64,000 nt of DNA from Alphaproteobacteria bacterium (GTDB lineage: Bacteria > Pseudomonadota > Alphaproteobacteria > UBA8366): the NCBI GenBank assembly GCA_009377445.1, contig WHUA01000004.1, forward strand, positions 85,273-149,272, written 5' to 3'. The position numbers were made by a program, and so were the translations under genes. Position 1 is the first letter of the stretch, and the number at the start of each line of letters is the position of its first letter. The notes beneath the pieces were generated by a model, which was given only the letters and a program-made list of their open reading frames with translations, made no database searches and had not been told where the DNA came from. This document shows positions 1 to 64,000 of this stretch, piece by piece.

Positions 1-84
1 CTTCCGATGGCCGACAGCGCCGGCATACTACAAGACGAGCCGGCAACTTGGAACGGCCATGCGGGGCCTAAATCGGCCTCTGCT

Positions 85-654
85 TCACCGGGAGCCGTGC
101 TGCGCCAGCAGCTTCTGCCGACCGACCGCAACGGCGAGCGCCGTCAGCAGATCGGCGACGAACTGCCGTGTCGGCGCGTCCACGAGCTTGCCGTCCTTGA
201 AGACCTGCGCCGCGCCGCCGACCATGACTTCGGGCCTGTTGAGCACGGCGGCATTGAGAAAGACGAAGCATTGCCGCAGATGGTACTGCGCGCGCGCAGT
301 GCCGAGCCGTCCCGGGCTCGCGCCCATGATGCCGACGATCTTCCCGTCGAACGGCTGCTCTGGCGGCCGCGAGGCCCAGTCGATCGCGTTCTTGAGTACG
401 CCGGGAATCGAGTAGTTGTATTCCGGCGTGGCGATCAGCACGGCGTCGGCCGCCTTGATCTGGTCGCGCAGCGCCTGCACCGGCGCCGGATAGCCCTTTT
501 CGCGGACATCGTCGTTGTACAACGGCAGCGTCGAAATATCGGCGGCGCCGATCGACATGCCCGCGGGCGCGAGCTCCTGTGCCGCGCGCAGCAGCGCCGT
601 GTTGAAAGAATCCTTGCGCAGGCTACCCGAGATGCCGAGAAGCTGGATCGTCAC
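85..654 (-). CDS. NAD(P)H-dependent FMN reductase family protein (ChrR/YieF/SsuE-like)
   Basis: 189-aa ORF with a GTG start just downstream of GAGGGGGA. The motifs MTIQLLGISGSLRKDSFN and IATPEYNYSIPGVLKNAIDW are typical of this flavodoxin-like family. Confidence 0.85.
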   Translation of the reverse strand: MTIQLLGISGSLRKDSFNTALLRAAQELAPAGMSIGAADISTLPLYNDDVREKGYPAPVQALRDQIKAADAVLIATPEYNYSIPGVLKNAIDWASRPPEQPFDGKIVGIMGASPGRLGTARAQYHLRQCFVFLNAAVLNRPEVMVGGAAQVFKDGKLVDAPTRQFVADLLTALAVAVGRQKLLAQHGSR

Positions 655-709
655 GGCGGTGTTCCCCCTCTTGTGGACTGTCTACAGATGGGTCGCGCGG
701 CCGGCGGGA

Positions 710-1609
710 TCAACCCGGCGCCGCAGCCGCCGGCACGATGACCTCGATCCCCCTGGGATCCATGCCGATCTCCAACGGCAGGCCGCCGATGATATCGCCG
801 TCGCCATGGACGGGATCTCCGCGGTCGCCCTCGATGCCGATCCGCGTCGCGCGCACGATCTCGATGTCCCGCCGGTGGTGCAGCGAGCCAAGCAGCAGCG
901 CCAGGCTATAGCGTACAACCGAAAGCCGCCCCCGGCTCTTGAACAGGCAGACATGGAGACAGGCGTCGGTCAGGCTCGCCGCCGGAGCGCAGGTGAACCT
1001 TCCGGCGTAGTAATGCCCGTTGGCGAAGACGGCAGAGGCTGCGGCATGCCCGACGCCATCCAGGGTGAGCAGAAAGCGCTGCGGCCGGTACCGGACGATT
1101 TCGACCAGCGACTGCCAAACGTAGGCGCCCTTGCCGGCCGCGCGCTTTATCCGCGGATCGATTCCCCGCACCACATGGGCGTCGAAGCCGACCCCCGCCA
1201 TCATCGCGAAGCGCCGGCCGGATGCGAGGCCGAGATCGATATGCCGGCGCCGGCCTTCGAGCAACGTGCGGGCGATTCCTTCCGCAGACAGCGGCAAGCC
1301 GAGCTCGGCGGCCAGCACGTTTGCGGTTCCCATGGGAATCAGCCCGAGCGGCAGGGGCGAGCGCGGCATCCCGTTCAGCACCTCGTTGATGGTGCCGTCG
1401 CCGCCGGCGACCGCGACGGCGTCGTGGAGATCGGGCGCCGCCGCCGCCGCGAGCCGTTCCGCATCGCCGCGTTTTCCCGTCCTGCAGAGCGCGACGGTGC
1501 ATCCGGCCAGCCGCAGCCGCTCCACGACCTGGTCGAGCAGAGCCGCACGGCGGCGGCCCGAAACCGGGTTGTGAATGATCAGGATTCGCGGGAATTGCAT
1601 CGAGGACAC
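710..1609 (-). CDS. Lipid kinase, diacylglycerol-kinase catalytic domain family (YegS/BmrU-like)
   Basis: 299-aa ORF with ILIIHNPVSGRRRA and AVAGGDGTINEVLNGM (GGDGT motif). The start is ambiguous: GTG at 1609 or ATG at 1600. Confidence 0.85.
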   Translation of the reverse strand: MSSMQFPRILIIHNPVSGRRRAALLDQVVERLRLAGCTVALCRTGKRGDAERLAAAAAPDLHDAVAVAGGDGTINEVLNGMPRSPLPLGLIPMGTANVLAAELGLPLSAEGIARTLLEGRRRHIDLGLASGRRFAMMAGVGFDAHVVRGIDPRIKRAAGKGAYVWQSLVEIVRYRPQRFLLTLDGVGHAAASAVFANGHYYAGRFTCAPAASLTDACLHVCLFKSRGRLSVVRYSLALLLGSLHHRRDIEIVRATRIGIEGDRGDPVHGDGDIIGGLPLEIGMDPRGIEVIVPAAAAPG

Positions 1610-1815
1610 GCCAGGGAACCGGCCTTCAGGAAGAGCAGACGGCCCGCCCGGCCATCACGGAACTGTAAAATTAGTGCAAGAAAATCCGGTTTTTGTTTCC
1701 GTTCTGTTACGGATATTTGAATATTTGGCGAATACACATCCATTACTATTGTTATCTAAATATTCGGCGTCTATATCCCAGATAAAATAGACAGTTATTA
1801 AAACGGGGATTGGTC

Positions 1816-2634
1816 ATGCACGGAATTCGCGGTGTCAGCACCTACCGCACCATTTGGATTTCCGACACGCATCTCGGCACGCGGGGCTGCAAGGCCGAGT
1901 ACCTCCTCGATTTCCTGAAGTATACGCGATCCGAGAACCTTTACCTCATCGGCGATATCGTCGACGGCTGGCGGCTGAAGCGATCCTGGTACTGGCCGCA
2001 GACGCACAACGATGTCCTGCAAAAACTGCTGCGAACGGCGCCCAAGGGAGCGAAGGTCATCTACGTTCCCGGAAATCACGACGAAGCAGCCCGGCAATTT
2101 GCCGGGCTTCAATTTGGCGGCATCGACGTCGCGCACGATTGCGTTCACGAGATGGTCGACGGGCGTCGTTTCCTGATCACGCATGGCGACGAGTTCGACG
2201 TGATCGTGCGCTACGCCCGATGGATCGCGCTGCTGGGGGATTGGGCCTACACGCTGTTGCTGTGGATCAATCACCACTTCAACGGGCTTCGCCGGGTCTT
2301 CGGCTTTCCCTACTGGTCGCTGTCCGCCTATCTCAAGCACAAGGTCAAGAACGCGGTCGAATACATCAGCCAGTACGAGGCCGCGGTGGCCGCGACCGCC
2401 CGCCAGCGCGGCCTCGATGGCGTGGTCTGCGGCCACATTCACAATGCCGAGATACGCCAGATCGACGGCATTCTCTACTGCAACGACGGCGACTGGGTGG
2501 AAAGCTGCACCGCGCTGGTGGAGCACCTGGACGGCACGCTGGAGCTGATCCACTGGGCGCAGCTTTACCCCGAAGCCATCCCGCAGGCCACGCGCGGCCG
2601 GGACCGCGCAAAGCAGCTCCTGCCGGCCGGGTAG
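1816..2634 (+). CDS. LpxH-family metallophosphoesterase (UDP-2,3-diacylglucosamine diphosphatase-like)
   Basis: Contains the metallophosphoesterase motifs WISDTHLG, GDIVDGW, VPGNHDE, THGDEFD and CGHIHNA. ATG at 1816 is preferred over the TTG at 1810 used in the ORF track. Confidence 0.8.
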   Translation: MHGIRGVSTYRTIWISDTHLGTRGCKAEYLLDFLKYTRSENLYLIGDIVDGWRLKRSWYWPQTHNDVLQKLLRTAPKGAKVIYVPGNHDEAARQFAGLQFGGIDVAHDCVHEMVDGRRFLITHGDEFDVIVRYARWIALLGDWAYTLLLWINHHFNGLRRVFGFPYWSLSAYLKHKVKNAVEYISQYEAAVAATARQRGLDGVVCGHIHNAEIRQIDGILYCNDGDWVESCTALVEHLDGTLELIHWAQLYPEAIPQATRGRDRAKQLLPAG

Positions 2635-2657
2635 CGCCGATCGCGGCAGCACACGTC

Positions 2658-3713
2658 ATGCGCATCCTGATCGTGAGCGACGCCTGGTTCCCGCAGATCA
2701 ACGGCGTCGTCCGCACCCTCAGCACGGTGGCCGGCGAGCTCCGCTGCCTCGGCCATGACGTGTCGGTCATCGGCCCGCACCGCTTCCGGACGATCCCCTG
2801 CCCGACTTACCCCGACATCCGCCTCGCCGTGGACGCCCACCGCAAGCTGCCACGGCTGATAGAGGCCTACCGGCCGGACGCCATCCACATTTCGACGGAG
2901 GGGCCGCTCGGCTTCGCGGCGCGGCGCTATTGCCGGCGCAGGGGCCTCGCCTTCACCACCGCCTATCACACCAAGTTTCCCGAATACATCGAGGCCCGCA
3001 CCGGCTTTCCACCCGCCTGGACCTACCGGGTGATGCGCAGGTTTCATTCGGCCGCGGCACGGGTCATGGTTTCGACCGGATCGATCGAAGCGGAGCTGCG
3101 GCGCAACGGCTTCGACAACATCGTCCGCTGGTCGCGCGGCGTCGATACCGCGCTGTTCAGGCCGCGCGAAAAATCGTTCCTCGCCGATCCGCGGCCGATC
3201 GCGCTTTATGTCGGCCGCGTTGCCGTCGAGAAGAATATCGCGGCCTTTCTCGAGCTTCCGTTCGCGGGCACGAAGTATGTCGTCGGCGACGGGCCGCAGC
3301 TCCGCCTGCTGCGCCGCCGCTACCCGAGCGTCCGCTTCGTCGGCGTGAAGACCGGCGAAGATCTCGCCCGTCACTATGCGGCCAGCGACGTTTTCGTTTT
3401 TCCGAGCCGGACCGACACCTTCGGCCTGGTCCTGCTCGAGGCGCTCGCCTCCGGAGTCCCGGTCGCGGCCTTTCCGGTTGCGGGCCCGCTCGACGTAATC
3501 GGCGCCGCGCCAGCCGGATGCCTCGCCGACGACCTCGCCGTTGCCGTCGCCGGGGCGCTGAAGCTGTCGCCAAAGGCGTGCCGGGAACATGCCCTCCGCT
3601 TTTCCTGGCGGAGCTCGGCGGAGCAATTCCTGCGCAATCTCGTGCCGGCGCTCGAACGCAGCACCGCCAACGCCGCCCAGACAGCCACCGCCCCCGATAG
3701 CATACGATCCTGA
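2658..3713 (+). CDS. Glycosyltransferase, GT-B fold (family 4-like)
   Basis: An internal ATG at 2658 in the long ORF 1854..3713 gives MRILIVSDAWFPQINGVVRT. The C-terminal FVFPSRTDTFGLVLLEALASGVPV matches the GT4 E-x7-E region. The upstream part of the ORF overlaps the LpxH-like gene in another frame. Confidence 0.85.
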   Translation: MRILIVSDAWFPQINGVVRTLSTVAGELRCLGHDVSVIGPHRFRTIPCPTYPDIRLAVDAHRKLPRLIEAYRPDAIHISTEGPLGFAARRYCRRRGLAFTTAYHTKFPEYIEARTGFPPAWTYRVMRRFHSAAARVMVSTGSIEAELRRNGFDNIVRWSRGVDTALFRPREKSFLADPRPIALYVGRVAVEKNIAAFLELPFAGTKYVVGDGPQLRLLRRRYPSVRFVGVKTGEDLARHYAASDVFVFPSRTDTFGLVLLEALASGVPVAAFPVAGPLDVIGAAPAGCLADDLAVAVAGALKLSPKACREHALRFSWRSSAEQFLRNLVPALERSTANAAQTATAPDSIRS

Positions 3714-3735
3714 GCCGCGCGCATTACGAATTCCT

Positions 3736-4434
3736 ATGACGCCCCGTTCGCGGTACTATGATCCCATGACCGATCCGCACTCGATATCGGCGGGGCGGCC
3801 AAGCTTGGCCGTGACCGCCGAACCGCGCAGCGCCGTCCCGATCTATCTGTTCGCCTTCTATGTCGTGTTCTGGATCGTCATGGCGATCGCGCCGCACGAC
3901 CGCTTCGCCTGGTTCCTGGAGAACCTTCTGGTCTTTCTCGGCGTCGCCTGGCTGATCCGCAGTTACCTGCGGCGCCCTTTGTCAAATGCGAGCTACGTCC
4001 TCATTACCATTTTCTTCTGCATGCACACGCTGGGATCCCACTACACCTATTCCGAGACGCCGCTGGGGTTCTGGATCAGCGATCTGCTCGGCATCGAGCG
4101 CAATCACTACGACCGGATCGTGCATTTCAGCTTCGGGCTGCTGCTGTGCTATCCGCTGCACCAGTACATCACGCGGGAGGCGCAGCCGCGCGGCGACTGG
4201 TCGCTGATATTTGCCGTGCTGGTCGTTTCCACCTGCAGCCTGTTCTACGAAATCATCGAATGGATCGTCGCCGTCGTGGTGAGCTCGGATGCCGCGATGG
4301 CCTTTCTCGGGACGCAGGGCGACGTCTTCGACGCCCACAAGGACAGCGCGCTGGCCGTCGTCGGCTCGGTCATCGCGGCCACGATCGCGCATTTCCTGAG
4401 AAAGAAACGCGCCGTTCATGCCGGCGTGGCGTAG
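3736..4434 (+). CDS. DUF2238/YjdF-like inner membrane protein
   Basis: Multi-pass hydrophobic protein. The motif HTLGSHYTYSETPLGFW...ERNHYDRIVHFSFG matches the YjdF family signature as I recall it. ATG 3736 was chosen because the ORF track start at 3589 lies inside the preceding gene. Confidence 0.7.
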   Translation: MTPRSRYYDPMTDPHSISAGRPSLAVTAEPRSAVPIYLFAFYVVFWIVMAIAPHDRFAWFLENLLVFLGVAWLIRSYLRRPLSNASYVLITIFFCMHTLGSHYTYSETPLGFWISDLLGIERNHYDRIVHFSFGLLLCYPLHQYITREAQPRGDWSLIFAVLVVSTCSLFYEIIEWIVAVVVSSDAAMAFLGTQGDVFDAHKDSALAVVGSVIAATIAHFLRKKRAVHAGVA

Positions 4435-4468
4435 CGGCCGGATTGCGCGTACGCATCCTTCGACAGGC

Positions 4469-4738
4469 TCAGCGCTCCGGCTCGATCTCCTTGCGGGTCA
4501 TAAGGATGTCGTAGACCCGGGCTGCGCTTCCGCTCAGGCGCTTCCCGAGCTTACCCATGACGTCGCTTTCGGCCTCCGCCCAGGCAATCGCCTCGTTCAC
4601 GTCGCCCGCCGTGGCGCCCGTCGAAAGGATCTCCGCAATCTTGGCGTCGCCGAGATCGCCTACCAGCGCGACGAGCTCGTCGCGCGTCAGGCCTTGCCCA
4701 CAATCGCCCGCCCCTTCCAAATCCTTCTGGACCGTCAT
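4469..4738 (-). CDS. Hypothetical small protein (89 aa)
   Basis: ATG at 4738 is preceded by GAGGTGA at good spacing, and third-position GC is high. I recognise no family. Confidence 0.5.
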   Translation of the reverse strand: MTVQKDLEGAGDCGQGLTRDELVALVGDLGDAKIAEILSTGATAGDVNEAIAWAEAESDVMGKLGKRLSGSAARVYDILMTRKEIEPER

Positions 4739-4902
4739 CGGATCACCTCGTATTTGCTCGCGCCCGTTGACAGGAAACCCGCAGCTTGCCTCCTCCCACG
4801 ATTGGCACCTCGCCGCAACGCATCGAGTCAACGCGAACGCGCGCGTCCCTGCGTTGACTCAGATCAATCTGGAAACCTGGCTTGCCCGGGGATCGCTTGC
4901 GT

Positions 4903-5409
4903 CTAATGAACGGCGCAATCGAAACGGCAGCCGATGTGGCGATCGCGATTGCCCGCCAGGCGAATGCCGCTGCGGTCCATCGCTTCGGCGACGAAGCCGA
5001 CGGGATGGAACGCGATACGCGCCGCCGCCGGGGGAACCCAGTCGTCCAGATACATATGCGTGCTGACGGCGTCGCCGTGCTGGCGCGCCTCGATCATGCC
5101 GAGCACCATCGTCTCGTCCAGGCTCACCATGCTGCACCCGACGCAACGCACGTCGATCGTCCGCTTGGCGCTGGCGGCGACGATCCGCATGAGATAGTCG
5201 AAAGCGACGAAGGCATCGCCGATCCGCGCGTGCGCAAATGCCTGGCGCAGCTCTCCCTGGTCCTTATCGTCGGTGCGCATGGCGGCTACCCACTTGCGCA
5301 GCGCCCAGACGGTGAACTGTTCGGCGAATCTCAGGTTCTTGAATAGCAAGTCGCCGGGAATGGGCGTCTCTGCGCTGTGGGATTCGCAAATATGGCTTTC
5401 GTCCGGCAT
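4903..5409 (-). CDS. Hypothetical protein (168 aa)
   Basis: ATG at 5409 is preceded by GGAGGGG. The upstream part of ORF 4903..5538 is AT-rich and spans an inverted repeat, so it is probably non-coding. I recognise no family. Confidence 0.5.
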   Translation of the reverse strand: MPDESHICESHSAETPIPGDLLFKNLRFAEQFTVWALRKWVAAMRTDDKDQGELRQAFAHARIGDAFVAFDYLMRIVAASAKRTIDVRCVGCSMVSLDETMVLGMIEARQHGDAVSTHMYLDDWVPPAAARIAFHPVGFVAEAMDRSGIRLAGNRDRHIGCRFDCAVH

Positions 5410-5594
5410 CGGTGTTGGCCCCTCCGCTGTTGGCTCGACACGGATTTCATCTCCTTTATATTGCGAATGAGTATCATATGCAATATAAGACGAGGCGAGG
5501 ACGCCAATTTCCTCATGCTGCGACTTGCAAACTCGCACCCAAGCGGAAAACCGCGCCTCCCAACGAAAGGGGGCGCGGTTTTTCGCAGGTTGCT

Positions 5595-6146
5595 CTAGGC
5601 AGCGTCGTCGAGCCTGCTCGCACCGGCCCGTTCGCCGTCCAGTACGGCGGCGGCGGCATGAACGACCGCCGCGATCTTCACGGCCGCTTGAACCTGCTCA
5701 GGCCGCACGCCTGCCTTCCGCAGCTCCTTCTCATGCGCGTCGATGCACATGCCGCAACCGTTGATCGCCGATACCGCGAGGGACCACAGCTCGAAGTCCG
5801 CACGGTCGACGCCGGGATTGCCGATCACGTTCATCCGGAGTCCCGCTCGCATGGCGCCGTACTCGGGCGCGGAGGCCAAATGCACGAAGCGGTAGTAGAT
5901 GTTGTTCATCGCCATGACCGCCGCGGCCGCCTTCGCCGCGTTCAGCGCCTCGGCGGAGAGGCGCGTTGCCGCCTCCGCCTCCACCGCCGCGATGACCGCG
6001 CCGTTGCGGCTCGCCAGCGCGGCGGCAACCAGCGTGCCGTAGCGCTGCTGCTCGCTCAACGCCTCGTCGTCGACGACGCTGGAGAGATTCAGCTTGATAT
6101 CCTTGGCATAGGCCGGAAGGGCCTGTTTTATGTTGTCGAGGGACAT
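5595..6146 (-). CDS. ahpD: Alkyl hydroperoxidase AhpD
   Basis: 183-aa product [21 protein letters not shown]... with the carboxymuconolactone-decarboxylase-type CxxC motif ([11 protein letters not shown]). It lies immediately downstream of ahpC. The longer ORF 5595..6611 is an artefact. Confidence 0.9.
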
Positions 6147-6184
6147 CGCGTCCTCCTGTTCCTGCCGGTTCTCAGTCCGATGCG

Positions 6185-6736
6185 TCACGCCGCGAGCGTC
6201 ACGCCGCCGACCTGGCGGTTGCACGGACAGAGCTCGTCCGTCTGCAGCGCGTCGAGCACGCGAAGGACCTCGCGCGGGTTGCGGCCGACATTGAGGTTGT
6301 TGACCGACACATGCTGGATCACGTTGTGCGGGTCGACGATGAAGGTCGCGCGCAGCGCCACGCCGTCCGGCGAGCGGACGCCGAGACCGTCGACCAGCGA
6401 TCCGTTCGTATCTGCGAAGGACCACTGGCTGAGCTTGCTCAGGTCGGGATGGTCGCGCCGCCACGCGAGCTTGCAGAACTCGTTGTCGGTGCTGCCGCCC
6501 ATGACGATGCAGTCGCGATCGGCGAAGTCCTCCTCCAACGCGGCGAACTCGACGATTTCGGTCGGGCAGACGAAGGTGTAGTCCTTCGGATAGAAGAAGA
6601 TGACCTTCCATTTGCCCGGAAAGCTGTCGGGCGTGACCGTCTCGAATGCGGTCTGGCCGTTTTCTTCATGATTGTTGAAGCCGGGACGCACGCCGGTCAC
6701 GGAAAATTCGGGAAGGGTATCGCCTACGCAAAGCAT
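6185..6736 (-). CDS. ahpC: Peroxiredoxin AhpC (AhpC/TSA family)
   Basis: Carries the peroxidatic Cys motif [14 protein letters not shown] and a resolving Cys near the C terminus (ELCPCN). Divergent from oxyR. Confidence 0.9.
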
Positions 6737-6790
6737 TGAAGTCTCCTGGTCTGAGGGTTAGAGCGCGAGATGCTGTTGACCTGAGACAAC

Positions 6791-6830
6791 ATAGGCATAA
6801 ATTAGAATGCATCTAATTGTTAATAACGTT
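6791..6830. promoter_or_regulatory. Candidate OxyR/LysR operator in the ahpC-oxyR divergent intergenic region
   Basis: The sequence ATAG-N7-TTAG-N7-CTAA-N7-TAAC is spaced like the OxyR tetranucleotide consensus. It contains a perfect 7-bp inverted repeat AATTAGA-N5-TCTAATT at 6800..6818. Confidence 0.45.
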
Positions 6831-6853
6831 AACTGCCATCGGTCGAAACGATA

Positions 6854-7894
6854 ATGAGCCACGCAGCCCAGCCGCAGCCCGACCGCCAGATTCCGGCTTT
6901 GCCGACGCTGCGCCAGCTCCAATACCTGATCGCGCTAGCCAAATACCGCTCCTTCAGCCGTGCCGCGGCCGCCTGCTGCGTCACCCAGTCGACGCTCAGC
7001 GGCGCCATAAAGGAGCTCGAATCGACGCTGGGCGCCCGCCTTGTCGACCGCGACAACCGAAGCGTGATCGTCACCGGCGCCGGGGAGGACGCCCTCGCCC
7101 GCGCGCGGCGGATCGTCGCCGACGCGGAAGCGCTGCTCGACTGGGCGCGTCGCGGTTCCGGGCCGCTTTCCGGGACGCTGCGGCTCGGGATCATCCCGAC
7201 CATCGCACCCTTCTTGCTGCCCCGCGCGCTGCCGCGGCTCAAGGGGGCCTTCCCCGACCTCGTTTTGCGGCTGCGCGAGGAAACCACCGCAAAGCTGCTC
7301 GATTCCCTTCGGGCGGGCGAGCTAGATCTCGTCCTGATGGCCTTTCCCTATGACGCGCCGGGGCTCGAAACGGCGATCGTCGCGGAGGATCCGCTCATGC
7401 TGACCGAGCCGGGCACGGCGGCGGATGCGAAGCCGCGCGCCGGCATGGACGACCTGGCCGGGCGCCCGCTGCTGCTGCTGGAGGACGGCCATTGCCTGCG
7501 CGATCACGCGCTGGCCGCCTGCTCGCTCCCGAGCGCCCGGGTGGACGAGTTCGGCGCGACGAGCCTGTTCACCCTGGCGCGCATGGTGGAGGCGGGCTAC
7601 GGCGTCACGCTGCTGCCGAAGCTCGCCGTCGACGCCGGCCTTTGCGACAGCGCGAAGGTCACCGTCCGGCCCCTGAATTCGGCGGCGCCTGCGCGCCGGA
7701 TCGGCCTCGCCTGGCGCCGCAACGCGAGCCGCGCGGAGGAATACAGGCTATTGCTCGATTTCCTCAAGGATTCGGGGCTGTTCGGAACACCGGCCGTCCT
7801 CCCTCACCGGTCGCCGCCGAGCCAGCCTTTCCGCCAGAACATGACAAGCATGCCGGCCGCAACCAGCGCCATCAAAAGCAGCGCGAAGGGATAG
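6854..7894 (+). CDS. oxyR: LysR-family peroxide-sensing regulator OxyR
   Basis: The N-terminal HTH is LRQLQYLIALAKYRSFSRAAAACCVTQSTLSGAIKELE. LLLLEDGHCLRDHALAAC aligns with the E. coli OxyR redox Cys199/Cys208 segment. The 3' end runs 91 nt into the convergent corA. Confidence 0.88.
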   Translation: MSHAAQPQPDRQIPALPTLRQLQYLIALAKYRSFSRAAAACCVTQSTLSGAIKELESTLGARLVDRDNRSVIVTGAGEDALARARRIVADAEALLDWARRGSGPLSGTLRLGIIPTIAPFLLPRALPRLKGAFPDLVLRLREETTAKLLDSLRAGELDLVLMAFPYDAPGLETAIVAEDPLMLTEPGTAADAKPRAGMDDLAGRPLLLLEDGHCLRDHALAACSLPSARVDEFGATSLFTLARMVEAGYGVTLLPKLAVDAGLCDSAKVTVRPLNSAAPARRIGLAWRRNASRAEEYRLLLDFLKDSGLFGTPAVLPHRSPPSQPFRQNMTSMPAATSAIKSSAKG

Positions 7895-8913
7895 CCCAGG
7901 TACCAGTTCAGCTCCGGCATGTTCCAGGGCGACGTTTCCGTGTTGAAATTCATGCCGAAGATGCTGGCGATGACGCTGAGCGGCATGAAGATGGTGGCGA
8001 TGATCGTCAGGACCTTCATGATCTCGTTCATGCGGTTGCTGACGGTCGACAGGTACAGCTCGAACAGGTTGGTCGCGAAGTCCCGGTAGGTCTCGGTCAT
8101 GTCGAGCAACTGCACCGTGTGGTCGTAGCAGTCCCGAAGAAAGATCTGCGTCGTTTCCGTAAACCCGACATAGGCGTCGCGGCTCAAGGCGGCGAGCATC
8201 TCGCGCTGCGCCCAGATCGTCTTGCGCAGCAGGAACAGATCGCGTCGCGCCGCGTGGATCTGCCGGACGACGGACTTGTTCGCCCGCTCGACCACCAACA
8301 GCTCGAGCTGCTCGATCAAATCGCCGTAGCGCTCGACCGGCGCGAAATAGTTATCCACCAATGTGTCGATCAGCGCATAGGCCAGGTAATCCGGCCCGCC
8401 CTTGCGCAGCCTGCCCCGCCCGTGCCGGATGCGCTCGCGGAGCGCCCCGAAGCAATCGCCCGGCCGCTCCTGAAACGTCAGCACGAAGCGCTCGCCGACG
8501 AATATCGAGAATTGTTCGGTCGCCAGCGCCGGTTCAGCGTTCAGCATGTTGCAGACGATGAACGTGAAATCCTCGTAATCCTCGACCTTCGGGCGCTGAT
8601 GCACGTTGACCACGTCCTCCAGCGCCAGGCTGTGCAGCCGGAAGATGCGTCCAAGCCCCTCGATGACGGCCGCCGTGCCGAGCCCCGTCACGTCGATCCA
8701 TACGACCGGCCAGCGCTTCAACAAGCCGGGAATGGCCTCCAGCGATATATCTTCGGCCGACTCCACGTCGTCCGGCCCATAGGCGAGGACATTCATGCGC
8801 GACGGCAGCGCGTCCTCGTGCACGACGATGCTTCCGGGCGGCGCGCCGGGCGTCGAGCGCCGCCGCGACCGCGGGATCGGGTAACGCACATGCCGCTTGC
8901 TCTTCGTCGACAT
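7804..8913 (-). CDS. corA: Magnesium/cobalt transporter CorA
   Basis: Has the C-terminal two-TM region with the GMN motif (IFGMNFNTETSPW) and a typical cytoplasmic N-terminal domain. Confidence 0.88.
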   Translation of the reverse strand: MSTKSKRHVRYPIPRSRRRSTPGAPPGSIVVHEDALPSRMNVLAYGPDDVESAEDISLEAIPGLLKRWPVVWIDVTGLGTAAVIEGLGRIFRLHSLALEDVVNVHQRPKVEDYEDFTFIVCNMLNAEPALATEQFSIFVGERFVLTFQERPGDCFGALRERIRHGRGRLRKGGPDYLAYALIDTLVDNYFAPVERYGDLIEQLELLVVERANKSVVRQIHAARRDLFLLRKTIWAQREMLAALSRDAYVGFTETTQIFLRDCYDHTVQLLDMTETYRDFATNLFELYLSTVSNRMNEIMKVLTIIATIFMPLSVIASIFGMNFNTETSPWNMPELNWYLGYPFALLLMALVAAGMLVMFWRKGWLGGDR

Positions 8914-8965
8914 CGTCCATCTCCGGTTGGGGCGAGCGCTGGGGCGGATATCATACCGCCGCCGC

Positions 8966-9889
8966 TCAGAGGGTCGCCGGGTCGATGTAGTAGGTGTCGT
9001 CCGGCGCCACGGTCAGATCCCACAGCATCCGCGCGCCGACCGCCAGCACCATGATCGCCAGCATCATCCGGAGCCGGTCGGCGGAAATGCGCGGCGCCAG
9101 CCGGGCGCCGAGCTGTGCGCCGACGACGCCGCCCACCAGCAGGAGCAGGGTCAGCACGATATCGACCGTCTGGAAGCGCTGCGCCTGCAGGAAGGTCACG
9201 TTGGCGGTGACGAAGATGATCATGAACAGCGAGGTGCCAACGACGACGGCGGTGCGCATTCCGATGAGGTAGATCATCAGCGGGACCATCAGAAATCCGC
9301 CGCCGACGCCCATGATCGCCGAAAGGATGCCGCCGACGAGGCCGACCGCGACCGGCAAGATCGCGCTGATGTAGAGGTGCGAGCGGTAGAATCGCATCTT
9401 GAGCGGCAGGCCGTGCATCCAGGTATGCCGGTGCGGCCCGCGATCCTGAACCCGCGGCATGCCCTTGCGCGCCTTGAACAAAGTGCGCAGCCCCTCGATC
9501 AGCATCAAACTGCCGATGGTTCCGAGCAGAATCACGTAGCTGAGCGCCACGACGAGGTCGACCTGGCCGTATTCGCGCAATACACCGAACAGCCAGACCC
9601 CGACGGTCGAGCCGCTCAGCGCGCCGATCAACAGGACGCCCCCCATCTTCACGTCGACATTGCCGCGCCGCCAGTGGACGAGCACGCCCGAGACGGAGGC
9701 GCCGAGCACCTGATTGGCGCCGGACGCAACGGCGACCGGTGCGGGAATGCCGAGGAAGATCAACAGCGGCGTCAGCAGGAATCCGCCGCCGACGCCGAAC
9801 AGTCCGGAGAGGAAGCCGACCCCGCCGCCGACCGCGAGAAGCAGGAAGATGTTCTCGGCGAGCTCGGCGATCGGCAGATAGATATACAA
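8966..9889 (-). CDS. TauE/SafE family sulfite/anion exporter (DUF81)
   Basis: 307-aa polytopic protein with duplicated GxGGG motifs (GVGGGFLLTPLL and MGVGGGFLMVPLM). TTG start. Confidence 0.85.
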   Translation of the reverse strand: MYIYLPIAELAENIFLLLAVGGGVGFLSGLFGVGGGFLLTPLLIFLGIPAPVAVASGANQVLGASVSGVLVHWRRGNVDVKMGGVLLIGALSGSTVGVWLFGVLREYGQVDLVVALSYVILLGTIGSLMLIEGLRTLFKARKGMPRVQDRGPHRHTWMHGLPLKMRFYRSHLYISAILPVAVGLVGGILSAIMGVGGGFLMVPLMIYLIGMRTAVVVGTSLFMIIFVTANVTFLQAQRFQTVDIVLTLLLLVGGVVGAQLGARLAPRISADRLRMMLAIMVLAVGARMLWDLTVAPDDTYYIDPATL

Positions 9890-10073
9890 GCGTCGTCCCG
9901 CAGGCGATCAGTTTGATTGGCAAGTGGCCGCCCTGGCCACTGCAACGTGCGGTGGGAATACACGCAGACGGGTGCGCGGTCTAGCGGCCTACTGTCGCAG
10001 CAGAACTAACACAGAAAGGACGCGGCCGGGAAAATTCCGCATCCGTCCGCTCGACCGCGCCAACAGCGGGTCG

Positions 10074-10280
10074 TCAGGCGCGCCGGCCGAGAAAAAGCAT
10101 AGCCGCGCCCACGGCTATGCCGACGGCACCCAGGATGAGATACAGCATCGTAGAGTCGGTAAACTTCCCGGTAAATGCCTCGGAAATCCGATCCGCAGGC
10201 GCGTCGGACGCGTTGATGCCGAATATCAGCAGCACAACGCCCAACACCAACAGCACGACGGCGATCGCTCGACCATTCAT
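10074..10280 (-). CDS. Small two-TM membrane protein (DUF3185-like)
   Basis: 68-aa ORF with ATG preceded by GGAGG and two hydrophobic helices. The family assignment is from memory only. Confidence 0.6.
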   Translation of the reverse strand: MNGRAIAVVLLVLGVVLLIFGINASDAPADRISEAFTGKFTDSTMLYLILGAVGIAVGAAMLFLGRRA

Positions 10281-10670
10281 AGGAACCTCCTGTGCCTCAT
10301 CACGCGCCGGAAAGGGCCGGCCTGACCCTCGAACGACACATCAACGCGGTCGCCGGTAACAGGTTCCGCCGAATCAGGAACGGGCTTTGCTGCGCCTGGC
10401 GCGCTCCGCGCGCTTCAGCTTTTCAGCCTCGTCGCCCTCGTTTCGCTGTCCGGCCATGATCCGGCGCCCTTCTGCAATGTGATGCCTGCAGAGAAAACGC
10501 CGGCCCGGAAGGCGCAGTTCCATGCGGCGCGCCGGTCACACCAGGCGCGATTCTGGTAGCCCGGTCTGCACAATCGAGCATCGCTTCGACGCGCCATATG
10601 CTACCTTTTCGGGGATACAGGGGTGCAGGTGACGCGCCCAGATCGAAACAATGGGACGGAGGGCTTGAGA

Positions 10671-11099
10671 ATGCTCAAGGAATTCAAAGAGTTCGCGATG
10701 CGCGGCAACGTGGTCGACATGGCGGTGGGCATTATCATCGGCGTGGCGTTCGGTAAGATCATTTCCTCCCTGGTGCAGGACATCATCATGCCGCCGATCG
10801 GCAAGCTGATGGGCAACGTCGATTTCAGCAATCTTTTCATCAACCTTTCGGAGGGAACATTCAATTCGCTGGCAGAGGCCCAGGCAGCGGGTGCGGCGAC
10901 CGTCAACTACGGATTGTTCATCAACACCGTTCTGGATTTCTTGATCGTCGCCTTTGCGATCTTCATGGTGATCCGCGCCATGAACAAATTTAAGCGGAAG
11001 GAAGAGCCGGCGCCGGCGACGACGAAGGAATGCCCGGAATGCCTGTCGACGATTCCGCTCAAGGCCAAGCGTTGCGCCCATTGCACGGCGGCGGTTTGA
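10671..11099 (+). CDS. mscL: Large-conductance mechanosensitive channel MscL
   Basis: [31 protein letters not shown] is the canonical MscL N terminus. ATG 10671 follows GGAGGG. A C-terminal CPEC...CAHC extension is present. Confidence 0.9.
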
Positions 11100-11165
11100 T
11101 CGGGATTCATCGCCCGCCGGCCTGAATGCGGCGGAGTGCGGCCCTGCGGCCGGCGCGGCAGTTCG

Positions 11166-11621
11166 TCATGCCGCCCTGGCCGCAGCCGACCGCGCGAAGG
11201 CCCATTCGATGAGCTTGCTGGAGCAGGCGAACACGAGCAGCGGATAGATTCCGGCGGCGGTCACGGCGTCGCTGGAAAAGGCTCCCTTCGCGACGAAAAT
11301 CAGCAGCGCGACCATGAAGATGTCGAAAAAGGCGACGGGCGCGAACTGCCCGGCGAGCAGCGCCAGCTTCGGCCGGTAGGGCGCCGCCACATAGGCCAGC
11401 GTCTTGACGACCGGAAACACGATGCCGAGAAGGAAGACGGCCGCGGCCAGCAGCCATTCGCCGTTCTCCGCCAGGACCAGCGGAACCCTGTAGAGCACGA
11501 TCTCGCTGGTGAAGACGTAGAGATGGCTGACCGTGACGAGCGGCAGCACAAGGCCCGCACCGAATGCGCATAAATTTAGGATCGCCCATGCGGGCCACCA
11601 ATGCGACGCCTTCAAGTCCAA
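11166..11621 (-). CDS. PqiA-family (paraquat-inducible protein A-like) membrane protein, single domain
   Basis: 151-aa four-helix membrane protein. FDIFMVALLIF and the overall pattern resemble a PqiA half-domain. TTG start. Confidence 0.6.
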   Translation of the reverse strand: MDLKASHWWPAWAILNLCAFGAGLVLPLVTVSHLYVFTSEIVLYRVPLVLAENGEWLLAAAVFLLGIVFPVVKTLAYVAAPYRPKLALLAGQFAPVAFFDIFMVALLIFVAKGAFSSDAVTAAGIYPLLVFACSSKLIEWAFARSAAARAA

Positions 11622-11777
11622 CCCCGCCTCGTTTCCGACCGGAGCCTACACGGAGGGACCGGCGCTCGCCACCCGGCAGTCACGCTCAAGTGACCGGGTA
11701 TCCCCTTCCGATTCCGCAGGCGCTTCCCACCTAGAGTTTGGGGGGACGGGCGGCCTTGATTCGGGAGCCTCGATCTC

Positions 11778-12914
11778 ATGAGCAACAATCGGAAGCCGCG
11801 CGGCGCCTCGAAGAACGAGGAGACGGTGCTCGTGCTGCAAGGCGGCGGCGCGCTGGGCGCATACCAGGCCGGGGTCTACGAAGAGCTGATGCGGACCGGC
11901 CATGCGCCGGATTGGATCGCCGGCATCTCCATCGGCGCCATCAATGCGGCGATCATCGCCGGCAACCCGCCGGAGCGGCGCGTCGAGCGCCTGCGCGCTT
12001 TCTGGGACCTGGTGTCGTCGCAACTTCTGCTAGGACCAATCGGGCCGGGCGAGCAGGCTCGCAGTTTCTTCAATGACGCGAGCGCATCCTTCGCGGTCCT
12101 GTTCGGCCTGCCCGGCTTTTTCGAGCCGCGCATGCCGCCCGCCTGGGCCTACCCGCTCGGCGCGGCGCAAAGCCTCAGCTTCTACGACACGGCGCCGCTG
12201 CGGCGAACGCTGACGGAGCTTGTCGACTTCGATCTCATCAACGCCAAAAGGCTGCGGCTGAGCGTCGGGGCGGTGAATATCCGCAACGGCAACTTCATCT
12301 ATTTCGACAACGAAGAGCAGGACATCCGGCCCGAGCACATCATGGCCAGCTCGGCCTTGCCCCCCGGCTTCCCGCCGGTCGAGGTTGATGGAGAGTTTTA
12401 CTGGGACGGCGGCCTCGTTTCGAACACGCCGCTGCAATTCGTGCTCGACGAGGTGCCGCGCCCGGACATGCTGGTCTTCCAGGTCGACCTGTTCAGCGCG
12501 CGGGGCCTGATGCCGCGCTCGCTGTTCGACGTCTCCGAGCGGGAAAAGGATATCCGCTATTCCAGCCGGACCCGGCTGAATACCGACTTCGCTCGCCATA
12601 ATCAAAACCTGCGGCGCGCCACGCATCGCCTGCTGGCAAAGCTGCCCGCCAGCCTGCGCGAGGACGCGGACGTCAAGCTGCTACGCTCGGCGAACTGCGA
12701 CGCGGCAGTGACCATCGTCCACCTCATCCACCGGCGGAAGGACTACTTCACCCAGTCGAAGGACTTCGAATTTTCCCGTTATTCCATCGACGAGCATTGG
12801 AAGGCCGGCGGCGACGACGTCCGCAGGACCTTCCGCCACAAGGCCTGGCAGAACCGCAGCAAGCCGACGGACGACGTGACCGTCTTCGACCTGACGCGCG
12901 ACGCGCGCGACTGA
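11778..12914 (+). CDS. Patatin-like phospholipase
   Basis: Has the oxyanion [11 protein letters not shown] motif, the nucleophile elbow GISIGA (GxSxG) and the DGG motif ([11 protein letters not shown]). The C-terminal extension is typical of the DUF3734-containing subgroup. Confidence 0.85.
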
Positions 12915-12948
12915 CTTGAACCACAGACTTGAATCAAGGAGCCCGACC

Positions 12949-13731
12949 ATGAGAATGCATGACAAGGTCGCCATCGTCACCGGCGCGGCGCAGGGCATCG
13001 GCGAATGCATCGCGCGGCGCTACGTCGAAGAGGGCGCCCGCGTCGCCATTGCCGACATCAAGCTCGAAGCCGCCACGGAAACCGCCAAGAAACTGACCGC
13101 GGCGGGTCCCGGCGAAGCCATCGGCATCGCCATGGACGTCACCAGCGAGAAGGCCGTCAACGACGGCGTGGCCCAGGTCGCCGAGCGATGGGGCGACATC
13201 GACGTGCTCGTGTCGAACGCCGGCATCCAGATCGTCTACAAGATCGAGGATTTCCCGTTCGCCGACTGGAAGAGGATGCTCGCGATCCACCTCGACGGCG
13301 CGTTCCTCACCACGAAGGCCTGTATCCCCCACATGTACAGGAAGGGCGGCGGCTCGATCATCTACATGGGATCGGTTCATTCGAAGGAGGCATCGCCGCT
13401 CAAGTCAGCCTATGTGACGGCCAAGCATGGCCTGCTCGGCCTCGCCCGCGTCGTCTCCAAGGAAGGCGCGGAGCACGGCGTGCGCGCCAACGTCATCTGT
13501 CCGGGCTTCATCAGGACCCCGCTCGTCGAGAAGCAGATCCCCGAGCAGGCGAAGGAGCTCGGCATCTCCGAGAAGGACGTGGTGGAGAAGATCATGCTGG
13601 GCGGCACGGTGGACAAGCAATTCACGACCGTCGAGGACGTCGCCGAGATCGCCCTCCTCTTCGCCGCCTTCCCCACCAATGCGCTGACCGGGCAATCGCT
13701 GGTGGTCAGCCACGGCTGGTTCATGGAGTGA
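12949..13731 (+). CDS. bdhA: 3-hydroxybutyrate dehydrogenase (SDR)
   Basis: Has TGAAQGIG (cofactor-binding), a YVTAKHG catalytic YxxxK, and the C-terminal [24 protein letters not shown]...VVSHGWFME typical of BdhA. ATG 12949 follows AAGGAG. Confidence 0.85.
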
Positions 13732-13874
13732 GAGCCGTCCGGTAACCATTCGGCGGTCGGCTGGATCGCGCCGATGGACTCCCCGGACAAGCCGGGGAGT
13801 GCCGATTTGTATTTAAATTCAAATATTTACCGTCATGCCGCGGCCGGTATCCGCGCTGCGCATTCCGAGACCCG

Positions 13875-15698
13875 GTGCTGGTACTCAGCAGCGTGATTTT
13901 TGCCGCGTCGTGCAACCAGACCTATACTTCGGGGCCGAACCGGAACCAGACGGAAGCGCCCGCCGTGCCCGACCCCATCGACCCGATCCGCCTCGAGCTC
14001 ATCAAGAACGCGCTGGTCATGATCTCCGACAACATGATGGTGTCGGTGCTGCGGACCTCGCGCTCGACCCTGGTCAAGGCGAACATGGACTTCTCCGCCT
14101 CGATCTGCGACGCGGACGGCAGCATGGTCGGCCAGGGGCTGGCGCTGCCGGGCCATCTCGGCGCGACCATGCCGGCGCTCAAGGGCTGCCTCGATTATTT
14201 CGGCGACGACATCGCGCCGGGCGACATCTTCGCCAACAACGACCCCTACGCCGGCGGCAGCCATCTCAACGACATCTTCATGTTCAAGCCGGTATTCAAG
14301 GATGGCGAGCGCATCTGCTTTCTCGGCCTGATCCTCCACCATACCGACCTCGCGGGCCGCGTCGCCGGCGGACAGGCGGCCGACAGCAACGAGATCTTCG
14401 AGGAAGGGCTTCGCATCCCGCCGAGCAAGATCTATCAGGCCGGCAAGCGCAACGACACGCTGTTCCGCATCATCGAGCACAACACCCGCGTGCCCGATAC
14501 GGTGCTGGGCGACGTGCGCGCGCAGATCGCCGCGCTCAATGCCGGCGCGGCGGAAATCGAGAAGCTGGTCGACCTCTACGGCGCGATCGAGCTGAAGAAA
14601 TACATGAGCGCACTGATCGACTACACCGAGCGGCTGGTGCGAAGCTGCATCCGCGACCTGCCCGACGGGGAAGCCGAGTTCACGGATTACAACGACGACG
14701 ACGGCGTGGGCGGAGGCCCGGTCAAGCTGCACGTGAAGCTCACGGTGAAGGGCGACGAGATCGTCGCCGACTTCACCGGCACCTCGCCGCAGAAGGGCGG
14801 CGCGCTGCACACAAACTACTGGTTCACGGCATCCCTCACCTATGCCGCGCTGCGCGCCGTCATGCCGCCCGACACGCCCAACAACGCCGGCTTCTACCGC
14901 CCCATCACGGTGATCGCGCCCGAGGGAAGCTGGGTCAACCCGCGCTTTCCCGCCGCGCTCGGCGCGCGCGGCCAGGGCGGTTATCGCGTGCGCACGCTTG
15001 TATCCGGCGCGCTCGCGATGCTGCTCCCCGGCCGCATGCCCGCCTGTCCCGGCGGCAACGAGTTCGGCCTGTCGGTCACCGGCCTGACGCCCGAGCGGCG
15101 GCGCTTCCTGCACGTCGAGTTCCACAACATGACGGGGCGCGGCGGCGGCCCGGACGCGGACGGCCAGGACGGCGGCCCCTACTGGCTCGGCAACCTGTCG
15201 AACACGCCGGTCGAGGTGATCGAGGCGGAGAACCCGCTGCTGATCGAGGAATACGGCTTCCTGCCCGACACCGGCGGTCCCGGCAAGTATCGCGGCGGGC
15301 TCGGCGTCGTCCGCCAGTATCGCCTGCTCAACGAGACCGCCACGGTGCAGCAGCGCGCCGACCGGCACCTCTATCCCTGCTGGGGCCTGTTCGGCGGCAA
15401 GCCGGGCGCGCTGTCGAAGTCGTACTTCATCCGCGACGGCAAGCGCGAGGAATCGCCGGCCAAGTTCGTGCGGCCGATGAAGAAGGGCGAGGTCTTCCGC
15501 TCCGAGATGGCGGGCTCCGGCGGCTACGGCGACCCCTTCGAGCGCGACCCCGCGGCCGTCGCCGAAGACGTGCGGCAGGAGAAGATGAGCATCGCCCATG
15601 CCGAGCGCGAATACGGCGTCGCCGTCGACCCGGACACGCTCACCCTCGACCGGCAGCGCACTACCATGCTTCGTCAGAATGCAGGGCGCGCGCGATGA
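13875..15698 (+). CDS. hyuB: Hydantoinase B/oxoprolinase family protein
   Basis: DPIRLELIKNALVMISDNMM and NDPYAGGSHLNDIFMFKPVF are HyuB hallmarks. An alternative GTG start at 13965 would give the usual short N terminus. Confidence 0.85.
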   Translation: MLVLSSVIFAASCNQTYTSGPNRNQTEAPAVPDPIDPIRLELIKNALVMISDNMMVSVLRTSRSTLVKANMDFSASICDADGSMVGQGLALPGHLGATMPALKGCLDYFGDDIAPGDIFANNDPYAGGSHLNDIFMFKPVFKDGERICFLGLILHHTDLAGRVAGGQAADSNEIFEEGLRIPPSKIYQAGKRNDTLFRIIEHNTRVPDTVLGDVRAQIAALNAGAAEIEKLVDLYGAIELKKYMSALIDYTERLVRSCIRDLPDGEAEFTDYNDDDGVGGGPVKLHVKLTVKGDEIVADFTGTSPQKGGALHTNYWFTASLTYAALRAVMPPDTPNNAGFYRPITVIAPEGSWVNPRFPAALGARGQGGYRVRTLVSGALAMLLPGRMPACPGGNEFGLSVTGLTPERRRFLHVEFHNMTGRGGGPDADGQDGGPYWLGNLSNTPVEVIEAENPLLIEEYGFLPDTGGPGKYRGGLGVVRQYRLLNETATVQQRADRHLYPCWGLFGGKPGALSKSYFIRDGKREESPAKFVRPMKKGEVFRSEMAGSGGYGDPFERDPAAVAEDVRQEKMSIAHAEREYGVAVDPDTLTLDRQRTTMLRQNAGRAR

Positions 15699-17776
15699 AA
15701 TACCGGCTCGGCGTCGACATCGGCGGCACCTTTACCGACATCGTGCTGCTGGGCGAAAGCGGCGCGGTCGAAACCAAGAAAATCCTCTCCACGCCCGACG
15801 ACTACAGCCGCGCGATCGAGGACGGCATCCGCGGGCTCCTCGCCGAAACGGGAATCAATCCCGCCGACATCGCCGAGGTGGCGCACGGAACGACCGTGGC
15901 GACCAACGCGATCATCGAGCGCAAGGGTGTCAGGGTCGCGCTGGTGACGACGGAGGGCTTCCGCGACGTGCTGGAGATCGCGCGCTACCGCGCGCCGCGC
16001 CTCTACGACGTCTTCTTTCGCAAGCCGGAACCGCTGGTCGAGCGGCGGCTGCGCTTTCAGGTGCCGGAACGGATCGCTGCCTCGGGTGAAATAGTGACGC
16101 CGCTCGACCGCGACGCCGTTCTTGCGGTGGCGGAGAAATGCGTTGCGGCCGAGGTCGACGCGGTAGCGATCTGCTTCATCAACGCCTACGCCAACGGCGC
16201 ACATGAGGAACAGGCGGCCGCCCTCTTCCGGCAGCGCTACCCCGAGCTTCCGGTCACGGTGTCGAGCGAGCTGGTGCCGCAGATCCAGGAGTACGAGCGC
16301 ACCAGCACGACCGTGGTGAACGCCTATATCCGCCCGGTGATCGAGCGCTACGCGCGCCGGCTCGACGACCGGCTCAAGACCATCGGCATCACCGTACCGC
16401 TCAACATCATGCAGTCCAACGGCGGCGTGCTGCCGGGCGAGCTGGCGGCGCGCAAGCCGATCTTCATCATCGAGTCCGGGCCTGCGGCGGGCGTCGTCGG
16501 TGCGAAGCGGCTCGGCGACCGCATCGGCCTGGGCGACGCCATCGTCTTCGACATGGGCGGCACCACCGCGAAGGCGGCGATCATCGTCGGCGGCGATTAC
16601 GGCATGGCGCCCGAGACGGAGGTCGGCGGCGGCGCGGCACTCGGCCACCGCATGATCCGGGGCGGCGGCTACGTTGTGCAGGCGCCCACCATCGATATCG
16701 CCGAGGTCGGCGCGGGCGGCGGCAGCATCGCCTGGATCGACGCCGGCGGCGGCATCCAGGTCGGGCCGCACAGCGCGGGCGCCGCGCCGGGCCCGGTCTG
16801 CTACGGCCGGGGCGGCACGGAGCCGACGGTCACCGACGCCAATCTGTTGCTGGGCTATCTCAACCCCGACGTCCTGGTCGGCGGCGACCTGAAGCTCGAC
16901 CGGGACGCTGCGGAGAGCGCTGTCGCCGCCATCGGCGGGAAGCTCGGCCAGGATACGACTGCCGCGGCCTACGGCATCCACCTGATCGCCAACGCGCGGA
17001 TGATGCGGGCGCTGAGCGCCGTGTCATCCGAACGCGGCCTGGACCCGGCGAGCTTCGGCATCTTCGCCTTCGGCGGCAACGGCGGGGTGCATGTCTGCGG
17101 CCTCGCCACGGCGCTCGGCATAGAGCGTGTCGTCGTCCCGCCCGCCGCCGGCCTGTTCAGCGCGCTCGGCCTGATCTTCGCCGACGTCGAACATCAATGC
17201 ATCCGCGCCTACTACCGCCCCATCGACAGCCTGGACTTGGATGACCTCAACCGGACCTTCGGCGCGCTGCGCGACGAGGCGGCGGCGCTGCTGACGGCGG
17301 ACGGTTACAGCGATGCAAGGCAGGAGCTGACCTATTCGGCGGAGGTGAAGTACATCGGGCAGAACACGGCCCTGGCCGTGCCGGTGCGAGGCCTGCCGAT
17401 CGGCCGCGCCGACCTGTCGGACATCTCGGAGAGCTTCTCGCTCGCGCACCAGAACGTCTTCGGCTACCGCTCGGACGAAGAGCGCCTGCAGCTCGCCGCG
17501 CTCAAGGCCGTCGGCCGCGGCGTCCCCGATGCGCCCCGTCTGCCGGACGCGATCAAGCTCGGCGACGGCTTCAGGCCGAAGGGCGGCAGCCGGAAAGCCT
17601 ATTTCGGCGAGGATCACGGCTGGCTCGACACCCCCGTGACGGGCCGCGCCGCGCTCGGCCGGAAGCCGCGTCCCGGCCCGCTGATCGTCGAGGAATACGA
17701 TTCGACGACAGTGGTCCGGCCGGGCTGGACGGCCTGCCTCGACGGCTGGAACAACATCGTGCTGATGCGCGGCTAA
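15695..17776 (+). CDS. hyuA: Hydantoinase A/oxoprolinase family protein
   Basis: MKYRLGVDIGGTFTDIVLL is the actin-fold ATPase N terminus of HyuA. Its ATG overlaps the hyuB stop (ATGA). It lies inside the fused ORF 13835..17776. Confidence 0.85.
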   Translation: MKYRLGVDIGGTFTDIVLLGESGAVETKKILSTPDDYSRAIEDGIRGLLAETGINPADIAEVAHGTTVATNAIIERKGVRVALVTTEGFRDVLEIARYRAPRLYDVFFRKPEPLVERRLRFQVPERIAASGEIVTPLDRDAVLAVAEKCVAAEVDAVAICFINAYANGAHEEQAAALFRQRYPELPVTVSSELVPQIQEYERTSTTVVNAYIRPVIERYARRLDDRLKTIGITVPLNIMQSNGGVLPGELAARKPIFIIESGPAAGVVGAKRLGDRIGLGDAIVFDMGGTTAKAAIIVGGDYGMAPETEVGGGAALGHRMIRGGGYVVQAPTIDIAEVGAGGGSIAWIDAGGGIQVGPHSAGAAPGPVCYGRGGTEPTVTDANLLLGYLNPDVLVGGDLKLDRDAAESAVAAIGGKLGQDTTAAAYGIHLIANARMMRALSAVSSERGLDPASFGIFAFGGNGGVHVCGLATALGIERVVVPPAAGLFSALGLIFADVEHQCIRAYYRPIDSLDLDDLNRTFGALRDEAAALLTADGYSDARQELTYSAEVKYIGQNTALAVPVRGLPIGRADLSDISESFSLAHQNVFGYRSDEERLQLAALKAVGRGVPDAPRLPDAIKLGDGFRPKGGSRKAYFGEDHGWLDTPVTGRAALGRKPRPGPLIVEEYDSTTVVRPGWTACLDGWNNIVLMRG

Positions 17777-17777
17777 T

Positions 17778-17871
17778 CCCCCCACCCTGGCCCTCCCCCG
17801 CAAGGGGGGAGGGAAAAGAACTCGTGATATCAAAGTCCTCCCCCCTTGCGGGGGAGGATTTAGGTGGGGGG
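17778..17871. repeat. Nested GC-rich palindromic intergenic element (REP/RIME-like)
   Basis: Two hairpins, CCCTCCCCCGCAAGGGGGGAGGG (17791..17813) and TCCTCCCCCCTTGCGGGGGAGGA (17837..17859), sit in inverted orientation. They are flanked by CCCCCCACC (17778..) and GGTGGGGGG (..17871). Confidence 0.75.
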
Positions 17872-17898
17872 TTGCATTCGCTCCGGCATCGCCGAAGA

Positions 17899-18378
17899 AT
17901 GCACGGACCGATGCCCAGCAAACGCCTCCTCATCGTCGCACATGCGCCGTCGCCGAACACGCGGCGGCTGCTCGATGCCGTGATGAAGGGCGCGCTGGCG
18001 CCCGAGGTCGAGGGCGTCGAGGTGGTGCACAAGCCGCCGCTCGAAGCCGGGCCGGACGACGTGCTCGCGGCGAATGCCGTCATTCTGGGAACGACCGAGA
18101 ATCACGGCTACATGAGCGGCGCGCTGAAGGACTTCTTCGACCGCAGCTACTATCCCATTCTCGAAAAGACGCAGGGCATGCCCTACTGCCTCTACATCCG
18201 CGCCGGGAACGACGGCACAGGCACGCGCCGTGGCGTGGAGACCATCGTCACCGGGTTGCGCTGGCGGGCCGTGCAGGAGCCGCTGATCCTGCGCGGCGAA
18301 TGGCAGGACGCCTTCGTGCCGCCCTGCGAGGAGCTCGGCATGGCGATGGCGGCCGGGCTGGAAGCGGGCGTGTTCTAG
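17899..18378 (+). CDS. Flavodoxin-like fold NAD(P)H-dependent oxidoreductase
   Basis: KRLLIVAHAPSPNTRRL and ILGTTENHGYMSGALKDFFDRSYY resemble the NADPH-dependent FMN reductase/flavodoxin_2 fold. The start is ATG 17899 or 17911; the ORF track start lies inside the REP element. Confidence 0.6.
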   Translation: MHGPMPSKRLLIVAHAPSPNTRRLLDAVMKGALAPEVEGVEVVHKPPLEAGPDDVLAANAVILGTTENHGYMSGALKDFFDRSYYPILEKTQGMPYCLYIRAGNDGTGTRRGVETIVTGLRWRAVQEPLILRGEWQDAFVPPCEELGMAMAAGLEAGVF

Positions 18379-18504
18379 CTCCTGCTCCCAAATCGGTTAG
18401 GTCTGCGGCGTCACTCCCGATATCATGCGGGGATCGGTCCATCGGAGGGAAATCCGCGTGCCGGCCATAAGAAACCCGGCCCGGAAGGAGGTCGAGAGCG
18501 GCGC

Positions 18505-19755
18505 ATGAAGCTGAGCAGTCTCGAATTGGCGATGCTCGACGGCGCGCACGGCAGGGCGGCGCAATGGGCGATCGAGTATCAGCAGCGCGTCGGCGAGTTC
18601 TTCGACGCGGCGGACTTCGTGCCCGTTCGCCTGGTCCATATCAGTACCGACCGAGAGACGATCGGCGACAGCGGCCTTCGCTTCATCGAGGAGCTGGCCG
18701 AGATGCCGCCCGCCGAGCGCAAGCCGCGCGCCTCGGCCTTCGCCGACTTCCGCGGCTTCGACGAGGAAGCCTTCCGCTTCCTGCTGCCCGGACGCGACCT
18801 GGCGGGAGAAAGCGAGCAAGCCGTGACCGCGCTCGGCAGGCTCGGCATCGCGGCGTCCCATGCCTATGTGAACGATCACTCGGTGACGGCGCCCGCTTTC
18901 GGCGAGGCTTGCGGCTATTCGGGAACGCCGTCCGTCATCTACATGAACAGCTTCGTCGGCGCGCGCTGCAATTTCGAGGCGGGTCCGTCGACCCTCGCCG
19001 CTTTCTTCACCGGGCGCGTGCCGCGCTATGGCTTCCACCTCAACCAGGCGCGCCGTGCGACGCATGCCATCCGCCTCGACTTCACGCCCAAGCACGTCGC
19101 CGAATGGGGGGCGGTCGGCGCCATCATCGGCCGCAAGCTGAATTCCTACTGGTCGGTGCCGGCGATCGAAGTCGCCGCCGCGCGCCCGGCCGTTCTGTCG
19201 CTCAACCACATGGCGCTCAATCTCGCCAGCTACGGCTCGATCGCCATGTGCCACGTCATCGGCGTGACCCCGGAAGCGCCGGACTGGCAATCCGTGACGG
19301 CAGGCCAGCGCATCGGCACCCTCGACACGATCACCCGCAAGGACGTGCGGGATTTTCTCGATTCCTGGGGCGGCGTCGGCGAGGCGGTGGACGTGGTGGC
19401 GCTGTCGACGCCGCAGCTCGGCATCGTCGAGATCGGCGAAGTGGCGGAGCTGCTCGCCGGCCGGAAAGTTCACCCCGACACGACGCTGCTGGTCTACGCG
19501 CCGCGCGAGGTCAAGCAGGCCGCCGCGGCCATCGGCTACGCGAAGGCCATCGCGGACGCGGGCGGCCTGCTGGTGCACGGGCACGACTTCTTCGCGACCT
19601 TCGCGAAGGAAATCCGCGAAAGCCACGGCTGGCAGCGGCTCATGACGCATTCCGTCAAGGTCGCGAACATCTGCGAAGGCTACGGCTACAAGCCGACGCC
19701 CGCGTCGATCCGCCGCTGCATCGATTCCGCTGTCGCCGGAAAGGTGCTGCCGTGA
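18505..19755 (+). CDS. Aconitase X catalytic (large) subunit, DUF521 family
   Basis: 416 aa. The N-terminal MKLSSLELAMLDGAHGRAAQWAIE and the overall pattern match DUF521/AcnX as I know it. It is followed by the cognate swivel subunit. Confidence 0.75.
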   Translation: MKLSSLELAMLDGAHGRAAQWAIEYQQRVGEFFDAADFVPVRLVHISTDRETIGDSGLRFIEELAEMPPAERKPRASAFADFRGFDEEAFRFLLPGRDLAGESEQAVTALGRLGIAASHAYVNDHSVTAPAFGEACGYSGTPSVIYMNSFVGARCNFEAGPSTLAAFFTGRVPRYGFHLNQARRATHAIRLDFTPKHVAEWGAVGAIIGRKLNSYWSVPAIEVAAARPAVLSLNHMALNLASYGSIAMCHVIGVTPEAPDWQSVTAGQRIGTLDTITRKDVRDFLDSWGGVGEAVDVVALSTPQLGIVEIGEVAELLAGRKVHPDTTLLVYAPREVKQAAAAIGYAKAIADAGGLLVHGHDFFATFAKEIRESHGWQRLMTHSVKVANICEGYGYKPTPASIRRCIDSAVAGKVLP

Positions 19756-20192
19756 GCGGGCCGGACGCGGGCGTTGCGATCAGGGGGCATGTGGGAATCG
19801 GGCCGGCGGTGCGCGGGATCGCGCTCGTGGCCGCGGACGATTTCAGCACGCGCTATGACCTCGACCGCGACCGGGGCGTGTTCTCGCGCCCGTCGCACAA
19901 GCTCTTCGGCGAGAGCTATGTCGGCCGGATTCTCGTCCTCAATGCTGCGAAGGGCGGCGTGGCTTCCGCGTGGATGCTGCGCGACATGGTCACGATGGAG
20001 AAAGCGCCGCTCGCCTTGCTGCTGAACGACGCGAACCCGGTCATGGCGCAAGGAGCCGCCTTCGCCAATCTGCCCCTCATGGACCGGTTCGAGGGCGACA
20101 TCACGCAAGCCGTCCGGACCGGCGACCTGCTGTACGTCGACCCGGCGGGCGGCGTCGTCACGATCGAGAGGAGGAACGGTATCGATGGCTGA
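19752..20192 (+). CDS. Aconitase X swivel-domain (small) subunit, DUF126 family
   Basis: The GTG start overlaps the upstream stop (GTGA). GIALVAADDFSTRYDLDRDRGVF...GRILVLNAAKGGVASAWML matches the DUF126 pattern. It was hidden inside ORF 18564..20192. Confidence 0.72.
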   Translation: MSGPDAGVAIRGHVGIGPAVRGIALVAADDFSTRYDLDRDRGVFSRPSHKLFGESYVGRILVLNAAKGGVASAWMLRDMVTMEKAPLALLLNDANPVMAQGAAFANLPLMDRFEGDITQAVRTGDLLYVDPAGGVVTIERRNGIDG

Positions 20193-21603
20193 AGCGATGC
20201 CCCGGATGGCCGGTTCCGACATCATCGTAGAAAGTATCGTCGCGCTCTCGGAGCAGATCGCATGGCCGCGGCTGTCACCGTCCATACAAAACGCCGCCAG
20301 GCGCGAGCTGCTCGACATCCTGGGCGACATGGCCGCCGGCTACGCCGTCCTCGGCATGCCGCCCTGGCTCGAGGCGACCGCGCTATGGGCGGGTGCAGGA
20401 AACTGCAGCGCCGTCGACGGCACGCGGCGTGCGCCCGCGGCGGCGGCCCTGATCAACGGCTATTTCACGCATGCGCTGGAGCTGGACGACACCCATGACG
20501 ACGCTGTGCTGCACGCGGGCGCGGCGGTCGTGCCGGCGGCGCTTGCGGCGTGCGAGATCGAAGGCGGCGTCGGCGGGAAGCGGCTGATGGAAGCGATCGT
20601 GCTCGGCATCGAGGTGTCGTGCCGCCTCGGCATCGCGACCGGCCTCAACCTGGTGCAGGGCGGCTGGATCTATAGCGCTCTCCTCGGTCATTTCGGCGCA
20701 GCGGCAGCGGCTGCGCGAATACTGTCCGACGATCCGGACGTCCTGCGGAGCGCGCTCGGCGCTGCCTACACGCTGACATCGGGCAACCATCAGTCGACGC
20801 GGGAAGGCGCGGAGACCAAGCACCTCCAGCCCGCCATCGCGGCCAGCAATGGCCTGCTCGCCGCCCTGATGGCGCGGAACGGCCTTGCCGGGGTCGCCCA
20901 TCCCTTCCTCGGCGAGGACGGCTTGAGCCGGGTCTATCTTCACGGCAAGCTCGATCCGCAGCGCTTCGATGCCGTGCTTGGCGCGACGCCGGAAATCGCC
21001 AGGCTGTCCTTCAAGCCCTATCCGTCCTGCCGCCTCACGCACCCCGCGATCACGGCGGCGCTCGATTTACGTCGCGAGATCGGCGGCGCGTTGGACGGCG
21101 GCACGACGATCGACCTTCGCGTCAATCCGCAGGCGTTCGACGTCGTCGGCAAGACGCATGAGGCGCGCATGCATCCGAAAAAACGGCTCGACGCGCAGTT
21201 CAGCATCTACTGGTGCGTCGCCGTCGCCTTGGCGCATGGCGAGGTGCTTCCCGGGCATCTGGTGAGCGAGATTCCGCCCTCCCCCGATGTCGCGTCCTGG
21301 ATCGGCCGCATCCGCTGTGCGCCCGCCGACGCCGCGCCGGACCGCGACATCGGCGGCTGCGTGCTGACGGCGACAGGGCGCTTCGGCATGCGGCAGATTG
21401 CGGTCGACAATGCCAAGGGCCATCCCGACGACCCGGTGACCGACGCGGAACTGCGGCGCAAGTTCGCACACAACGCCGGTCTTGCCGGGGTCTCGAGCGA
21501 AGGCGCCGGCCGCCTCGCCGACCGAATTTGGAAGGCCGATGAGGCTGCCGACGCTTCGCGCCTGTTACAGCAGGTTATCGCGGCGCGTGGAAACGCCGCG
21601 TAG
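20185..21603 (+). CDS. MmgE/PrpD family protein (2-methylcitrate dehydratase-like)
   Basis: ALINGYFTHALELDDTHDDAVLHAGAAVVPAALA is the conserved PrpD N-domain motif. The start overlaps the preceding gene by 8 nt. Confidence 0.85.
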   Translation: MAEAMPRMAGSDIIVESIVALSEQIAWPRLSPSIQNAARRELLDILGDMAAGYAVLGMPPWLEATALWAGAGNCSAVDGTRRAPAAAALINGYFTHALELDDTHDDAVLHAGAAVVPAALAACEIEGGVGGKRLMEAIVLGIEVSCRLGIATGLNLVQGGWIYSALLGHFGAAAAAARILSDDPDVLRSALGAAYTLTSGNHQSTREGAETKHLQPAIAASNGLLAALMARNGLAGVAHPFLGEDGLSRVYLHGKLDPQRFDAVLGATPEIARLSFKPYPSCRLTHPAITAALDLRREIGGALDGGTTIDLRVNPQAFDVVGKTHEARMHPKKRLDAQFSIYWCVAVALAHGEVLPGHLVSEIPPSPDVASWIGRIRCAPADAAPDRDIGGCVLTATGRFGMRQIAVDNAKGHPDDPVTDAELRRKFAHNAGLAGVSSEGAGRLADRIWKADEAADASRLLQQVIAARGNAA

Positions 21604-21612
21604 CTTCCCGCG

Positions 21613-22119
21613 TCAGGGCACGCAGTGGAAGCTGGCGGCTTTCGAGCCGTTCGGATTCGTGGTCACCGTCGCGCTCGACCGTTTGCCCAACCGCATGCAA
21701 TAGGATTCGGCATTCTGAGACGCCTGCAACAGCTCCTGCGACGTGCTGTAGCTGTAGGTCATCGGCGTGGCGGCCGGGGCCGCTGGCGCCGCCATCGCCA
21801 CCGCCGGCGCAGGCGCCGAGGCGAGCGGCACGCACTCGAAAACCACCGAGCTCGTGCCGTCCGGGTTGCTCGTGATGGTGCCCGATCGCAAGGATCGCGC
21901 CTGATACTGGCCGCAGAACGCAGACGCCCGATCGCCGGCCATCAGCAGTTCCTGGTCGTTGCTGTACGTGTAGGTCACGCTGGGATTGTTGGCATAGACC
22001 TGCTCCGGGCCGGCGGAATGGATCGGCCCGCAAGCCGCGAGCGCGCCCGCCGCAAGCAACGCGCCGGCCACGCCGCAAATTCTCGACGCACGCGCGCCGT
22101 TCGCTTTCTTCGTTATCAT
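21613..22119 (-). CDS. Lipoprotein with an internal tandem domain duplication
   Basis: Has a signal peptide with lipobox LAACG. Two ~50-aa units are paralogous: VTYTYSNDQELLMAGDRASAFCGQ...SSVVFECVP and MTYSYSTSQELLQASQNAESYCMR...KAASFHCVP. Confidence 0.6.
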   Translation of the reverse strand: MITKKANGARASRICGVAGALLAAGALAACGPIHSAGPEQVYANNPSVTYTYSNDQELLMAGDRASAFCGQYQARSLRSGTITSNPDGTSSVVFECVPLASAPAPAVAMAAPAAPAATPMTYSYSTSQELLQASQNAESYCMRLGKRSSATVTTNPNGSKAASFHCVP

Positions 22120-22312
22120 TCTCAAACGCTCCTCTAGGGTCGCCCGCCGTTACCGGCCGGACCTCCCCTTGATGGCCTGTTGCCGCGCGGAACGAGAAGT
22201 TGTCCAAAAGTGATCGATGAACGAACGAATCGGCGCGCGGGTTCCCCGCGCGGCCGGGCGCGCCGCCATGCGGATCAAAAAAACCGGTGATTTCAGACGG
22301 TTCGGCGGAACC

Positions 22313-23284
22313 TCAGGAGCGAGGCTTGCGTCCGCCGCCCACGACCAGCGCCGGCCCTTTGCGCAACGTCACGCTCACGACCTCGCCGGGGCAGAAGGTG
22401 CGGAACGGCAGGACGCAGGCGCCGAGGCCGCGGCTGGTGTATCCCACCATGTCGCCGTGTTGCCAGGCGCCGCGCGCCAGGTGGCGGTTGGCCTTCATCC
22501 CCATCGCAATGGGCCGGCCGCCGGGCAGGCAGATCTGGCCGCCATGCGTGTGTCCGGTCAGGTAGAGCCGGTGGCGCGCGGCGGCGACGTGGGCGACCTC
22601 CGGCGAATGGACGAGCGCGATGCAGAACCCTTCGGGCGCGGATTCCAGCGCGACCCTGGCGTCCTCGGTGTGAAAGCGGTGGACGTCATCGACGCCCGTC
22701 ACATGCAGCGCCTCTCCGCCGCGGGCATAGCTAATCGTCTCGTTCAGCAGCACGCGGATGCCGAGATCTTCCATCGGCGGCACCATGGCGGCGCTGTCAT
22801 GGTTGCCGAGAACGCCGATCGTCCCGTCCCGCGCCCTGACCGCCGAGACGACATGGCCGAGGCGCTTCATCAGCGGCCCCATCGGCGCATGGATGTTGTC
22901 GCGGATGTCGCCGGTGATGACACAAAGGTCGCTTTCCACCGCGGCGACGCGCTCCGCCACGGCTTCCGCCGTCCCGTCGATATTGTCGAGATGCAGGTCG
23001 GTCAGATGCAGGATGCGGTATCCGTCGAATGCCGCCGGCAGATCGGGAAACGAGGCCGTAAGCTCGGTGAGACCGAGCCTCAGCGCCCGCTCGGCGCCCC
23101 AGCGGACGGGCCGCGTCGGCCGCAGCACGTCATGGGTGCGCCGCGCCGTCCGATAGAGATAGCTCCGCATCTGCCCGCGCCAGCGCTTGCCGGACGGCTG
23201 CGCCTCCATCGCCTCGCGCCGGGCGCGCCAATCGCGGCGCCGTTGCATCAACTCATGGTCTTCGTCGAACGGGCCGCCATGCAT
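22313..23284 (-). CDS. Metallophosphoesterase (YkuE/YaeI-like)
   Basis: Contains the motifs HLTDLHL, ITGDIRD, LGNHD, HSP and TGHTHGGQ. ATG 23284 was chosen. Confidence 0.8.
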   Translation of the reverse strand: MHGGPFDEDHELMQRRRDWRARREAMEAQPSGKRWRGQMRSYLYRTARRTHDVLRPTRPVRWGAERALRLGLTELTASFPDLPAAFDGYRILHLTDLHLDNIDGTAEAVAERVAAVESDLCVITGDIRDNIHAPMGPLMKRLGHVVSAVRARDGTIGVLGNHDSAAMVPPMEDLGIRVLLNETISYARGGEALHVTGVDDVHRFHTEDARVALESAPEGFCIALVHSPEVAHVAAARHRLYLTGHTHGGQICLPGGRPIAMGMKANRHLARGAWQHGDMVGYTSRGLGACVLPFRTFCPGEVVSVTLRKGPALVVGGGRKPRS

Positions 23285-23482
23285 ACCGTTGCTATTCCTG
23301 AAATTTTCTGAAATACCGTGCCGCTGCCGACTGCAGTCCCGGTGACATATAGGGCTTCGACGCCGGAAAATCAAAAACGGCGCGGCATGTACCAGGTCAA
23401 CTGCCGCCCGGCCGGGTGGCCCTGGCCCGTGGTATTTGCTAAATATTGGCTTCGAGAGTCAGGCGGCAGGAAAGGCAGGCCA

Positions 23483-24337
23483 ATGGCGGATATCGCGTTC
23501 GAGCGCATCGAGGTTCGGCCCCTTGCAGGCTCGCTCGGCGCCGAAATCGCGGGGGCGGACCTGGCGAAGGACCTGGACAACCAGACCTTCGACGAGATCC
23601 ACCGCGCGTTCCTGGCGCATCACGTGCTTTTCTTCCACGATCAGGCGCTGACGCCGCAGAGTCAGGCCGCATTCGGCCGCCGCTTCGGACCGCTCAACCG
23701 CCATCCCTACGTGAAGCCGCTGCCGGACGCGCCCGACGTGTTCGCCATCGTCAAGGAGCCGGAGGACGCCCATCACTTCGGCAACGGCTGGCATACCGAT
23801 CTCAGCTATACCGAGAAGCCGGCCTACGGAACGATGCTCTACGCGCTCGAGGTGCCGCCCTACGGCGGCGACACGATGTTCACCAACCTCCACCTCGCCT
23901 ACGAGGCGCTTTCGGATGGCATGCAGAAGATGCTGGCCAAGCTGACCGGCCTGTACAGCAACGCGCGCACCTACGGACCGAATGCCCAGCGGTTCAAGGA
24001 CGGCGTCCTGTCGATGGCGGTATCCCAGCAGTTCGAGCCGGGCCGGGTCGAGCATCCGCTGGTGCGGACGCATCCGGAAACCGGCCGGAAGTCGCTCTAC
24101 TTCAGCGAGCTTCACATGGCCGGCATCAAGGACATGAAGGACGAAGAGGCGGCGCCGATCCTGAAGTTCCTGGCGCAACATGCGGCGCGGCCGGAATTCA
24201 CCTGCCGGCTGCGCTGGCGCAAGGGCTCGCTCGCCTTCTGGGACAACCGCTGCACCGCGCACTACGCGATCGACGACTTCCAGGGCATGCGACGCGCCAT
24301 GCACCGGGTTACGGTCGAAGGCGACCGGCCGTTCTAA
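23483..24337 (+). CDS. TauD/TfdA family Fe(II)/2-oxoglutarate dioxygenase
   Basis: NGWHTDLSY supplies the HxD iron ligands, and WDNRCTAHYA is the C-terminal His/Arg region. ATG 23483. Confidence 0.85.
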   Translation: MADIAFERIEVRPLAGSLGAEIAGADLAKDLDNQTFDEIHRAFLAHHVLFFHDQALTPQSQAAFGRRFGPLNRHPYVKPLPDAPDVFAIVKEPEDAHHFGNGWHTDLSYTEKPAYGTMLYALEVPPYGGDTMFTNLHLAYEALSDGMQKMLAKLTGLYSNARTYGPNAQRFKDGVLSMAVSQQFEPGRVEHPLVRTHPETGRKSLYFSELHMAGIKDMKDEEAAPILKFLAQHAARPEFTCRLRWRKGSLAFWDNRCTAHYAIDDFQGMRRAMHRVTVEGDRPF

Positions 24338-24441
24338 ATAGCGCTCGGCCCGTCAGGGCAGCGACCCTGACCTTGCCGCATTGCATTTCGCATTCTGCCG
24401 CGATCCGCTACGCTTTCCGAAAAGCGGAAAGGGAGGATGCC

Positions 24442-25773
24442 ATGGACGCCAAGCGCGTGCGATCGATCGTCGAAAAGTGGATGTTTCCGACCGAAGGCGG
24501 CAGCTACATGGGAGGGCTGGAGCGGCGGCCGATTCTCGCCCGTTCGAAGGGCAGTATCGTCGTCGACACCAACGGGAAGGAGTACCTGGACTTTCAATCG
24601 GGCCAGATGGCGGCCGCTCTCGGCCATCAGCATCCCCGCATCGTCGCGGCGATCGAAAAGACGATGAAGGTAATGATGCACGCCTCCAATACGATGCTGA
24701 ATGTTCCGCGGCTCCGGCTGCACGAGCGGCTCGGCAGGCTGCTGCCGAAGCCGCTGTCGAAGTCGTTGTTCCTGGTCAGTGGCAGCGACGCCATCGAGGC
24801 CGCGATCGACCTTGCCCGAAAGGCAACCGGCGGGCTCGACGTAATCGGCTTTCACGCTGCGCTGCATGGCTCGACGTCCTACCTGACGCGCTCCGTCACC
24901 TTCAATTGGGACCGCCGCAATCACAGCATCGTCGCGCCCGCCACGCAGTCGATTCTAACGCCCTATTGCTACCGGTGTCCGCTCAACCTCAAGTTCCCGG
25001 GTTGCAAGCTTCAGTGCCTGACGACCAGCCTTGAAATGGCGGACGCCAATTTCACGAGCCAACCTGCAGCGTTCATCGGCGAGCCCGTCCTCAGCGCGGG
25101 CGGCGTGATCGTCCCGCCGCCCGGCTACTACGAGGCGATCCGCAAGGCCTGCGATGCACGCGGGATGCTGCTGATCCTAGACGAATCGCAGACCGGTCTC
25201 GGAAAGACGGGAAAGTTGTTCGGTTTCCAGCACGAGGAAGGCGTGACTCCCGACATCATCACCATTTCCAAGCATTTCGGCGGCGGCTTTCCGATCAGCG
25301 CCGTCTGCTCTACAGCCCCCGTCGCCGAGGCTGCGGTCAAAAACGGATACTTCGCCACCCGCAGTCACGCGACCGATCCATTGGCGTGCGCCGCGGGTGA
25401 GGAAAGCCTCGACATCGTCGTCGACGAAGACCTGTCCGGCCGCGCCGCGCACATCGAACGGAGGATCAGGCGCGCCCTGAAACGGATGGCCAAGGAGTTC
25501 GAGCTAATCGGCGACGTTCGCGGGCGCGGCGTCCTGCTCGGCATCGAGCTGGTAACGGACCGCAGGAGCAAGGCTCCGGCGAACAAGCAGGCGCAAGCCG
25601 TCTTCGAGCACTGCCTGAGCGCCGGTCTGATCTTCCAGCTACGCGGCGTGCGCAAGCTGAAGAACGTGATCCGGCTGGTTCCGCCGATGACGGCCACCGA
25701 TGCCGAAGTCGATCGCGCGATGGGAATACTGTACGACGCGCTCTCCAAAGTTACGCGGGCGCGGGCGGCATGA
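24442..25773 (+). CDS. Class III (omega-type) PLP aminotransferase
   Basis: LDFQSGQMAAALGHQHP, LILDESQTGLGKTGKLFGF and ITISKHFGGG (PLP lysine) are present. ATG 24442 follows GGGAGG. It lies within the fused ORF 23446..25773. Confidence 0.85.
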   Translation: MDAKRVRSIVEKWMFPTEGGSYMGGLERRPILARSKGSIVVDTNGKEYLDFQSGQMAAALGHQHPRIVAAIEKTMKVMMHASNTMLNVPRLRLHERLGRLLPKPLSKSLFLVSGSDAIEAAIDLARKATGGLDVIGFHAALHGSTSYLTRSVTFNWDRRNHSIVAPATQSILTPYCYRCPLNLKFPGCKLQCLTTSLEMADANFTSQPAAFIGEPVLSAGGVIVPPPGYYEAIRKACDARGMLLILDESQTGLGKTGKLFGFQHEEGVTPDIITISKHFGGGFPISAVCSTAPVAEAAVKNGYFATRSHATDPLACAAGEESLDIVVDEDLSGRAAHIERRIRRALKRMAKEFELIGDVRGRGVLLGIELVTDRRSKAPANKQAQAVFEHCLSAGLIFQLRGVRKLKNVIRLVPPMTATDAEVDRAMGILYDALSKVTRARAA

Positions 25774-25865
25774 GTGAGGTCAGGGAGCCGGACCGTCAGG
25801 TAATGGCCGCACCGATTCCAAAGGGCCGTATTCGATAATAAAGGACAAGGGAGGACACGAAAGCC

Positions 25866-26699
25866 ATGAAATTCGGTATCCATCTGCCGCAGTTCGGCCG
25901 TGCCGCGGGTCCGGACACGATCCGCAAGGCCGCGGTCGAGGCGGAGCAGCAGGGCTATGACGACATCTGGGTGAGCGATCACCTGGCGATCCCGGTCGAC
26001 GCGCCCTACCCGCCCACGGCCTATATCTACGAGCCGCTGATCAGCCTGACCTGGGCCGCCGCCGCGACGACGCGGATCGGGCTCGGCACCTCTGTCCTGG
26101 TGCTGCCGATGCGCCATCCGCTGGTGCTCGCGAAGATGCTGGCGACGCTCGACCTGATGAGCGGCGGGCGCGTCACCGTCGGCGCGGCGGTCGGCTGGCT
26201 GGAGGCGGAGTTCGACGCGCTAGGCGTGCCCTTCAAGGAGCGCGGCGCGCGCTCGGACGAGACGATCCGCATGCTGCGCGCCTGCTGGACGGAAGATCCG
26301 GTCAATCTTGAAGGCGCGCACGTGCCCGCCAAGTTCAAGGCGATGCGCACCCTGCCCCACCCGGGCCACGCCATCCCGATATGGGTCGGCGGCAAATCGG
26401 ACGCGGCGCTCGACCGCGCCGTCAGGCTCGGCGACGGCTGGCACGGCAGCCACACGACCCCCGAGCAAGTCGCGCCGACCATCGCCCGCCTGCGCAAAGT
26501 GCGGCCGGAGGAAAGCTTCGCGCTGTCGCTTCGCCTGCACTGGGACGCGCTGGAGGACGAAGCCGACATGATGCGCCGCCACGTCGCCGGCTTCCGCGAT
26601 CTCGGCGTCCAGCACCTCATGTTCCAGCCGCGCCAGCGCCACGCGGAAGACTGGCTGCGCTCGGCGGAGAAGCTTTTGGAGATCGCGCGGAAAGTATAA
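25866..26699 (+). CDS. Luciferase-like monooxygenase (LLM), F420-dependent-type oxidoreductase
   Basis: MKFGIHLPQFG..., LDLMSGGRVTVGAAVGW and IPIWVGG fit the LLM/TIGR03619-like pattern. Confidence 0.78.
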   Translation: MKFGIHLPQFGRAAGPDTIRKAAVEAEQQGYDDIWVSDHLAIPVDAPYPPTAYIYEPLISLTWAAAATTRIGLGTSVLVLPMRHPLVLAKMLATLDLMSGGRVTVGAAVGWLEAEFDALGVPFKERGARSDETIRMLRACWTEDPVNLEGAHVPAKFKAMRTLPHPGHAIPIWVGGKSDAALDRAVRLGDGWHGSHTTPEQVAPTIARLRKVRPEESFALSLRLHWDALEDEADMMRRHVAGFRDLGVQHLMFQPRQRHAEDWLRSAEKLLEIARKV

Positions 26700-26712
26700 A
26701 TTCGGTCCGCCA

Positions 26713-26752
26713 TTGCCATATGGCGTAAAGTAGATATATAATGCCATATGGC
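26713..26752 (+). promoter_or_regulatory. Sigma-70-like promoter with two palindromic operators upstream of the RES/Xre TA pair
   Basis: TTGCCA (26713..26718), N18, then TATAAT (26737..26742). The perfect palindrome GCCATATGGC occurs twice (26715..26724 and 26743..26752), overlapping the -35 and lying just after the -10. Confidence 0.5.
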
Positions 26753-26770
26753 ATATACGGAGGCGGCCCG

Positions 26771-27187
26771 ATGCCCGTGACCTTGCATGAACCGGAAAGG
26801 CGGCCGAAATCGACGGCGATCACCGATGAAGAGACCGGGGCGATGCTCCGCGCCTTCTTCAATTTGGCGGACCGTTGGGCGCTCAGCGACCGGGAAGCGC
26901 GGATCCTGCTGGGACAGCCCGCCGCCCGCACCTTTGCCCGCTGGAAATCCGGCGCTGCGGACCTGTCCCGGGTGCCGCACGACACGCGGCAACGGCTTTC
27001 CATGCTGATGGGAATCCACAAGGGGCTGCGCTACATGTTCCGCGAGCCCGAACGCGGCTACGCATGGATGCGCAAGGCCAACAGAGCCTTCGCCGGACAA
27101 TCGGCGCTGGAGCGCATGCTTTCTGGCGAGATCGTCGACCTTGCGACGGTCCGGTTCTATCTCGACGCGGAAGTGGGCGGCTGGTGA
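26771..27187 (+). CDS. Xre-like antitoxin with DUF2384 domain (ParS/MbcA type)
   Basis: ATG 26771 follows ACGGAGG. ARILLGQP...TFARWK and AFAGQSALERMLSGEIVDLATVRFYLDA are typical DUF2384 motifs. The stop overlaps the toxin start. Confidence 0.8.
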   Translation: MPVTLHEPERRPKSTAITDEETGAMLRAFFNLADRWALSDREARILLGQPAARTFARWKSGAADLSRVPHDTRQRLSMLMGIHKGLRYMFREPERGYAWMRKANRAFAGQSALERMLSGEIVDLATVRFYLDAEVGGW

Positions 27188-27882
27188 TACCGGCGGTCAC
27201 CCAGGTCCGCTGGGATCGCACCTACCGCCTTATCCGCTCGATCTACCCGCCGGTAAACCTGTTCGAAGACGTGGCCGCCCCCGCCGACTGGGAGCTGATC
27301 GCGAACGCGGAGGCAAAGACCAATCCGCGCGTGCGCGACGCGCTCGGCGCAATCCAACTGGTGCCCGTCGAAAGGCGCGTATCCGGCGCCGGCGCAAGCT
27401 GGATCATGGCGCCTTTCTGTCATGTCTCCCGCGCCCGGCCGAGCCGGTTCAGCGACGGGAGCTATGGCGTCTATTACGCAGGGAACCGGTTCGAGGTCGC
27501 GTTGCACGAGACGATCTATCATTTCGAGCGCTTCATGCGTGCGACGTCGGAAGAGCCGGTTCAAGCCGACTATCGCGAGCTGGTCGGCATGATCGATCGC
27601 GCGATGCACGACATCCGCAATGACGATGGTTTCGCGGACGCCCTCGACCCGGACGACTATGCGCCCGGACAAGCGCTCGCGCGCCGTCTTCGCAACGGCG
27701 AAGAAAGTAACGGCGTCGTCTATCCCAGCGTTCGATTTCCCGCAGGCGAGGCGATCGCGGCCTTTTGGCCGGACGTCGTCACCATTCCCATTCAAGCGCG
27801 GCATCTGCGCTATCGCTGGAATGGCTCGTGCGTCGATGCCTACTTGATTTATGGCGCGGACAATTGGATTTCGTTCGGGTAG
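27184..27882 (+). CDS. RES-domain toxin (ParT/MbcT type NAD+-targeting family)
   Basis: The GTG start forms a GTGA overlap. R-E-S signature residues appear in PSRFSDGSYGVYYAG, ALHETIYH and VVYPSVRF. Confidence 0.85.
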   Translation: MIPAVTQVRWDRTYRLIRSIYPPVNLFEDVAAPADWELIANAEAKTNPRVRDALGAIQLVPVERRVSGAGASWIMAPFCHVSRARPSRFSDGSYGVYYAGNRFEVALHETIYHFERFMRATSEEPVQADYRELVGMIDRAMHDIRNDDGFADALDPDDYAPGQALARRLRNGEESNGVVYPSVRFPAGEAIAAFWPDVVTIPIQARHLRYRWNGSCVDAYLIYGADNWISFG

Positions 27883-27898
27883 AGCATTGGTGCCGTCT

Positions 27899-29530
27899 CT
27901 ACTGTTCCGTCCGCAGCCGGGACCTTTGAACGATCAGGATCACCAAGAGCGGCACGCATAGCTCGATGACGGCAATCGTGATGAGCAGCCAGCCGAGCTC
28001 CCCGTAGTCGGCGGCGACCTTCACCGCGCCGGTGTCGCGGTCGCGCACTTCGCGGGTCACCAGGAATATCTCGTTCACGTATTTCGTGCCGAGGTTGTTC
28101 GCGGACAGCGCCAGATTGACGAAGGACGCCATGACGGCGAAGAACGTCGCCTTGAGATGCGCGGGCGCATTCTGGGCGATCCATGCCAGCATCGGGATCA
28201 TGGCGATCTGCGACAGCGGCGATTCGATCGCGGTGTCGAGGATTGCGATGAATCGGGCGTCGACGATGCCGCCCGTCAGCGGCGCGGTCCAGTCCTGCAG
28301 CCCGTAATAGAGCCCGATGTTCGGCAGCGAGAGGATGCCGGACGCGACGGTGAGCAGGCCCACAATAAAGGCGATCGACCGGCTCGCCATCAGCGGCCGC
28401 AGAATCAGCATCCCGGCAAGCGCCAGCAGCGAGGTGATCAGCGACAGCACCGAAAGGAACTGCTGGTCGAAGCCGAGCACGTCGATCTCGAACCAGGTCT
28501 GGCCGGGCCCCGGCAGGGGCATCGCCCGGTAGACGAAGATGATCACCGCCGTGCCGACCAGGGCCAGCCGCAACGAAGGGTCGAGCTCGAGGATCAGCCG
28601 GTACATCAGGAAGCCGACGATGCCCATCGAGCCGGCGAAGATGATTTCCTGGGCATAGGGCGCCTCGCCCAGCCCCATCGTCAGGGTGAAGGCGACGAAG
28701 ACGAGGCTGCCGCCGAAGATCCACCAGTTCGGCTTGGTGTCCTCGACGGGCTGGAACAGCATGCCCTCGATGGCCGCGGCATCGAAGCCCTGCCGCCGCA
28801 GGCGCCGCGCGCGATACCGGAGCGATACGCCGCCCAGCAATACGCCCGCGACGGAGATCGCGGGAATGATCATCGCCAGCAGGTATATCTCGGCGTAGAT
28901 GGCGGCCGTTTCCGCCGGCGACATCGCCGCCACGCCCTGGAACAGCGTGATGTTCACGGCGGCGACGAGCACCAGCCCGCCGATCAGCGCGAAGCGCCCG
29001 AGCGTCTGCATCGTCGTATGCATGCGCTTGATCTGCGCATCCGAAAAGCGGTTGCCCTTGGCGTCGGCCAGCGGTACCGCTTCCACCGTCATGGCGTCGG
29101 CCACCACATCCTGGAGCGCGAAGCCGGTCGGCGACAGCAGCACGCTCAGCACATACCAGGCGTCGACGCGCATCACCGTGCGCATCGCGTCGGTGTGCGC
29201 GATCAGGCCGTACATGATGGCGAGGCTGGATGCGATCAGCGCCGCGCCGAGAAAGACCAGCAGCGCCTTCCACCGCCAAATCAAATCGACCAGATGGCCG
29301 AGCGGCATCTTGAGCGCCCACGGTATGCCGGCCCAGAAGGCGAGGCCGGCGAGGAACGCCGCCGAGAGGCCGAGATAGTCCTTGATGAAGAACGCGCCGA
29401 CGACCGAGGTCAGCCCGGACACGCCATAGGCGAGGTAGACCATGAGCGGTGGCAGATAAGAAAAGCGAAACTGCCGCCCGAGATCGAGGACCGTCTCGTC
29501 GAACCAGCGATAGAGGGCGCTCGCGGTCAA
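27899..29530 (-). CDS. BT1 (folate-biopterin transporter)-like MFS membrane protein
   Basis: 543-aa polytopic protein. IKDYLGLSAAFLAGLAFWAGIPWALKMPLGHLVD resembles the BT1 N-terminal signature. Confidence 0.65.
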   Translation of the reverse strand: MTASALYRWFDETVLDLGRQFRFSYLPPLMVYLAYGVSGLTSVVGAFFIKDYLGLSAAFLAGLAFWAGIPWALKMPLGHLVDLIWRWKALLVFLGAALIASSLAIMYGLIAHTDAMRTVMRVDAWYVLSVLLSPTGFALQDVVADAMTVEAVPLADAKGNRFSDAQIKRMHTTMQTLGRFALIGGLVLVAAVNITLFQGVAAMSPAETAAIYAEIYLLAMIIPAISVAGVLLGGVSLRYRARRLRRQGFDAAAIEGMLFQPVEDTKPNWWIFGGSLVFVAFTLTMGLGEAPYAQEIIFAGSMGIVGFLMYRLILELDPSLRLALVGTAVIIFVYRAMPLPGPGQTWFEIDVLGFDQQFLSVLSLITSLLALAGMLILRPLMASRSIAFIVGLLTVASGILSLPNIGLYYGLQDWTAPLTGGIVDARFIAILDTAIESPLSQIAMIPMLAWIAQNAPAHLKATFFAVMASFVNLALSANNLGTKYVNEIFLVTREVRDRDTGAVKVAADYGELGWLLITIAVIELCVPLLVILIVQRSRLRTEQ

Positions 29531-29543
29531 GGACGCTCCGGCC

Positions 29544-30293
29544 TCATGCCCATCGCAGGTCGGCCCAGACGCCCGCGTGGTCGGACGGCCAGAGCGTCGC
29601 GTCGCCTGGATGAGGCTTGTCGAAGCCGACGGCGCTCGCCGTGCACTCCAGCGGCCCGCGCACCCAGATGTAGTCTATGCTGCGGTCGAAGCGCTCCCAA
29701 TAGGGATGCGAGATGCCGCCCCGTTCGTCCGCCAGCGGGGTGAAGGCTGTCGGCGCGCCCTGGGTCGGGCGGAAGCTCTCCGCCATGCGCTTCGCGGAGG
29801 GCCGGTCCGGCGGCGCGTTGAAATCGCCGCAGACGATCTGCGCGTCCGCGCCGTCCCGCGAGTCGATCCACTCCAGAAGCTGCTGCACCTGAAATTCCCG
29901 CAAGGATTCGTCGCCGCGCGAGCGGTAGAGATGCGTCACGTAGACGTCGAGCAGCCGGCCCTCGATCTCCATCCGCGCCACCAGGGCCACGTAGTCGAGC
30001 GTCTGGTAGTCCAGGTTCGCCGTCTCCAGGATCGGGAAGCGGGTCAGCACGCCCTCGCCCTCGACGCGCGAGCCGGTATTGGTCTTGCTCTGCTGCACGA
30101 GGGCAAAGCGCTTGCCGGTCGCGCGCGAGGCTTCCTGCTGCAGCCAGCGGCCGGTCTGTTTCGGGATGCAGACTTCGTTCATCGCGAAGATGTCGGGGTT
30201 CAAAGCCGCCAGTTCGTCAACGATCAGGCTCCGCCGCTGCTCCCAGCGCTTGTGATCCTGCTCCAGGTTGAGAAAGGCGACGCGAAAAGGCAT
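29544..30293 (-). CDS. Endonuclease/exonuclease/phosphatase (EEP) family protein
   Basis: FLNLE, FAMNEV, GDFN and the C-terminal SDHAGVWADL are the EEP catalytic motifs. Confidence 0.8.
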   Translation of the reverse strand: MPFRVAFLNLEQDHKRWEQRRSLIVDELAALNPDIFAMNEVCIPKQTGRWLQQEASRATGKRFALVQQSKTNTGSRVEGEGVLTRFPILETANLDYQTLDYVALVARMEIEGRLLDVYVTHLYRSRGDESLREFQVQQLLEWIDSRDGADAQIVCGDFNAPPDRPSAKRMAESFRPTQGAPTAFTPLADERGGISHPYWERFDRSIDYIWVRGPLECTASAVGFDKPHPGDATLWPSDHAGVWADLRWA

Positions 30294-30305
30294 GGCGGCA
30301 CTCCG

Positions 30306-30554
30306 TCAGAACTTGCGCGCGGTCACGATGATGGCGTCGATCTTCGTCTCGCCCAGCGCGCGGACGGCTTCCAGCCGGTGCAGGCCGGTCACCAGCACGT
30401 AGCGGTCCTTGTCGCGGCGGATCTGGATCGGAACCTCCTGCCCCTTTTCCAGAATGCTTTCGGCCAACGCATCCACCTTCGCGGCGTCGAGCGTCTTCTT
30501 GAGCTTCACCGGCACATAGATCGCGTCGAGCCTGACGGATTGGGTTTCAAGCAT
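30306..30554 (-). CDS. Stand-alone ParB/Sulfiredoxin N-terminal-domain protein (82 aa)
   Basis: QEVPIQIRRDKDRYVLVTGLHRLEAVRALG matches the ParB-N GxxRxxA box region. No HTH or dimerisation domain follows. Confidence 0.62.
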   Translation of the reverse strand: MLETQSVRLDAIYVPVKLKKTLDAAKVDALAESILEKGQEVPIQIRRDKDRYVLVTGLHRLEAVRALGETKIDAIIVTARKF

Positions 30555-30558
30555 GCGC

Positions 30559-32082
30559 CTAGTCCTCGTCCAATTTCCGCGTCCGCATGAATAGCAGCAA
30601 CGGTAGGGCGAAAATCGTGAGGAAGGCCATGAGCTCGAAGTCGTACAGGTAGGCCATGAATTCCGCCTGCTTGTTGACGACGCGTTCCAGGCTCAGCATG
30701 CCCTGTAGATTATCCGGATTCCAGCTTTCCGGCATCGGGAAGTTTCGAAATACCTCGCTGTAGTGGCTGATATTCTCCATCATCGCTGACCGTGCGGTCT
30801 GCGTGTTGGCGACGAGTTGGGCGATCAGGATCGAAACGCCGATGCCGGCGGCGATACGGCGGATCGCAGTCATGACACTCGCCGCGTCCGGACGCAGCGA
30901 CGCCGGCAGCGTATTGAAGGCCGCTGCCTCGGTCGGTGTCGACATGAAGCCGATGCCGAACCCCTGCATCAGGATGGCAATGATGATGGGCGTGGTGTCG
31001 GTGTCCGGCGTGATGCTGGCGAGAACCCAGTTCGAGGCCGTAATGGCGACGATCCCGATCGCAATCAAGGGACGCGCCTGGAACCGCAGCATCAGGAAAC
31101 CCGACAACAGCGACGCCACCATAGTGCCGACCCCGCGGTACATCAGGACGAAGCCGGTTTCCAGAACGGGGAAGCCCATCTGGCGCTGCAGTATCTGCGG
31201 CAGCAGCGCCATGAACCCAAAGAAGATGAAGCTGATAAAAAAATCGATCACCAGGCCAATGACGAATTCACGGTTCCGGAACACCAACGGGTTGAGATAC
31301 GGCCGCAAGCTCGTCGTGCAATGTATTGCAAAGATGTAGAAAGAGGAGGCCGCGACCATGGCGAAGATTACGATTGTCTCCGACTCGAACCAATCCCGCT
31401 TCTGGCCCTGGTCGAGCATGAGCTGCATGCTGGCGATGGCGATGCTGAGCATGAAGAAGCCGAAGAAATCGAACTGCTTCGGCTGCTCCGGCTCGTCTTT
31501 CGGCACGACACGGAGAATCATGAAAAGCGCCAACGCACCGAGCGGAATGTTCATCAGATAGACGGCGCGCCAGTCGACATACTCCGTCAGAAAGCCCCCG
31601 ACCACGGGGCCCACGATCACCGCGCTCATCCGGCCGGTCTGCAACCAGCCGAAGGCGGGGCCATGATGGCTCTTCGGGAAGGTGGCGAGCACCATCTGGA
31701 AGGTCAGCGGATTGAGGCCTGCCCCGAAAAACCCTTGCACGAAGCGGAAAGCGACGAGCTGGTACAGGGTTTGCGACTGAGCGACCAACAGCGATGCGAC
31801 CATGAAGCCGCCGATCACGAAGATGAACAGCCGCTTGCGGCCGACCCTGCGGCTCATCCAGGCGTAGAGCGGCGTGAACATCGCCGAAGCCACGAGATAG
31901 GCTGTGATGACCCACGAGATCTCGGTGATCGTCGCGGACAGCGAGCCCATCATCGTCGGCATGGCGATGCTGGTGGCGAAGGTATCGGTCGCCTGCATCG
32001 CGCCCGCCGGCATGATCGCCAGAGCTACGAGAAAACGCCGGCGCGGCGACAGAAGCGCGTCCCCGGCCGTCGGCGTGGTCAT
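30559..32082 (-). CDS. MFS transporter, DHA2 (EmrB/QacA) family, 14-TM type
   Basis: SIAMPTMMGSLSATITEISWVITAYLVASA and GRKRLFIFVIGGF are DHA2 N-terminal motifs. 507 aa. Confidence 0.85.
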   Translation of the reverse strand: MTTPTAGDALLSPRRRFLVALAIMPAGAMQATDTFATSIAMPTMMGSLSATITEISWVITAYLVASAMFTPLYAWMSRRVGRKRLFIFVIGGFMVASLLVAQSQTLYQLVAFRFVQGFFGAGLNPLTFQMVLATFPKSHHGPAFGWLQTGRMSAVIVGPVVGGFLTEYVDWRAVYLMNIPLGALALFMILRVVPKDEPEQPKQFDFFGFFMLSIAIASMQLMLDQGQKRDWFESETIVIFAMVAASSFYIFAIHCTTSLRPYLNPLVFRNREFVIGLVIDFFISFIFFGFMALLPQILQRQMGFPVLETGFVLMYRGVGTMVASLLSGFLMLRFQARPLIAIGIVAITASNWVLASITPDTDTTPIIIAILMQGFGIGFMSTPTEAAAFNTLPASLRPDAASVMTAIRRIAAGIGVSILIAQLVANTQTARSAMMENISHYSEVFRNFPMPESWNPDNLQGMLSLERVVNKQAEFMAYLYDFELMAFLTIFALPLLLFMRTRKLDED

Positions 32083-32337
32083 GGTGTCGCGGCCGAACGT
32101 AGCGGCACGGCTGATGGCATCAAGGGATCCCGGCGGCGGGCATCGGCCGGCCGCGCTTTCGTGGAAGGCGGACGAACCTAGCGCATAACAGAACCGTCAT
32201 AAAGGATCGAGTGCATCGCATCGGCTATCCGGTCGCCCCTCCCATTCACCCGATTTTGGCGCTCGATCCGGGATTATGCCAGAATTCCAGGGGGCACGGT
32301 ATTCGTGGCCCCCTCGCTGAGCGCAAGGGATTTGAAC

Positions 32338-33441
32338 ATGGCGAAAGATGGCGTCGTCCTGCTGGGCGTCGGCGACGTAGGGCCTATTCACGAGCCCATG
32401 GACGGCTACGGCGCGCTTGCCCGCGCCACGCTGGCCGGCGGCGACATCCGCTTCGGCCAGTGCGAGCGTGTCTATTCCGAGCGCGGCAGCCTGCAAATCC
32501 ATTCCGGCGGCGGCCACAGCCGGTGCAAGCCGCAAATGGCCTCGATCTTCGGCGACTGCGGCTTCGACGTGGTGTCGGTGGCAAGCAACCATGCGATGGA
32601 TTGGGGCGGCGACGCCCTGATCGACACCATCGCGCTGCTGCGCGGCAAGGGCATCGCGACGGTCGGCGGCGGGCGCAACCTGGAGGAAGCGAGGCAACCC
32701 GCCATCCTCGAGCGCGATGGGGTCAAGGTCGCCTTCCTCGCCTATTGCTCGATCCTGCGCGAAGGCTACGCCGCCGGGCACAAGAAGACAGGCGTCGCGC
32801 CGCTGCGGGCGCACACCTATTACCGCTCATTCGACTACCAGGCCGGCGTGCCGCCGATGGTCGTGACCATGCCTTACGAGGAAGACCTGGAGGCGATGGC
32901 GCAGGACATCGCCCAGGCGAAGAGACAGGCGAACATCGTCGTCGTCTCGCTGCACTGGGGCATACATTTCATCCCGCGCATGATCGCGGACTACCAGCCG
33001 ATCGCCGCCAAGGCTGCCTTCGCGGCCGGCGCCGACCTGATCCTCGGCCATCACGCGCATGTGCCGAAGGCGATCGGCGTGTATGACGGCAAGGTCTGCC
33101 TCTACAGCCTCAGCAACTTCATCATGTCGGGAACCGAGAAGGCGCCGGATGCTGCCAGGGCGTTCGAGCGCGAGTACAGCGTCGAGCTCGACCCGGATTA
33201 TCCCCGCCTCCCCTACGGCTCCGACGCCAAGCGCAGCCTGATCGCCAAGGCGGTGCTGGGACGCGGCGGCGTCAAGCGGGCCTCCTTCCTGCCGGTGCTG
33301 ATCGACCCGCAACTCCGCCCCGAAGTGCTGAAGGGCGGCGACCCGCGTTTCCAGGACGCCGTCGATTTCATGGAATGGGTGTCGGAGGATTTCCCGCACC
33401 GCTTCACGGTCGACGGAGACGAGGTCGTGATCGGCGCCTGA
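32338..33441 (+). CDS. CapA-family (PGA_cap) metallophosphatase-like protein
   Basis: FDVVSVASNHAMDWG, VVVSLHWGIH and LILGHHAHVPK are the CapA/poly-gamma-glutamate capsule family motifs. ATG 32338. Confidence 0.8.
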   Translation: MAKDGVVLLGVGDVGPIHEPMDGYGALARATLAGGDIRFGQCERVYSERGSLQIHSGGGHSRCKPQMASIFGDCGFDVVSVASNHAMDWGGDALIDTIALLRGKGIATVGGGRNLEEARQPAILERDGVKVAFLAYCSILREGYAAGHKKTGVAPLRAHTYYRSFDYQAGVPPMVVTMPYEEDLEAMAQDIAQAKRQANIVVVSLHWGIHFIPRMIADYQPIAAKAAFAAGADLILGHHAHVPKAIGVYDGKVCLYSLSNFIMSGTEKAPDAARAFEREYSVELDPDYPRLPYGSDAKRSLIAKAVLGRGGVKRASFLPVLIDPQLRPEVLKGGDPRFQDAVDFMEWVSEDFPHRFTVDGDEVVIGA

Positions 33442-33447
33442 CCCGCC

Positions 33448-33846
33448 TCAGCGGCCGCAGCCAACGACCGCAATCGCCTCGACCTCGACCAGGAAGTCGC
33501 TCCGCACCAGGGTGGGCGACGCCACGGTCGCGCTCGCCATCTGCCCTTTGGGGAAGACCTCCGCGCGCACCGCGTTGTATTCGCCATACTTGCCCATGTC
33601 GGTGAGGTAGGCGGTGATCTTCGTGACGTCGTCCATCGTCGCGTCGGCGACGGCGAGCACCGCCTCGATGTTCGCGAATACCTGCCGCGTCTGCCGGGTC
33701 ATGTCGCCGGGGCCGACCAGCTTGCCGTCCGGATCCTGCGCCACCTGCCCGGCGACATAAATCGTGTCGCCAACCTGCGTCCCCTGCGCGAAGCCCGGAT
33801 TTTTCGCCCGCGGCCAGCCGGGATTGAGCACGATCTTCTTCGCCAT
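33448..33846 (-). CDS. RidA/YjgF family reactive-intermediate deaminase
   Basis: 132 aa. GDTIYVAGQVAQDP, QTRQVFANIEAVL and LVEVEAIAV fit the RidA fold. Confidence 0.85.
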   Translation of the reverse strand: MAKKIVLNPGWPRAKNPGFAQGTQVGDTIYVAGQVAQDPDGKLVGPGDMTRQTRQVFANIEAVLAVADATMDDVTKITAYLTDMGKYGEYNAVRAEVFPKGQMASATVASPTLVRSDFLVEVEAIAVVGCGR

Positions 33847-33935
33847 CGCCGTCTCCCTATGAATGCATTCGTTTGACAGCGAGCCTAACGCATTGTCTGC
33901 TCTCGGACGAGGCTTCCTCCACCGGACTGCATTCC

Positions 33936-35303
33936 ATGCCCAAGCCGCTGACCTTCGACCCGACGGGCAATACCCTGCCCTGCTTTGCGGACGCCGTGGG
34001 CCGCATGCGCGACGGCAGCGAGACGCCGCGCGAATTCCTCGAACGCTGTCTCGAGCGCATCGCGGCGTATGAGCCCGAGATCCGCGCCTTCGTCTGGTTC
34101 GACCCGGCCGGCCCGCGCGCCGCCGCCGACGCGGCCACCCAGCGCTATCGTCAGGGACGCCCGATGTCGCCGGTCGACGGCTGCCCCGTGGCGATCAAGG
34201 ACATCATCGAGACGGCCGACATGCCGACCCAGATGAACAGCCCGATCTTCAAGGACTGGTGCTCAGGCCGCGACGCCGCCAGCGTCCATGCGCTGCGCGA
34301 GAACGGGGCCGTGATCCTGGGCAAGACGGTGACCACCGAGTTCGCCATGGCCGCGGCGGGCCCGACCCGCAACCCGTTCGACCACGGTCGCACCCCGGGC
34401 GGATCGTCGAGCGGCTCGGCCGCCGCCGTCGCGGCCGGCATGACGCCCGTCGCCCTCGGCACCCAGACCGCGGGCTCGATCGTGCGCCCCGCCGCCTACT
34501 GCGGCGTCTACGGCTTCAAGCCGAGCCATGCCGCGCTCAACATCGGCGGCATCCATCCGCTGTCCGCCAGCCACGACACGCTGGGCACGATCGCGGGAAG
34601 CCTCGCCGACGCCTGGCTCGTCGCCCGCCACATCTCGGCCGTGGCCGGCGGCACGCCGCCCCATCCCGGCCTGCAGGGCCCGCAGGATTTGCCGCCCGCG
34701 CGCGCCCCTGCCCGGCTGATCCGGCTGGAGACCGACGCCTGGAGCGAAACCGACGACGCGACGCGGAGCGCCTTCGAGGCGGCGATCGGCAAGCTCGCGA
34801 AAAACGGCGCGAAAATCCTCGATCGCCGGAACACGCCTGAAGTCGAGAAGCTGGAAACGATGCTGAAGGGCGTGGCCGAGACCGCCCGCATCGTCTCCAC
34901 CTTCGAGCGCCGCTGGCCATTCCTCGAATACGCCAAGCGCCATCCCGGCAAGCTCAGCAAGTCCGCCGAGGAACGGGTCGAAGCGTCCCGCCGCATCGAC
35001 ACCGCGCAATTCACCGGCGCGCTCGAAAAGCAGGAGGCCATCAGGCGGCAGATCGCCGGCATGACGGGCCGGGCCGACGGGTTCGTGACGCTCACGGCGT
35101 CGGGGCCGGCGCCGATCGGGCTGGAGCATACCGGCAGCCGGGGCTTTCAGGTATTCTGGACCCTTACCGCGGCGCCCTGCTTCACGCTCCCGCGACTCGC
35201 GGTGTCCGGCCTGCCCATCGGCCTGCAAGTGCTGGGCTACCGCGACCGGGACGCCGACCTCGCCGGGCTGGCGCGTTGGGTGGACACGGTAACGCGCCAT
35301 TAA
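33936..35303 (+). CDS. Amidase (amidase-signature family)
   Basis: Has the AS signature GGSSSGSAAAVAAGM, with upstream VAIKDIIETADMPT (catalytic Lys region). ATG 33936. Confidence 0.85.
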   Translation: MPKPLTFDPTGNTLPCFADAVGRMRDGSETPREFLERCLERIAAYEPEIRAFVWFDPAGPRAAADAATQRYRQGRPMSPVDGCPVAIKDIIETADMPTQMNSPIFKDWCSGRDAASVHALRENGAVILGKTVTTEFAMAAAGPTRNPFDHGRTPGGSSSGSAAAVAAGMTPVALGTQTAGSIVRPAAYCGVYGFKPSHAALNIGGIHPLSASHDTLGTIAGSLADAWLVARHISAVAGGTPPHPGLQGPQDLPPARAPARLIRLETDAWSETDDATRSAFEAAIGKLAKNGAKILDRRNTPEVEKLETMLKGVAETARIVSTFERRWPFLEYAKRHPGKLSKSAEERVEASRRIDTAQFTGALEKQEAIRRQIAGMTGRADGFVTLTASGPAPIGLEHTGSRGFQVFWTLTAAPCFTLPRLAVSGLPIGLQVLGYRDRDADLAGLARWVDTVTRH

Positions 35304-35446
35304 CCAAACTGCGCTATATGGGTGGAATATGAAGCGCTTGCCCCGAACGCGCGCGCCGTGGCGGTTTTCGGGATCTCGACCCTTCGCGGCATCCGGTTGC
35401 CCGCCTCCATCAATCGCGTTAATCAGATACGGGCATCCCGCCCAAC

Positions 35447-35545
35447 ATGACCAGGACCGATGAGTCCAAGGTGTCGGAGCTTGCTTCGTTGACCGGTAGC
35501 CTCGTCAACGCCGTCGCAGTCGAACCGGCCGTCCCGCCATCATGA
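35447..35545 (+). CDS. Candidate 32-aa small ORF (possible precursor/leader peptide), not in the ORF track
   Basis: Encodes MTRTDESKVSELASLTGSLVNAVAVEPAVPPS. Its TGA overlaps the ATG of the downstream GNAT-peptidase gene (ATGA). By my count 24 of 32 third positions are G/C. No clear SD. ELASLTGS resembles the ELxxIxGG double-glycine leader. Confidence 0.25.
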   Translation: MTRTDESKVSELASLTGSLVNAVAVEPAVPPS

Positions 35546-36651
35546 TCCGAGACGCCGAGCTGTCAGACGTTCCGGCGCTGGTGGAGCTCGAAGAACGCTG
35601 TTTCGAGACCGATCTCCTGTCGCCGCGGAGCTTCCGGCACTTCCTGATCCGTGGAAACGCCGATGTTTTCCTCGATGAGGAGGACGGCGTGCTGCGCGGG
35701 TATTGCATCGTGCTGTATCACCGCAACACCTCGCTCGCGCGGCTCTATTCCATGGCGGTAGCGTCGAAATACCGCAAGCAAGGCATCGCCGGCGCGCTCC
35801 TTCTCTATGCCGAACAGCGCGCTCTCGCCGAGGGTGCGACGCGCATGCGCCTCGAGGTCAATCAGGCCAACAAGGCGGCGCAGCGGCTGTACCGCAGTCT
35901 CGGCTACGACAAGTTCGCCGTCGTTCTCGATTACTACGAGGACCATGCGAACGCCCTGCGGATGGAAAAGGACCTGGCGCCCCATCTGGCGCCGGACCCC
36001 GAGCACGCGCCCTACTACCGGCAGACGCTGGATTTCACCTGCGGGCCCGCCTGCCTGCTGATGGCGATGAAGGCGCACGATCCCGAAATGAAGGCCGACC
36101 GGTCCCTGGAAATCCAGCTTTGGCGCGAGTCGACGACCGTGTTCATGACATCCGGGCTTGGCGGATGCGGCGCGCTGGGGCTGGCGCTGGCGGCTATGCG
36201 CCGCGGCTTCGAGATCGAGGTATCGGTGAGCAACGAAACCGAGATTTTCGTCAATTCCGTCCGTAGCGAGGAGAAGAAGGAGGTCATCCGGCTCGTCGAA
36301 CAGCAGTTCGTGCGGGAGCTCGCCCAGGCCGGCGTCCTGATTCGACGCCGCCCGTTGACGGCAAAGGACATCAAGGAGCGCCTGAAGCGGGACGGCATTC
36401 CGGTCGCCTTGATCAGTTCCTACCGGCTGACCGGCGAAAAGGTGCCGCACTGGATCAAGATCACCTCGTTCGACGACCGCTTCATCTACATCAACGATCC
36501 CTTCGTCGATCCCGAAGAAGACAGAACCGAGACGGACTGCATCGGCATTCCGATCGTGCCGCAGGAGCTCGACCGCATGATGCGCCTCGGCCGCCGCAAA
36601 CATTTCGCATCCCTCATTGTTTATCCGAAGAGAAAGGACGCTACCCTTTAA
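35542..36651 (+). CDS. GNAT N-acetyltransferase (RimI-like) fused to a C39-like cysteine peptidase domain
   Basis: The N-terminal domain has the GNAT motif A, YRKQGIAGALLLYAEQRA. The C-terminal domain has QTLDFTCGPACLLMAM (catalytic Cys), VPHWIKITSFD (His) and YINDP. Confidence 0.8.
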   Translation: MIRDAELSDVPALVELEERCFETDLLSPRSFRHFLIRGNADVFLDEEDGVLRGYCIVLYHRNTSLARLYSMAVASKYRKQGIAGALLLYAEQRALAEGATRMRLEVNQANKAAQRLYRSLGYDKFAVVLDYYEDHANALRMEKDLAPHLAPDPEHAPYYRQTLDFTCGPACLLMAMKAHDPEMKADRSLEIQLWRESTTVFMTSGLGGCGALGLALAAMRRGFEIEVSVSNETEIFVNSVRSEEKKEVIRLVEQQFVRELAQAGVLIRRRPLTAKDIKERLKRDGIPVALISSYRLTGEKVPHWIKITSFDDRFIYINDPFVDPEEDRTETDCIGIPIVPQELDRMMRLGRRKHFASLIVYPKRKDATL

Positions 36652-38126
36652 TGTCGCGCTATACGATCGTCGTGGACCGCCTCTCGGACTGGAAAGGCTC
36701 GGAGGAAGGTCTCAAGTTGATGGCCGTCGACGAGTTCCTCACGAGCGGCGCCGCCCTTCCCCGTGGCGGCCGCGTGGTGAACCTTTGCCGGCGGTACGGT
36801 TACCTCAGCGCCGGCTACTACTGTTCGCTGCTTGCCGAGGCGCGCGGCCAGATCCCGATGCCGACCGTCGCCGACGTTCTCAGCCTGTCGCGCAAGTCGC
36901 TGTATACACACGACGTGCCGGAGCTGGACGATATCCTGCGCCGGACGATCCGGCGTCTCACCTTGCCGCCCGACAAGGCCTTCACGATCATCGTCCTCTT
37001 CGGCCAGGCGGACGACGGGCGGTTCAAGCGGCTCGCGTCGCAGTGCTTCGACATATTCCGTTATCCGATCGTCAGGCTGCAGATCGAGAAGAAGAGCCAA
37101 TGGCGCATCACCGAAATCGTGCCGATGGGCCTGCATCAGCTTCCCGAGGAGCTGAGCGGATGGTTCCAGACGGCGCTGCGCGCCTACACCCGCACGCGCA
37201 AGGCGCTGAGCGGCGGCCGGCCGCCCAGCCTTTACAACCTGGCGGTCCTGTACGAACCGGGCGAAGCGATGCCGCCTTCCGACAAGGCCGCGCTCGACCG
37301 GTTCCTCCGCATCGGCCAGGCGCTCCGCATCGACGTCGAGCTGATCACCAGCAAGGACTACCGGCGGATACCGGAGTTCGATGCGCTGTTCATCCGCACC
37401 ACGACCGCGATCGACCACTACACCTACCAGTTCGCGCGCAAGGCGGAGCAGGAAGGCCTCGCCGTGATCGACGACCCGACGTCGATCCTGCGCTGCACGA
37501 ACAAAGTGTTCCTGCACGAGTTGTTGATCCGCCACGGCATCCCAACCCCGCGCAGCGAGGCGATCAACCGGCTCGACTTCAACGACGAGATGCTGCCGCT
37601 GCTGGAACACCGGCTGGGCTATCCGATCGTGCTCAAGATTCCGGACGGCTCTTTCTCGCGCGGCATCCGCAAGGCGGAGAATCGCCAGCAACTGATCGAA
37701 TACGGCACGGAGCTTCTCAAGCATTCGCGCCTGATCCTGGCGCAGGAATTCATCTACACGCAGTTCGACTGGCGCGTCGGCGTCCTGAACGGCAAGCCTT
37801 TGTATGTCTGCCAATACGAGATGTCGCACAAGCACTGGCAGATCGTGAAGCACCGGTCGGACGGCAGCTTCCAGGAAGGCGGGTACAAGACGTTCACCAT
37901 CGAAGAGGCCCCGAAGGCGCTGGTCGAAACCGCGACACGCGCGGCGGCGCTGATGGGCAACGGCCTCTACGGCGTGGACATCAAGCAGACGGACAAGGGA
38001 TTCCTCGTCATCGAGGTCAACGACAACCCGAACATCGAGCACGGCGTGGAGGACAAGATACTGCAGGACAAGCTGTACATCGCGATCCTGCAGGATTTCA
38101 TCCGGCGCATCGACACGGCGACCTGA
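36651..38126 (+). CDS. RimK-family ATP-grasp ligase with long N-terminal (RLAN-type) domain
   Basis: The start overlaps the upstream stop (TAATG). The C-terminal ATP-grasp region has GYPIVLKIPDGSFSRGI, LAQEFIYTQFDWRVGVL and GVDIKQTDKGFLVIEVNDNP. The ~200-aa N-terminal extension is as in RimK-like proteins with the RLAN domain. Confidence 0.85.
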   Translation: MSRYTIVVDRLSDWKGSEEGLKLMAVDEFLTSGAALPRGGRVVNLCRRYGYLSAGYYCSLLAEARGQIPMPTVADVLSLSRKSLYTHDVPELDDILRRTIRRLTLPPDKAFTIIVLFGQADDGRFKRLASQCFDIFRYPIVRLQIEKKSQWRITEIVPMGLHQLPEELSGWFQTALRAYTRTRKALSGGRPPSLYNLAVLYEPGEAMPPSDKAALDRFLRIGQALRIDVELITSKDYRRIPEFDALFIRTTTAIDHYTYQFARKAEQEGLAVIDDPTSILRCTNKVFLHELLIRHGIPTPRSEAINRLDFNDEMLPLLEHRLGYPIVLKIPDGSFSRGIRKAENRQQLIEYGTELLKHSRLILAQEFIYTQFDWRVGVLNGKPLYVCQYEMSHKHWQIVKHRSDGSFQEGGYKTFTIEEAPKALVETATRAAALMGNGLYGVDIKQTDKGFLVIEVNDNPNIEHGVEDKILQDKLYIAILQDFIRRIDTAT

Positions 38127-38148
38127 CGAGGACCAGAACGGTGCCCGC

Positions 38149-39249
38149 CTACGGCTCTCCGCGCAGCCCGTCCTCGGCCTGTCCCAGGACCTCCCGGCCA
38201 CGCGCCAGGACCATGCTTCGCCACTCGGCCGTGTCGGGAAAGAAGTGGCGCTTGAGCGTCGCTTTGGCGGCCTGCGTCTCCGGCGATCCCCAATCCGGCG
38301 CGCCGTCGCGGTGCAGGATGTGGTCGAGGCGAAGCTGGCGGAACATGTCTTCGACCGGATAGGTGCCGAACTCGAGAGTCACGAAAGTGACGGCCGGCCC
38401 GAGCGCCCGCTGCCACCCGTAATCGAGCAGCCCGTATTTCGCCACCGAGGTGGACGTGCCGAGCGCGGGCTCCGTCATCGATGCGCCGTACCAGCGCCGG
38501 CCGCGTAGAGTCTCCGCGCTTCCGGCGGGATGGTCGCAGATGATCTCGCCGTAGCCGAAGGGCCCCAGCCCGGTATGGATATCGACCACCGCGACGACCC
38601 GGCGGCGGACCAGGCCGAAGTCCGTCAGGACCGCCTCGACCGCCCGCCGGGACCATGCCGGCGCTGCGCCGCCGTAGAACAGGCCGGCAGGCTGCGTGTA
38701 CTGGCCCGAGGAGACCGCCATCTCCAGCGCCCGCTGCCCGTGCCGGACGCGGTAGGCCTCGATAACCGCTTCCGCTGCCGCGAGAGCGGACGGATCTAAG
38801 CTCGCGGGCAGCAGGGCCGCGTGCAGCTCGTCATAGCCGGGATTGGCCGGCAGCGGCGCCGCGAAATCGACGAAATTGCGGTTCAGGTCGACCCCGTCCT
38901 CGTTCACCCGGCGGAGCCATGCGAACCCATGCGGATTGAGCGCGTGGAGATGCAGCACGGCGAGATCGCCGCCCTGCAGCGAACGCCCTCTTCGGGCGAT
39001 CCAATCGAGCTGCACGGCCGAGCCGCAAAAGCCCTCCGCCCCGTGCGTCGCGGAGATCGTGACGAGCGCCCGGGAAGCATCCTGCGGCCCGAACCAGGCC
39101 GCATCCATCGCGAGCGCCTCGCCCTCCGGGCCGCGCCGGGGGTTCTCGTAACTCTTCACGGGGATGCCCGCCGCGCCGCATGCCGCCCGGAAGCGATCGC
39201 GCGCCCCGGCGTAGCTGCCGCTGAACGGGGAATCCGGGGTATCCGTCAT
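38149..39249 (-). CDS. DUF2817 family protein (M14 zinc-carboxypeptidase-like fold)
   Basis: 366 aa from ATG 39249. TISATHGAEGFCGS, LHALNPHGFAWLRRVNEDGVDLNRNF and VVDIHTGLGPFG fit the DUF2817/M14-like pattern from memory. Confidence 0.65.
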   Translation of the reverse strand: MTDTPDSPFSGSYAGARDRFRAACGAAGIPVKSYENPRRGPEGEALAMDAAWFGPQDASRALVTISATHGAEGFCGSAVQLDWIARRGRSLQGGDLAVLHLHALNPHGFAWLRRVNEDGVDLNRNFVDFAAPLPANPGYDELHAALLPASLDPSALAAAEAVIEAYRVRHGQRALEMAVSSGQYTQPAGLFYGGAAPAWSRRAVEAVLTDFGLVRRRVVAVVDIHTGLGPFGYGEIICDHPAGSAETLRGRRWYGASMTEPALGTSTSVAKYGLLDYGWQRALGPAVTFVTLEFGTYPVEDMFRQLRLDHILHRDGAPDWGSPETQAAKATLKRHFFPDTAEWRSMVLARGREVLGQAEDGLRGEP

Positions 39250-39299
39250 CGCACCGATATACGCGAAAATGGTCCGGCGCGGTAGGCGGGCCCGGACGG

Positions 39300-40196
39300 T
39301 CAGGCCGCCCGCACTGCTTCCGGAGCGCGCCCTTTCACGGTCGTCCGCTGCATGCGGCGACGCTGCGGCAACCAGTAGTCGTCGACCGCCAGGTGCTGCG
39401 TCTGGATGTTGTCCCAGATCAGCAAGTCGCCGGCCTGCCACTTATGCCGGTAGACGAAGGCCGGCTTCGTCACATGGGCGCAAAGCTCGGCCAGCAGCGC
39501 CGGACCCTCCCCCTCCGGCAGCCCGAGGATGCTCTCGGTGATGCCGTCGTTGCAGAACAGGATAGGCGCGCCGGTATAGGGATGCGCGATGACGAGCGGG
39601 TGCGTGGCCGGCGGCACCTTGCGCTTCTGCTCCTCGCTCAGCGGCTTCAGGCCCTGGCGGCCCGGCTTGCTTTTCGCGACGATCTTCTCGTAGACCTGCC
39701 GGTAGCTGTGCACGGCCTCGAGGCCCGCCAGCCGCGCCTTGGCCGGCGCCGGTAGCGCGGCATAAGCCATCCGCGCATTGGCGAACATCGTGTCGCCCAG
39801 CGGCCGGCCCTCGCCGTCCTGCGGCACCTCGAGGGCGTGCAGCAGCGAGCAGCGGCTCGGCTCGGCCATGTAGGAAAGGTCGGTGTGCCAGACCCGGCCC
39901 GCTTCCGCCAGACCGAGCGGCTTGCCGCCGGCATCGAGGCAATTGGAGATGCAATAGATCTCGGGAAACCCCTGCAAATTGAAGCTCGACTGCACGTGCA
40001 CCTCAAGCTCGCCGAAGCGCCGGCTGAAATCGATGTGCTGCGGCGGCGCAAACCGCTGGTCGCGAATGCAGACGACCGCGTATTCGTGCAAGGCGTCGAC
40101 GATCCGCCCGAAGATGGCTTCATCCGGCGCGACCGCGAGATCCAGGCCGGTGATTTCCGCGCCGAACGGCCCGGGCAATGGGCGAAGGGTCATCAT
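39300..40196 (-). CDS. TauD/TfdA family Fe(II)/2-oxoglutarate dioxygenase (second copy)
   Basis: Has VWHTDLSY (HxD) and IWDNIQTQHLA. The ATG pair at 40196/40193 follows GAGAGG. Confidence 0.85.
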   Translation of the reverse strand: MMTLRPLPGPFGAEITGLDLAVAPDEAIFGRIVDALHEYAVVCIRDQRFAPPQHIDFSRRFGELEVHVQSSFNLQGFPEIYCISNCLDAGGKPLGLAEAGRVWHTDLSYMAEPSRCSLLHALEVPQDGEGRPLGDTMFANARMAYAALPAPAKARLAGLEAVHSYRQVYEKIVAKSKPGRQGLKPLSEEQKRKVPPATHPLVIAHPYTGAPILFCNDGITESILGLPEGEGPALLAELCAHVTKPAFVYRHKWQAGDLLIWDNIQTQHLAVDDYWLPQRRRMQRTTVKGRAPEAVRAA

Positions 40197-40351
40197 CTCC
40201 TGCCTCTCTGGCTGCATTTCCCCGATGCCCTGGAGAATAGGCCACGGGCCGGGCCGCAGGCAAAAAGCGATGCGGCCGCCACAAGTAGACAATCTCGGCG
40301 GATACTGCATAAAGTCGCGCCTCGATCGCGACGAGCGGAGACGCGTTGCGC

Positions 40352-40846
40352 ATGCATCGCTACAAGTACCCCTACGACCGCTACAATCGGTTCCACGTCG
40401 TCAAGGTGAACCTGCCGATCGCCGCGTCGGTGCTGTTCCTTTCGCGGCATATCCTGACTTTCCTGTTCCTGGGCATCGCTTTCAGCCGCACGCATATCGC
40501 GATCAACGATGCCTTCGGCGGCCTGTTCGACCCGGTCTATATGCTGTCGGACATCCCGGCGCTGCTGGTCTTCCTTGCCATGCTCGCCCGGCATCCCAAC
40601 AGCGGACGGCCTGCGCGGATCGCCTGGCGGCTCGGACCTTATCTGCTGCTGGTTTCGGCGGTGGGCTATCTGGTTCTTCTCGGCCGCCAGATCGGCTTCG
40701 GCCCTGGGAATTTCGGCTGGGCGGCCTGGGCCATGATACTGGGAACCGCCACCGCGATCGGCTACGTCTTCCTGTCGCCGTACGCCCGCGATGTCTTTCG
40801 CGAATTTCCCGACGCGGCATTGCGCGACGACGCGAAACGGAAGTAA
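40352..40846 (+). CDS. DUF2919-like membrane protein
   Basis: N terminus MHRYKYPYDRYNRFHVVKVNLP followed by four hydrophobic helices. The family call is from memory. ATG 40352 is preferred over TTG 40346. Confidence 0.5.
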   Translation: MHRYKYPYDRYNRFHVVKVNLPIAASVLFLSRHILTFLFLGIAFSRTHIAINDAFGGLFDPVYMLSDIPALLVFLAMLARHPNSGRPARIAWRLGPYLLLVSAVGYLVLLGRQIGFGPGNFGWAAWAMILGTATAIGYVFLSPYARDVFREFPDAALRDDAKRK

Positions 40847-40858
40847 CGGCGCCGCCCC

Positions 40859-41302
40859 TCAGTCCGGACGCAGCCCCGGATAGGCTTTGGCGATGGCGAC
40901 GACTCTGAAGCCGTAGAGGCCGAGCAGCAGCGTTACCGCGCCGATCAGCAGCTTGTCCGGCATGTGCAGCGCCGGCGGGAAGCCGTAAACGATCAGGTAG
41001 GCCAGAAAAACCGGCGGCGCCGTCGCGCAGATCACCGCGGCGGCGCGGTGGCGCGTCGCGCCGAGCGCGATCGCGCTGCTGCATAGGACGAAGGAATAAC
41101 CCGCGACGGCCGGCGCCCCGGCAAGCGATCCGAAGCCGAGCAAGGCCAGAAGCCCGATGACGAAGAAGAAAGCCGCCATCAGGACCGAAAAGCTGAACAG
41201 CTCGTTCCGCGCCTGCGTCCGGCTCAGCATTCCGACCGGCACGAGATAGGGCGTCTTCTCCTCGCTCCACACATATTTGCGGATGTAATCGAACCAGCTC
41301 AT
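40859..41302 (-). CDS. Hypothetical four-TM membrane protein, last gene of the TRAP operon
   Basis: 147 aa and hydrophobic. Only 4 nt separate it from the upstream TRAP small-permease gene. Confidence 0.5.
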   Translation of the reverse strand: MSWFDYIRKYVWSEEKTPYLVPVGMLSRTQARNELFSFSVLMAAFFFVIGLLALLGFGSLAGAPAVAGYSFVLCSSAIALGATRHRAAAVICATAPPVFLAYLIVYGFPPALHMPDKLLIGAVTLLLGLYGFRVVAIAKAYPGLRPD

Positions 41303-41306
41303 TGCG

Positions 41307-42017
41307 CTACCCGTGCGGCGCGCCGGCGGCCTTCGGCGGCTCCGTGTCGTCGAGAACGATCCGCTCCTTGCCCTCGATCCGCGTTCCCTCTTCCTCCGGC
41401 CATTCCAGCGTCATCAACGGGAACCGCAACTCGCGCGGCCCGAACAGCACGAGGACGGCCTGAATCCAGATCGCGAAGCCGGCCAGGGCGGCGACAATCA
41501 GGCCGAAGGTCAGGATGCTCTTGATGATCCAGCGGTGCGACAAGCCGATGGTGGAAGCCGAAATCTCCCCGATCTTATAGGACTCGTAAGTGAAGTAGAT
41601 CGCGAAATAGATCACCACCAGGCAATAGGGAATCATGAACAGGCTGCAGCCGAGAAACTCGAGCCATGCCTTCTTTCGCCAAGGCAGCCTCTCGCGGACG
41701 AGATCGACGCGGACGTGGCTGTTGTGGATGCTGCCATAGCCAAGCACGAGCGCGAACAGCGCGGTGTGAAAGTGCCATTCGAGCTCCTGCAGCAAGGTCG
41801 ATTCGAAGATCGAGCTGACGTTCGCGATCAGCCAGAGCTGAATCCAGACCATCTTGCGGATGGTGACGTCGAGCATCGTCACCGCGACCAGCGGCACGAT
41901 GAGGAGCGCGCCCCACCGGCCGAAGAAGTCGACGAAGCGGCGGAGCGCGTCGCTCGCCTGAGCCAGTCGCCGGGCGGAAGATTCGCCGATCGTCGATCTT
42001 GCGTTTTCGATCGTCAT
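41307..42017 (-). CDS. TRAP transporter small permease subunit (DctQ-type)
   Basis: 236 aa with four TM helices. FVDFFGRWGALLIVPLVAVTMLDVTIRK matches the DctQ N-terminal pattern. Confidence 0.78.
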   Translation of the reverse strand: MTIENARSTIGESSARRLAQASDALRRFVDFFGRWGALLIVPLVAVTMLDVTIRKMVWIQLWLIANVSSIFESTLLQELEWHFHTALFALVLGYGSIHNSHVRVDLVRERLPWRKKAWLEFLGCSLFMIPYCLVVIYFAIYFTYESYKIGEISASTIGLSHRWIIKSILTFGLIVAALAGFAIWIQAVLVLFGPRELRFPLMTLEWPEEEGTRIEGKERIVLDDTEPPKAAGAPHG

Positions 42018-42026
42018 CTCGTCCCC

Positions 42027-43541
42027 CTAATCGTAGACGTTATGCATCAGCCACAGCGCCAGATTCGGGTAGGAAATGACGATGATCAGCGCGGTAAGCT
42101 GGAGCAGGACAAAAGGAATGATGCCCAGGTAGATGCTCTGGATCTTCACTTCCTTCGGCGCGATCCCCTTCAAGTAGAAGAGCGCGAACCCGAATGGCGG
42201 CGTGAGAAAGGAGGTCTGCAGATTGACCGCGACGAGGATCGCGAACCAGAAGACCACATCCTCCTTGGGAAGGTGATCGCCAAAATCGAGGCCCGCCACC
42301 ATCGGCGCGAATACCGGCAGCACGATCAGCGTGATCTCGATCCAGTCCAGGAAGAACCCCAGGAAGAACACCACTGCCATGATCAGGAAAAGCAGGCCCC
42401 AGGAATCGAGCCCGGCCTGCGCGATCAGGTGCTCGACGATGTCGTCGCCGCCGAGCGAGCGGTAGACGTAGGCGAAACAGGTCGCGCTCAGGATGATGAA
42501 GAAGATCATCGCCACCGTTCGCGCGGTGGTCTGGCACACCGTGTTCAGCGAGCTCATATTCAACCTGCCGGCGACAATGGCCAGGATGGCCGCACCGAAG
42601 GCGCCCACCGCCCCTGCCTCGCTGGGCGTCGCCCAGCCGAGCAGGATGGAGCATTTGATCAGCGAGATCAGGAAGACCGGCGGCAGGAAGCTTTTGACGA
42701 TCAGCGGCAACATCTCGTTGCGCGGGACATACAGCAGCTCCCGCGACAGCGGGGGCGCGGCCGACGGCTTGATCGCGGCGACCACCACGACGAAGATGAG
42801 GTACAGCCCGGCCAGCGCCAGGCCCGGCATGAGCGCGGCCATGAAAAGGTTGCCGACGGAAATCGCCAGCAGGTCCGCCATGATGATCAGCATGATGCTG
42901 GGCGGAATGAGAATGCCGAGGGTGCCGGACGCGGCGATTGTGCCGCAGGCAAGAGCGGGGCTGTAGTTCTGCCGCAGCATCGTCGGCAGCGCTAGAGCGG
43001 TCATCATCGTGACCGAGGCGCCGATGATGCCGGTCATCGCCGCCAGGATCGTCCCCATGATGGTTACGGCGAGCGCGAGCGCGCCGGGAACCCGCCGCAG
43101 CAGCACCTGCACGCAATAGAGCAGATCCTGCGCTATGCCGCTGCGCTCCATCATGATGCCCATGAAGACGAATGCCGGCACCGACACGAGAACGAGATTC
43201 TCGGCCGCCTGCCCCCATATGCGCGGCAGGAAATTGAAGAACTCGATGAGGGAGAACATCCCAAGCGCGTAGCCGATAAGGCCGAAATTGATGGCGATGC
43301 CGCCAAGGACGAAGGCGACGGGATAGCCGGAGAACAAGAGCACCGCCAATGTCAGGAACATGAAGATCGGCAGGTATTCCTGAACCGTGAAGAGCAACGC
43401 TTCCCGCGCTTCGGGCGAAAGGCTGATGATGTAGAAAAAGATCGCCGCCAGCAGGACCGGCGGCAGCATCACCAGCCACGTCCAGCCGTTCAAGCGCGCA
43501 CGAATTCTGGCTAACTGATCGACAGTGCTCATCGGCGTCAC
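42027..43541 (-). CDS. TRAP transporter large permease subunit (DctM-type)
   Basis: 504-aa polytopic protein. GIAQDLL, GASVTMMTALALPTM and GTLGILIPPSIMLII are DctM-family motifs. Confidence 0.88.
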   Translation of the reverse strand: MTPMSTVDQLARIRARLNGWTWLVMLPPVLLAAIFFYIISLSPEAREALLFTVQEYLPIFMFLTLAVLLFSGYPVAFVLGGIAINFGLIGYALGMFSLIEFFNFLPRIWGQAAENLVLVSVPAFVFMGIMMERSGIAQDLLYCVQVLLRRVPGALALAVTIMGTILAAMTGIIGASVTMMTALALPTMLRQNYSPALACGTIAASGTLGILIPPSIMLIIMADLLAISVGNLFMAALMPGLALAGLYLIFVVVVAAIKPSAAPPLSRELLYVPRNEMLPLIVKSFLPPVFLISLIKCSILLGWATPSEAGAVGAFGAAILAIVAGRLNMSSLNTVCQTTARTVAMIFFIILSATCFAYVYRSLGGDDIVEHLIAQAGLDSWGLLFLIMAVVFFLGFFLDWIEITLIVLPVFAPMVAGLDFGDHLPKEDVVFWFAILVAVNLQTSFLTPPFGFALFYLKGIAPKEVKIQSIYLGIIPFVLLQLTALIIVISYPNLALWLMHNVYD

Positions 43542-43627
43542 ATCCCAGTTGCCGGGCCTGCCGAGCCGGACGAGCCGGTCCGGCAGGCCGCCGGTGTTAC
43601 GGAATCGGACAGATCATGCTCGGTCCG

Positions 43628-44707
43628 TCACTGGTACGTCGGCTTCAGATACTGCGCATCTCCCCACTTCTTGTAGTTTGCGCGGAACGTGAAGTAGCTA
43701 TCCGCCACCTTCTTGAAGAGCGGGTCCTTGGCCGACTCTTCCTCGACCACCTCGAGCCACGCCTTCTCCAGCGCCTTGAGTACGCCGTCGTCCCAACGGT
43801 GATTGGTTACGCCGTACTTGGAGAGCATCTCCGCCATAGCCTCGAAGTTCTTCGCCTCGGTTTCCGCATAGGTATGGGTGATGCTTTCGCCGGCCGCTAT
43901 CTCGACCATCGCCTTGTATTCGTCCGGCAGCTCATCGAACTTTCCCTTGTTGATCAGGATCTCGCTACAGGAGACCTGCTGATGCCAGCCCGGGTAGTAG
44001 TTGTTCTTGGCGATCTGATAGAAGCCGAGCTTGATGTCGATCGTCGGCATCGAGAACTCCGTCGCATCGATCACGCCGCGCTCCAGCGCCGGATAGATAT
44101 CCGCACCGGCGAGCAACTGCGTCGACACGCCCATCTTCTGCATGACCTTTGCCCCGAGGCCGAAGAAACGCATCTTCAGCCCTTTGAGATCGTCGAGCGA
44201 GGTCAGCTTTTCCCGGAACCAGCCCGATGTCTCGGGACCGATGCAGAAGTTGTCGAAGGAGATCAGGTTATGCTTGGCGTAGATTTCCGCCCGCAGCTCC
44301 TGTCCGCCGCCGAACCATTTCCAGGCCATGAACTCGCCGAACTGCGGACCGAAAGGAACCGCCGTGAAGAAGGCGAGCGCCGGATACTTGCCGGTGTGAT
44401 AGCCCGGCGTCGTCCAGCAGGCATCGACCGATCCGGCCGCGGCCGCGTCGAAGCATTCGAGTGCCGGCACCAGGGCGCCCGGCTCATAGAACTTGATGTC
44501 GAACTTGCCGGCGGAAAGACGCGAGACGTTCTTGGAGTAACGCACGCCGGACGTACCGAGATGCGGAAGCTGTCCGCCGAAGGCGCTTTGCATCTTCCAA
44601 CGGACGCGCTTTTGCGCTTCCGCATCGTTGGCAAAGCCGAATGAGACCACCAGCGCTATCGCCGCGGTCAGCACGCAACCGAATAGACGACCAATGAGCA
44701 TAACCAT
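43628..44707 (-). CDS. TRAP transporter periplasmic solute-binding protein (DctP-type)
   Basis: Has a signal peptide ending ANDAEA-Q. GALVPALECFDAAAAGSVDA and YPALERGVIDATEF fit the DctP family. The start may be the second ATG at 44701 (better SD spacing). Confidence 0.85.
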   Translation of the reverse strand: MVMLIGRLFGCVLTAAIALVVSFGFANDAEAQKRVRWKMQSAFGGQLPHLGTSGVRYSKNVSRLSAGKFDIKFYEPGALVPALECFDAAAAGSVDACWTTPGYHTGKYPALAFFTAVPFGPQFGEFMAWKWFGGGQELRAEIYAKHNLISFDNFCIGPETSGWFREKLTSLDDLKGLKMRFFGLGAKVMQKMGVSTQLLAGADIYPALERGVIDATEFSMPTIDIKLGFYQIAKNNYYPGWHQQVSCSEILINKGKFDELPDEYKAMVEIAAGESITHTYAETEAKNFEAMAEMLSKYGVTNHRWDDGVLKALEKAWLEVVEEESAKDPLFKKVADSYFTFRANYKKWGDAQYLKPTYQ

Positions 44708-45052
44708 CTCCTCCCTGTTTTGCAGGCGGACGGCTGGCAGCTCGAAACGGCTGCTTGGGGCTTTGCTTCAAGGACCTTCGAGGGTCAACGAAACACAGCC
44801 AGCCGTCATGCCTCCCAATTCGCCCCGGCGGCTTCTTTTCCTCGGACTACGCCGAGAACGGCCGGCCTGTCGGGCATTCCGTTAGATAGTCGCAAGCCCC
44901 CTTCAGCAGTTGGTAGCGCCGCTAGCTTAAACACGCTTCCGCAATTGCGCCAACGAGATTATTCAACGGGTGCAAGAAATTCGCGCTCGTGCTCACGCCG
45001 GGTAGGTTGAAACGCACTCATGCCCAGCACCACCTTCGGCGGCGGAAATCGC

Positions 45053-45889
45053 TCACGAAATCAGCGGCGTGTAGCGATCCAGCAACCGCAGCACCTCATC
45101 TCGGCCGGCCGAGGGAAGCGCCAACAGCCCGCGCGTGATTCCCGCCTCGGCGTAACCGGCGAGGGCAGCCTTGTCGGCGGGCGCCCGGAAGACCGTGACG
45201 GACAGGGACGCCATGTCCCGCCCATGTTCCGCCGCCGCCTGACGCAGCCGGGACATGCCTTCGGCGGGCTCGAAACCGGCGCCGGCGCGGGGAAACCAGC
45301 CGTCGCAGAACTCCACCACCCGGCGCACCGTGTGCCGGCTTTCCCCGCCGAGTATGACGGGCGGGTGCGGCCTTTGCGCGGGCTTCGGGTAGGACCACAC
45401 AGGATCGAAGCGCACCATGTCCCCGCGGAACGCAGCCTCCTCCTCGGTCCACAAGGCCTTCATGGCGAGCACGCGCTCCCGCAGCAGCTTGAAGCGCGTT
45501 TCGTAGCGCGCGCCGTGGTTCTCCATCTCGTCGACATTCCAGCCGCCGCCGATGCCGAAGACGAAACGGCCGCCGGACAGCCGGTCGAGGCTTGCGACGC
45601 ATTTCGCGGTGACGATCGGATCGCGCTGGGCGACGAGGCAGATGCCGGTGCCGAGCCGCAGCTTCTTGGTTGCCGCGGCAGCGAAGGAAAGCGCCACGAA
45701 CGGGTCGTAGGTGTGCAGGTACTCTTTCGGCAGTTCCGATCCGCCGCGGAACGGCGTTTTGCGGCTGGTCGGAATATGCGTGTGTTCCGGCACGAAGAGC
45801 GATTCGAAGCCCCGCTCCTCCAGCGCGCGGGCAAGCTCCCCGATCCCGATTGCGTAGTCGGTCGCGAACATGAAGACGCCGATATGCAT
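45053..45889 (-). CDS. LLM-class F420-dependent-type oxidoreductase (Rv2161c-like)
   Basis: MHIGVFMFATDYAI, LDRLSGGRFVFGIGGGWN and PPVILGG. First gene behind a sigma-54 promoter. Confidence 0.8.
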   Translation of the reverse strand: MHIGVFMFATDYAIGIGELARALEERGFESLFVPEHTHIPTSRKTPFRGGSELPKEYLHTYDPFVALSFAAAATKKLRLGTGICLVAQRDPIVTAKCVASLDRLSGGRFVFGIGGGWNVDEMENHGARYETRFKLLRERVLAMKALWTEEEAAFRGDMVRFDPVWSYPKPAQRPHPPVILGGESRHTVRRVVEFCDGWFPRAGAGFEPAEGMSRLRQAAAEHGRDMASLSVTVFRAPADKAALAGYAEAGITRGLLALPSAGRDEVLRLLDRYTPLIS

Positions 45890-45916
45890 GGTCCCTCCGG
45901 GCGAAAGATTTGCGAT

Positions 45917-45932
45917 TGCACCGAGTATGCCA
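45917..45932 (-). promoter_or_regulatory. Sigma-54 (-24/-12) promoter upstream of the LLM/TRAP operon
   Basis: The minus strand reads TGGCAT-ACTCG-GTGCA, with GG and GC at the canonical 12-nt register. It lies 28 nt upstream of ATG 45889, leaving room for GGAGGG in the leader. Confidence 0.6.
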
Positions 45933-45955
45933 GCAATCGCAAGTTGCTTCGCCTG

Positions 45956-47212
45956 TTATGAGGGCAGCGGGCGGTCCCGCCCGTAGCGGACGTCGGCCCG
46001 GTTCTTGAGCCAAGTGTAGATCGTAACGCGCGAGACGCCGAACTGCCGCGCCGTTCGCGTCACGTTGTTCGCGTTCGCAGCCAGGGCGCGCCGCAGCTCG
46101 TCGACCGACGGCTTCCGCTGGCGAAGCATGGGACGGCCAACGAGGGCGCCCTCGCCGGCCGGCCGGATCGTCAGATCGTCCCGGCGCAGAAATGCGAAGT
46201 CCTTCGCCTCCAGCGCCGTGCCGTCGCACAGGATGACGGCGCGGCGCATTGCGCTGATCAGCTCGCGCACGTTTCCGGGCCAATCGTAAGATTGCAGGAG
46301 ATGCAGCACGGAATCGGACAAGCGCGGGCATGTCACCCCGTGCTCTTCGCTGACGCGGCGCAGCACATAGCGCACGAGCACATCCATGTCGCCCTGACGC
46401 TCCCGCAACGCCGGCAGCTCCAGCCGGAGGACATTGAGCCGGAAATACAGGTCCTTGCGGAAGAAGCCGCCGCGTATCGCCTGCTCGAGATTGACGTTCG
46501 TCGCCGTCACGACGCGCAGACGCACGTGGATCAGCTCCTTGCCGCCCACCCGGCGGAAAGTCATGTCCTGCAGGAATCGGAGAAGCTGCGGCTGCAAGGA
46601 CAGCGGCATGTCGCCGATCTCGTCGAGGAACAGCGTCCCCCCGTCGGCGGCTTCGATGCGCCCGATGCGCCTTTCCGTCGCGCCGGTGAATGCTCCCCGC
46701 TCGTATCCGAAAAGCTCGGACGCGACGAGGTTCTCGGGAAGACCGCCGCAATTGATCGCAATGAACGGTCCCTTGCCGAAGAACGAGCGTTCATGAATCG
46801 CTTTCGCGGCGAGCTCCTTCCCGGTGCCGCTCTCGCCGCTGATCAACACCGGCGCATCGACCTTCGCAAACCGGCGGATGCGGTCGAACACCGCCTTCAT
46901 CGCCGGGCAGGCGCCGACCATCACGGGATCGTCCTCGGCTTCGACAGCCGGCGAGCTCTTTCGCGCGCGAAGCACGTCATCGGCGACCTCTTCGATGAGG
47001 TCCGGATGACGCGCCACGATTCCAAGCAGGATATCGGCAAGTTTCTCAGGTATAAGATGTTTCAGCTCTTCGCGAGCGAGAGATGCCGCGCGTGCGTGCG
47101 GCAAACCCGAAGCGACACCGACCGGACCGATCGTAGCGCGCCCGTCCCGATGCACCGAGATCGCTACCTCCTCCCGCCTCTGCGCCGCCCTCAGAGCGGG
47201 CTGGCGCACCAC
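45956..47212 (-). CDS. Sigma-54-dependent transcriptional activator (bacterial enhancer-binding protein, Fis-type HTH)
   Basis: The AAA+ core has GESGTGKE, the GAFTGA loop (ERGAFTGA) and DWPGNVREL. The C-terminal HTH is NVTRTARQFGVSRVTIYTWLK. The N-terminal region is short (~95 aa) and is not a receiver domain. GTG start, uncertain. Confidence 0.85.
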   Translation of the reverse strand: MVRQPALRAAQRREEVAISVHRDGRATIGPVGVASGLPHARAASLAREELKHLIPEKLADILLGIVARHPDLIEEVADDVLRARKSSPAVEAEDDPVMVGACPAMKAVFDRIRRFAKVDAPVLISGESGTGKELAAKAIHERSFFGKGPFIAINCGGLPENLVASELFGYERGAFTGATERRIGRIEAADGGTLFLDEIGDMPLSLQPQLLRFLQDMTFRRVGGKELIHVRLRVVTATNVNLEQAIRGGFFRKDLYFRLNVLRLELPALRERQGDMDVLVRYVLRRVSEEHGVTCPRLSDSVLHLLQSYDWPGNVRELISAMRRAVILCDGTALEAKDFAFLRRDDLTIRPAGEGALVGRPMLRQRKPSVDELRRALAANANNVTRTARQFGVSRVTIYTWLKNRADVRYGRDRPLPS

Positions 47213-47446
47213 CTGTCAGTTGTGATCTTAGCCGCAGACCACGTCATTTTTCAAACAACTATCAGTCGTACCCACGATACCCGCGGGCGGTATTCCAATA
47301 ACGCGTGTATATCTGGGTAAGTTCTCTTAACCGATCTTTGCGTTACTATTTCGCAACGTGCGATTATTTTATCATACATTCAAACGCGCGTTGTTTGTAA
47401 TTTAAGGTTAATTTGGCCATACTTGCGGTGAAGCAGGGAGGCACAA

Positions 47447-48799
47447 ATGAACAATATTTCCGTGTCTTATCATCGAAATATTCTTTTTTTGCTCTCTTTC
47501 GTTGTTATTCAAATCTACGTTATCAAAACTGCGCTCGCTTCGGAGTTGCGGCAATATGACAATGAAATCAGCCAACTCGAACAATCTCTGACAGAGCAGA
47601 AACAGCGCATGAAGGCGCAGGAGCGCCTGCTGGAAGAGTATCGGGCCGCACTGGACCGTCAGAGCGGCGACTTAGACGCACTCAAACGCCAGGTCCAGGA
47701 AAAGGCGGTACAAGAGAGCGCGGCTTCCGCCCCGCACGCGAACGGCATCCCCCGGGTGCAACCGGCTTCTCTTCCCGGCGATCGGGGTGCGGTCGCGCCC
47801 GTGCAACCCAACGGCGCGGGAAGGCACGGCGCAACGCCTGCCGCGAGCAAATCGGCGGTCGCGCAGTCGACCTCGGTACAGGAGGAAAAGCCGCGCGAAC
47901 GTCCCGATGTGCCGCTGATCGTGGATAGGGGCGGCGTCCTTCTCCGCCAGGGCGAAATCGTGATCGAACCGGCCCTCGATTTCAGCCTCGTCGAAACGAA
48001 CCGTGTCGAAGTCGCCGGCTTTACCGTGCTGCCGGCGATTCTCATCGGGAATTTCGATGTCTCGCAGGTCGAGCGAGAGACGCTCACCGCCGCCCTGACG
48101 GGACGGATCGGCGTCACGGACCGGCTTGAGCTGGAGGCCCGCGTCCCTTATGTCCGCCGCGACGATCGTGAAACGCGCCGGCCGATCGGAACGGGCGCCG
48201 CCGATGACGAAACCGTCGACATCGACGGCGACGGCCTCGGCGACATCGAATTCGCAGCGCACTACCAGATCAATGACGGCGTCGGCCGTTGGCCTTACTT
48301 CGTCGCCAACATGCGGGCGAAATCCGATACGGGAACCAGCCCGTTCGATGTCGACACCGATGCCTCGGGCAATCCGACCGAGCTTCCCACCGGCACAGGG
48401 TTCTGGAGCCTGCAGCCCAGCATCACCGCGATCGTGCCGACCGATCCCGCGGTCGTATTCGCCAATATCAACTACACCTGGAACATGTCGAGAGACGTCG
48501 ACGGATTCGGCGACATCGACCCCGGCGATACTTTCGGCGGAAGCCTGGGTCTCGGATTCGCGTTGAACGAAAAGCTGTCCATCAGCATGGCGTATGACCA
48601 CATCTATGTCCTGGAGACGACCCAGAACGGGGCGGACAACAACTCCGCCTTCCATGTCGGGCGGATGCTGTTCGGCGGCTCCTACCGGTTCGCCGACCGC
48701 GCCGCGGTCAACCTGAACTTCGCGGTCGGCGTCACCGAGCAGGCGCCGGATATCCAGACAGAGCTGCGCGTGCCGATAAGCTTCCGCCCGTTCAATTGA
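47447..48799 (+). CDS. Outer-membrane beta-barrel protein with N-terminal coiled coil and A/P-rich linker (FapF-like architecture)
   Basis: Has a signal peptide (..IKTALA-SE), a heptad-rich helix ELRQYDNEISQLEQSLTEQKQRMKAQERLLEEYRAALDRQSGDLDALKRQVQEK and a low-complexity linker. About 300 aa of alternating amphipathic strands follow, ending in ELRVPISFRPFN. ATG follows GGGAGG. Confidence 0.65.
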   Translation: MNNISVSYHRNILFLLSFVVIQIYVIKTALASELRQYDNEISQLEQSLTEQKQRMKAQERLLEEYRAALDRQSGDLDALKRQVQEKAVQESAASAPHANGIPRVQPASLPGDRGAVAPVQPNGAGRHGATPAASKSAVAQSTSVQEEKPRERPDVPLIVDRGGVLLRQGEIVIEPALDFSLVETNRVEVAGFTVLPAILIGNFDVSQVERETLTAALTGRIGVTDRLELEARVPYVRRDDRETRRPIGTGAADDETVDIDGDGLGDIEFAAHYQINDGVGRWPYFVANMRAKSDTGTSPFDVDTDASGNPTELPTGTGFWSLQPSITAIVPTDPAVVFANINYTWNMSRDVDGFGDIDPGDTFGGSLGLGFALNEKLSISMAYDHIYVLETTQNGADNNSAFHVGRMLFGGSYRFADRAAVNLNFAVGVTEQAPDIQTELRVPISFRPFN

Positions 48800-48814
48800 G
48801 CGCGGCGGGATGGG

Positions 48815-49423
48815 TCAGCGGAACGTACTGAGGTGGCGAAGCTGACTCATGCGGGTCTGCATGTTCGTCACCGCCTGCGGCTGGATGAACTGGCTCGCTT
48901 GCAGATCGAGCTGGACCGCCATCTGTTGCTGGATGACCACGTTCGACAGCGTGTTCTGCACCGTCATCATGAAGCCGTTCGCGCCGTTGAAACTGGTCGG
49001 CGCCACATTGCCGTTCCCGGCCTGGACGGATGTCACGATCTGGTTGATCGCATCGGCCAGCTTCACGTTGCCTGTGACAGGCACACCGAACCCGCTCGTG
49101 TCGAAATTCGTCACGCCCCCGGTAATCCCGGTCGCGGGCGAGAAGGTAAGCCGGCCTTCGTAAATCCGCTGGCCGTTGATCTGGGCGGCGACATCTATCG
49201 CGAAATTCAACAGGCCGGTCGGCATGACGAACCCGCCCCGCATCCGGGCGAGCTGCTCGTCCGGAACCACCTCGTAGCGCGCGAATTCGGCGACAAGCTG
49301 CCGGCCGGCCGGGCGCATCTCCTGCGCCGGCGCCGGGCCCGGCGCCATTGCACCGACAAGGGCGAAGACGGTGAGCGCCCAGCCCGCCCGCCATCTCGCC
49401 GCCCCTGCTGCAATGCGCAACAT
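48815..49423 (-). CDS. Secreted protein sharing the cluster C-terminal VQN..NV.IQ..MAV motif
   Basis: Signal peptide ..APGPAPA-QE. VTSVQAGNGNVAPTSF and FMMTVQNTLSNVVIQQQMAVQLDL are related to the repeats of the 560-aa and 121-aa proteins. The start lies 1 nt after the upstream stop. Confidence 0.6.
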   Translation of the reverse strand: MLRIAAGAARWRAGWALTVFALVGAMAPGPAPAQEMRPAGRQLVAEFARYEVVPDEQLARMRGGFVMPTGLLNFAIDVAAQINGQRIYEGRLTFSPATGITGGVTNFDTSGFGVPVTGNVKLADAINQIVTSVQAGNGNVAPTSFNGANGFMMTVQNTLSNVVIQQQMAVQLDLQASQFIQPQAVTNMQTRMSQLRHLSTFR

Positions 49424-49424
49424 C

Positions 49425-50153
49425 TCAAAAATCCCCCGGCCTCGGCATCAATAAGTTGAACGAAGCGAGACTTGCCCGACTGAGCGCCGTGCCGAACGGC
49501 GCACTGTGGCGCACTTTCCAAGCCTCGGCCCGATTGAAGGTCTCGTTGGCCGACTTGTTCTTGTTCTGAATGACGAAGGCGATGCCGTTCCACATGGCTT
49601 CAAACTCGCCGCGCGGATAGGTCTTCATGCCAAGCGCAGGATCGCCGACCAGGACCTCGGTATCGCTGACGCCCTTCACCACCACGAAATGCAGGTACCC
49701 CTTCAAATTCATCAACACCACACCGGGGATCTTCGCCTGCACGAAGGCATCGAGCGGCGCCTTGAAGCCGTTCGCCGCGAAACCCTCCCGCTCGAGGTAT
49801 TCCTTCATGTCCAGCAGCGAGAAGCCCTGCGTCCGAATCTTCGACTCCTCGCCGAACAGGAGCATCGAATCGAAAATCTCCATCTCAGTCACGGCGAAGC
49901 CGTAGTGATAGGTGAGAAGCGTCGCGAGCGCGGCCGATCCGCAACTGAAGTCGAACTGTTGCTTGATGACGTCCTTGAATCGCGCCTCCTTGATGCTCGT
50001 CACCTCGACGCGGACATAGCCCAATCCGCCCGGCGCGACGGTTCCCGCCACGGACGGCGCTGCATGCGCCAGGAAGGCCATAAGGCTGCCCGAGGCGATG
50101 CAGGCCGTGACGCAGCGCAAACGCGCCCGCGAGCTATTGAACGAAGTTGACAT
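49425..50153 (-). CDS. Periplasmic C39-like cysteine peptidase (FapD-like)
   Basis: Has an N-terminal signal/anchor. QQFDFSCGSAALATLLTY supplies the catalytic Cys, and GYLHFVVVKGVSDTEVLVGDP supplies the His and Asp. No ABC transporter domains are attached. Confidence 0.75.
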   Translation of the reverse strand: MSTSFNSSRARLRCVTACIASGSLMAFLAHAAPSVAGTVAPGGLGYVRVEVTSIKEARFKDVIKQQFDFSCGSAALATLLTYHYGFAVTEMEIFDSMLLFGEESKIRTQGFSLLDMKEYLEREGFAANGFKAPLDAFVQAKIPGVVLMNLKGYLHFVVVKGVSDTEVLVGDPALGMKTYPRGEFEAMWNGIAFVIQNKNKSANETFNRAEAWKVRHSAPFGTALSRASLASFNLLMPRPGDF

Positions 50154-50499
50154 CGACCGCCATGTTGGTCTGGATGATCACATTGTTGCCGATATTCTGA
50201 ACGGCCACGAAGGCGCCCGCCGAGTTCGCGAGCGCGCCGTTACCGATCACATTGTTCGCGGTGAACGCCCCGCTCGTCGACGAATTTCCGGTAAGCGTCG
50301 CCGTCATGTTGCCGAGCGTACAGCCCGACGCGCAGTCCGGCAGCGCCATGCCGCGCAGGGTTTCGAGCTCCGCCGCGTCGACGGGCTGTCCGAAATGCGC
50401 CTGCAGCAGCGCCGCATCGTCGGCGCGTGCTGCTCCCGAGACGGCAACCGCCGCCGCCGCGGCGAAGATGAGAGAAACTCCGATACTGGGGGTCATCAT
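50134..50499 (-). CDS. Small secreted protein carrying a single copy of the cluster repeat
   Basis: Signal peptide ..VSGAARA-DD. NVIGNGALANSAGAFVAVQNIGNNVIIQTNMAV aligns position by position with the NTIDGGAFNDGAGIATVQQNNGDNNVINA unit of the 560-aa protein. ATG 50499 is preferred over TTG 50511. It overlaps the next gene by 20 nt. Confidence 0.6.
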   Translation of the reverse strand: MMTPSIGVSLIFAAAAAVAVSGAARADDAALLQAHFGQPVDAAELETLRGMALPDCASGCTLGNMTATLTGNSSTSGAFTANNVIGNGALANSAGAFVAVQNIGNNVIIQTNMAVDVNFVQ

Positions 50500-50542
50500 A
50501 CGGATTCCCAAGTAGTGCAGTCTTCTCCGCTAACAAAGAGGT

Positions 50543-50570
50543 GGAAGGTGAGGACACGCCCCCACCTTCC
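50543..50570 (-). terminator. Stem-loop between the repeat-protein gene and downstream genes (possible partial terminator/attenuator)
   Basis: GGAAGGTG-N12-CACCTTCC is a perfect 8-bp stem 18 nt after the stop at 50588. On the transcribed strand it is followed by ACCTCTTTGTT, which is only a weak U-tract. Confidence 0.35.
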
Positions 50571-50587
50571 GGCAGTAACTTGCGCTC

Positions 50588-52270
50588 TTAAGGCGTAATG
50601 ACGTTGGCCACCACGGCAATCGAAGACTGTATCGCGTTGTTGCTGCCGTTGTTCTGCTGCACCGTCTTGATGCCGGCGAAGCCGTTGAACGAGTCGGACA
50701 GCGTGTTCTGGTATCCCGGCGGCACGTTCGTCGGCGCGATGACTGCAATATTTCCGGATACCACCGCCGTGATCGTCGTATCGTCGACGATACTGCCATT
50801 GAACCCGACGAAGTTCGCATTGTCGCTGAGCCCGGCGACGACCGCCTTGGATGCGTTGATCACGTTGTTGTCGCCGTTGTTCTGCTGCACGGTGGCGATA
50901 CCGGCGCCGTCGTTGAAGGCGCCGCCGTCGATCGTATTGACGCGGTCGACGTTGGCGGTCTCGACGGCGAGATTGTTCGTGACCTCGGCATGCGTACGCG
51001 CGTCTACCGCCGCATCCCCTCCGTCGATCTGACCGCTGGTGAACAGCGTGGCGACAACGGCAGTCAGCGCATTCATTGCGTTGTTGTTGCCGTTGTTCTG
51101 CTGCACCGCCGTCAAGCCGACGGCTTCCGAGAACGAGCCCTCGTCGATGGTGTTGATCCGGTTCTGATCCTGGTCCGTCGTGTTGAGGCTCGAGTTGTTG
51201 TTCGTGACAAACCCGGCCGCGCTCACGACAACAGCGGACGCGTCATCGATATCATCCACGGTGAGGAAATGTGCCCGCACCGCGTTGCCGACGTTCATGG
51301 CGTTATTGTCGCCGTTGTTCTGCTGCACGTTGACGATGCCGCCCGGACCCACGAACGCATCGCTGATGAGGTTCGTCCGATCGTACGGCGTCGGCGGTCC
51401 GGCGTCGCTCTGGGCAAAGCCGGTATTGTTGGTCACCACCGCGGTTGCAACGAGCGATTGCAGTGCGTCTTCGCTGGGGTCTACGTCGGTCGTGGTGCCG
51501 AGGTCGGCGATGACGGAGTTGGCCGCCTGGATGACGTTGCCGTTGCCGTTGTTCTGCTGCACCGACGCCATGCCGACGAACTCCGCGAATGCGCCGCCGT
51601 CGATCGTGTTGGTCCGCTCGCCGGTGATATCGCCGCCGCTGACGACGTTCACCTCCGATGTGATAAGGCCGGTCACGGTCGCTTCGAGGAGAACTTCCTG
51701 CGAGCTGTCGTCGTGGTTCTCGCCATTCTGGCCGAAGAGGTTCGGGCCGATATTGGCCGAAACGACGTCGCCGATCCCGAGGACGTTCCCGTCGCCGTTG
51801 TTCTGCTGCACATCGACGATGCCGCTGGCGCCCGCGAACGCATCGGTGATCGTATTCTCGCGGAAGGACGACGCGAGCGGCCCCGGCGCGTTGTTGGAGT
51901 AGTCGCCGCCGATCGTCGACCCGCGAAGCCAGAGCTGCTGCGACACGTCACCCCCGCTCCCAGGGGCCGCCGTGCTGATGACGACGTTCGACGCGATTCC
52001 TAACGCGTTGCTGTTGCCGTTGTTCTGTTGGTCGTGGCTGATGCCCGTAAAATTGTTGGCATAGCCGCCACTGATATCGTTGCTTCGCAGAGATCCGGGA
52101 TCCAGCGTAAAGTTGACGCCTACGAACTGATCCAGCGTGAGCTGATCCGGCAAGGTGGGTACGAGCCCATTGTCGTTCTGCTGGATCTGCTGTGCGAGCG
52201 CCCCGCTCGAGGCCGCCCCGAGCAGAACCAGGGCCGAGGCCGAAGCCAGCAATACGTTTTTGAAGTTCAT
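50588..52270 (-). CDS. Secreted 560-aa N/Q/G-rich protein with seven VQQNNGxNN repeat units (putative fibre/amyloid major subunit)
   Basis: ATG 52270 follows AAGGAG. Signal peptide ..SSGALA-QQ. It carries seven units of the form N-T-I-D-x-x-F-x-x-x-x-G-I-x-x-V-Q-Q-N-N-G-x-x-N-x-x-x-x-x-x-x-V. No Cys residues and no recognisable anchor, autotransporter or RTX domain. Confidence 0.75.
   Translation of the reverse strand: MNFKNVLLASASALVLLGAASSGALAQQIQQNDNGLVPTLPDQLTLDQFVGVNFTLDPGSLRSNDISGGYANNFTGISHDQQNNGNSNALGIASNVVISTAAPGSGGDVSQQLWLRGSTIGGDYSNNAPGPLASSFRENTITDAFAGASGIVDVQQNNGDGNVLGIGDVVSANIGPNLFGQNGENHDDSSQEVLLEATVTGLITSEVNVVSGGDITGERTNTIDGGAFAEFVGMASVQQNNGNGNVIQAANSVIADLGTTTDVDPSEDALQSLVATAVVTNNTGFAQSDAGPPTPYDRTNLISDAFVGPGGIVNVQQNNGDNNAMNVGNAVRAHFLTVDDIDDASAVVVSAAGFVTNNNSSLNTTDQDQNRINTIDEGSFSEAVGLTAVQQNNGNNNAMNALTAVVATLFTSGQIDGGDAAVDARTHAEVTNNLAVETANVDRVNTIDGGAFNDGAGIATVQQNNGDNNVINASKAVVAGLSDNANFVGFNGSIVDDTTITAVVSGNIAVIAPTNVPPGYQNTLSDSFNGFAGIKTVQQNNGSNNAIQSSIAVVANVITP
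50646..52033 (-). repeat. In-frame periodic coding repeat (seven copies of CCGTTGTTCTGCTGCAC on the plus strand)
   Basis: Copies lie at 50646, 50874, 51090, 51312, 51546 and 51795, with a variant at 52017 (CCGTTGTTCTGTTGGTC). Spacings are 228, 216, 222, 234, 249 and 222 nt, all multiples of 3. Confidence 0.85.
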
Positions 52271-52421
52271 GTCTTGCTCACTCCTTATGTATGACACACA
52301 GGTTCCGACATGCAGTTTTCGTCGTTTCTGCCTTCGGCCGCTGCGCAAACGAGTGCCCGTGAGGCGGCCCGGCCTCTGCCCAAAAAGGGACACGCCGAAC
52401 AAGAAGACATTTGTGGAAGGC

Positions 52422-52436
52422 GCAATGATCGTGCCA
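52422..52436 (-). promoter_or_regulatory. Consensus sigma-54 promoter upstream of the repeat-protein gene
   Basis: The minus strand reads TGGCACG-ATCA-TTGC, an exact match to TGGCACG-N4-TTGC. It lies about 150 nt upstream of ATG 52270. Confidence 0.7.
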
Positions 52437-52544
52437 GCCGCGAAGCGCCCGGCGGGCGGCGGCAAACCGGCGGTAATTAACGAAGATTGACGCCCGGCCG
52501 GCCGGTGCGGACGGGGCGCGACTGTATCGATCTGTTAACGCTTA

Positions 52545-52570
52545 CTGTAAAGCTGACAGGCGCTTTACAG
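52545..52570. promoter_or_regulatory. Inverted repeat CTGTAAAGC-N8-GCTTTACAG, candidate enhancer (UAS) for the 52422 sigma-54 promoter
   Basis: A perfect 9-bp inverted repeat centred ~120-135 bp upstream of the -24/-12 element. The same CTGTAAA/TTTACAG half-sites recur at 53774..53801. Confidence 0.5.
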
Positions 52571-52606
52571 AATGCGGGACCATCAACCGCTTCTTTTTCA
52601 TTCTCG

Positions 52607-53224
52607 TTATTTCCAATCCTGGTAGATCGCGAGAAGCGTACGCCGATCCGGAACGCCGGTTTCCGGCAGCTTCTTCTTTTTCTGGTAGGTGCTGATCGCC
52701 GTCGCCGTACCCTTGCCGAACTTGCCGTCGACGGCGCCCTTGTAGAGTCCCTGTTGCTTCAATGTCTGCTGCACGCGGCGTACGGTTTCCTCGAAGACGT
52801 GGATCTTTCCCTTGCCGGCCTCGATGCTTGCGACCGGCGATTGGCTCTCGATCCGGTATTTGTGCAGCTCGCGCGTCACGACATAGACGGCCGACGCGAA
52901 ATTGACTTTCTTGTTGCCGTCGCAGAAGGTCGCGACCACGCCGGATATGGCGTCTAGATCGAAATCCGCGGCGGCGTCATACGTCTCCGCGCCGAACTGG
53001 CTGTAGGCGGTAATGTAGCCGTTGGCCCATTCCCGGAAGAAGAGATAGGCCGGCGACGCGGCCTTGCGTTCGGCGAGGTAGCGTTCGCAGGGCTGGCTGC
53101 CGAACCCGCGGACAAAGTAGTTTCCTGCCTTGTCCCCTGCGCTTGCCGCGCTGGCCGACATCATGACGGCGGCGATGAACACCAGCAGCGCCAGCGTCTT
53201 CTTGTTGCTTTTCTTCGTAGCCAC
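52607..53224 (-). CDS. Secreted protein with C-terminal peptidoglycan-binding (PG_binding_1-like) domain
   Basis: GTG 53224 follows AAAGGGGA. Signal peptide KKTLALLVFIAAVMMSASAASA. The C terminus VRRVQQTLKQQGLYKGAVDGKFGKGTATAISTYQKKKKLPETGVPDRRT is a typical PG-binding repeat. The upstream part of ORF 52607..53635 is rejected. Confidence 0.65.
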   Translation of the reverse strand: MATKKSNKKTLALLVFIAAVMMSASAASAGDKAGNYFVRGFGSQPCERYLAERKAASPAYLFFREWANGYITAYSQFGAETYDAAADFDLDAISGVVATFCDGNKKVNFASAVYVVTRELHKYRIESQSPVASIEAGKGKIHVFEETVRRVQQTLKQQGLYKGAVDGKFGKGTATAISTYQKKKKLPETGVPDRRTLLAIYQDWK

Positions 53225-53265
53225 CGGTTTCCCCTTTATTTCACGTCTTGGGCCGGACCCCGGAC

Positions 53266-53622
53266 TCAGCGGACCTGCACGTTGACGCCGCGCGCGACAG
53301 TCGAGTTGACGCCGCTCCCCGGCGACACCCCGTTTCGTTTCGGCCGGCCCAACTCGTCGAACAGGATGACCGATACATCGCCCGGCGGCGGCGCATCCGC
53401 CTCGACGGCGGTTTTCGCCCCCAGGCCGGAGACCGCTCGCAATTCGGCATCGTTTAGCTCGCCGCGGGCCGCAAAGGTCCCGGCGGCGCCCGTGCCGGGC
53501 ATGCCTGCCGCGTCGGCTGCCGTGACGCGCGGACGGATTTCGTCCGCCACCGCCGGCATCGCCGCGAGGGCCGTTCCAGCGCATAGCATTGTTGTCGCCA
53601 ACAGGCGACACGAGAACCGCAT
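53266..53622 (-). CDS. Small secreted protein (118 aa), first gene of the minus-strand cluster
   Basis: ATG follows GAGGTG. Signal peptide MRFSCRLLATTMLCAGTALAAMPAVA. Third-position GC is high. I recognise no family. Confidence 0.5.
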   Translation of the reverse strand: MRFSCRLLATTMLCAGTALAAMPAVADEIRPRVTAADAAGMPGTGAAGTFAARGELNDAELRAVSGLGAKTAVEADAPPPGDVSVILFDELGRPKRNGVSPGSGVNSTVARGVNVQVR

Positions 53623-53665
53623 CGTATTCGCTCACCTCGCCGTCATCGTATTGTCGCGAAAAGCA

Positions 53666-53680
53666 GCAAGAACCGTGCCG
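53666..53680 (-). promoter_or_regulatory. Sigma-54 promoter upstream of the 118-aa gene
   Basis: The minus strand reads CGGCACG-GTTC-TTGC; only the first base differs from TGGCACG-N4-TTGC. It lies about 45 nt upstream of ATG 53622. Confidence 0.65.
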
Positions 53681-53773
53681 CGCCGCCGCAAGGCGAATTC
53701 GGGCCGGCCAGCCTCGAATTGCCGTCTATTCCGCCTCGGAGGACGGCGTCTCCGCCGCATCGCACGGATCCGT

Positions 53774-53801
53774 CTGTAAATCCCCACTGTAAACTTTACA
53801 G
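53774..53801. promoter_or_regulatory. CTGTAAA half-site plus CTGTAAA-C-TTTACAG palindrome, candidate enhancer (UAS) for the 53666 sigma-54 promoter
   Basis: CTGTAAA lies at 53774..53780 and CTGTAAACTTTACAG at 53787..53801, about 95-135 bp upstream of the -24/-12 element. Confidence 0.5.
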
Positions 53802-53838
53802 CGCGCCGACGGCGCGCCGTTTCTGGTTTCCGTCCCGC

Positions 53839-55188
53839 ATGCCGCGTGACACAATCGTGCGCCGGAAAGGAGATTTTCCTTTGCCTCGTCTGGCCTTTTC
53901 ATGGGGCGCTGGCTGCCTGCTCGCGATACTTTCCGCCTGCTCGAACGACGACGCCCTGATCAAGACGACCGCCGGGTACCCGCCGGTGGAGATGCAGCCG
54001 TCCGATCTGCCGAGCTTCGCGATCGGCGACAGCTTCACCTTCGACAATCCGGACGAGACATGGACGGTTTCGGGGATTCAGGACGGGCTGGTGATTTGGC
54101 GCAGCTCGCTCGGCGGTTCCCGAAAGACGGTATTCGCCCCCTTCGTCCCGCCAATCGAATGGACGGCGAAGGGTAACGCAGCCGGTGAAGAGCGACTGAC
54201 CGGTTGGGGCGACGGGCTCTTTCCTTTGAAGGGCGGGAAGAAGACGGCGTTCCGGACGCGCGCGCGAATGAACGGAGAAGCCGATGCGACACCGTTCGAG
54301 TGGAAATGTTACTCCGGCAATCCGCGCAAGGTGACGGTGAAGGCCGGCGCGTACGCGGCCTATCCGCTCTTCTGCCGGCGCAACGACGGCCTGACGACGC
54401 AATCCTTCTACGCCCCCGAAGTCAATGCGCCGCTGATGATAACCCAGCGTAAGCGCCCGGCCCCGGCGGAAACGCGCGAGCTGGTGGGCTTCAAGCTCGC
54501 CACAGGACCGCGGATTGCCGCGACGCCGGCCCACGGCCTGCCGAAGGGTGTCGCGCTCGCCGCCGTGGAGCCCGCGGCGCGTCCGGCGCAACCCGCCGGA
54601 ACAGCCGTCGCCGACGCTGGCGGCGCGCCCGTCGCGCCGTCGTCGGCACCGTCGTCGACACCAGCGTCCACACCGGCTTCAGCATCGCCGCCCGCTGCGG
54701 CCCTTGCCCCACCGCCGCAGATCGCCCACGCGGCTGCGCAGCGCCCGCCGGCCATCGCGGCGCGCCCCGCCGCGCCCGTCTCCAGTGGGACGCCGACGAT
54801 CGCGCCGCCGCCGCGTATCGGGCCGCCGGCCGCCGCAACGCCGCCGGTAATCGCGCTGGCGCCGCCCGCCAGCGCGACGACGCCCGCGGACAAGGTTGAG
54901 CCGCGCGCGGCAAGCGGCCCAACCTTGTCCGCGGGCTTCGGCGCGCAAATCGCGTCCTATCAGGTTCCCGCGAACGTCGAACGCGGCTGGGTCAGCCTGC
55001 GGCAACGGCACGGGCCATTGCTGGACAGCGTGGGACACGTGGTCCGGCGGGTCGAACTCGGCGGCGGCAAAGGCGTCTTCCACCGATTGCTTGCCGGGCC
55101 TTTCCCGGCGCGTTCGTCCGCGGAGCAACTGTGCAGGTCGATCCGCAGCCGCGGCGCCGGATGCATTGTCCAGCCGCTCGAAGGGTGA
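53839..55188 (+). CDS. Lipoprotein with long Pro/Ala-rich linker and C-terminal SPOR domain
   Basis: Lipobox LAILSAC-S, then ~130 aa of P/A/S low complexity. The C-terminal FGAQIASYQVPANVERGW...FHRLLAGPFPARSSAEQLC is a SPOR (septal peptidoglycan-binding) pattern. Confidence 0.7.
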   Translation: MPRDTIVRRKGDFPLPRLAFSWGAGCLLAILSACSNDDALIKTTAGYPPVEMQPSDLPSFAIGDSFTFDNPDETWTVSGIQDGLVIWRSSLGGSRKTVFAPFVPPIEWTAKGNAAGEERLTGWGDGLFPLKGGKKTAFRTRARMNGEADATPFEWKCYSGNPRKVTVKAGAYAAYPLFCRRNDGLTTQSFYAPEVNAPLMITQRKRPAPAETRELVGFKLATGPRIAATPAHGLPKGVALAAVEPAARPAQPAGTAVADAGGAPVAPSSAPSSTPASTPASASPPAAALAPPPQIAHAAAQRPPAIAARPAAPVSSGTPTIAPPPRIGPPAAATPPVIALAPPASATTPADKVEPRAASGPTLSAGFGAQIASYQVPANVERGWVSLRQRHGPLLDSVGHVVRRVELGGGKGVFHRLLAGPFPARSSAEQLCRSIRSRGAGCIVQPLEG

Positions 55189-55195
55189 CGCGCCC

Positions 55196-56146
55196 TTACG
55201 CGACGCCGCCGTCGACCCGGCCGGGCATTTCCAGGAACGAGCGCAGCACATGCCAGAAGCGGTGGCGGTTGAGGCCGACCGTCATGTTGTGCGCCTGGCC
55301 CGAGAGCGTGACCATGAATTTGTCCTTGGTCGGCAGGGCCGCATAGAAAGCGGCATTGTCCTCGTCGGTGGTGATGCCGTCATGGTCGCCGCGTATGATG
55401 AGCACCGGACAGGTGATCCGCGCGGGATCGACCAGCGGCAGGTTGATGCACATGTCGATGTAGGTGCCGTTCGGCACGCTGCCGCCGCCATGCGCCATTT
55501 CCGCTTTCGCCGCCGCGGCCGGCAGGTCCGGAGCGGTCAGCCCCACGACGTCGCGCGTGAACATGTTGAGAAAGTACTGCTCCCCGACTTCGCGCCGGTT
55601 GGTCGCCTGCCATTCCGCCAAACGCTCGCGCCGCTTGATCAGCGACGGCGCGTCCTTGCCCGTCCACGGGAAAGCGGCAAGCGCCAGGCGCTCGACCCAT
55701 TGCGGCGCTGCGTTACAGAAGGCGCCCGCGCGAAGCGCGCCGGACGAAGTGCCGAAGAAGTTGAAACGCGACTGTCCGGTCGCCTTCTTGACGATGGGCA
55801 TCGCCGCCTTGATATCCTCGGCGCCGTCCAGGATATAGGAATAGCCGGGCGTGCGGCTCGACCGGCCGTAACCCTCGTGGTCCATGGTCCAGACGTCGAA
55901 GCCCCATTTGGCGAAGACGTTCATCACGGAATATTCGTCGTCGCCCGGCCCCTTCAGGTCGTAACTGGTGCGCGCCGCCTGCGACGATCCGTGGACCAGG
56001 AACAGCACCGGGCGGGCGCCGGCCTTGCCCGCGTGGGGCGCCGTCTTGCGGTAGACGAACAGGTCGACGTCTCCCTTCTTGGCCCAGTATTCTTCACCGA
56101 CCACATCGGCGGTTTCCTGCACGCGAACGAAACCCTTGGCGGTCAT
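55196..56146 (-). CDS. Alpha/beta hydrolase
   Basis: Has PVLFLVHGSS (oxyanion region), the nucleophile elbow FFGTSSGA (GxSxG) and IIRGDHDG. ATG follows GGGAGA. Confidence 0.8.
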   Translation of the reverse strand: MTAKGFVRVQETADVVGEEYWAKKGDVDLFVYRKTAPHAGKAGARPVLFLVHGSSQAARTSYDLKGPGDDEYSVMNVFAKWGFDVWTMDHEGYGRSSRTPGYSYILDGAEDIKAAMPIVKKATGQSRFNFFGTSSGALRAGAFCNAAPQWVERLALAAFPWTGKDAPSLIKRRERLAEWQATNRREVGEQYFLNMFTRDVVGLTAPDLPAAAAKAEMAHGGGSVPNGTYIDMCINLPLVDPARITCPVLIIRGDHDGITTDEDNAAFYAALPTKDKFMVTLSGQAHNMTVGLNRHRFWHVLRSFLEMPGRVDGGVA

Positions 56147-56391
56147 CGGAGCGTCTCCCTGAAAACTTTCTTTTTATCGGTCTGCGGCCGTCCCGTGCGG
56201 GCATGGCGCGAAAGCGCACCCGCACGGACTGCAACTATCTTGCGGAACGGACGGCGCATCAAGCCTCGGCTGAACCGAATCCGGACGATCCGGCGGGAGC
56301 CGGCCGTGCTCGTCGACGGGAGCGAACGCAGGGGAACGCGACCAGGGGACCTTGCCGCCTGAAGCACCGCCGCCGGGCGGCTGGGCACGCG

Positions 56392-57033
56392 TCAGCGCGT
56401 TCCGTTGGCCTTCTGCACGTGGCTGCGCAGGGTGTCGAGCATGCCGTCGACGCCTTTGCTCTTCACGATCGAAGCGATCTCGGATTTCTGCGTGACGAGC
56501 ATGCTCACGCCGTCGACCGACACGTCGACGATCTTGTTCTGCTCCCGGCCTTCCTGGCGGACGCGCCATTCGACCTTGTTGTCCCGGCTGGGTCCGGTCA
56601 CTTTCGTCTGCACGAGAATGCTGTCGCGTCCGACGGCGGATGCATCGCCGACCGCGATGGCCTCACCCTTGTAGCCGCCGAAGCGCCGCGAATAGGTTTT
56701 GAGCACCCATTCGCTGAACAATTTCTGAAACTCCGCTTGCTGCTTTGGCGACATGTCCTGCCAATGCTTGCCCGCGACAGTACGGCTGATCGACTGCATG
56801 GCGAAATAATTGGTCAGGATCGTGCGGAACTTGGCTTCGCGCTGCGCGAGATCGCCCTTCTCGGTTTTCAGGACGGCAAGCGCCTGTTTCGTCAGATCCT
56901 CGATCAGCTTCTTCGCCTGTGGCGCATCGGTGCCGGCGAACGCGAATGAAGCCGGCGCCAGCGCCACCACCATGACCAACAGGGCAAACAGCGCCCCAAA
57001 TCGCCGAACGCGCGGTCTTACGCCGTTGTCCAT
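56392..57033 (-). CDS. MlaC/Ttg2D-family phospholipid-binding periplasmic protein
   Basis: A signal peptide is followed by LAQREAKFRTILTNYFAMQSISRTVAGKHWQDMSPKQQAEFQKLFSEWVLKTYSRRF, the Tol-tolerance/MlaC signature. The start is ATG 57033 (alternatives 57060 and 57084). Confidence 0.75.
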   Translation of the reverse strand: MDNGVRPRVRRFGALFALLVMVVALAPASFAFAGTDAPQAKKLIEDLTKQALAVLKTEKGDLAQREAKFRTILTNYFAMQSISRTVAGKHWQDMSPKQQAEFQKLFSEWVLKTYSRRFGGYKGEAIAVGDASAVGRDSILVQTKVTGPSRDNKVEWRVRQEGREQNKIVDVSVDGVSMLVTQKSEIASIVKSKGVDGMLDTLRSHVQKANGTR

Positions 57034-57435
57034 GGTATTGCCGCGCCGCGTATGAAGCATGAGAAAGTCCGGGAAGGATCGCATCGTCGGATTCGCCTCC
57101 TGATACCTTTGTGGCCGTTTCTTAACGCATTCCGCAGGCAAAAGTTCCAGGCTACTACTACGTAGAGAATCGGTCTTTTTCCGTGGAGGGAATGTGGCAA
57201 TTCCATGTTTACTGGAATTGCCAACCGAGATTGCAATTACGCAGGTCCGTCGCCGATACGCCGCGGCCGGATCGGTTACCCCCAAATGCACGAAGTGCGG
57301 CAACAGGACGTTCAATAGCTGGAGCGTCATGCAACTGGATCGGAACACGTAGCTAAATCGACTTAAGCCCGTGTGATTGCACTACTCACCGAATCGGTGT
57401 TTAAAAGTAGTATCCAATATATTGGGAGAGGCATC

Positions 57436-57954
57436 ATGTGGAGCAAAGCTGGTATTTTAGTAGTAGCACTCGTAGCATTCGCCGCGCCCGCCAAAGCATT
57501 GCTGGTGGATGGTAGTTTTAAGATCACTCTCACGGGAGAGAAGATCGTTCCAAGTCCCGGCACGTTCGATGTAATCGGCAGCTCCGTTGTGAACTTCACG
57601 ATGGACCTATTTAGCAATAATGACGGTCCAGATCGCTTCAGTACCTATAGCACTGACTCGACGCTCGAACCGTCGAACTTCGGCACGGTTCTTGAGGGCG
57701 ACATCACGAACGACTGGCATGCCGGCTTCGGTATCATCCAACGAATTACATTCACCACCGAAGGAACTTGGGTATGCATTGGAGTCAGTGGGTGCGCAAC
57801 GAACTCATTTTTTCTGGAACTCGGCGACCGCGGTAGTTACACAATCTCGCCCGAGGTTTCGGCCGTCCCGCTTCCCGCTGCGGTGTGGCTGTTCCTGTCC
57901 GCCCTGGGCGGCCTTGGCCTGTTCGGGTGGCGAAAGCGTCGGGCAGACGCGTAG
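57436..57954 (+). CDS. Secreted protein with C-terminal VPLPA-CTERM-type sorting signal
   Basis: ATG follows GGGAGAGG. Signal peptide ..AAPAKA-LL. The C terminus VPLPAAVWLFLSALGGLGLFGWRKRRADA has the motif, a TM helix and a basic tail. Lower-GC gene. Confidence 0.65.
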   Translation: MWSKAGILVVALVAFAAPAKALLVDGSFKITLTGEKIVPSPGTFDVIGSSVVNFTMDLFSNNDGPDRFSTYSTDSTLEPSNFGTVLEGDITNDWHAGFGIIQRITFTTEGTWVCIGVSGCATNSFFLELGDRGSYTISPEVSAVPLPAAVWLFLSALGGLGLFGWRKRRADA

Positions 57955-57972
57955 CGGTGCGCTGACCGTCTG

Positions 57973-58302
57973 CTAATACCAGCCAATAAGGCGGCCCTCT
58001 TCGAAGCGACCCGGCATGTGCTCGCTCACGAACCACGCGAGCGCCAATGTCGTCGCCATGTCGGCCGGCGTCGTCTTCGTCTCGAAGCTCGCCAATTCCT
58101 CGAGCAGCAGATCGCGCATAGGCAGCGCCCGCAGAATGCCGAGCGTGCCATTTTCGAGCGCGCCCGCGAGATCGGTTAGCAGCACCGACTTACCAAAGTT
58201 CTCGGGCACAAACGCATCGAACAAACGATGATCTATGCACATCTCGCGACACAGGATCTCCGCGACGACATGCAACGGGTGGGCACAAATGCCGGCACAC
58301 AT
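57973..58302 (-). pseudogene. Possible gene remnant next to the tRNA (faint resemblance to a phage/GTA terminase large-subunit C terminus)
   Basis: ORF 57973..58413 overlaps the tRNA at its 5' end, so only the part from ATG 58302 could be translated. LEELASFETKTTPADMATTLALAWFV loosely recalls the terminase C-terminal LE..F....D..DAL.WA pattern. Very weak. Confidence 0.2.
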
Positions 58303-58354
58303 GGAACGGATTCGGAACGCGTGAAGATCAGCGAGACAGCGTAACTTATTGAAA

Positions 58355-58443
58355 TGGCGGAGGGACCGGGAATCGAACCCGGGCAACGGTATTACCCGTT
58401 GACGGATTAGCAATCCGCTGCATTACCGCTCTGCCATCCCTCC
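58355..58443 (-). tRNA. tRNA-Ser (anticodon GCU)
   Basis: The 89-nt reverse complement GGAGGGATGGCAGAGCGGTAATGCAGCGGATTGCTAATCCGTCAACGGGTAATACCGTTGCCCGGGTTCGATTCCCGGTCCCTCCGCCA folds as a class II tRNA. It has a 7-bp acceptor stem, anticodon loop TTGCTAA, a long variable arm (AACGG/CCGTT), a T-arm CCGGG-TTCGATT-CCCGG and an encoded CCA. Confidence 0.92.
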
Positions 58444-58586
58444 GCCGGGCCGGCCGATGGCCGGGCCAAGCCATGTAGCCCGCCCACCCGCCCCTGTCAA
58501 TGTTCGGCGGGGCGACAGCCGCGAAACTCATGCTAAGGTGCCGCGGTCACCGGCAAGGCTGCCGCAATGAAACCAGAACGGGAATA

Positions 58587-60122
58587 ATGCACCCGCCCCG
58601 CCGCCCGGCCGCGGACACGGCAGAGGCCGCCGCCCTGACGCCCGCCCGCCGTGCGGTGCTGACGGCCGGGATCATGCTGGCGACGGGGCTGCAGTTCCTC
58701 GACGGCACCATCGTCGCGGTGGCGATCAATCACATGCAGGGATCGCTCTCGGCGACGCCGGAGCAGATCTCTTGGGTCGCCACCGCCTATCTCGTGACCG
58801 CCGCGATGTTCATGCCGCTGGCCGGCTGGCTGTCCGGCCACATCGGCCGGCGTCGCATGATGCTGGCCGCCATCGTCGCCTTCGCGATCCTGCCGGTGCT
58901 GACCGGCTCGGCCGCCAGCCTGGAGCAGATGATCCCGCTCCGCATCGCGCTCGGCCTGTGCGGCGCGGTGCTGGTGCCGCTGTCGCAGGCGGCGATGCTC
59001 GACATCTACCCGCGCGAGAAGCACGGCATGGCGATCGGCCTCTGGGGCATCGCGACGACGCTGGGGCCGGCGGTGGCGCCGGTGCTGGGCGGCTGGCTGG
59101 CCGAGACCTATAGCTGGCGCTACGCCTTCTACGCCATCACGCCGTTCAGCCTGGTCTCGTTCCTGATCCTGCTGCCGCTGCTGCCGGAAGGGCTGCGCCA
59201 GGGACAGCGGCGCTTCGACATGCAGGGCTTCCTGATGCTCACGGTATCGGTCGGCGCGCTGCAGCTCATGATCAACCGCGGCGAGCGCGAGGACTGGTTC
59301 GCTTCGACGGAAATCATCGTCGAGGCGGCGATTGCGATCACCGGCTTTTACATGTTCGTCGTGCACCTGTTCTTCGCGCGCCAGCCCTTCCTCAACCTGG
59401 CGCTCTTCAAGGACCGCAACTACGTCGCGGGGCTGCTGTTCGTCGTGCTGTCCGGCCCGACGCAGTTCGCAACCGTGCTGATGATGCCGATGATGGTGCA
59501 GACGGTGCATGCCTATCCGGTGCTGATGGCGGGCTTCATCATGGCGCCGCGCGGCATCGGCACGATCATCTCGATGGCGATCGCCGGATGGCTGACGCAG
59601 CGCATGGACACGCGCATCCTGATGATCGCCGGCTTCGCGATGCTGGTCGTCGCGAATTATGCGGTCGCGGTGTTCGGTCCGGATATCGGCTTCTGGGACA
59701 TCGTCATAGCCTCATTCGGCCAGGGCTTCGGCATGGGATTCACCATGGTGCCGCTGAGCCTGATCGCCTATTCGACGCTCAGCCCGGCGCTGCGCCCGGA
59801 AGGCACCGCGCTGTTCAACCTGGTGCGGGGGCTGAGCGGCGCGATGTCCGTGGCGCTGATCGTCGCCGTGCTGACCCGCACCGCGCAGGTCACGCGCAGC
59901 ACGCTGGTCGAACACATCCGCCCGGCCCGCGAGCTGCTCTACGGCGCCGACATCCCGGCCCTGTGGGCCATCGAGACGATGCCCGGCATCGCCTCGCTCA
60001 ACCGGGAAATCGTGCACCAATCCATGCTGATCGCCTTCCAGAACAGCTTCCTGATCATGGTCGTGGTGCCGGCGGCCGGAATCGTCTTGACGCTGCTCAT
60101 CGGCAGGCACAAGACTCAATGA
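58587..60122 (+). CDS. MFS transporter, DHA2 (EmrB/QacA) family (second copy)
   Basis: VAINHMQGSLSATPEQISWVATAYLVTAA and GRRRMMLAAIVAF. 14-TM type. ATG 58587. Confidence 0.85.
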   Translation: MHPPRRPAADTAEAAALTPARRAVLTAGIMLATGLQFLDGTIVAVAINHMQGSLSATPEQISWVATAYLVTAAMFMPLAGWLSGHIGRRRMMLAAIVAFAILPVLTGSAASLEQMIPLRIALGLCGAVLVPLSQAAMLDIYPREKHGMAIGLWGIATTLGPAVAPVLGGWLAETYSWRYAFYAITPFSLVSFLILLPLLPEGLRQGQRRFDMQGFLMLTVSVGALQLMINRGEREDWFASTEIIVEAAIAITGFYMFVVHLFFARQPFLNLALFKDRNYVAGLLFVVLSGPTQFATVLMMPMMVQTVHAYPVLMAGFIMAPRGIGTIISMAIAGWLTQRMDTRILMIAGFAMLVVANYAVAVFGPDIGFWDIVIASFGQGFGMGFTMVPLSLIAYSTLSPALRPEGTALFNLVRGLSGAMSVALIVAVLTRTAQVTRSTLVEHIRPARELLYGADIPALWAIETMPGIASLNREIVHQSMLIAFQNSFLIMVVVPAAGIVLTLLIGRHKTQ

Positions 60123-60158
60123 CGGGAGCAGGACGACCTTCCAGCGAAAGGCAGGCCG

Positions 60159-60437
60159 ATGCTTCCGATCGACATCTCGGTTTCCGTATCGATACTGATC
60201 GCGCTTCTCGCCGGATGGATGGCGCAGCCGGTCGTCGTCCGGCCGACCGGTGGAAGCAGCTATACTTTGCTTTACATCAAGCTGCCGGTCGACACGGTCT
60301 CGCACATGCGCCGGCAACTGACGGAGTCCGCCCGCGAGATATGCCCGGCCGGTTACACCGAAAGGCGCGAATATCCCGATCCGACCCTCATCCCGTCTCG
60401 CACGCTGATTTGGGATGTCGAGTGCGGAAAGACGTGA
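60159..60437 (+). CDS. Hypothetical small membrane-anchored protein (92 aa)
   Basis: The ATG has a weak AAGG upstream. It has one N-terminal hydrophobic helix and lies directly downstream of the MFS gene. I recognise no family. Confidence 0.4.
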   Translation: MLPIDISVSVSILIALLAGWMAQPVVVRPTGGSSYTLLYIKLPVDTVSHMRRQLTESAREICPAGYTERREYPDPTLIPSRTLIWDVECGKT

Positions 60438-60476
60438 CGGCTGCGGAGGAGCACGACTTGCCCCTCCGCCCGGCTT

Positions 60477-61109
60477 TCACATATTGATGCCGCCCAGCGT
60501 CGGCATGCCCTTCTTCACCGCGGGACGCTGCCACAGCCCGTCGTACCAGCGCTTCACGTTGGGGTAGTCCTTGAGGTCGACCTTGTGGCGCTCGTGGCGG
60601 TGGGCCCAGCCCAGGATCGCGATGTCGGCGATGGTGTATTCGTCGCCCGCGACATAGTCGTTGTCCGCCAGCCGCCGGTCGAGCACGCCATAGAGCCGGT
60701 GCGATTCCTTGACGTAGCGGTCGACGCCGTACTGGTCCGGCTCCTTCATGCCGAGAAAGTGGTGCGCCTGGCCCAGCATCGGGCCAAAGCCACCCATCTG
60801 CCACATCAGCCATTCCATCATGGCGATGCGCTTGCGGGCGTCCTTCGGGATCAGCTTGCCGGTCTTCTCGCCGAGATAGATCAGGATCGCGCCGGTCTCG
60901 AACACCGAGATCGGCTTGCCGCCCGGCCCGTCGGGATCGACGATCGCGGGGATGCGGTTGTTCGGCGAAATCTTGAGAAAGTGCGGCTGGAACTGCTCGC
61001 CCTTGCTGATGTTGATCGCGTGCTCCTTGTAGGGCAGCCCGACTTCCTCCAGCATTACCGAAACCTTGCGGCCGTTGGGCGTTGCCCAGGTGTAGAGATC
61101 GATCATCAT
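60477..61109 (-). CDS. Glutathione S-transferase, Nu class (YfcG/YghU-like)
   Basis: MMIDLYTWATPNGRKVSVMLEEVGLPY...NNRIPAIVD...VFETGAILIYLGEKTG is the characteristic Nu-class N-domain. ATG follows AAGGAG. Confidence 0.85.
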   Translation of the reverse strand: MMIDLYTWATPNGRKVSVMLEEVGLPYKEHAINISKGEQFQPHFLKISPNNRIPAIVDPDGPGGKPISVFETGAILIYLGEKTGKLIPKDARKRIAMMEWLMWQMGGFGPMLGQAHHFLGMKEPDQYGVDRYVKESHRLYGVLDRRLADNDYVAGDEYTIADIAILGWAHRHERHKVDLKDYPNVKRWYDGLWQRPAVKKGMPTLGGINM

Positions 61110-61206
61110 GAAGGCTCCTTGTCGCTTCTTGCCGCGGTCCGCGCCCGCGATGTTAAACTCCCGGTTCACTCGACTTCATTAAAGCAGGAAACGCAGCAGG
61201 AGCGCC

Positions 61207-61494
61207 ATGGCAGCCTATCTGATCGCCCAGGTCGACGTTCACGATCCGGAGACCTACAAGAAGTACACCGCCGGGGTGCCGGCGACGCTCGACAAGTACG
61301 GCGGCACGTTCCGCGTCCGCGGCGGCGCGGTGACGCCGAAGGAAGGCGGCTGGGAGCCGAAGCGCCTCGTCGTCATCGAGTTCCCCGACATGGCCGCGCT
61401 GAACCGCTGGTACGACTCGCCCGAATACCAGAAGATCATCGGCATCCGGCATGACGCTTCCGAGGGGCAGATGATCTTTGTCGAGGGGGCGTAG
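61207..61494 (+). CDS. DUF1330 family protein
   Basis: 95 aa. MAAYLIAQVDVHDPETYKKY...VVIEFPDMAALNRWYDSPEYQ is the DUF1330 pattern. Confidence 0.8.
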   Translation: MAAYLIAQVDVHDPETYKKYTAGVPATLDKYGGTFRVRGGAVTPKEGGWEPKRLVVIEFPDMAALNRWYDSPEYQKIIGIRHDASEGQMIFVEGA

Positions 61495-61507
61495 GTCCGC
61501 CGCCCCC

Positions 61508-62200
61508 TCAATGCGGCACGCCCTGGTCGAACAGCGGCACGCGCTTGTCGCGGAAGGGCACGACGAGCAGCGCGCCGGCGACGAAGCCGCCGATATGCGC
61601 CCACCAGGCGATCTGGCCGCCGATGCCGAACAGCACGCTCGCGACCTGGGTCACGAGCCAGAGCGCCAGCACGAAATAGGCCGGCAGGTAGAGCGGAAAC
61701 CATTTCATCGCCAGCACCAGCACCTTCACTTTCGGGTGCAGCACGGTGTAGGCGCCGAGGATGCCGGCCACCGCGCCGCTCGCGCCCACGAGCGGCTCCT
61801 GCGAGCCGGGCATCGCGGCGGCCTGAGCCAGCCCCGCCGCCGCGCCGCACAGGAGATAGAACAGCAGAAAGCGCCAGTGGCCCATCGAATCCTCGATGTT
61901 GTCGCCGAACACCCAGAGGAACAGCATGTTGCCGACCAGATGCATCCAGTCGCCGTGCAGGAAGATCGAGCTCAGCAGGGTGACCGGCGGCGACATCGGC
62001 GCGAGCTGCGGATCGAGTTGATCCGTGCCGAACAGCACGGAAGGGATCATGCCGTAGACCAGGATCGAGCGCTCGAGCATGCGGGGCGGCAGGCTCGCCT
62101 CCCACAGGAAGATCAGCGTCGTCACCAGGACCAGCGAGATCGTCATGAACTGGAACGGAATGATCCGCAGCGGGTTGCGGTCGTAGACGGGCAGCAGCAT
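61508..62200 (-). CDS. Rhomboid-family intramembrane serine protease
   Basis: Has HGDWMHLVGNMLFLWVFG, catalytic GASGAVAGILGAY and downstream AHIGGFVAG (His). Confidence 0.85.
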   Translation of the reverse strand: MLLPVYDRNPLRIIPFQFMTISLVLVTTLIFLWEASLPPRMLERSILVYGMIPSVLFGTDQLDPQLAPMSPPVTLLSSIFLHGDWMHLVGNMLFLWVFGDNIEDSMGHWRFLLFYLLCGAAAGLAQAAAMPGSQEPLVGASGAVAGILGAYTVLHPKVKVLVLAMKWFPLYLPAYFVLALWLVTQVASVLFGIGGQIAWWAHIGGFVAGALLVVPFRDKRVPLFDQGVPH

Positions 62201-62253
62201 CCTTGTCCAACCCTTTCGCCGTTTCCACGCGCCGCAATTCCGTGCCGGCTAGA

Positions 62254-62967
62254 TCAGGCGCGCTTGTGCGCCTTGTACTGCTCCTCGCCGAACATCCATT
62301 TGCGCTCCTCGTCGGTCATACCGACGTTCGCCGGGCGCGCCTTGTCCGCCAGCACCTGAATGCCGCGCTGCACTGCAGGACGCGCGGCGATCGCGTCGAA
62401 CCACCGCTTGACGTTCGGGAAGTCGTTCAGATCCTGTCCCTGGCGATGGAGGTTGCGCAGCCACGGCCAGGTCGCAATGTCGGCGATGGTATAGACGCCG
62501 CCCGCCAGATATTCGGATTCGCCGAGCCGCGTGTCGAGCACGCCCATCAGGCGGCCCGCTTCCTTGGTGTAGCGCTCGACCGAATAGGCGTGCTTGTCGA
62601 CCGCATAGCCGCGGAAGTGGTTCGCCTGCCCGAACATCGGGCCGACGCCGCCCATCTGGAACATCAGCCATTGCATGGTGCGGTATTTCAGCTCCGGCGT
62701 TTTCGGCAGCAGGCCGCTGCCGGTCTTCTCCGCCAGATAGAGCAGGATGGCGCCGCTCTCGAACAGCGACATCGGCTTTCCCTCCGGCCCGTCCTGATCG
62801 ACGATTGCGGGGATGCGGTGATTCGGATTCAGCTTGAGAAAGAACGCCTGAAACTGCTCGCCCTTGCCTATGGCGATCGGGTGGATCGTGTATTTCAGCC
62901 CGACTTCTTCCAGCATGATATGGACCTTGTGGCCGTTCGGGGTCGGCCATGTGTAGACGTCGATCAT
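62254..62967 (-). CDS. Glutathione S-transferase, Nu class (second paralog)
   Basis: MIDVYTWPTPNGHKVHIMLEEVGLKY...NHRIPAIVD...LFESGAILLYLAEKTG. ATG 62967 follows GGAGGG. Confidence 0.85.
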   Translation of the reverse strand: MIDVYTWPTPNGHKVHIMLEEVGLKYTIHPIAIGKGEQFQAFFLKLNPNHRIPAIVDQDGPEGKPMSLFESGAILLYLAEKTGSGLLPKTPELKYRTMQWLMFQMGGVGPMFGQANHFRGYAVDKHAYSVERYTKEAGRLMGVLDTRLGESEYLAGGVYTIADIATWPWLRNLHRQGQDLNDFPNVKRWFDAIAARPAVQRGIQVLADKARPANVGMTDEERKWMFGEEQYKAHKRA

Positions 62968-63131
62968 TGGGGTGCCCTCCGGCTGAGCCTGTCTCGTTCG
63001 TGGATCCTGTTCTGCCGCCATATTTCGTCAACGCGGCCGTCGGCACAAGCGCCGTCGGGGCACGCCGATTTCCCGCGGCCAGGGATTACCCGGCGCTTGC
63101 GGCTGGTGTATTCTGCGCCCGCTAAGGCCAT

Positions 63132-63698
63132 TTGCCTGGGGGAAGACCCATCTCCAAGCCCTTCAGCGAGGACGAGCGGCGGCGCTTCCGCAACCTGCTC
63201 GAGCTCGCCAACAGCAGCCCCTACCAGGGCGAACGGGACAACGCCATGGCGGCGGCCGAGCGGCTCGCCGGCCGGCACGGCATGACGCTCGAGGAGGCGG
63301 CCCGCGGCGGCACGCAGGCGCCGCGGCCCGAGCCGCCGCCCCACCGCGGCCCGGAAATGTGGCAGGCGCGCGAGCTGGCGCGCGCCATCCACCTGATGGA
63401 CTACCAGATACAGCTCGACAAGGCGCGCATCGCCGAAGCGATGAAGGAAGCCATCGCCCGCGGCCTGGAGCCGGACCCCGTGCCGCAGCCTCCGCGCCCG
63501 CAGATACTCGGGAGCTGGCAGCCGTTCCGCAGCCGCAGCCGGCGCCGCATGGAGCCCTACCGCCATGCGCGCGTGCTGCTGGAGGAAACGTCGCTTCCCA
63601 TCGAAGAGATCGCCGACATCACCGGCCTCGACGTTTACAAGGTCGCCAGCCTCAAACTGAAGCTGCGCACCGGCAGCAATGCCTGGACGGCGGGGTAG
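63132..63698 (+). CDS. Hypothetical protein with DUF2786-like N-terminal segment
   Basis: TTG start; no ATG lies upstream of the conserved part. FRNLLELANSSPYQGERDNAMAAAERLAGRHGMT resembles the DUF2786 helix pair. Confidence 0.5.
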   Translation: MPGGRPISKPFSEDERRRFRNLLELANSSPYQGERDNAMAAAERLAGRHGMTLEEAARGGTQAPRPEPPPHRGPEMWQARELARAIHLMDYQIQLDKARIAEAMKEAIARGLEPDPVPQPPRPQILGSWQPFRSRSRRRMEPYRHARVLLEETSLPIEEIADITGLDVYKVASLKLKLRTGSNAWTAG

Positions 63699-63718
63699 GA
63701 TACGCACCTGCGGCGCGC

Positions 63719-63803
63719 CCCTCATGCTTCGACAAGCTCAGCAGGGTTCTTTATTACAAATCAAAAATCTAGACCTCATCCTGAACCTGTCGAAGGATGA
63801 GCG
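63719..63803. repeat. Palindromic intergenic element between convergent genes (REP-like; possible bidirectional terminator)
   Basis: CTTCGACAAGCTCAG (63727..63741) and CTGAACCTGTCGAAG (63781..63795) form an imperfect inverted repeat around an AT-rich 39-nt spacer. A local hairpin, CTCATCC-N13-GGATGAG, lies at 63775..63801. Confidence 0.5.
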
Positions 63804-63812
63804 GCACCACGA

Positions 63813-64000
63813 TCATTCCTCCGCACCCTCTTCCTCACCCACGTAAATCCGCGTCTCCGGCCTCACCCCCGACCGCTTGCGCTGGTCCGTCATGCGGCCG
63901 TTCTCCAGGTAATCGCCGGCGACGGCACGCACGGCGGCGGCATCCCAGGTGTCGTTCCAATCGCCCAGCGAGTAGCCGTGCCACGGCGGCTGCGGCTTGA
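63813..64000 (-). CDS. 3' end of an unidentified gene running off the window
   Basis: The minus-strand frame ...KPQPPWHGYSLGDWNDTWDAAAVRAVAGDYLENGRMTDQRKRSGVRPETRIYVGEEEGAEE* has high third-position GC. It is not in the ORF track because it has no start in the window. Confidence 0.4.
   Translation of the reverse strand, partial: KPQPPWHGYSLGDWNDTWDAAAVRAVAGDYLENGRMTDQRKRSGVRPETRIYVGEEEGAEE

Follow-up and report, generated by a model that had tools for sequence, protein, structure and literature searches.

Functional amyloids of the Fap type are a main structural component of Pseudomonas biofilms (PMC3792158, PMC12392863). Their subunits carry imperfect repeats, for which a minimal motif, X15-G-X4-N-X3-G-X6-N-X7, has been given (PMC3792158), and each repeat layer of the FapC fibre seen by cryo-EM has five short strands (PMC12392863). 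Surveys placed the system in Beta-, Gamma- and Deltaproteobacteria only, with three repeats in 94% of the FapC proteins (PMC3792158, PMC12392863). Alphaproteobacteria are absent from the 2013 survey, where loss of FapA and a detached fapF are described as variations of fap loci (PMC3792158). The fapA gene is activated by the enhancer-binding regulator BrfA in Pseudomonas (PMC13101488), and the substrate of the essential peptidase FapD was given as undetermined in papers of 2017 and 2018 (PMC5557850, PMC6173800). Our own search of the literature on QQNNG repeats and on alphaproteobacterial FapC or FapF found nothing relevant. Here, we compare with these systems an alphaproteobacterial locus lying in a 64-kb stretch of DNA, called the window below, whose features are collected in Table 1.

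A predicted secreted protein with seven QQNNG units

The gene at the centre of the locus has an AAGGAG 10 nt 5' of its ATG and encodes a 560-aa protein with a signal peptide-like N-terminus (MNFKNVLLASASALVLLGAASSGALA, followed by QQ). Its residue counts (N 74, A 64, G 63, V 59, S 45, T 43, D 42, Q 32, C 0) and its translation agree with the initial annotation, which had described a secreted, cysteine-free repeat protein of 560 aa rich in N, Q, G, A, V, T and D. The seven units that it quoted are present as written, with QQNNG starting at residues 81, 155, 238, 316, 390, 462 and 538, so that the period of 72-83 aa is also recovered (spacings of 74, 83, 78, 74, 72 and 76 aa). A repeat HMM of 46 positions, trained on 278 units taken from 39 proteins of the family, recovers the same seven units, each with an E-value between 2.5e-13 and 2.8e-19, and no further significant ORF in the 64-kb window. 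Tandem Repeats Finder, run on the same window, missed the repeats because their period is too long and the copies are too divergent. Searches of Pfam, NCBIfam and PDB sequences with the 560-aa protein gave no match, to a Fap model or otherwise, and a PDB search with a profile of the repeat units returned a chance match only.

Table 1. Features of the locus, with positions counted in the window
Feature	Position	Strand	Basis or remark
Putative major repeat subunit, FapB/C superfamily, QQNNG subfamily, 560 aa	50588..52270	-	ORF translation, repeat HMM, AlphaFold, family profiles
Predicted signal peptide of the repeat protein, residues 1-26	52193-52270	-	
Repeat unit R1 (aa 57-102)	51965..52102	-	divergent unit, HDQQNNG
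Repeat unit R2 (aa 131-176)	51743..51880	-	
Repeat unit R3 (aa 214-259)	51494..51631	-	
Repeat unit R4 (aa 292-337)	51260..51397	-	
Repeat unit R5 (aa 366-411)	51038..51175	-	
Repeat unit R6 (aa 438-483)	50822..50959	-	
Repeat unit R7 (aa 514-559)	50594..50731	-	
GC-rich hairpin, stem of 11-12 bp	50543..50570	-	directly 3' of the subunit gene stop
p125, small secreted protein	50134..50511	-	120 aa from the ATG at 50496
p125, AELETLRGM	50347-50373	-	after the signal peptide
p125, degenerate Fap-type repeat	50137-50256	-	one copy, C-terminal
FapD-like periplasmic C39 cysteine peptidase, 242 aa	49425..50153	-	catalytic-site DFSCGSAALAT and GYLHFVV kept
p202, FapE-like protein, 202 aa	48815..49423	-	signal peptide and one degenerate C-terminal repeat
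p202, double-glycine leader-like motif YEVVPDEQLARMRGG	49232-49276	-	
FapF-like outer-membrane transporter, 450 aa	47447..48799	+	convergent with the operon
Sigma-54-dependent enhancer-binding activator, 418 aa	45956..47212	-	adjacency to the locus kept in relatives
Sigma-54 promoter TGGCACGATCATTGC	52422..52436	-	sole exact -24/-12 consensus in the window; ~150 nt 5' of the ATG
Secreted protein with C-terminal PG_binding_1 domain	52607..53200	-	conserved neighbour, without Pseudomonas fap counterpart
p118, small secreted protein, AELRAVSGL (53422-53448) and SVILFDELG	53266..53622	-	only in some related loci

Across the 39 family proteins, VQQNNG varies little or not at all, and the best conserved unit in the family is R7, at which the protein ends without a C-terminal cap. 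The stretches between the units had been described as variable linkers, and they are indeed less conserved than the cores (30% against 57% identity between orthologues). However, they are still alignable (88% occupancy) and share a D..Q.L...A.VTNN-like pattern, and AlphaFold predicts them as beta-strands; the linkers are predicted to be part of the fold and not free spacers.

With 354 of 1.84 billion representatives, the QQNNG family is rare, and its labelled members come nearly all from alphaproteobacterial MAGs, the closest genome relative of the 560-aa protein being 52% identical and belonging to an uncultured Rhodospirillaceae MAG. The exact 560-aa sequence is recorded solely on a 16-kb Logan contig (run SRR10173838). 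Some members reach 1,100-3,063 aa. The NCBIfam FapB model matches 9 of 39 members (best 1.5e-5), the 560-aa protein itself being unmatched, and weak or faint matches to Pfam FapBC (PF27129) are recorded for some. Searched library-wide, the family profile reaches three-repeat proteins of ~250 aa at 1e-11 to 2e-16, and the ten of these intermediates that were tested all match the NCBIfam models of FapC and FapB, at best with 1e-16 and 1e-14, respectively. When the repeat profile was aligned with FapB-type repeats by hhalign, the probability was 96.8% (E 2.7e-10); the units used were picked by the pattern G-x4-[NQT]-Q-x2-G, which favours a match within that stretch, but the alignment also takes in R.N.I..SF, outside the pattern. 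The same profile gave no match to a single Pseudomonas FapC and a weak one to a single FapB (E 1e-3, probability 20%), so that the link to FapB and FapC needed the intermediate sequences. The 560-aa protein also departs from the strict Fap motif, its core reading G-x4-Q-x3-G and the last N not being conserved. These comparisons support, at the level of the family, that the seven units are probably remote homologues of the FapB/FapC imperfect repeats.

Neighbouring genes and a candidate peptidase substrate

The genes lie in the order p118, peptidoglycan-binding gene, repeat gene, p125, FapD-like gene and p202, followed by the convergent FapF-like gene. From the repeat gene to the FapF-like gene, this order is kept in 17 of 18 related genome loci, and with it the C39-like peptidase and coiled-coil barrel on which the initial annotation had proposed to check the neighbourhood. 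The peptidase has a visible N-terminal hydrophobic signal, matches NCBIfam FapD at 1e-48 (165 bits, for an equivalog cut-off of 330) and Pfam Peptidase_C39 at 4e-22, and shares 46% identity with Pseudomonas FapD, including the motifs DFSCG.AALAT and GY.HFVV around the catalytic Cys and His. The FapF-like protein consists of a signal peptide, a coiled coil (~34-95), a Pro/Ala-rich linker and a beta-barrel (165-446) with LPTGTG. Residues 165-445, in the barrel, match FapF of known structure (PDB 5o65; 4.8e-30), and the NCBIfam FapF model is matched at 3.6e-45 (154 bits, for an equivalog cut-off of 700); by BLASTP the FapF-like protein aligns over its full length with Pseudomonas FapF, coiled coil and PTG motif included (1e-36, 26% identical). 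All matches to FapD, FapE and FapF stay far below the NCBI equivalog cut-offs. Neither FapA (FapA models gave no match) nor a canonical three-repeat FapB was found at the locus. p118 is not supported as a FapA homologue, its BLASTP E-value against FapA being 3.3; a short GEL.D..L..VS resemblance alone remains.

The exact sigma-54 consensus recurs ~150 nt 5' of the orthologous gene in seven related loci (L003, L004, L009, L011, L012, L013 and L019). No N-terminal sensor domain was recognised in the 418-aa activator; a bEBP gene also flanks both Pseudomonas fap loci examined. A strong hairpin of other sequence occupies the same position behind the subunit gene in four loci (L001, L003, L011 and L012). 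As a candidate attenuator or mRNA-stabilising element, the hairpin in the window would determine how much subunit is made relative to the accessory proteins.

The two small proteins of the operon carry the same type of repeat as the major one: the repeat HMM matches p125 orthologues at 2e-9 to 1.5e-5 and HMMs of the p125 and p202 repeats match units of the 560-aa protein at 1e-7 to 1e-10. The p202 family aligns with Pseudomonas FapE with 93% probability (hhalign, E 3.5e-7), over 32 N-terminal columns only; against NCBIfam FapE, p202 scores E 0.05, and its N/Q-rich C-terminal repeat resembles that of Pseudomonas FapE in kind only. Behind the signal peptide, p202 has the motif ELxxMRGG, in which L58, R62, G63 and G64 do not vary among 14 distant or among 20 close homologues; the homologue search with p202 returned only close relatives (at least 57% identity), so that the test of the motif reaches no further than the loci already sampled. 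The motif is degenerate in p125 (RGM) and p118 (SGL). AF2 modelling of p202 with the 20 close homologues gave a pLDDT of 39, at which the helix predicted before the GG site carries no weight.

Leaders of the classical C39 substrates, which are cut by peptidase domains of bacteriocin ABC exporters, follow the consensus LSxxELxxIxGG; they end in GG (or GA/GS) and have conserved hydrophobic residues at -4, -7 and -12. In p202, V(-12), E/Q(-8), L(-7), M(-4), G(-2) and G(-1) fall on classical conserved positions, and the adjacent peptidase is likewise of the C39 type with its catalytic Cys and His kept. Contrarily to those leaders, p202 has a characteristic Arg at -3, and whereas they are cleaved at the cytoplasmic face by an ABC transporter, the p202 motif follows a Sec signal peptide and is accompanied by a free-standing peptidase, so that its cleavage would be periplasmic. 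Bacteriocin-leader family models did not match p202. With its invariant double-glycine motif after the signal peptide, p202 is a candidate substrate of the FapD-like peptidase. We consider this near-textbook site the most useful point of the locus, as a concrete candidate cleavage site for a FapD-type peptidase, and ELAELRG-R, found at the aligned site of Pseudomonas FapE (RGR where p202 has RGG), is a parallel candidate.

Predicted fold, proposed mechanism and alternatives

AF2 predicts the 560-aa protein as all-beta (pLDDT 84.6, pTM 0.89), with five strands per period and without terminal caps, the last strand ending two residues before the C-terminus; a confident, regular repeat fold is thus obtained where the initial annotation had suggested that AlphaFold be consulted. 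Judged only from strand counts, one period would correspond to one layer. Searched with this model against the PDB, Foldseek found nothing at E < 0.1 and did not retrieve the FapC cryo-EM entries 9u4u and 9nqd; its non-significant list (E at least 0.18, TM below 0.15) holds beta-helix and solenoid proteins and does not point to a specific fold. CsgA (8c50) is one of the entries in this list.

In our reading, to which we give a probability of roughly 0.7, the 560-aa protein corresponds to FapC, as the major subunit secreted by a divergent alphaproteobacterial fibre system of the Fap type. In the mechanism that we propose, the activator and sigma-54 would turn on the subunit gene, and the hairpin behind its stop would hold the subunit mRNA in excess over that of the accessory genes. 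All products would cross the inner membrane by Sec; the subunit would stay unfolded in the periplasm and then thread its way out by the trimeric FapF-like pore. Once outside, each period of ~75 aa would form a five-stranded cross-beta layer. Ladders of the invariant residues (Q, Q, N, N, G and R-x-N) would hold the layers, and the seven-layer solenoids formed in this way, whose ends are uncapped, would join head to tail to give an amyloid-like fibre. The single-repeat p125 and the FapE-like p202 would leave by the same route, the FapD-like peptidase removing their propeptide at L-x-x-hydrophobic-R-G-G/x, and once trimmed they may act as nucleator, cap or cell anchor of the fibre. The initial annotation had suggested the subunit of a functional amyloid or of a beta-helical fibre, connected with its neighbours, and the FapD and FapF homologues, the synteny, the FapB/C-type repeats and the predicted fold support this. 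It had also named, as an outcome that would speak against it, a known class with a different secretion route: the kind is already characterised, being Fap, but the predicted route is the same as that of Fap. Most likely, the locus represents an alphaproteobacterial system that has not been described before and is distantly related to Fap of Pseudomonas.

A further-reaching reading, to which we give clearly less credence, is that the QQNNG family is a distinct class of Fap-type fibres with large ordered layers of ~75 aa, linkers included, in which FapD-like cleavage at the ELxxMRGG of p202 and p125 licenses initiation or anchoring and both proteins serve as template or cap for the conserved C-terminal repeat of the major subunit. 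With its 7 to more than 40 periods, one chain alone would then make up a long solenoid segment. If this were true, the long-sought substrate and the recognition motif of FapD-type peptidases would be identified, with ELAELRGR as the cognate site of Pseudomonas FapE.

It is unlikely, in our view, that the protein is a monomeric beta-solenoid rod or adhesin, which would leave the cell via the FapF-like pore and stay attached to the surface, with p125 or p202 as possible anchors, and would not polymerise. The confident AF2 model, in which one chain gives a complete all-beta repeat structure, fits such a rod equally well, but the monomers of CsgA and FapC are likewise predicted as solenoids by AF2 and yet stack into fibres (PMC12392863). 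The linkers are predicted to be structured and are alignable among orthologues, whereas those of FapC are disordered (PMC12392863); the longest family members could be rods by themselves, and the Foldseek list consists of monomeric beta-helix adhesins and enzymes, none significant. Against this, the model has no cap at either end, the chain stopping two residues past its last strand, the probable homology of the repeats is to amyloid repeats, and the paralogues with a single repeat in the operon are best understood as partners for templating or capping.

A separate question concerns the DNA of the repeats. The initial annotation had noticed a 17-mer, CCGTTGTTCTGCTGCAC, almost invariant in six of the seven units. 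We find six exact copies in the repeat gene, the core of unit 1 (GAC CAA CAG AAC AAC GG) differing at three positions, and no further copy in the 64 kb with up to two mismatches (expected 0.01). The pattern had been taken to show selection on, or conversion of, the QQNNG core. We attribute the 17-mer mainly to the invariant peptide VQQNNG together with a strong bias for the codons CAG and AAC, since orthologues of other genomes, only 30-50% identical, mostly carry the same string, GT[G/T]CAGCAGAACAACGG[C/T], with CAG in 169-175 and the first AAC in 174 of 180. Conversion is not necessarily required. That gene conversion or unequal exchange among the repeats, rather than selection on the peptide, keeps the 17-mer seems to us improbable, even if the valine codon is GTG in all six cores and in only 26% of cases elsewhere in the gene, and the chance of GTG CAG CAG AAC AAC given the amino acids is ~0.145 per unit and ~9e-6 for six. 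Outside the core, the DNA identity between units is only 39-70% and tracks protein identity, so that conversion tracts would need a length of ~17 nt. The near-invariance of the peptide in 39 proteins also speaks against homogenisation, as does the full-length alignment, which suggests positional orthology of the repeats.

Finally, fapD-fapF pairs without canonical Fap subunits are noted in other phyla (PMC6173800) and the 560-aa protein has no direct database match, but that it is functionally unrelated to its neighbours and merely lies beside such a pair, as an S-layer, type I secretion or ice-binding-type protein, is very improbable, given the adjacency kept over several alphaproteobacterial orders, the same repeat type in both small proteins, the FapB/C homology, and a Sec signal at a locus where no RTX/T1SS C-terminal signal and no ABC, MFP or TpsB partner is present.

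Comparison with known fibre systems

Curli (CsgA/CsgB, type VIII secretion) also have N/Q/G-rich imperfect repeats in a stacked beta-solenoid, as predicted here, and a minor repeat-bearing nucleator and unfolded export via a dedicated outer-membrane channel, as proposed here. There is, however, no sequence homology between the two. Curli units are strand-turn-strand repeats of ~20 aa that follow each other without linkers, a C39 peptidase is lacking in curli, and their CsgG channel is not related to FapF. The curlin models of Pfam (Curlin_rpt) and NCBIfam did not match the repeat protein, and a csgG-like gene is absent from the locus.

The Fil 'pilus' system of Acinetobacter, with its subunit FilA (Hori et al. 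2011, as cited in PMC11784438), is another case of a FapD/FapF-type export pair serving a surface fibre. The C39 peptidase matches NCBIfam FilB at 2.4e-34 and the barrel FilC at 3.1e-17, both more weakly than FapD and FapF, and the Fil subunit models did not match the repeat protein, p125 or p202.

The fapABCDEF genes of Pseudomonas encode the chaperone FapA, a three-repeat FapB as minor subunit ahead of the major subunit FapC, the Sec-exported C39 peptidase FapD, FapE, and FapF, a trimeric 12-stranded outer-membrane barrel with a periplasmic coiled coil at its N-terminus. With Pseudomonas Fap, the locus shares the register of N/Q/G-rich imperfect repeats (N1, I/L3, S7, G13, V17, N/Q18, G22, N25), linker-separated cores in a secreted and, here, cysteine-free subunit, a five-stranded repeat layer (here predicted), homologues of FapD (46%) and FapF (26%, coiled coil and barrel) and an adjoining sigma-54 activator; p202 resembles FapE in its N-terminal motif. 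It differs in the number of repeats, which is seven here and up to dozens in relatives, and in the core, where VQQNNG-x2-N stands in place of GVNxAAGxGNQQxN and Gln is found at the first Asn position of the minimal motif. The spacing is regular (72-83 aa), with linkers predicted as strands and not disordered. FapA and the three-repeat FapB of fapABCDEF are missing, and a single-repeat protein of 125 aa follows the major gene instead; a peptidoglycan-binding protein is added, the FapF gene is often convergent, the FapE-like protein has a canonical RGG site in place of RGR, and the host class is Alphaproteobacteria. The locus thus adds to Fap a rare, mostly alphaproteobacterial branch with more repeats, another invariant core, linkers predicted to be ordered and an altered accessory set, which may help to learn which features of a Fap-type fibre are essential and could be a source of long, regular cross-beta scaffolds.

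The repeat protein and its seven units

The initial annotation had described a secreted protein built from seven QQNNG units, and this was borne out in every detail (ORF, spacings, 17-mer counts and HMM). The repeat gene is the first of a minus-strand cluster, its start is preceded by an AAGGAG ribosome-binding site, and its product carries a Sec signal of typical form (MNFKNVLLASASALVLLGAASSGALA/QQ) and no cysteine. The QQNNG cores start at residues 81, 155, 238, 316, 390, 462 and 538, so that successive cores lie 74, 83, 78, 74, 72 and 76 aa apart. An HMM made of 278 units taken from 39 homologues recovered the seven units, each with an E-value from 2.5e-13 to 2.8e-19, and gave no significant match besides the repeat protein over the window ORFs.

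At the DNA level, the 17-mer CCGTTGTTCTGCTGCAC was found in six exact copies in the repeat gene and in none elsewhere in the window, for 0.01 expected by chance; unit 1 (HDQQNNG) differs from it by three bases. This pattern had been attributed to selection on the core or to conversion. In the repeat gene, Gln is encoded by CAG (30 of 32 codons), Asn by AAC (61/74) and Val by GTG in 14 of 53 codons outside the cores and 6 of 6 inside. The chance of the core codon string is ~0.145 per unit and ~9e-6 for six units, meaning that codon identity is somewhat above expectation. GT[G/T]CAGCAGAACAACGG[C/T] is also the dominant core string in the repeats of orthologues at 20 other loci, and the units of the window gene have diverged outside the core (39-70% unit-to-unit DNA identity). 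Short-tract homogenisation among units, though possible, is therefore not needed as a source of the 17-mer, and an invariant peptide under selection together with common codon bias explains most of the pattern. Ahead of QQNNG, the Val codon in 180 cores of 20 loci is GTT in 77, GTG in 68 and GTC in 32; GTC is the least used of the three there, although the GC content is 56-68% and the window repeat gene otherwise encodes Val most often by GTC. This choice is a local codon preference.

AlphaFold2, run with a 39-sequence alignment as input, gave a model with a pLDDT of 84.6 and a pTM of 0.89, in which residues 1-41 are disordered and the remainder is all-beta. When mapped to the sequence, the model has five predicted strands per period: the first (12-14 residues, pattern D..Q.L...A.VT) lies in the 'linker' between cores, the second, shorter, follows a tight turn (NN in three of six linkers), the third corresponds to R-x-N-x-I, the fourth to G-I-x-x-V-Q-Q-N-N, and the fifth (11-12 residues) follows a G-x-x-N turn. 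Judged by these strand counts, one period would form one layer. The modelled fold is uncapped at its termini, and the chain ends two residues past the last strand. Across the 31 more distant aligned homologues (<60% identical), identity was 30% in linkers and 57% in cores, with a linker column occupancy of 88%. A Foldseek search of the model against the PDB gave no significant match; beta-helix and solenoid proteins, one CsgA among them, topped the non-significant list. In the cryo-EM structure of FapC, the linkers are disordered and every imperfect repeat, 52-62 residues long, builds a single Greek-key layer from five short strands (PMC12392863).

Neighbouring genes, regulation and related loci

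The C39 peptidase is 46% identical to Pseudomonas FapD, with intact Cys and His motifs. Matches of the FapF-like protein include crystal structures of FapF (4.8e-30) and the NCBIfam FapF model (3.6e-45), and it could be aligned with Pseudomonas FapF across its full length. Since every Fap-model match of the locus proteins is well under the NCBI equivalog cut-offs, these proteins are, by this standard, relatives and not orthologues of the Pseudomonas Fap proteins. The PG_binding_1 protein, with an unassigned N-terminal domain and a C-terminal PG_binding_1, is a conserved neighbour in nine related loci, but the Pseudomonas fap operon lacks such a gene.

Features of the repeat-protein locus (window positions)
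Feature	Position	Strand	Remarks
Sigma-54-dependent activator	45956..47212	-	beyond FapF-like gene
FapF-like protein, 450 aa	47447..48799	+	convergent; signal peptide, coiled coil, Pro/Ala linker, beta-barrel
p202	48815..49423	-	
Leader-like motif YEVVPDEQLARMRGG	49232-49276	-	p202 residues 50-64
FapD-like C39 peptidase	49425..50153	-	NCBIfam FapD 1e-48, FilB 2e-34
p125	50134..50511	-	small secreted protein
Leader-like motif AELETLRGM	50347-50373	-	p125, place equivalent to p202 motif
GC-rich hairpin	50543-50570	-	directly 3' of repeat gene stop codon
Repeat gene	50588..52270	-	ORF, 560-aa product
Sigma-54 promoter TGGCAC-N5-TTGC	52422-52436	-	only exact copy in 64 kb
Secreted PG_binding_1 protein	52607..53200	-	upstream of repeat gene
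p118, 118-aa secreted protein	53266..53622	-	upstream of repeat gene
Leader-like motif AELRAVSGL	53422-53448	-	p118

The gene at 53719-55188 (+) encodes a 489-aa protein whose middle is a long low-complexity stretch rich in Pro and Ala; on the matching Logan contig, the gene is called at 435 aa with a weak SPOR-domain match, and a SPOR protein adjoins the related locus in L003 too. A 193-aa secreted protein (57373-57954, +) carries a C-terminal VPLPA-CTERM sorting signal (TIGR03370, 27.2 bits, above cut-off), implying that the organism also has an exosortase-type system for surface proteins. The sole RNA gene found in the window is tRNA-Ser (GCT) at 58355-58443 (-); after it comes a gene for MFS efflux of the DHA2/EmrB type (58500-60122, +).

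The exact sigma-54 consensus lies ~150 nt upstream of the repeat gene ATG, and the orthologous genes of L003, L004, L009, L011, L012, L013 and L019 are preceded by it at an equal distance. A one-mismatch copy, CGGCACGGTTCTTGC (53666-53680, -), lies ~45 nt upstream of the p118 start. In two Pseudomonas loci, fapABCDEF is followed by a convergent gene for a sigma-54 activator (L023 9695-11020, -; L024 9628-10953, -) whose N-terminal domain is VpsR-like. This is presumably BrfA, the enhancer-binding protein that directly activates fapA in P. fluorescens (PMC13101488). The window activator is 44% identical to the Pseudomonas activator, in the AAA+/HTH part only. As activators lie beside these loci and the window locus alike, a bEBP neighbour is common to the canonical and divergent systems. 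A strong hairpin of unlike sequence occupies the post-stop site in L001 (~10654-10680), L003 (~9769-9812), L011 (~7592-7627) and L012 (~10437-10483), that is, in all loci examined with the window. It may act as an attenuator or an mRNA 3' stabiliser favouring the major subunit over the accessory genes.

A word-indexed search returned 92 homologues of the repeat protein, nearly all metagenomic, the few named ones being from Azospirillaceae, Indioceanicola or 'Alphaproteobacteria'. A profile search run exhaustively over 1.84 billion representatives gave 354 proteins at E <= 1e-3, of which 89 reached E <= 1e-30; the longest has 3,063 aa. When 185,579 species genomes were scanned from a pattern seed, 18 loci were found, every one in a MAG, with the labels Rhodospirillaceae, Sneathiellales, Kiloniellales, Azospirillaceae, Paracoccaceae, Limimonas or unclassified Alphaproteobacteria. 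Two more, L018 and L019, come from MAGs labelled Anaerolineae and Flavobacteriales; since they are near-duplicates of the alphaproteobacterial L016 and L011, respectively, they are probably mis-binned contigs rather than family members outside Alphaproteobacteria. The closest genome match to the repeat protein is 52% identical, and the exact protein is recorded only on one Logan contig (SRR10173838). Whether homologues keep a C39 peptidase and a coiled-coil barrel as neighbours, a check proposed in the initial annotation, was answered positively: in 17 of the 18 genome loci, a FapD-like gene comes after the repeat gene(s). Most loci contain p125, p202 and, on the same strand or convergent, a FapF-like gene as well. 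The PG-binding protein and the activator are present at many. The sole stand-alone locus, L010, is an extra paralogue without accessory genes in a Sneathiellales MAG that holds four loci. In some genomes, several repeat genes stand in tandem or giant forms run to dozens of periods (L013 8001-14635, L016 2880-11906, L017 5834-16351; the 3,063-aa protein P0213), and ~15 paralogues (P0033-P0059) lie on one 5.29-Mb JGI contig. Our literature search for a QQNNG repeat family found no paper.

Small secreted proteins and candidate cleavage sites

The FapE-like p202 could be aligned to Pseudomonas FapE (VPDEQLARMRGGFVMPTGLLNFAIDV to EMNDAELAELRGRFVMPGRIISFGIVM; hhalign 93%, E 3.5e-7). All of the 14 distant and 20 close homologues of p202 keep L58, R62, G63 and G64, and the GG motif lies ~30 residues past the Sec signal. 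The register V(-12), E/Q(-8), L(-7), M(-4), G(-2), G(-1) is what we take to be a double-glycine leader, whose consensus is the sequence recognised by C39 peptidases. L-x3-R-G-G is invariant across the p202 family, and Pseudomonas FapE has ELAELRGR at the aligned site; p125 orthologues retain L-x3-R-G with a variable last residue. The motifs of p202, p125 and p118 are putative cleavage sites for the FapD-like peptidase. Just past its motif, p125 has a C-x2-3-C pair (residues ~57-64, PDCASGCT; 50330-50350, -), seen in its closest orthologues as well (CASGC, CNEGC, CDPC) and missing from more distant ones; Pseudomonas FapC has a CxxC close to its C-terminus (GCTVC).

p125 and p202 are similar to each other. 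One clear C-terminal QQNNG-type repeat was detected in p125 orthologues (E 2e-9 to 1.5e-5), and HMMs built on the C-terminal repeats of p125 and p202 match the window units, p202 best on the seventh (R7) and p125 on the sixth (R6). According to Rouse et al., the FapD active-site cysteine is needed for secretion, the FapD target is not known, and N-terminal peptides are missing from FapE alone (PMC5557850); a 2018 review again gives the substrate as undetermined (PMC6173800). The invariant double-glycine site of p202 provides a specific candidate and makes this question directly testable.

Relation to the Fap system

The 560-aa repeat protein itself had no Pfam, NCBIfam or PDB sequence match. 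For some family members, a weak or faint match to Pfam PF27129 (FapBC) is on record, and NCBIfam FapB matches 9 of 39 members (best 1.5e-5), the match of P0075 covering model positions 21-186 of 190. The family profile also reaches ~250-aa three-repeat proteins (1e-11 to 2e-16 library-wide), and all ten that were tested match both NCBIfam subunit models, with E-values as low as 1e-16 for FapC and 1e-14 for FapB. When aligned to a profile of the repeats of these proteins and of Pseudomonas FapB, the QQNNG profile gave a probability of 96.8% (E 2.7e-10) with the common pattern R.N.I..SF....GI..V[QN]Q..G..N; as a caveat, the target units were chosen by a G-x4-[NQT]-Q-x2-G pattern, in which R.N.I..SF had no part. 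Against single sequences, the QQNNG profile matched FapB weakly and FapC not at all. By eye, the register agrees with the minimal Fap motif G-x4-N-x3-G (PMC3792158), the first Asn becoming Gln. These comparisons suggest a good family-level link of the QQNNG repeats to FapB/C.

By homology, the window system is a Fap superfamily member, predicted to work like the Pseudomonas Fap system. This reading builds on the homology of the export pair, the remote homology of the repeats and of the p202 N-terminus, the conserved synteny and sigma-54 promoter, and the confident all-beta repeat model. The repeat protein would be exported by Sec and stay unfolded in the periplasm, which its lack of cysteine fits, and would then thread the FapF-like pore. 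Outside the cell, it would fold into stacked cross-beta layers stabilised by Q/N ladders, and subunits would polymerise head-to-tail. The FapD-like peptidase would cut at the RG-G/x site of p202, perhaps also at that of p125 and p118; the single-repeat proteins may nucleate, cap or anchor the fibre, and the PG-binding protein, tethering to peptidoglycan, might hold the export apparatus or the fibre base. The main rival is possible, namely that the repeat protein is a surface rod that does not polymerise, which fits the confident monomer model and the ordered linkers as well.

For a Fap-like system, a fibre as such is unsurprising to a specialist. A 2013 survey found Fap in Beta-, Gamma- and Deltaproteobacteria only (PMC3792158), 94% of FapC had three repeats in a 2025 GTDB survey (PMC12392863), and the 2018 review mentions co-localised fapD-fapF pairs in other phyla without description (PMC6173800). 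Compared with Pseudomonas Fap, the window system lacks the strict repeat motif, FapA and FapB, its gene order differs, and its scores fall below the equivalog cut-offs. In turn, it has a QQNNG core that does not vary, periods at regular spacing that number from seven to dozens, linkers predicted to be ordered, p125, a PG-binding protein and a canonical GG site.

Follow-up and report, generated by a model that had tools for sequence, protein, structure and literature searches.

The closest described counterpart of the locus analyzed here is the fap system of Pseudomonas fluorescens PF07. The fapA-E operon is described as having a 5'-RACE-mapped -24/-12 promoter and as requiring RpoN together with the activator BrfA, which is encoded by an adjacent, oppositely oriented gene, and fapF is reported not to be co-induced with fapA-E (PMC9207406; PMC13101488). 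Control of fapABCDE by RpoN and BrfA is described in PMC9207406 and in a 2024 study by Guo et al. (Microbiol Res 287:127864) to which PMC13101488 refers, and the BrfA protein of this system (D7M10_RS14495) is presented as a c-di-GMP sensor. With this work on P. fluorescens already in print, the idea that a Fap locus is under sigma-54 control by a neighboring activator is less novel. The new features of the present locus are a short N-terminal activator module in place of the VpsR domain and a defined candidate enhancer.

We analyzed a 64,000-nt stretch of DNA (hereafter, the window) from an Alphaproteobacteria bacterium (UBA8366), which corresponds to positions 85,273-149,272 of the forward strand of contig WHUA01000004.1 in assembly GCA_009377445.1. 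The comparison set comprised 80 related loci (designated by L-numbers), from which the window-clade relatives L082, L083, and L086 were compared closely.

A distant relative of the fap operons

Judged by its encoded proteins, which include FapF-like, FapD-like, and FapB/C-like repeat types, the cluster in the window is distantly related to Fap, and its amyloid nature is predicted. The FapF and FapD homologues are homologous but distant and score far below the equivalog cut-offs. The outer-membrane barrel (47447-48799, plus strand), which has a coiled coil in its N-terminal part, reaches 154.5 bits against a cut-off of 700 for NCBIfam FapF, and the 242-aa C39 peptidase (49425-50153, minus strand; Peptidase_C39, E=4e-22) reaches 165.6 bits against 330 for NCBIfam FapD. 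The remaining cluster genes lie on the minus strand downstream of two predicted promoters, P1 and P2. The first gene after P2, gA (53266-53622), is an ORF for a 118-aa secreted protein with a signal peptide and has a homologue in L083 (6522-6875); it is followed by gB (52607-53224), encoding a 205-aa secreted protein that carries a peptidoglycan-binding domain at its C-terminus (PG_binding_1, E=6e-15). The first gene after P1, gC (50588-52270), encodes a 560-aa secreted protein whose translation contains VQQNNGxxN repeats. A Pfam scan of gC itself gave no match, and its repeats align by BLASTP at E=3e-11 with the L091 subunit, which is labeled PF27129 (FapBC) in precomputed Pfam annotation. 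On this similarity, gC is a putative expanded FapB/C-type subunit with ~8 to 9 repeats. The gD gene (50134-50496), which corresponds to a gene call in L001, encodes a small secreted protein of 120 aa with one subunit-like repeat and the C-terminal motif GAFVAVQNIGNNVIIQT. The last gene of the predicted P1 operon, gF (48815-49423), is an ORF for a 202-aa secreted protein with a signal-peptide-like N-terminus, and its synteny is maintained in L003, L004, L082, and L083. A terminator-like hairpin on the minus strand (50543-50570), located 18 nt after the gC stop and composed of a 12-bp stem with 7 GC pairs and a subsequent T-rich tail, may attenuate transcription inside this operon.

The locus resembles the PF07 system in having FapF-, FapD-, and putative FapB/C-type proteins in one cluster, a -24/-12 promoter ahead of the amyloid-subunit operon (here P1 before gC), an activator gene that adjoins the barrel (fapF) gene in opposite orientation, and a barrel gene that lies outside the sigma-54-induced unit. 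In contrast to PF07, it is alphaproteobacterial, it has two sigma-54 promoters rather than one, its subunit is 560 aa long with ~8 to 9 repeats, and it contains an extra promoter-distal pair of genes, one for a small secreted protein and one for a peptidoglycan-binding protein.

Predicted sigma-54 promoters P1 and P2

The window was scanned with the sigma-54 pattern TGGCACG-N4-TTGC(W), in which GG and GC are exactly 10 nt apart, and the matches were scored a second time against a 16-mer (maximum score of 12). P1, TGGCACGATCATTGC (52436-52422, minus strand), shows no mismatches to TGGCACG-N4-TTGC (15 of 15 pattern positions), whereas P2, CGGCACGGTTCTTGC (53680-53666, minus strand), deviates at the non-critical first T (14 of 15); against the 16-mer, both reach 11 of 12. 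Both elements are intergenic and on the coding strand, 152 bp 5' of the gC ATG (52270) for P1 and 44 bp 5' of the gA ATG (53622) for P2, with predicted transcription starts near 52410 and 53654, respectively, and a GAGGTGA ribosome-binding site between P2 and gA. The scan thus reproduced the initial annotation of this DNA, which had placed an exact consensus before the 560-aa gene and a consensus with a single altered base before the first gene of the cluster. A search of the 140-nt gC leader for a riboswitch or structured RNA gave no Rfam match at E<=1 and a fold z of -1.1.

With up to one mismatch allowed, the window contains three sigma-54 matches against 2.15 expected, which is not significant as a count, and therefore the case for P1 and P2 rests on their position and conservation. 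The third match (6025-6039) falls within long ORFs; it was rejected as a promoter and is probably due to chance. A count of this size would also be obtained if all -24/-12 matches had arisen by chance in GC-rich DNA and sigma-70-type promoters served the cluster. We regard such an explanation as very improbable, since both elements are conserved in the orthologous intergenic regions, similar sites are strongly enriched by strand and position across the 80 loci, an activator gene accompanies the cluster, and neither the P1 nor the P2 intergenic region contains a sigma-70-like match. The P1 counterparts are TGGCACGATCATTGCC in L082, identical in L086, and TGGCATGAACGTTGCG in L083, and those of P2 are CGGCATGCTTCTTGCT in L083 and CGGCACGTTTTTTGCT in L086. 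The -24/-12 elements are kept in L082, L083, and L086 (also in L003) while the surrounding intergenic DNA diverges.

Among the 80 loci, strong sites (at least 11 of 12) in the interval 1 to 3 kb upstream of the C39 (FapD-like) gene numbered 13 on the coding strand versus 1 on the other strand, with a background of 0 to 2 such sites per bin of ~60 kb. In L003, L004, L005, L019, and L079, the sigma-54 site directly precedes the subunit gene. A sigma-54 activator gene is found within 8 kb of the cluster in ~35 of the 80 loci, where it usually adjoins the FapF-like gene. Proof of sigma-54 control has so far been confined to Pseudomonas Fap; on this sequence evidence, such control would be a general trait of the wider family of FapD/FapF-type clusters in alpha-, beta-, gamma-, and deltaproteobacteria.

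No sigma-54 site was found before the barrel gene. A TGGCC...TTGC string at ~47413 was considered and rejected as a promoter of this gene because of its GG-N8-GC spacing. The sigma-70-like region upstream of the barrel gene is conserved, and the gene is predicted to be a separate transcription unit.

Candidate enhancers with three half-sites

Classical NtrC/NifA-type enhancers are inverted repeats located ~100 to 150 bp upstream of -24/-12 promoters. Candidate enhancers at a comparable distance were found on the minus strand for both P1 and P2. UAS1 (52532-52570; approximately -160 to -122 relative to P1) reads CTGTAAA (52570-52564)-N12-TTTACAG (52551-52545)-N6-TTAACAG (52538-52532), and UAS2 (53774-53801; approximately -147 to -120 relative to P2) reads CTGTAAA (53801-53795)-N1-TTTACAG (53793-53787)-N6-TTTACAG (53780-53774). 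The initial annotation had reported CTGTAAA/TTTACAG repeats at 52545-52570 and 53774-53801 and had described them as a shared inverted repeat. Both repeats are present, and their sharing by the two promoters holds, but a simple inverted repeat does not describe them, as each UAS consists of three half-sites in the arrangement CTGTAAA-Nx-TTTACAG-N6-TT(T/A)ACAG. The inverted repeat within UAS1 (IR1, 52545-52570) has 9-bp arms and an 8-nt gap, and that within UAS2 (IR2, 53787-53801) has 7-bp arms and a 1-nt gap, with a third half-site copy at 53774-53780. The tandem pair TTTACAG-N6-TT(T/A)ACAG, with a period of 13 bp, occupies a fixed distance of approximately -141 to -120 at both promoters, whereas the inverted CTGTAAA stands at a variable distance upstream of the pair (N12 at UAS1 and N1 at UAS2).

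The CTGTAAA 7-mer occurs six times in the window versus 1.24 expected, and five of the six copies fall in the two upstream sites; the sixth, at 1663-1669, corrects the initial annotation, in which the half-site had not been seen elsewhere in the window. The composite TTTACAG-N6-TTWACAG was found twice versus 0.01 expected, at UAS1 and UAS2. A similar concentration of 7-mer copies at these promoters was obtained for the window-clade relatives L082 (two of two), L083 (four of four), and L086 (four of five, the fifth being in the barrel-activator intergenic region). The TTTACAGTAAGCGTTAACA segment of UAS1 is identical in L082 and L083 despite differing flanks, and P1 of L086 is preceded by CTGTAAAcTTAACAG-N6-TTAACG at the same distance as UAS1. 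Upstream of P2, the DNA of L083 cannot otherwise be aligned but contains ACTGTAAACTTTACAGT-N8-TTTACAG at -149 to -121, and L086 contains CTGTAAA-N16-TTTACAG. The starting positions of the half-sites fall within -124 to -129 and -137 to -142 for P1 and P2 of the window, L082, P1 and P2 of L083, and P1 of L086, and related half-site arrangements are seen in L090 and L003. The more distant window-like loci L071, L079, and L091 have other half-sites (GAAACAG, CCTACAG) or none recognizable.

Because IR1 lies just 3' of gB, it could alternatively act at the RNA level, as a hairpin or terminator 37 nt past the gB stop at which the gA-gB transcript ends, its likeness to 53774-53801 being incidental. 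The 9-bp stem and a local fold z of -2.0 are in line with such a role. However, the hairpin has no U-tract and was not called by the terminator scan; the same half-sites occur 5' of P2, where no co-directional gene ends; and the chance expectation of 0.01 for the composite motif speaks against an incidental resemblance. L083 has lost the left arm and retains identical right and third half-sites; conservation is of the DNA words rather than of the stem. Thus, IR1 was rejected as an intrinsic terminator on account of the missing T-run, the negative scan, and the unconserved stem, and we give the hairpin explanation very little weight compared with a DNA site upstream of P1.

The candidate enhancers share with NtrC/NifA-type enhancers the promoter distance, the multiplicity of sites, and an AAA+ activator with a predicted C-terminal HTH, and differ in half-site sequence and arrangement, in an activator that lacks a receiver or GAF domain, and in that no IHF consensus was found between UAS and promoter for either P1 or P2, even with one mismatch. 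Two known motif types were rejected: the NifA-type UAS (TGT-N10-ACA), as TGT and ACA are separated by N7 at P2 and by N18 at P1, and a CtrA-type motif, as the tandem period is 13 bp versus 11 bp in CtrA boxes.

The neighboring activator and the proposed circuit

The presumed binder of UAS1 and UAS2 is a 418-aa sigma-54 enhancer-binding protein encoded at 45956-47212 on the minus strand, as assigned by Pfam match and motifs. As noted initially, its gene adjoins the cluster and is divergent from the barrel gene (47447-48799, plus strand). The protein matches Sigma54_activat (PF00158) with E=1.8e-66 and also AAA_lid_14, and its translation contains GESGTGKE (Walker A) and GAFTGA, the catalytic motifs being intact. 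The predicted C-terminal Fis-type HTH scores 21.1 bits for HTH_8, just under the cut-off of 22 (E=2.5e-4), and alignment to homologues places the NVTRTARQFGVSRVTIYTWLK segment on their HTH. Residues 1-100 matched no Pfam family at E<=0.1, and hence no REC, GAF, PAS, V4R, or VpsR domain. This N-terminus is a short conserved helical module, ~45 residues long with two or three helices, common to a family of ~400-aa activators, and the same module is present in nine distinct cluster-linked homologues. Unlike BrfA, the activator has no recognized sensor domain in its short helical N-terminus and no sign of c-di-GMP sensing.

At least two kinds of activator are linked to Fap-like clusters, and most cluster-linked activators carry a VpsR domain (PF20161). 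The VpsR-type proteins of beta-, gamma-, and deltaproteobacterial clusters (L011, L012, L019, L025, and others) resemble the window activator in their position beside the FapF-like gene, their AAA+/GAFTGA core, the predicted Fis-type HTH, and the sigma-54 site before the subunit gene. In contrast, the window activator has no VpsR domain, and the TGTAAA/TTTACA half-sites follow the same division. We counted 11 hexamers in nine sites from loci with a window-like activator and none in the 15 promoter sites of VpsR-type loci, against a background of 0.037 per 190 bp.

The co-occurrence of half-sites with the window-like activator, and never with the VpsR type, bears on whether this protein is the one that binds them. 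The sigma-54 promoters could be real and the half-sites be bound by some other factor (for example, a repressor, nucleoid-associated protein, or global regulator), with the activator binding at another place or working without recognition of specific DNA. Several observations are compatible with another binder. The inverted half-site spacing ranges widely (N1, N12, N16, and N20), a variation not usually seen with one dimeric HTH site, and the HTH_8 match of the activator is marginal. In L003, tandem TTAAC half-sites include TTAA-N7-TTAAC, which resembles a CtrA box. Moreover, similar hexamers occur upstream of the sigma-54 sites in L006 and L008, Geobacter-type loci whose activators have another N-terminus. 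However, the half-sites lie at the classical enhancer distance, equal at both promoters, nearly all window-clade copies of the 7-mer are at these promoters, and the 13-bp tandem period does not fit the 11-bp period of CtrA boxes. A different binder is therefore unlikely. This activator is the probable binder of the half-sites, and P1 and P2 are predicted to fire.

Phylogenetic footprinting and genomic association support the model proposed at the outset, with two sigma-54 promoters, a shared upstream site, and a cognate adjacent activator. On the sequence evidence, the two sigma-54 promoters and the upstream three-half-site enhancers, read by the neighboring activator, probably drive the minus-strand Fap-like cluster. 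Sigma-54 RNA polymerase would form a closed complex on the -24/-12 elements, and the activator would bind the three TGTAAA/TT(T/A)ACA half-sites at approximately -160 to -120 through its C-terminal Fis-type HTH, assemble as an AAA+ ring, and contact the polymerase via DNA looping. ATP hydrolysis through the GAFTGA loop would then lead to promoter opening, with P2 predicted to express gA-gB, and P1 to express gC, gD, the FapD-like peptidase gene, and gF. The barrel and activator genes are outside the control of P1 and P2; a sigma-70-type promoter in the AT-rich divergent region would serve for their separate transcription.

If so, an uncultured alphaproteobacterial lineage gains a concrete circuit for the production of fibres or biofilm matrix, with two predicted promoters, exact candidate half-sites, and a named activator gene, and the enhancer words together with their fixed position provide a means of annotating such promoters. 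More tentatively, the window-type activator might represent a branch of Fap regulation of its own, found mainly in alphaproteobacteria, that reads the three-half-site enhancer at approximately -160 to -120 and responds to a signal other than c-di-GMP via its undescribed short helical N-terminal module, perhaps by binding a partner or anti-activator. By co-activating the peptidoglycan-anchoring gA-gB pair, which is absent from canonical fap operons, it would specify a distinct wall-tethered Fap variant.

A search seeded with a VpsR-type activator returned 441-aa VpsR-domain proteins of Pseudomonas, and the two that were checked have cob and PBP genes, not fap genes, as neighbors. The P0167-type activator subfamily is not cluster-linked, and not all window-like activators belong to Fap clusters.

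The gene cluster and its Fap kinship

The minus-strand cluster starts with gA (53266-53622), an ORF encoding a 118-aa protein with a signal peptide, and gB (52607-53224), whose 205-aa product has a Pfam match to PG_binding_1. These are followed by gC (50588-52270; 560 aa), with VQQNNGxxN repeats in its translation, the small secreted protein gD (50134-50496; called as a gene in L001, a Logan contig carrying the same DNA as the window), a C39 peptidase gene identified by its domain match (49425-50153), and the 202-aa ORF gF (48815-49423). A 450-aa barrel protein is encoded on the plus strand (47447-48799) and a 418-aa sigma-54 activator on the minus strand (45956-47212). The nearest NCBIfam families of the barrel protein and the peptidase were FapF (154.5 bits versus a cut-off of 700) and FapD (165.6 bits versus a cut-off of 330), respectively. 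The F.G..G...VQQNNG..N unit occurs in approximately 8-9 copies in gC, for which the Pfam scan run here returned zero matches. Because these repeats aligned at E=3e-11 with a 170-aa subunit from the related locus L091 (8026-8538, minus strand), labelled FapBC in the collection's precomputed Pfam table, gC is a predicted expanded FapB/C-type protein. Based on the FapF and FapD assignments and this alignment, the cluster is, at the sequence level, distantly related to the Fap functional-amyloid system, with an expanded subunit and two extra genes, gA and gB.

The gA-gB pair has its own candidate sigma-54 promoter and is retained beside the cluster in the related loci L003, L004, L083, L086, and L090. 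Since, to our knowledge, no such pair has been described in canonical fapA-F operons, cell-wall tethering of the fibre is possible. Inside the gC-gD-C39-gF operon, a 20-nt overlap between the gD end and the peptidase gene start (50134-50153) and the 1-nt distance from the peptidase stop to the gF start suggest translational coupling. A terminator-like hairpin (50543-50570, minus strand; 12-bp stem with 7 GC pairs and a T-rich tail) is located 18 nt past the gC stop and may attenuate transcription, giving an excess of the subunit over gD, the peptidase, and gF.

Candidate sigma-54 promoters

The two near-consensus sigma-54 (-24/-12) promoters proposed in the initial annotation were confirmed in sequence and coordinates. 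P1, TGGCACGATCATTGC (52436-52422, minus strand), lies 152 bp ahead of gC and matches TGGCACG-N4-TTGC exactly; P2, CGGCACGGTTCTTGC (53680-53666, minus strand), lies 44 bp ahead of gA and differs solely in the first T. Because the number of consensus matches in the 64-kb window equals chance (3 versus 2.15 expected), the promoter case rests on position and conservation. The third sigma-54-like string, CGGCACGCTGGTTGC (6025-6039, minus strand), is inside long ORFs and is probably a chance match.

The nearest distinct relatives, retrieved via the peptidase, include L082 (86% identity), L086 (75%), L083 (74%), and the Paracoccaceae MAG L003 (62%). In the gB-gC intergenic alignment, the P1 -24/-12 element persists as TGGCACGATCATTGCC in L082 and as TGGCATGAACGTTGCG in L083, with a largely divergent spacer, and P1 of L086 is identical to that of the window. 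Counterparts of P2, CGGCATGCTTCTTGCT in L083 and CGGCACGTTTTTTGCT in L086, stand in otherwise unalignable DNA. Further, 80 loci, each set drawn from different species, were scored for sites on a 12-point scale in which GG and GC were required. Between 1 and 3 kb ahead of the peptidase gene, 13 sites of at least 11/12 were found on the coding strand versus 1 on the opposite strand, with a background of 0-2 per ~60-kb bin. A sigma-54 site immediately precedes the subunit gene in L003, L004, L005, L019, and L079, and approximately 35 of the 80 loci have a sigma-54 activator gene at most 8 kb away, mostly adjoining the barrel gene. Several blocks of the predicted gC leader (52271-52410, minus strand; ~140 nt) are kept in L082 and L083; an Rfam search with this leader gave no match, and its fold stability is not unusual.

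Candidate upstream activator sites

The heptamer CTGTAAA or its complement occurs 6 times in the 64-kb window versus 1.24 expected, and five of these copies are at 52545-52570 and 53774-53801. The initial annotation had not noticed the half-site elsewhere in the window; one further copy, probably a chance match, was found inside a long ORF (1663-1669, plus strand). The proposed shared CTGTAAA/TTTACAG inverted repeat is present at both promoters, but each site consists of three half-sites rather than two. The half-site search gave the candidate enhancers UAS1, CTGTAAA-N12-TTTACAG-N6-TTAACAG (52570-52532, minus strand), and UAS2, CTGTAAA-N1-TTTACAG-N6-TTTACAG (53801-53774, minus strand), and the composite TTTACAG-N6-TTWACAG was found twice in the window versus 0.01 expected. 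With +1 set 12 nt past the C of the GC element, the P1 tandem pair occupies -141 to -122 and the inverted CTGTAAA there is at -160; the corresponding P2 positions are -139 to -120 and -147. The same start positions, -124 to -129 and -137 to -142, apply to the half-sites of L082, of both L083 promoters, and of P1 of L086, and related arrangements were observed at P2 of L086 and in L090 and L003.

The inverted repeat within UAS1 (52545-52570) was rejected as a terminator: it has no U-tract, the terminator scan made no call, the stem lacks conservation, and the words recur ahead of P2, at a place where no co-directional gene terminates. The left arm is gone in L083, yet TTTACAGTAAGCGTTAACA is intact, a pattern that favours conservation of DNA words over that of an RNA stem. 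In the window clade, these promoters hold almost every copy of the 7-mer. More distant loci with a window-like activator (L071, L079, and L091) carry different words, among them GAAACAG and CCTACAG, and the TTTACAG motif is therefore clade-specific among the sequences compared. No IHF consensus was found between the enhancers and P1 or P2. A perfect GC-rich palindrome, GCGCGCCGTCGGCGCGC (53801-53817), abuts the distal UAS2 half-site in the region divergent with a SPOR lipoprotein gene. The enhancer region of L003 has tandem TTAAC half-sites (4444-4459) that form TTAACGGTTACTTAAC, a CtrA-box-like TTAA-N7-TTAAC string that probably just results from the tandem arrangement.

Activator classes and comparison with Pseudomonas fluorescens

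The window activator matched Sigma54_activat (E=1.8e-66), with Walker A and GAFTGA motifs, and HTH_8 near the threshold. Given the marginal HTH score and an inverted half-site whose spacing varies, the alternative that a protein other than the neighbouring activator binds the half-sites retains a low probability. The initially proposed model, combining sigma-54 promoters, shared upstream sites, and the adjacent activator, is supported by the comparative evidence. Two main classes were recognised among the cluster-linked activators, one of 24 proteins with an N-terminal VpsR domain (PF20161; 3 verified by Pfam and the remainder assigned by jackhmmer extension) and the window-like class of 9 distinct loci including the window, all with a short helical N-terminal module that had no match in a Pfam scan. 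At -230 to -40 of the sigma-54 sites, 11 TGTAAA/TTTACA hexamers were found in 9 sites of the window-like class versus 0 in 15 sites of the VpsR class (background 0.037 per 190 bp). The conserved helical pattern of the activator N-terminus (46915-47212, minus strand), L..LG...LADILL......P.L, is common to many ~400-aa environmental activators, and the P0167 subfamily of module-bearing activators has no link to a Fap cluster.

A system of this kind has already been described. In P. fluorescens PF07, the -24/-12 promoter of fapA-E was mapped by 5'-RACE, expression of fapA-E drops in rpoN and brfA mutants, and brfA adjoins fapF in the opposite orientation, with fapF not co-induced (PMC9207406). 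According to accounts of Guo 2024 in PMC13101488 and bioRxiv 10.64898/2026.01.27.702051, BrfA binds c-di-GMP and directly regulates fapA. The gene and promoter layout of the window agrees point for point with PF07, whereas the window differs in lineage, in having two candidate sigma-54 promoters rather than one, in the gA-gB pair, in the much larger subunit, and in the activator N-terminus. What is new is a well-defined candidate enhancer and possibly a different sensory input.

The barrel-activator intergenic region (47213-47446) has 44% GC versus 65% in the window, and its barrel-proximal part is kept in L082, L083, and L086. The region upstream of the barrel gene reads like a sigma-70 promoter (TTGTAA-N18-CATACT); a sigma-54 promoter was rejected, as the TGGCC...TTGC spacing is wrong. 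Exact TGTAAA/TTTACAG copies are absent from 47213-47446, and TGTAAA and TTTACAG copies at 8150 and 8274 of L086, between its barrel and activator genes, hint at autoregulation in that locus. In L091, the promoter is TGGCACTCGACTTGCT, with upstream repeats CCTACAG and CCTACAT in place of TTTACAG, and an rpoN gene (781-2283) is located 7 kb from the compact Fap-type cluster (6844-10191) with its window-like activator.
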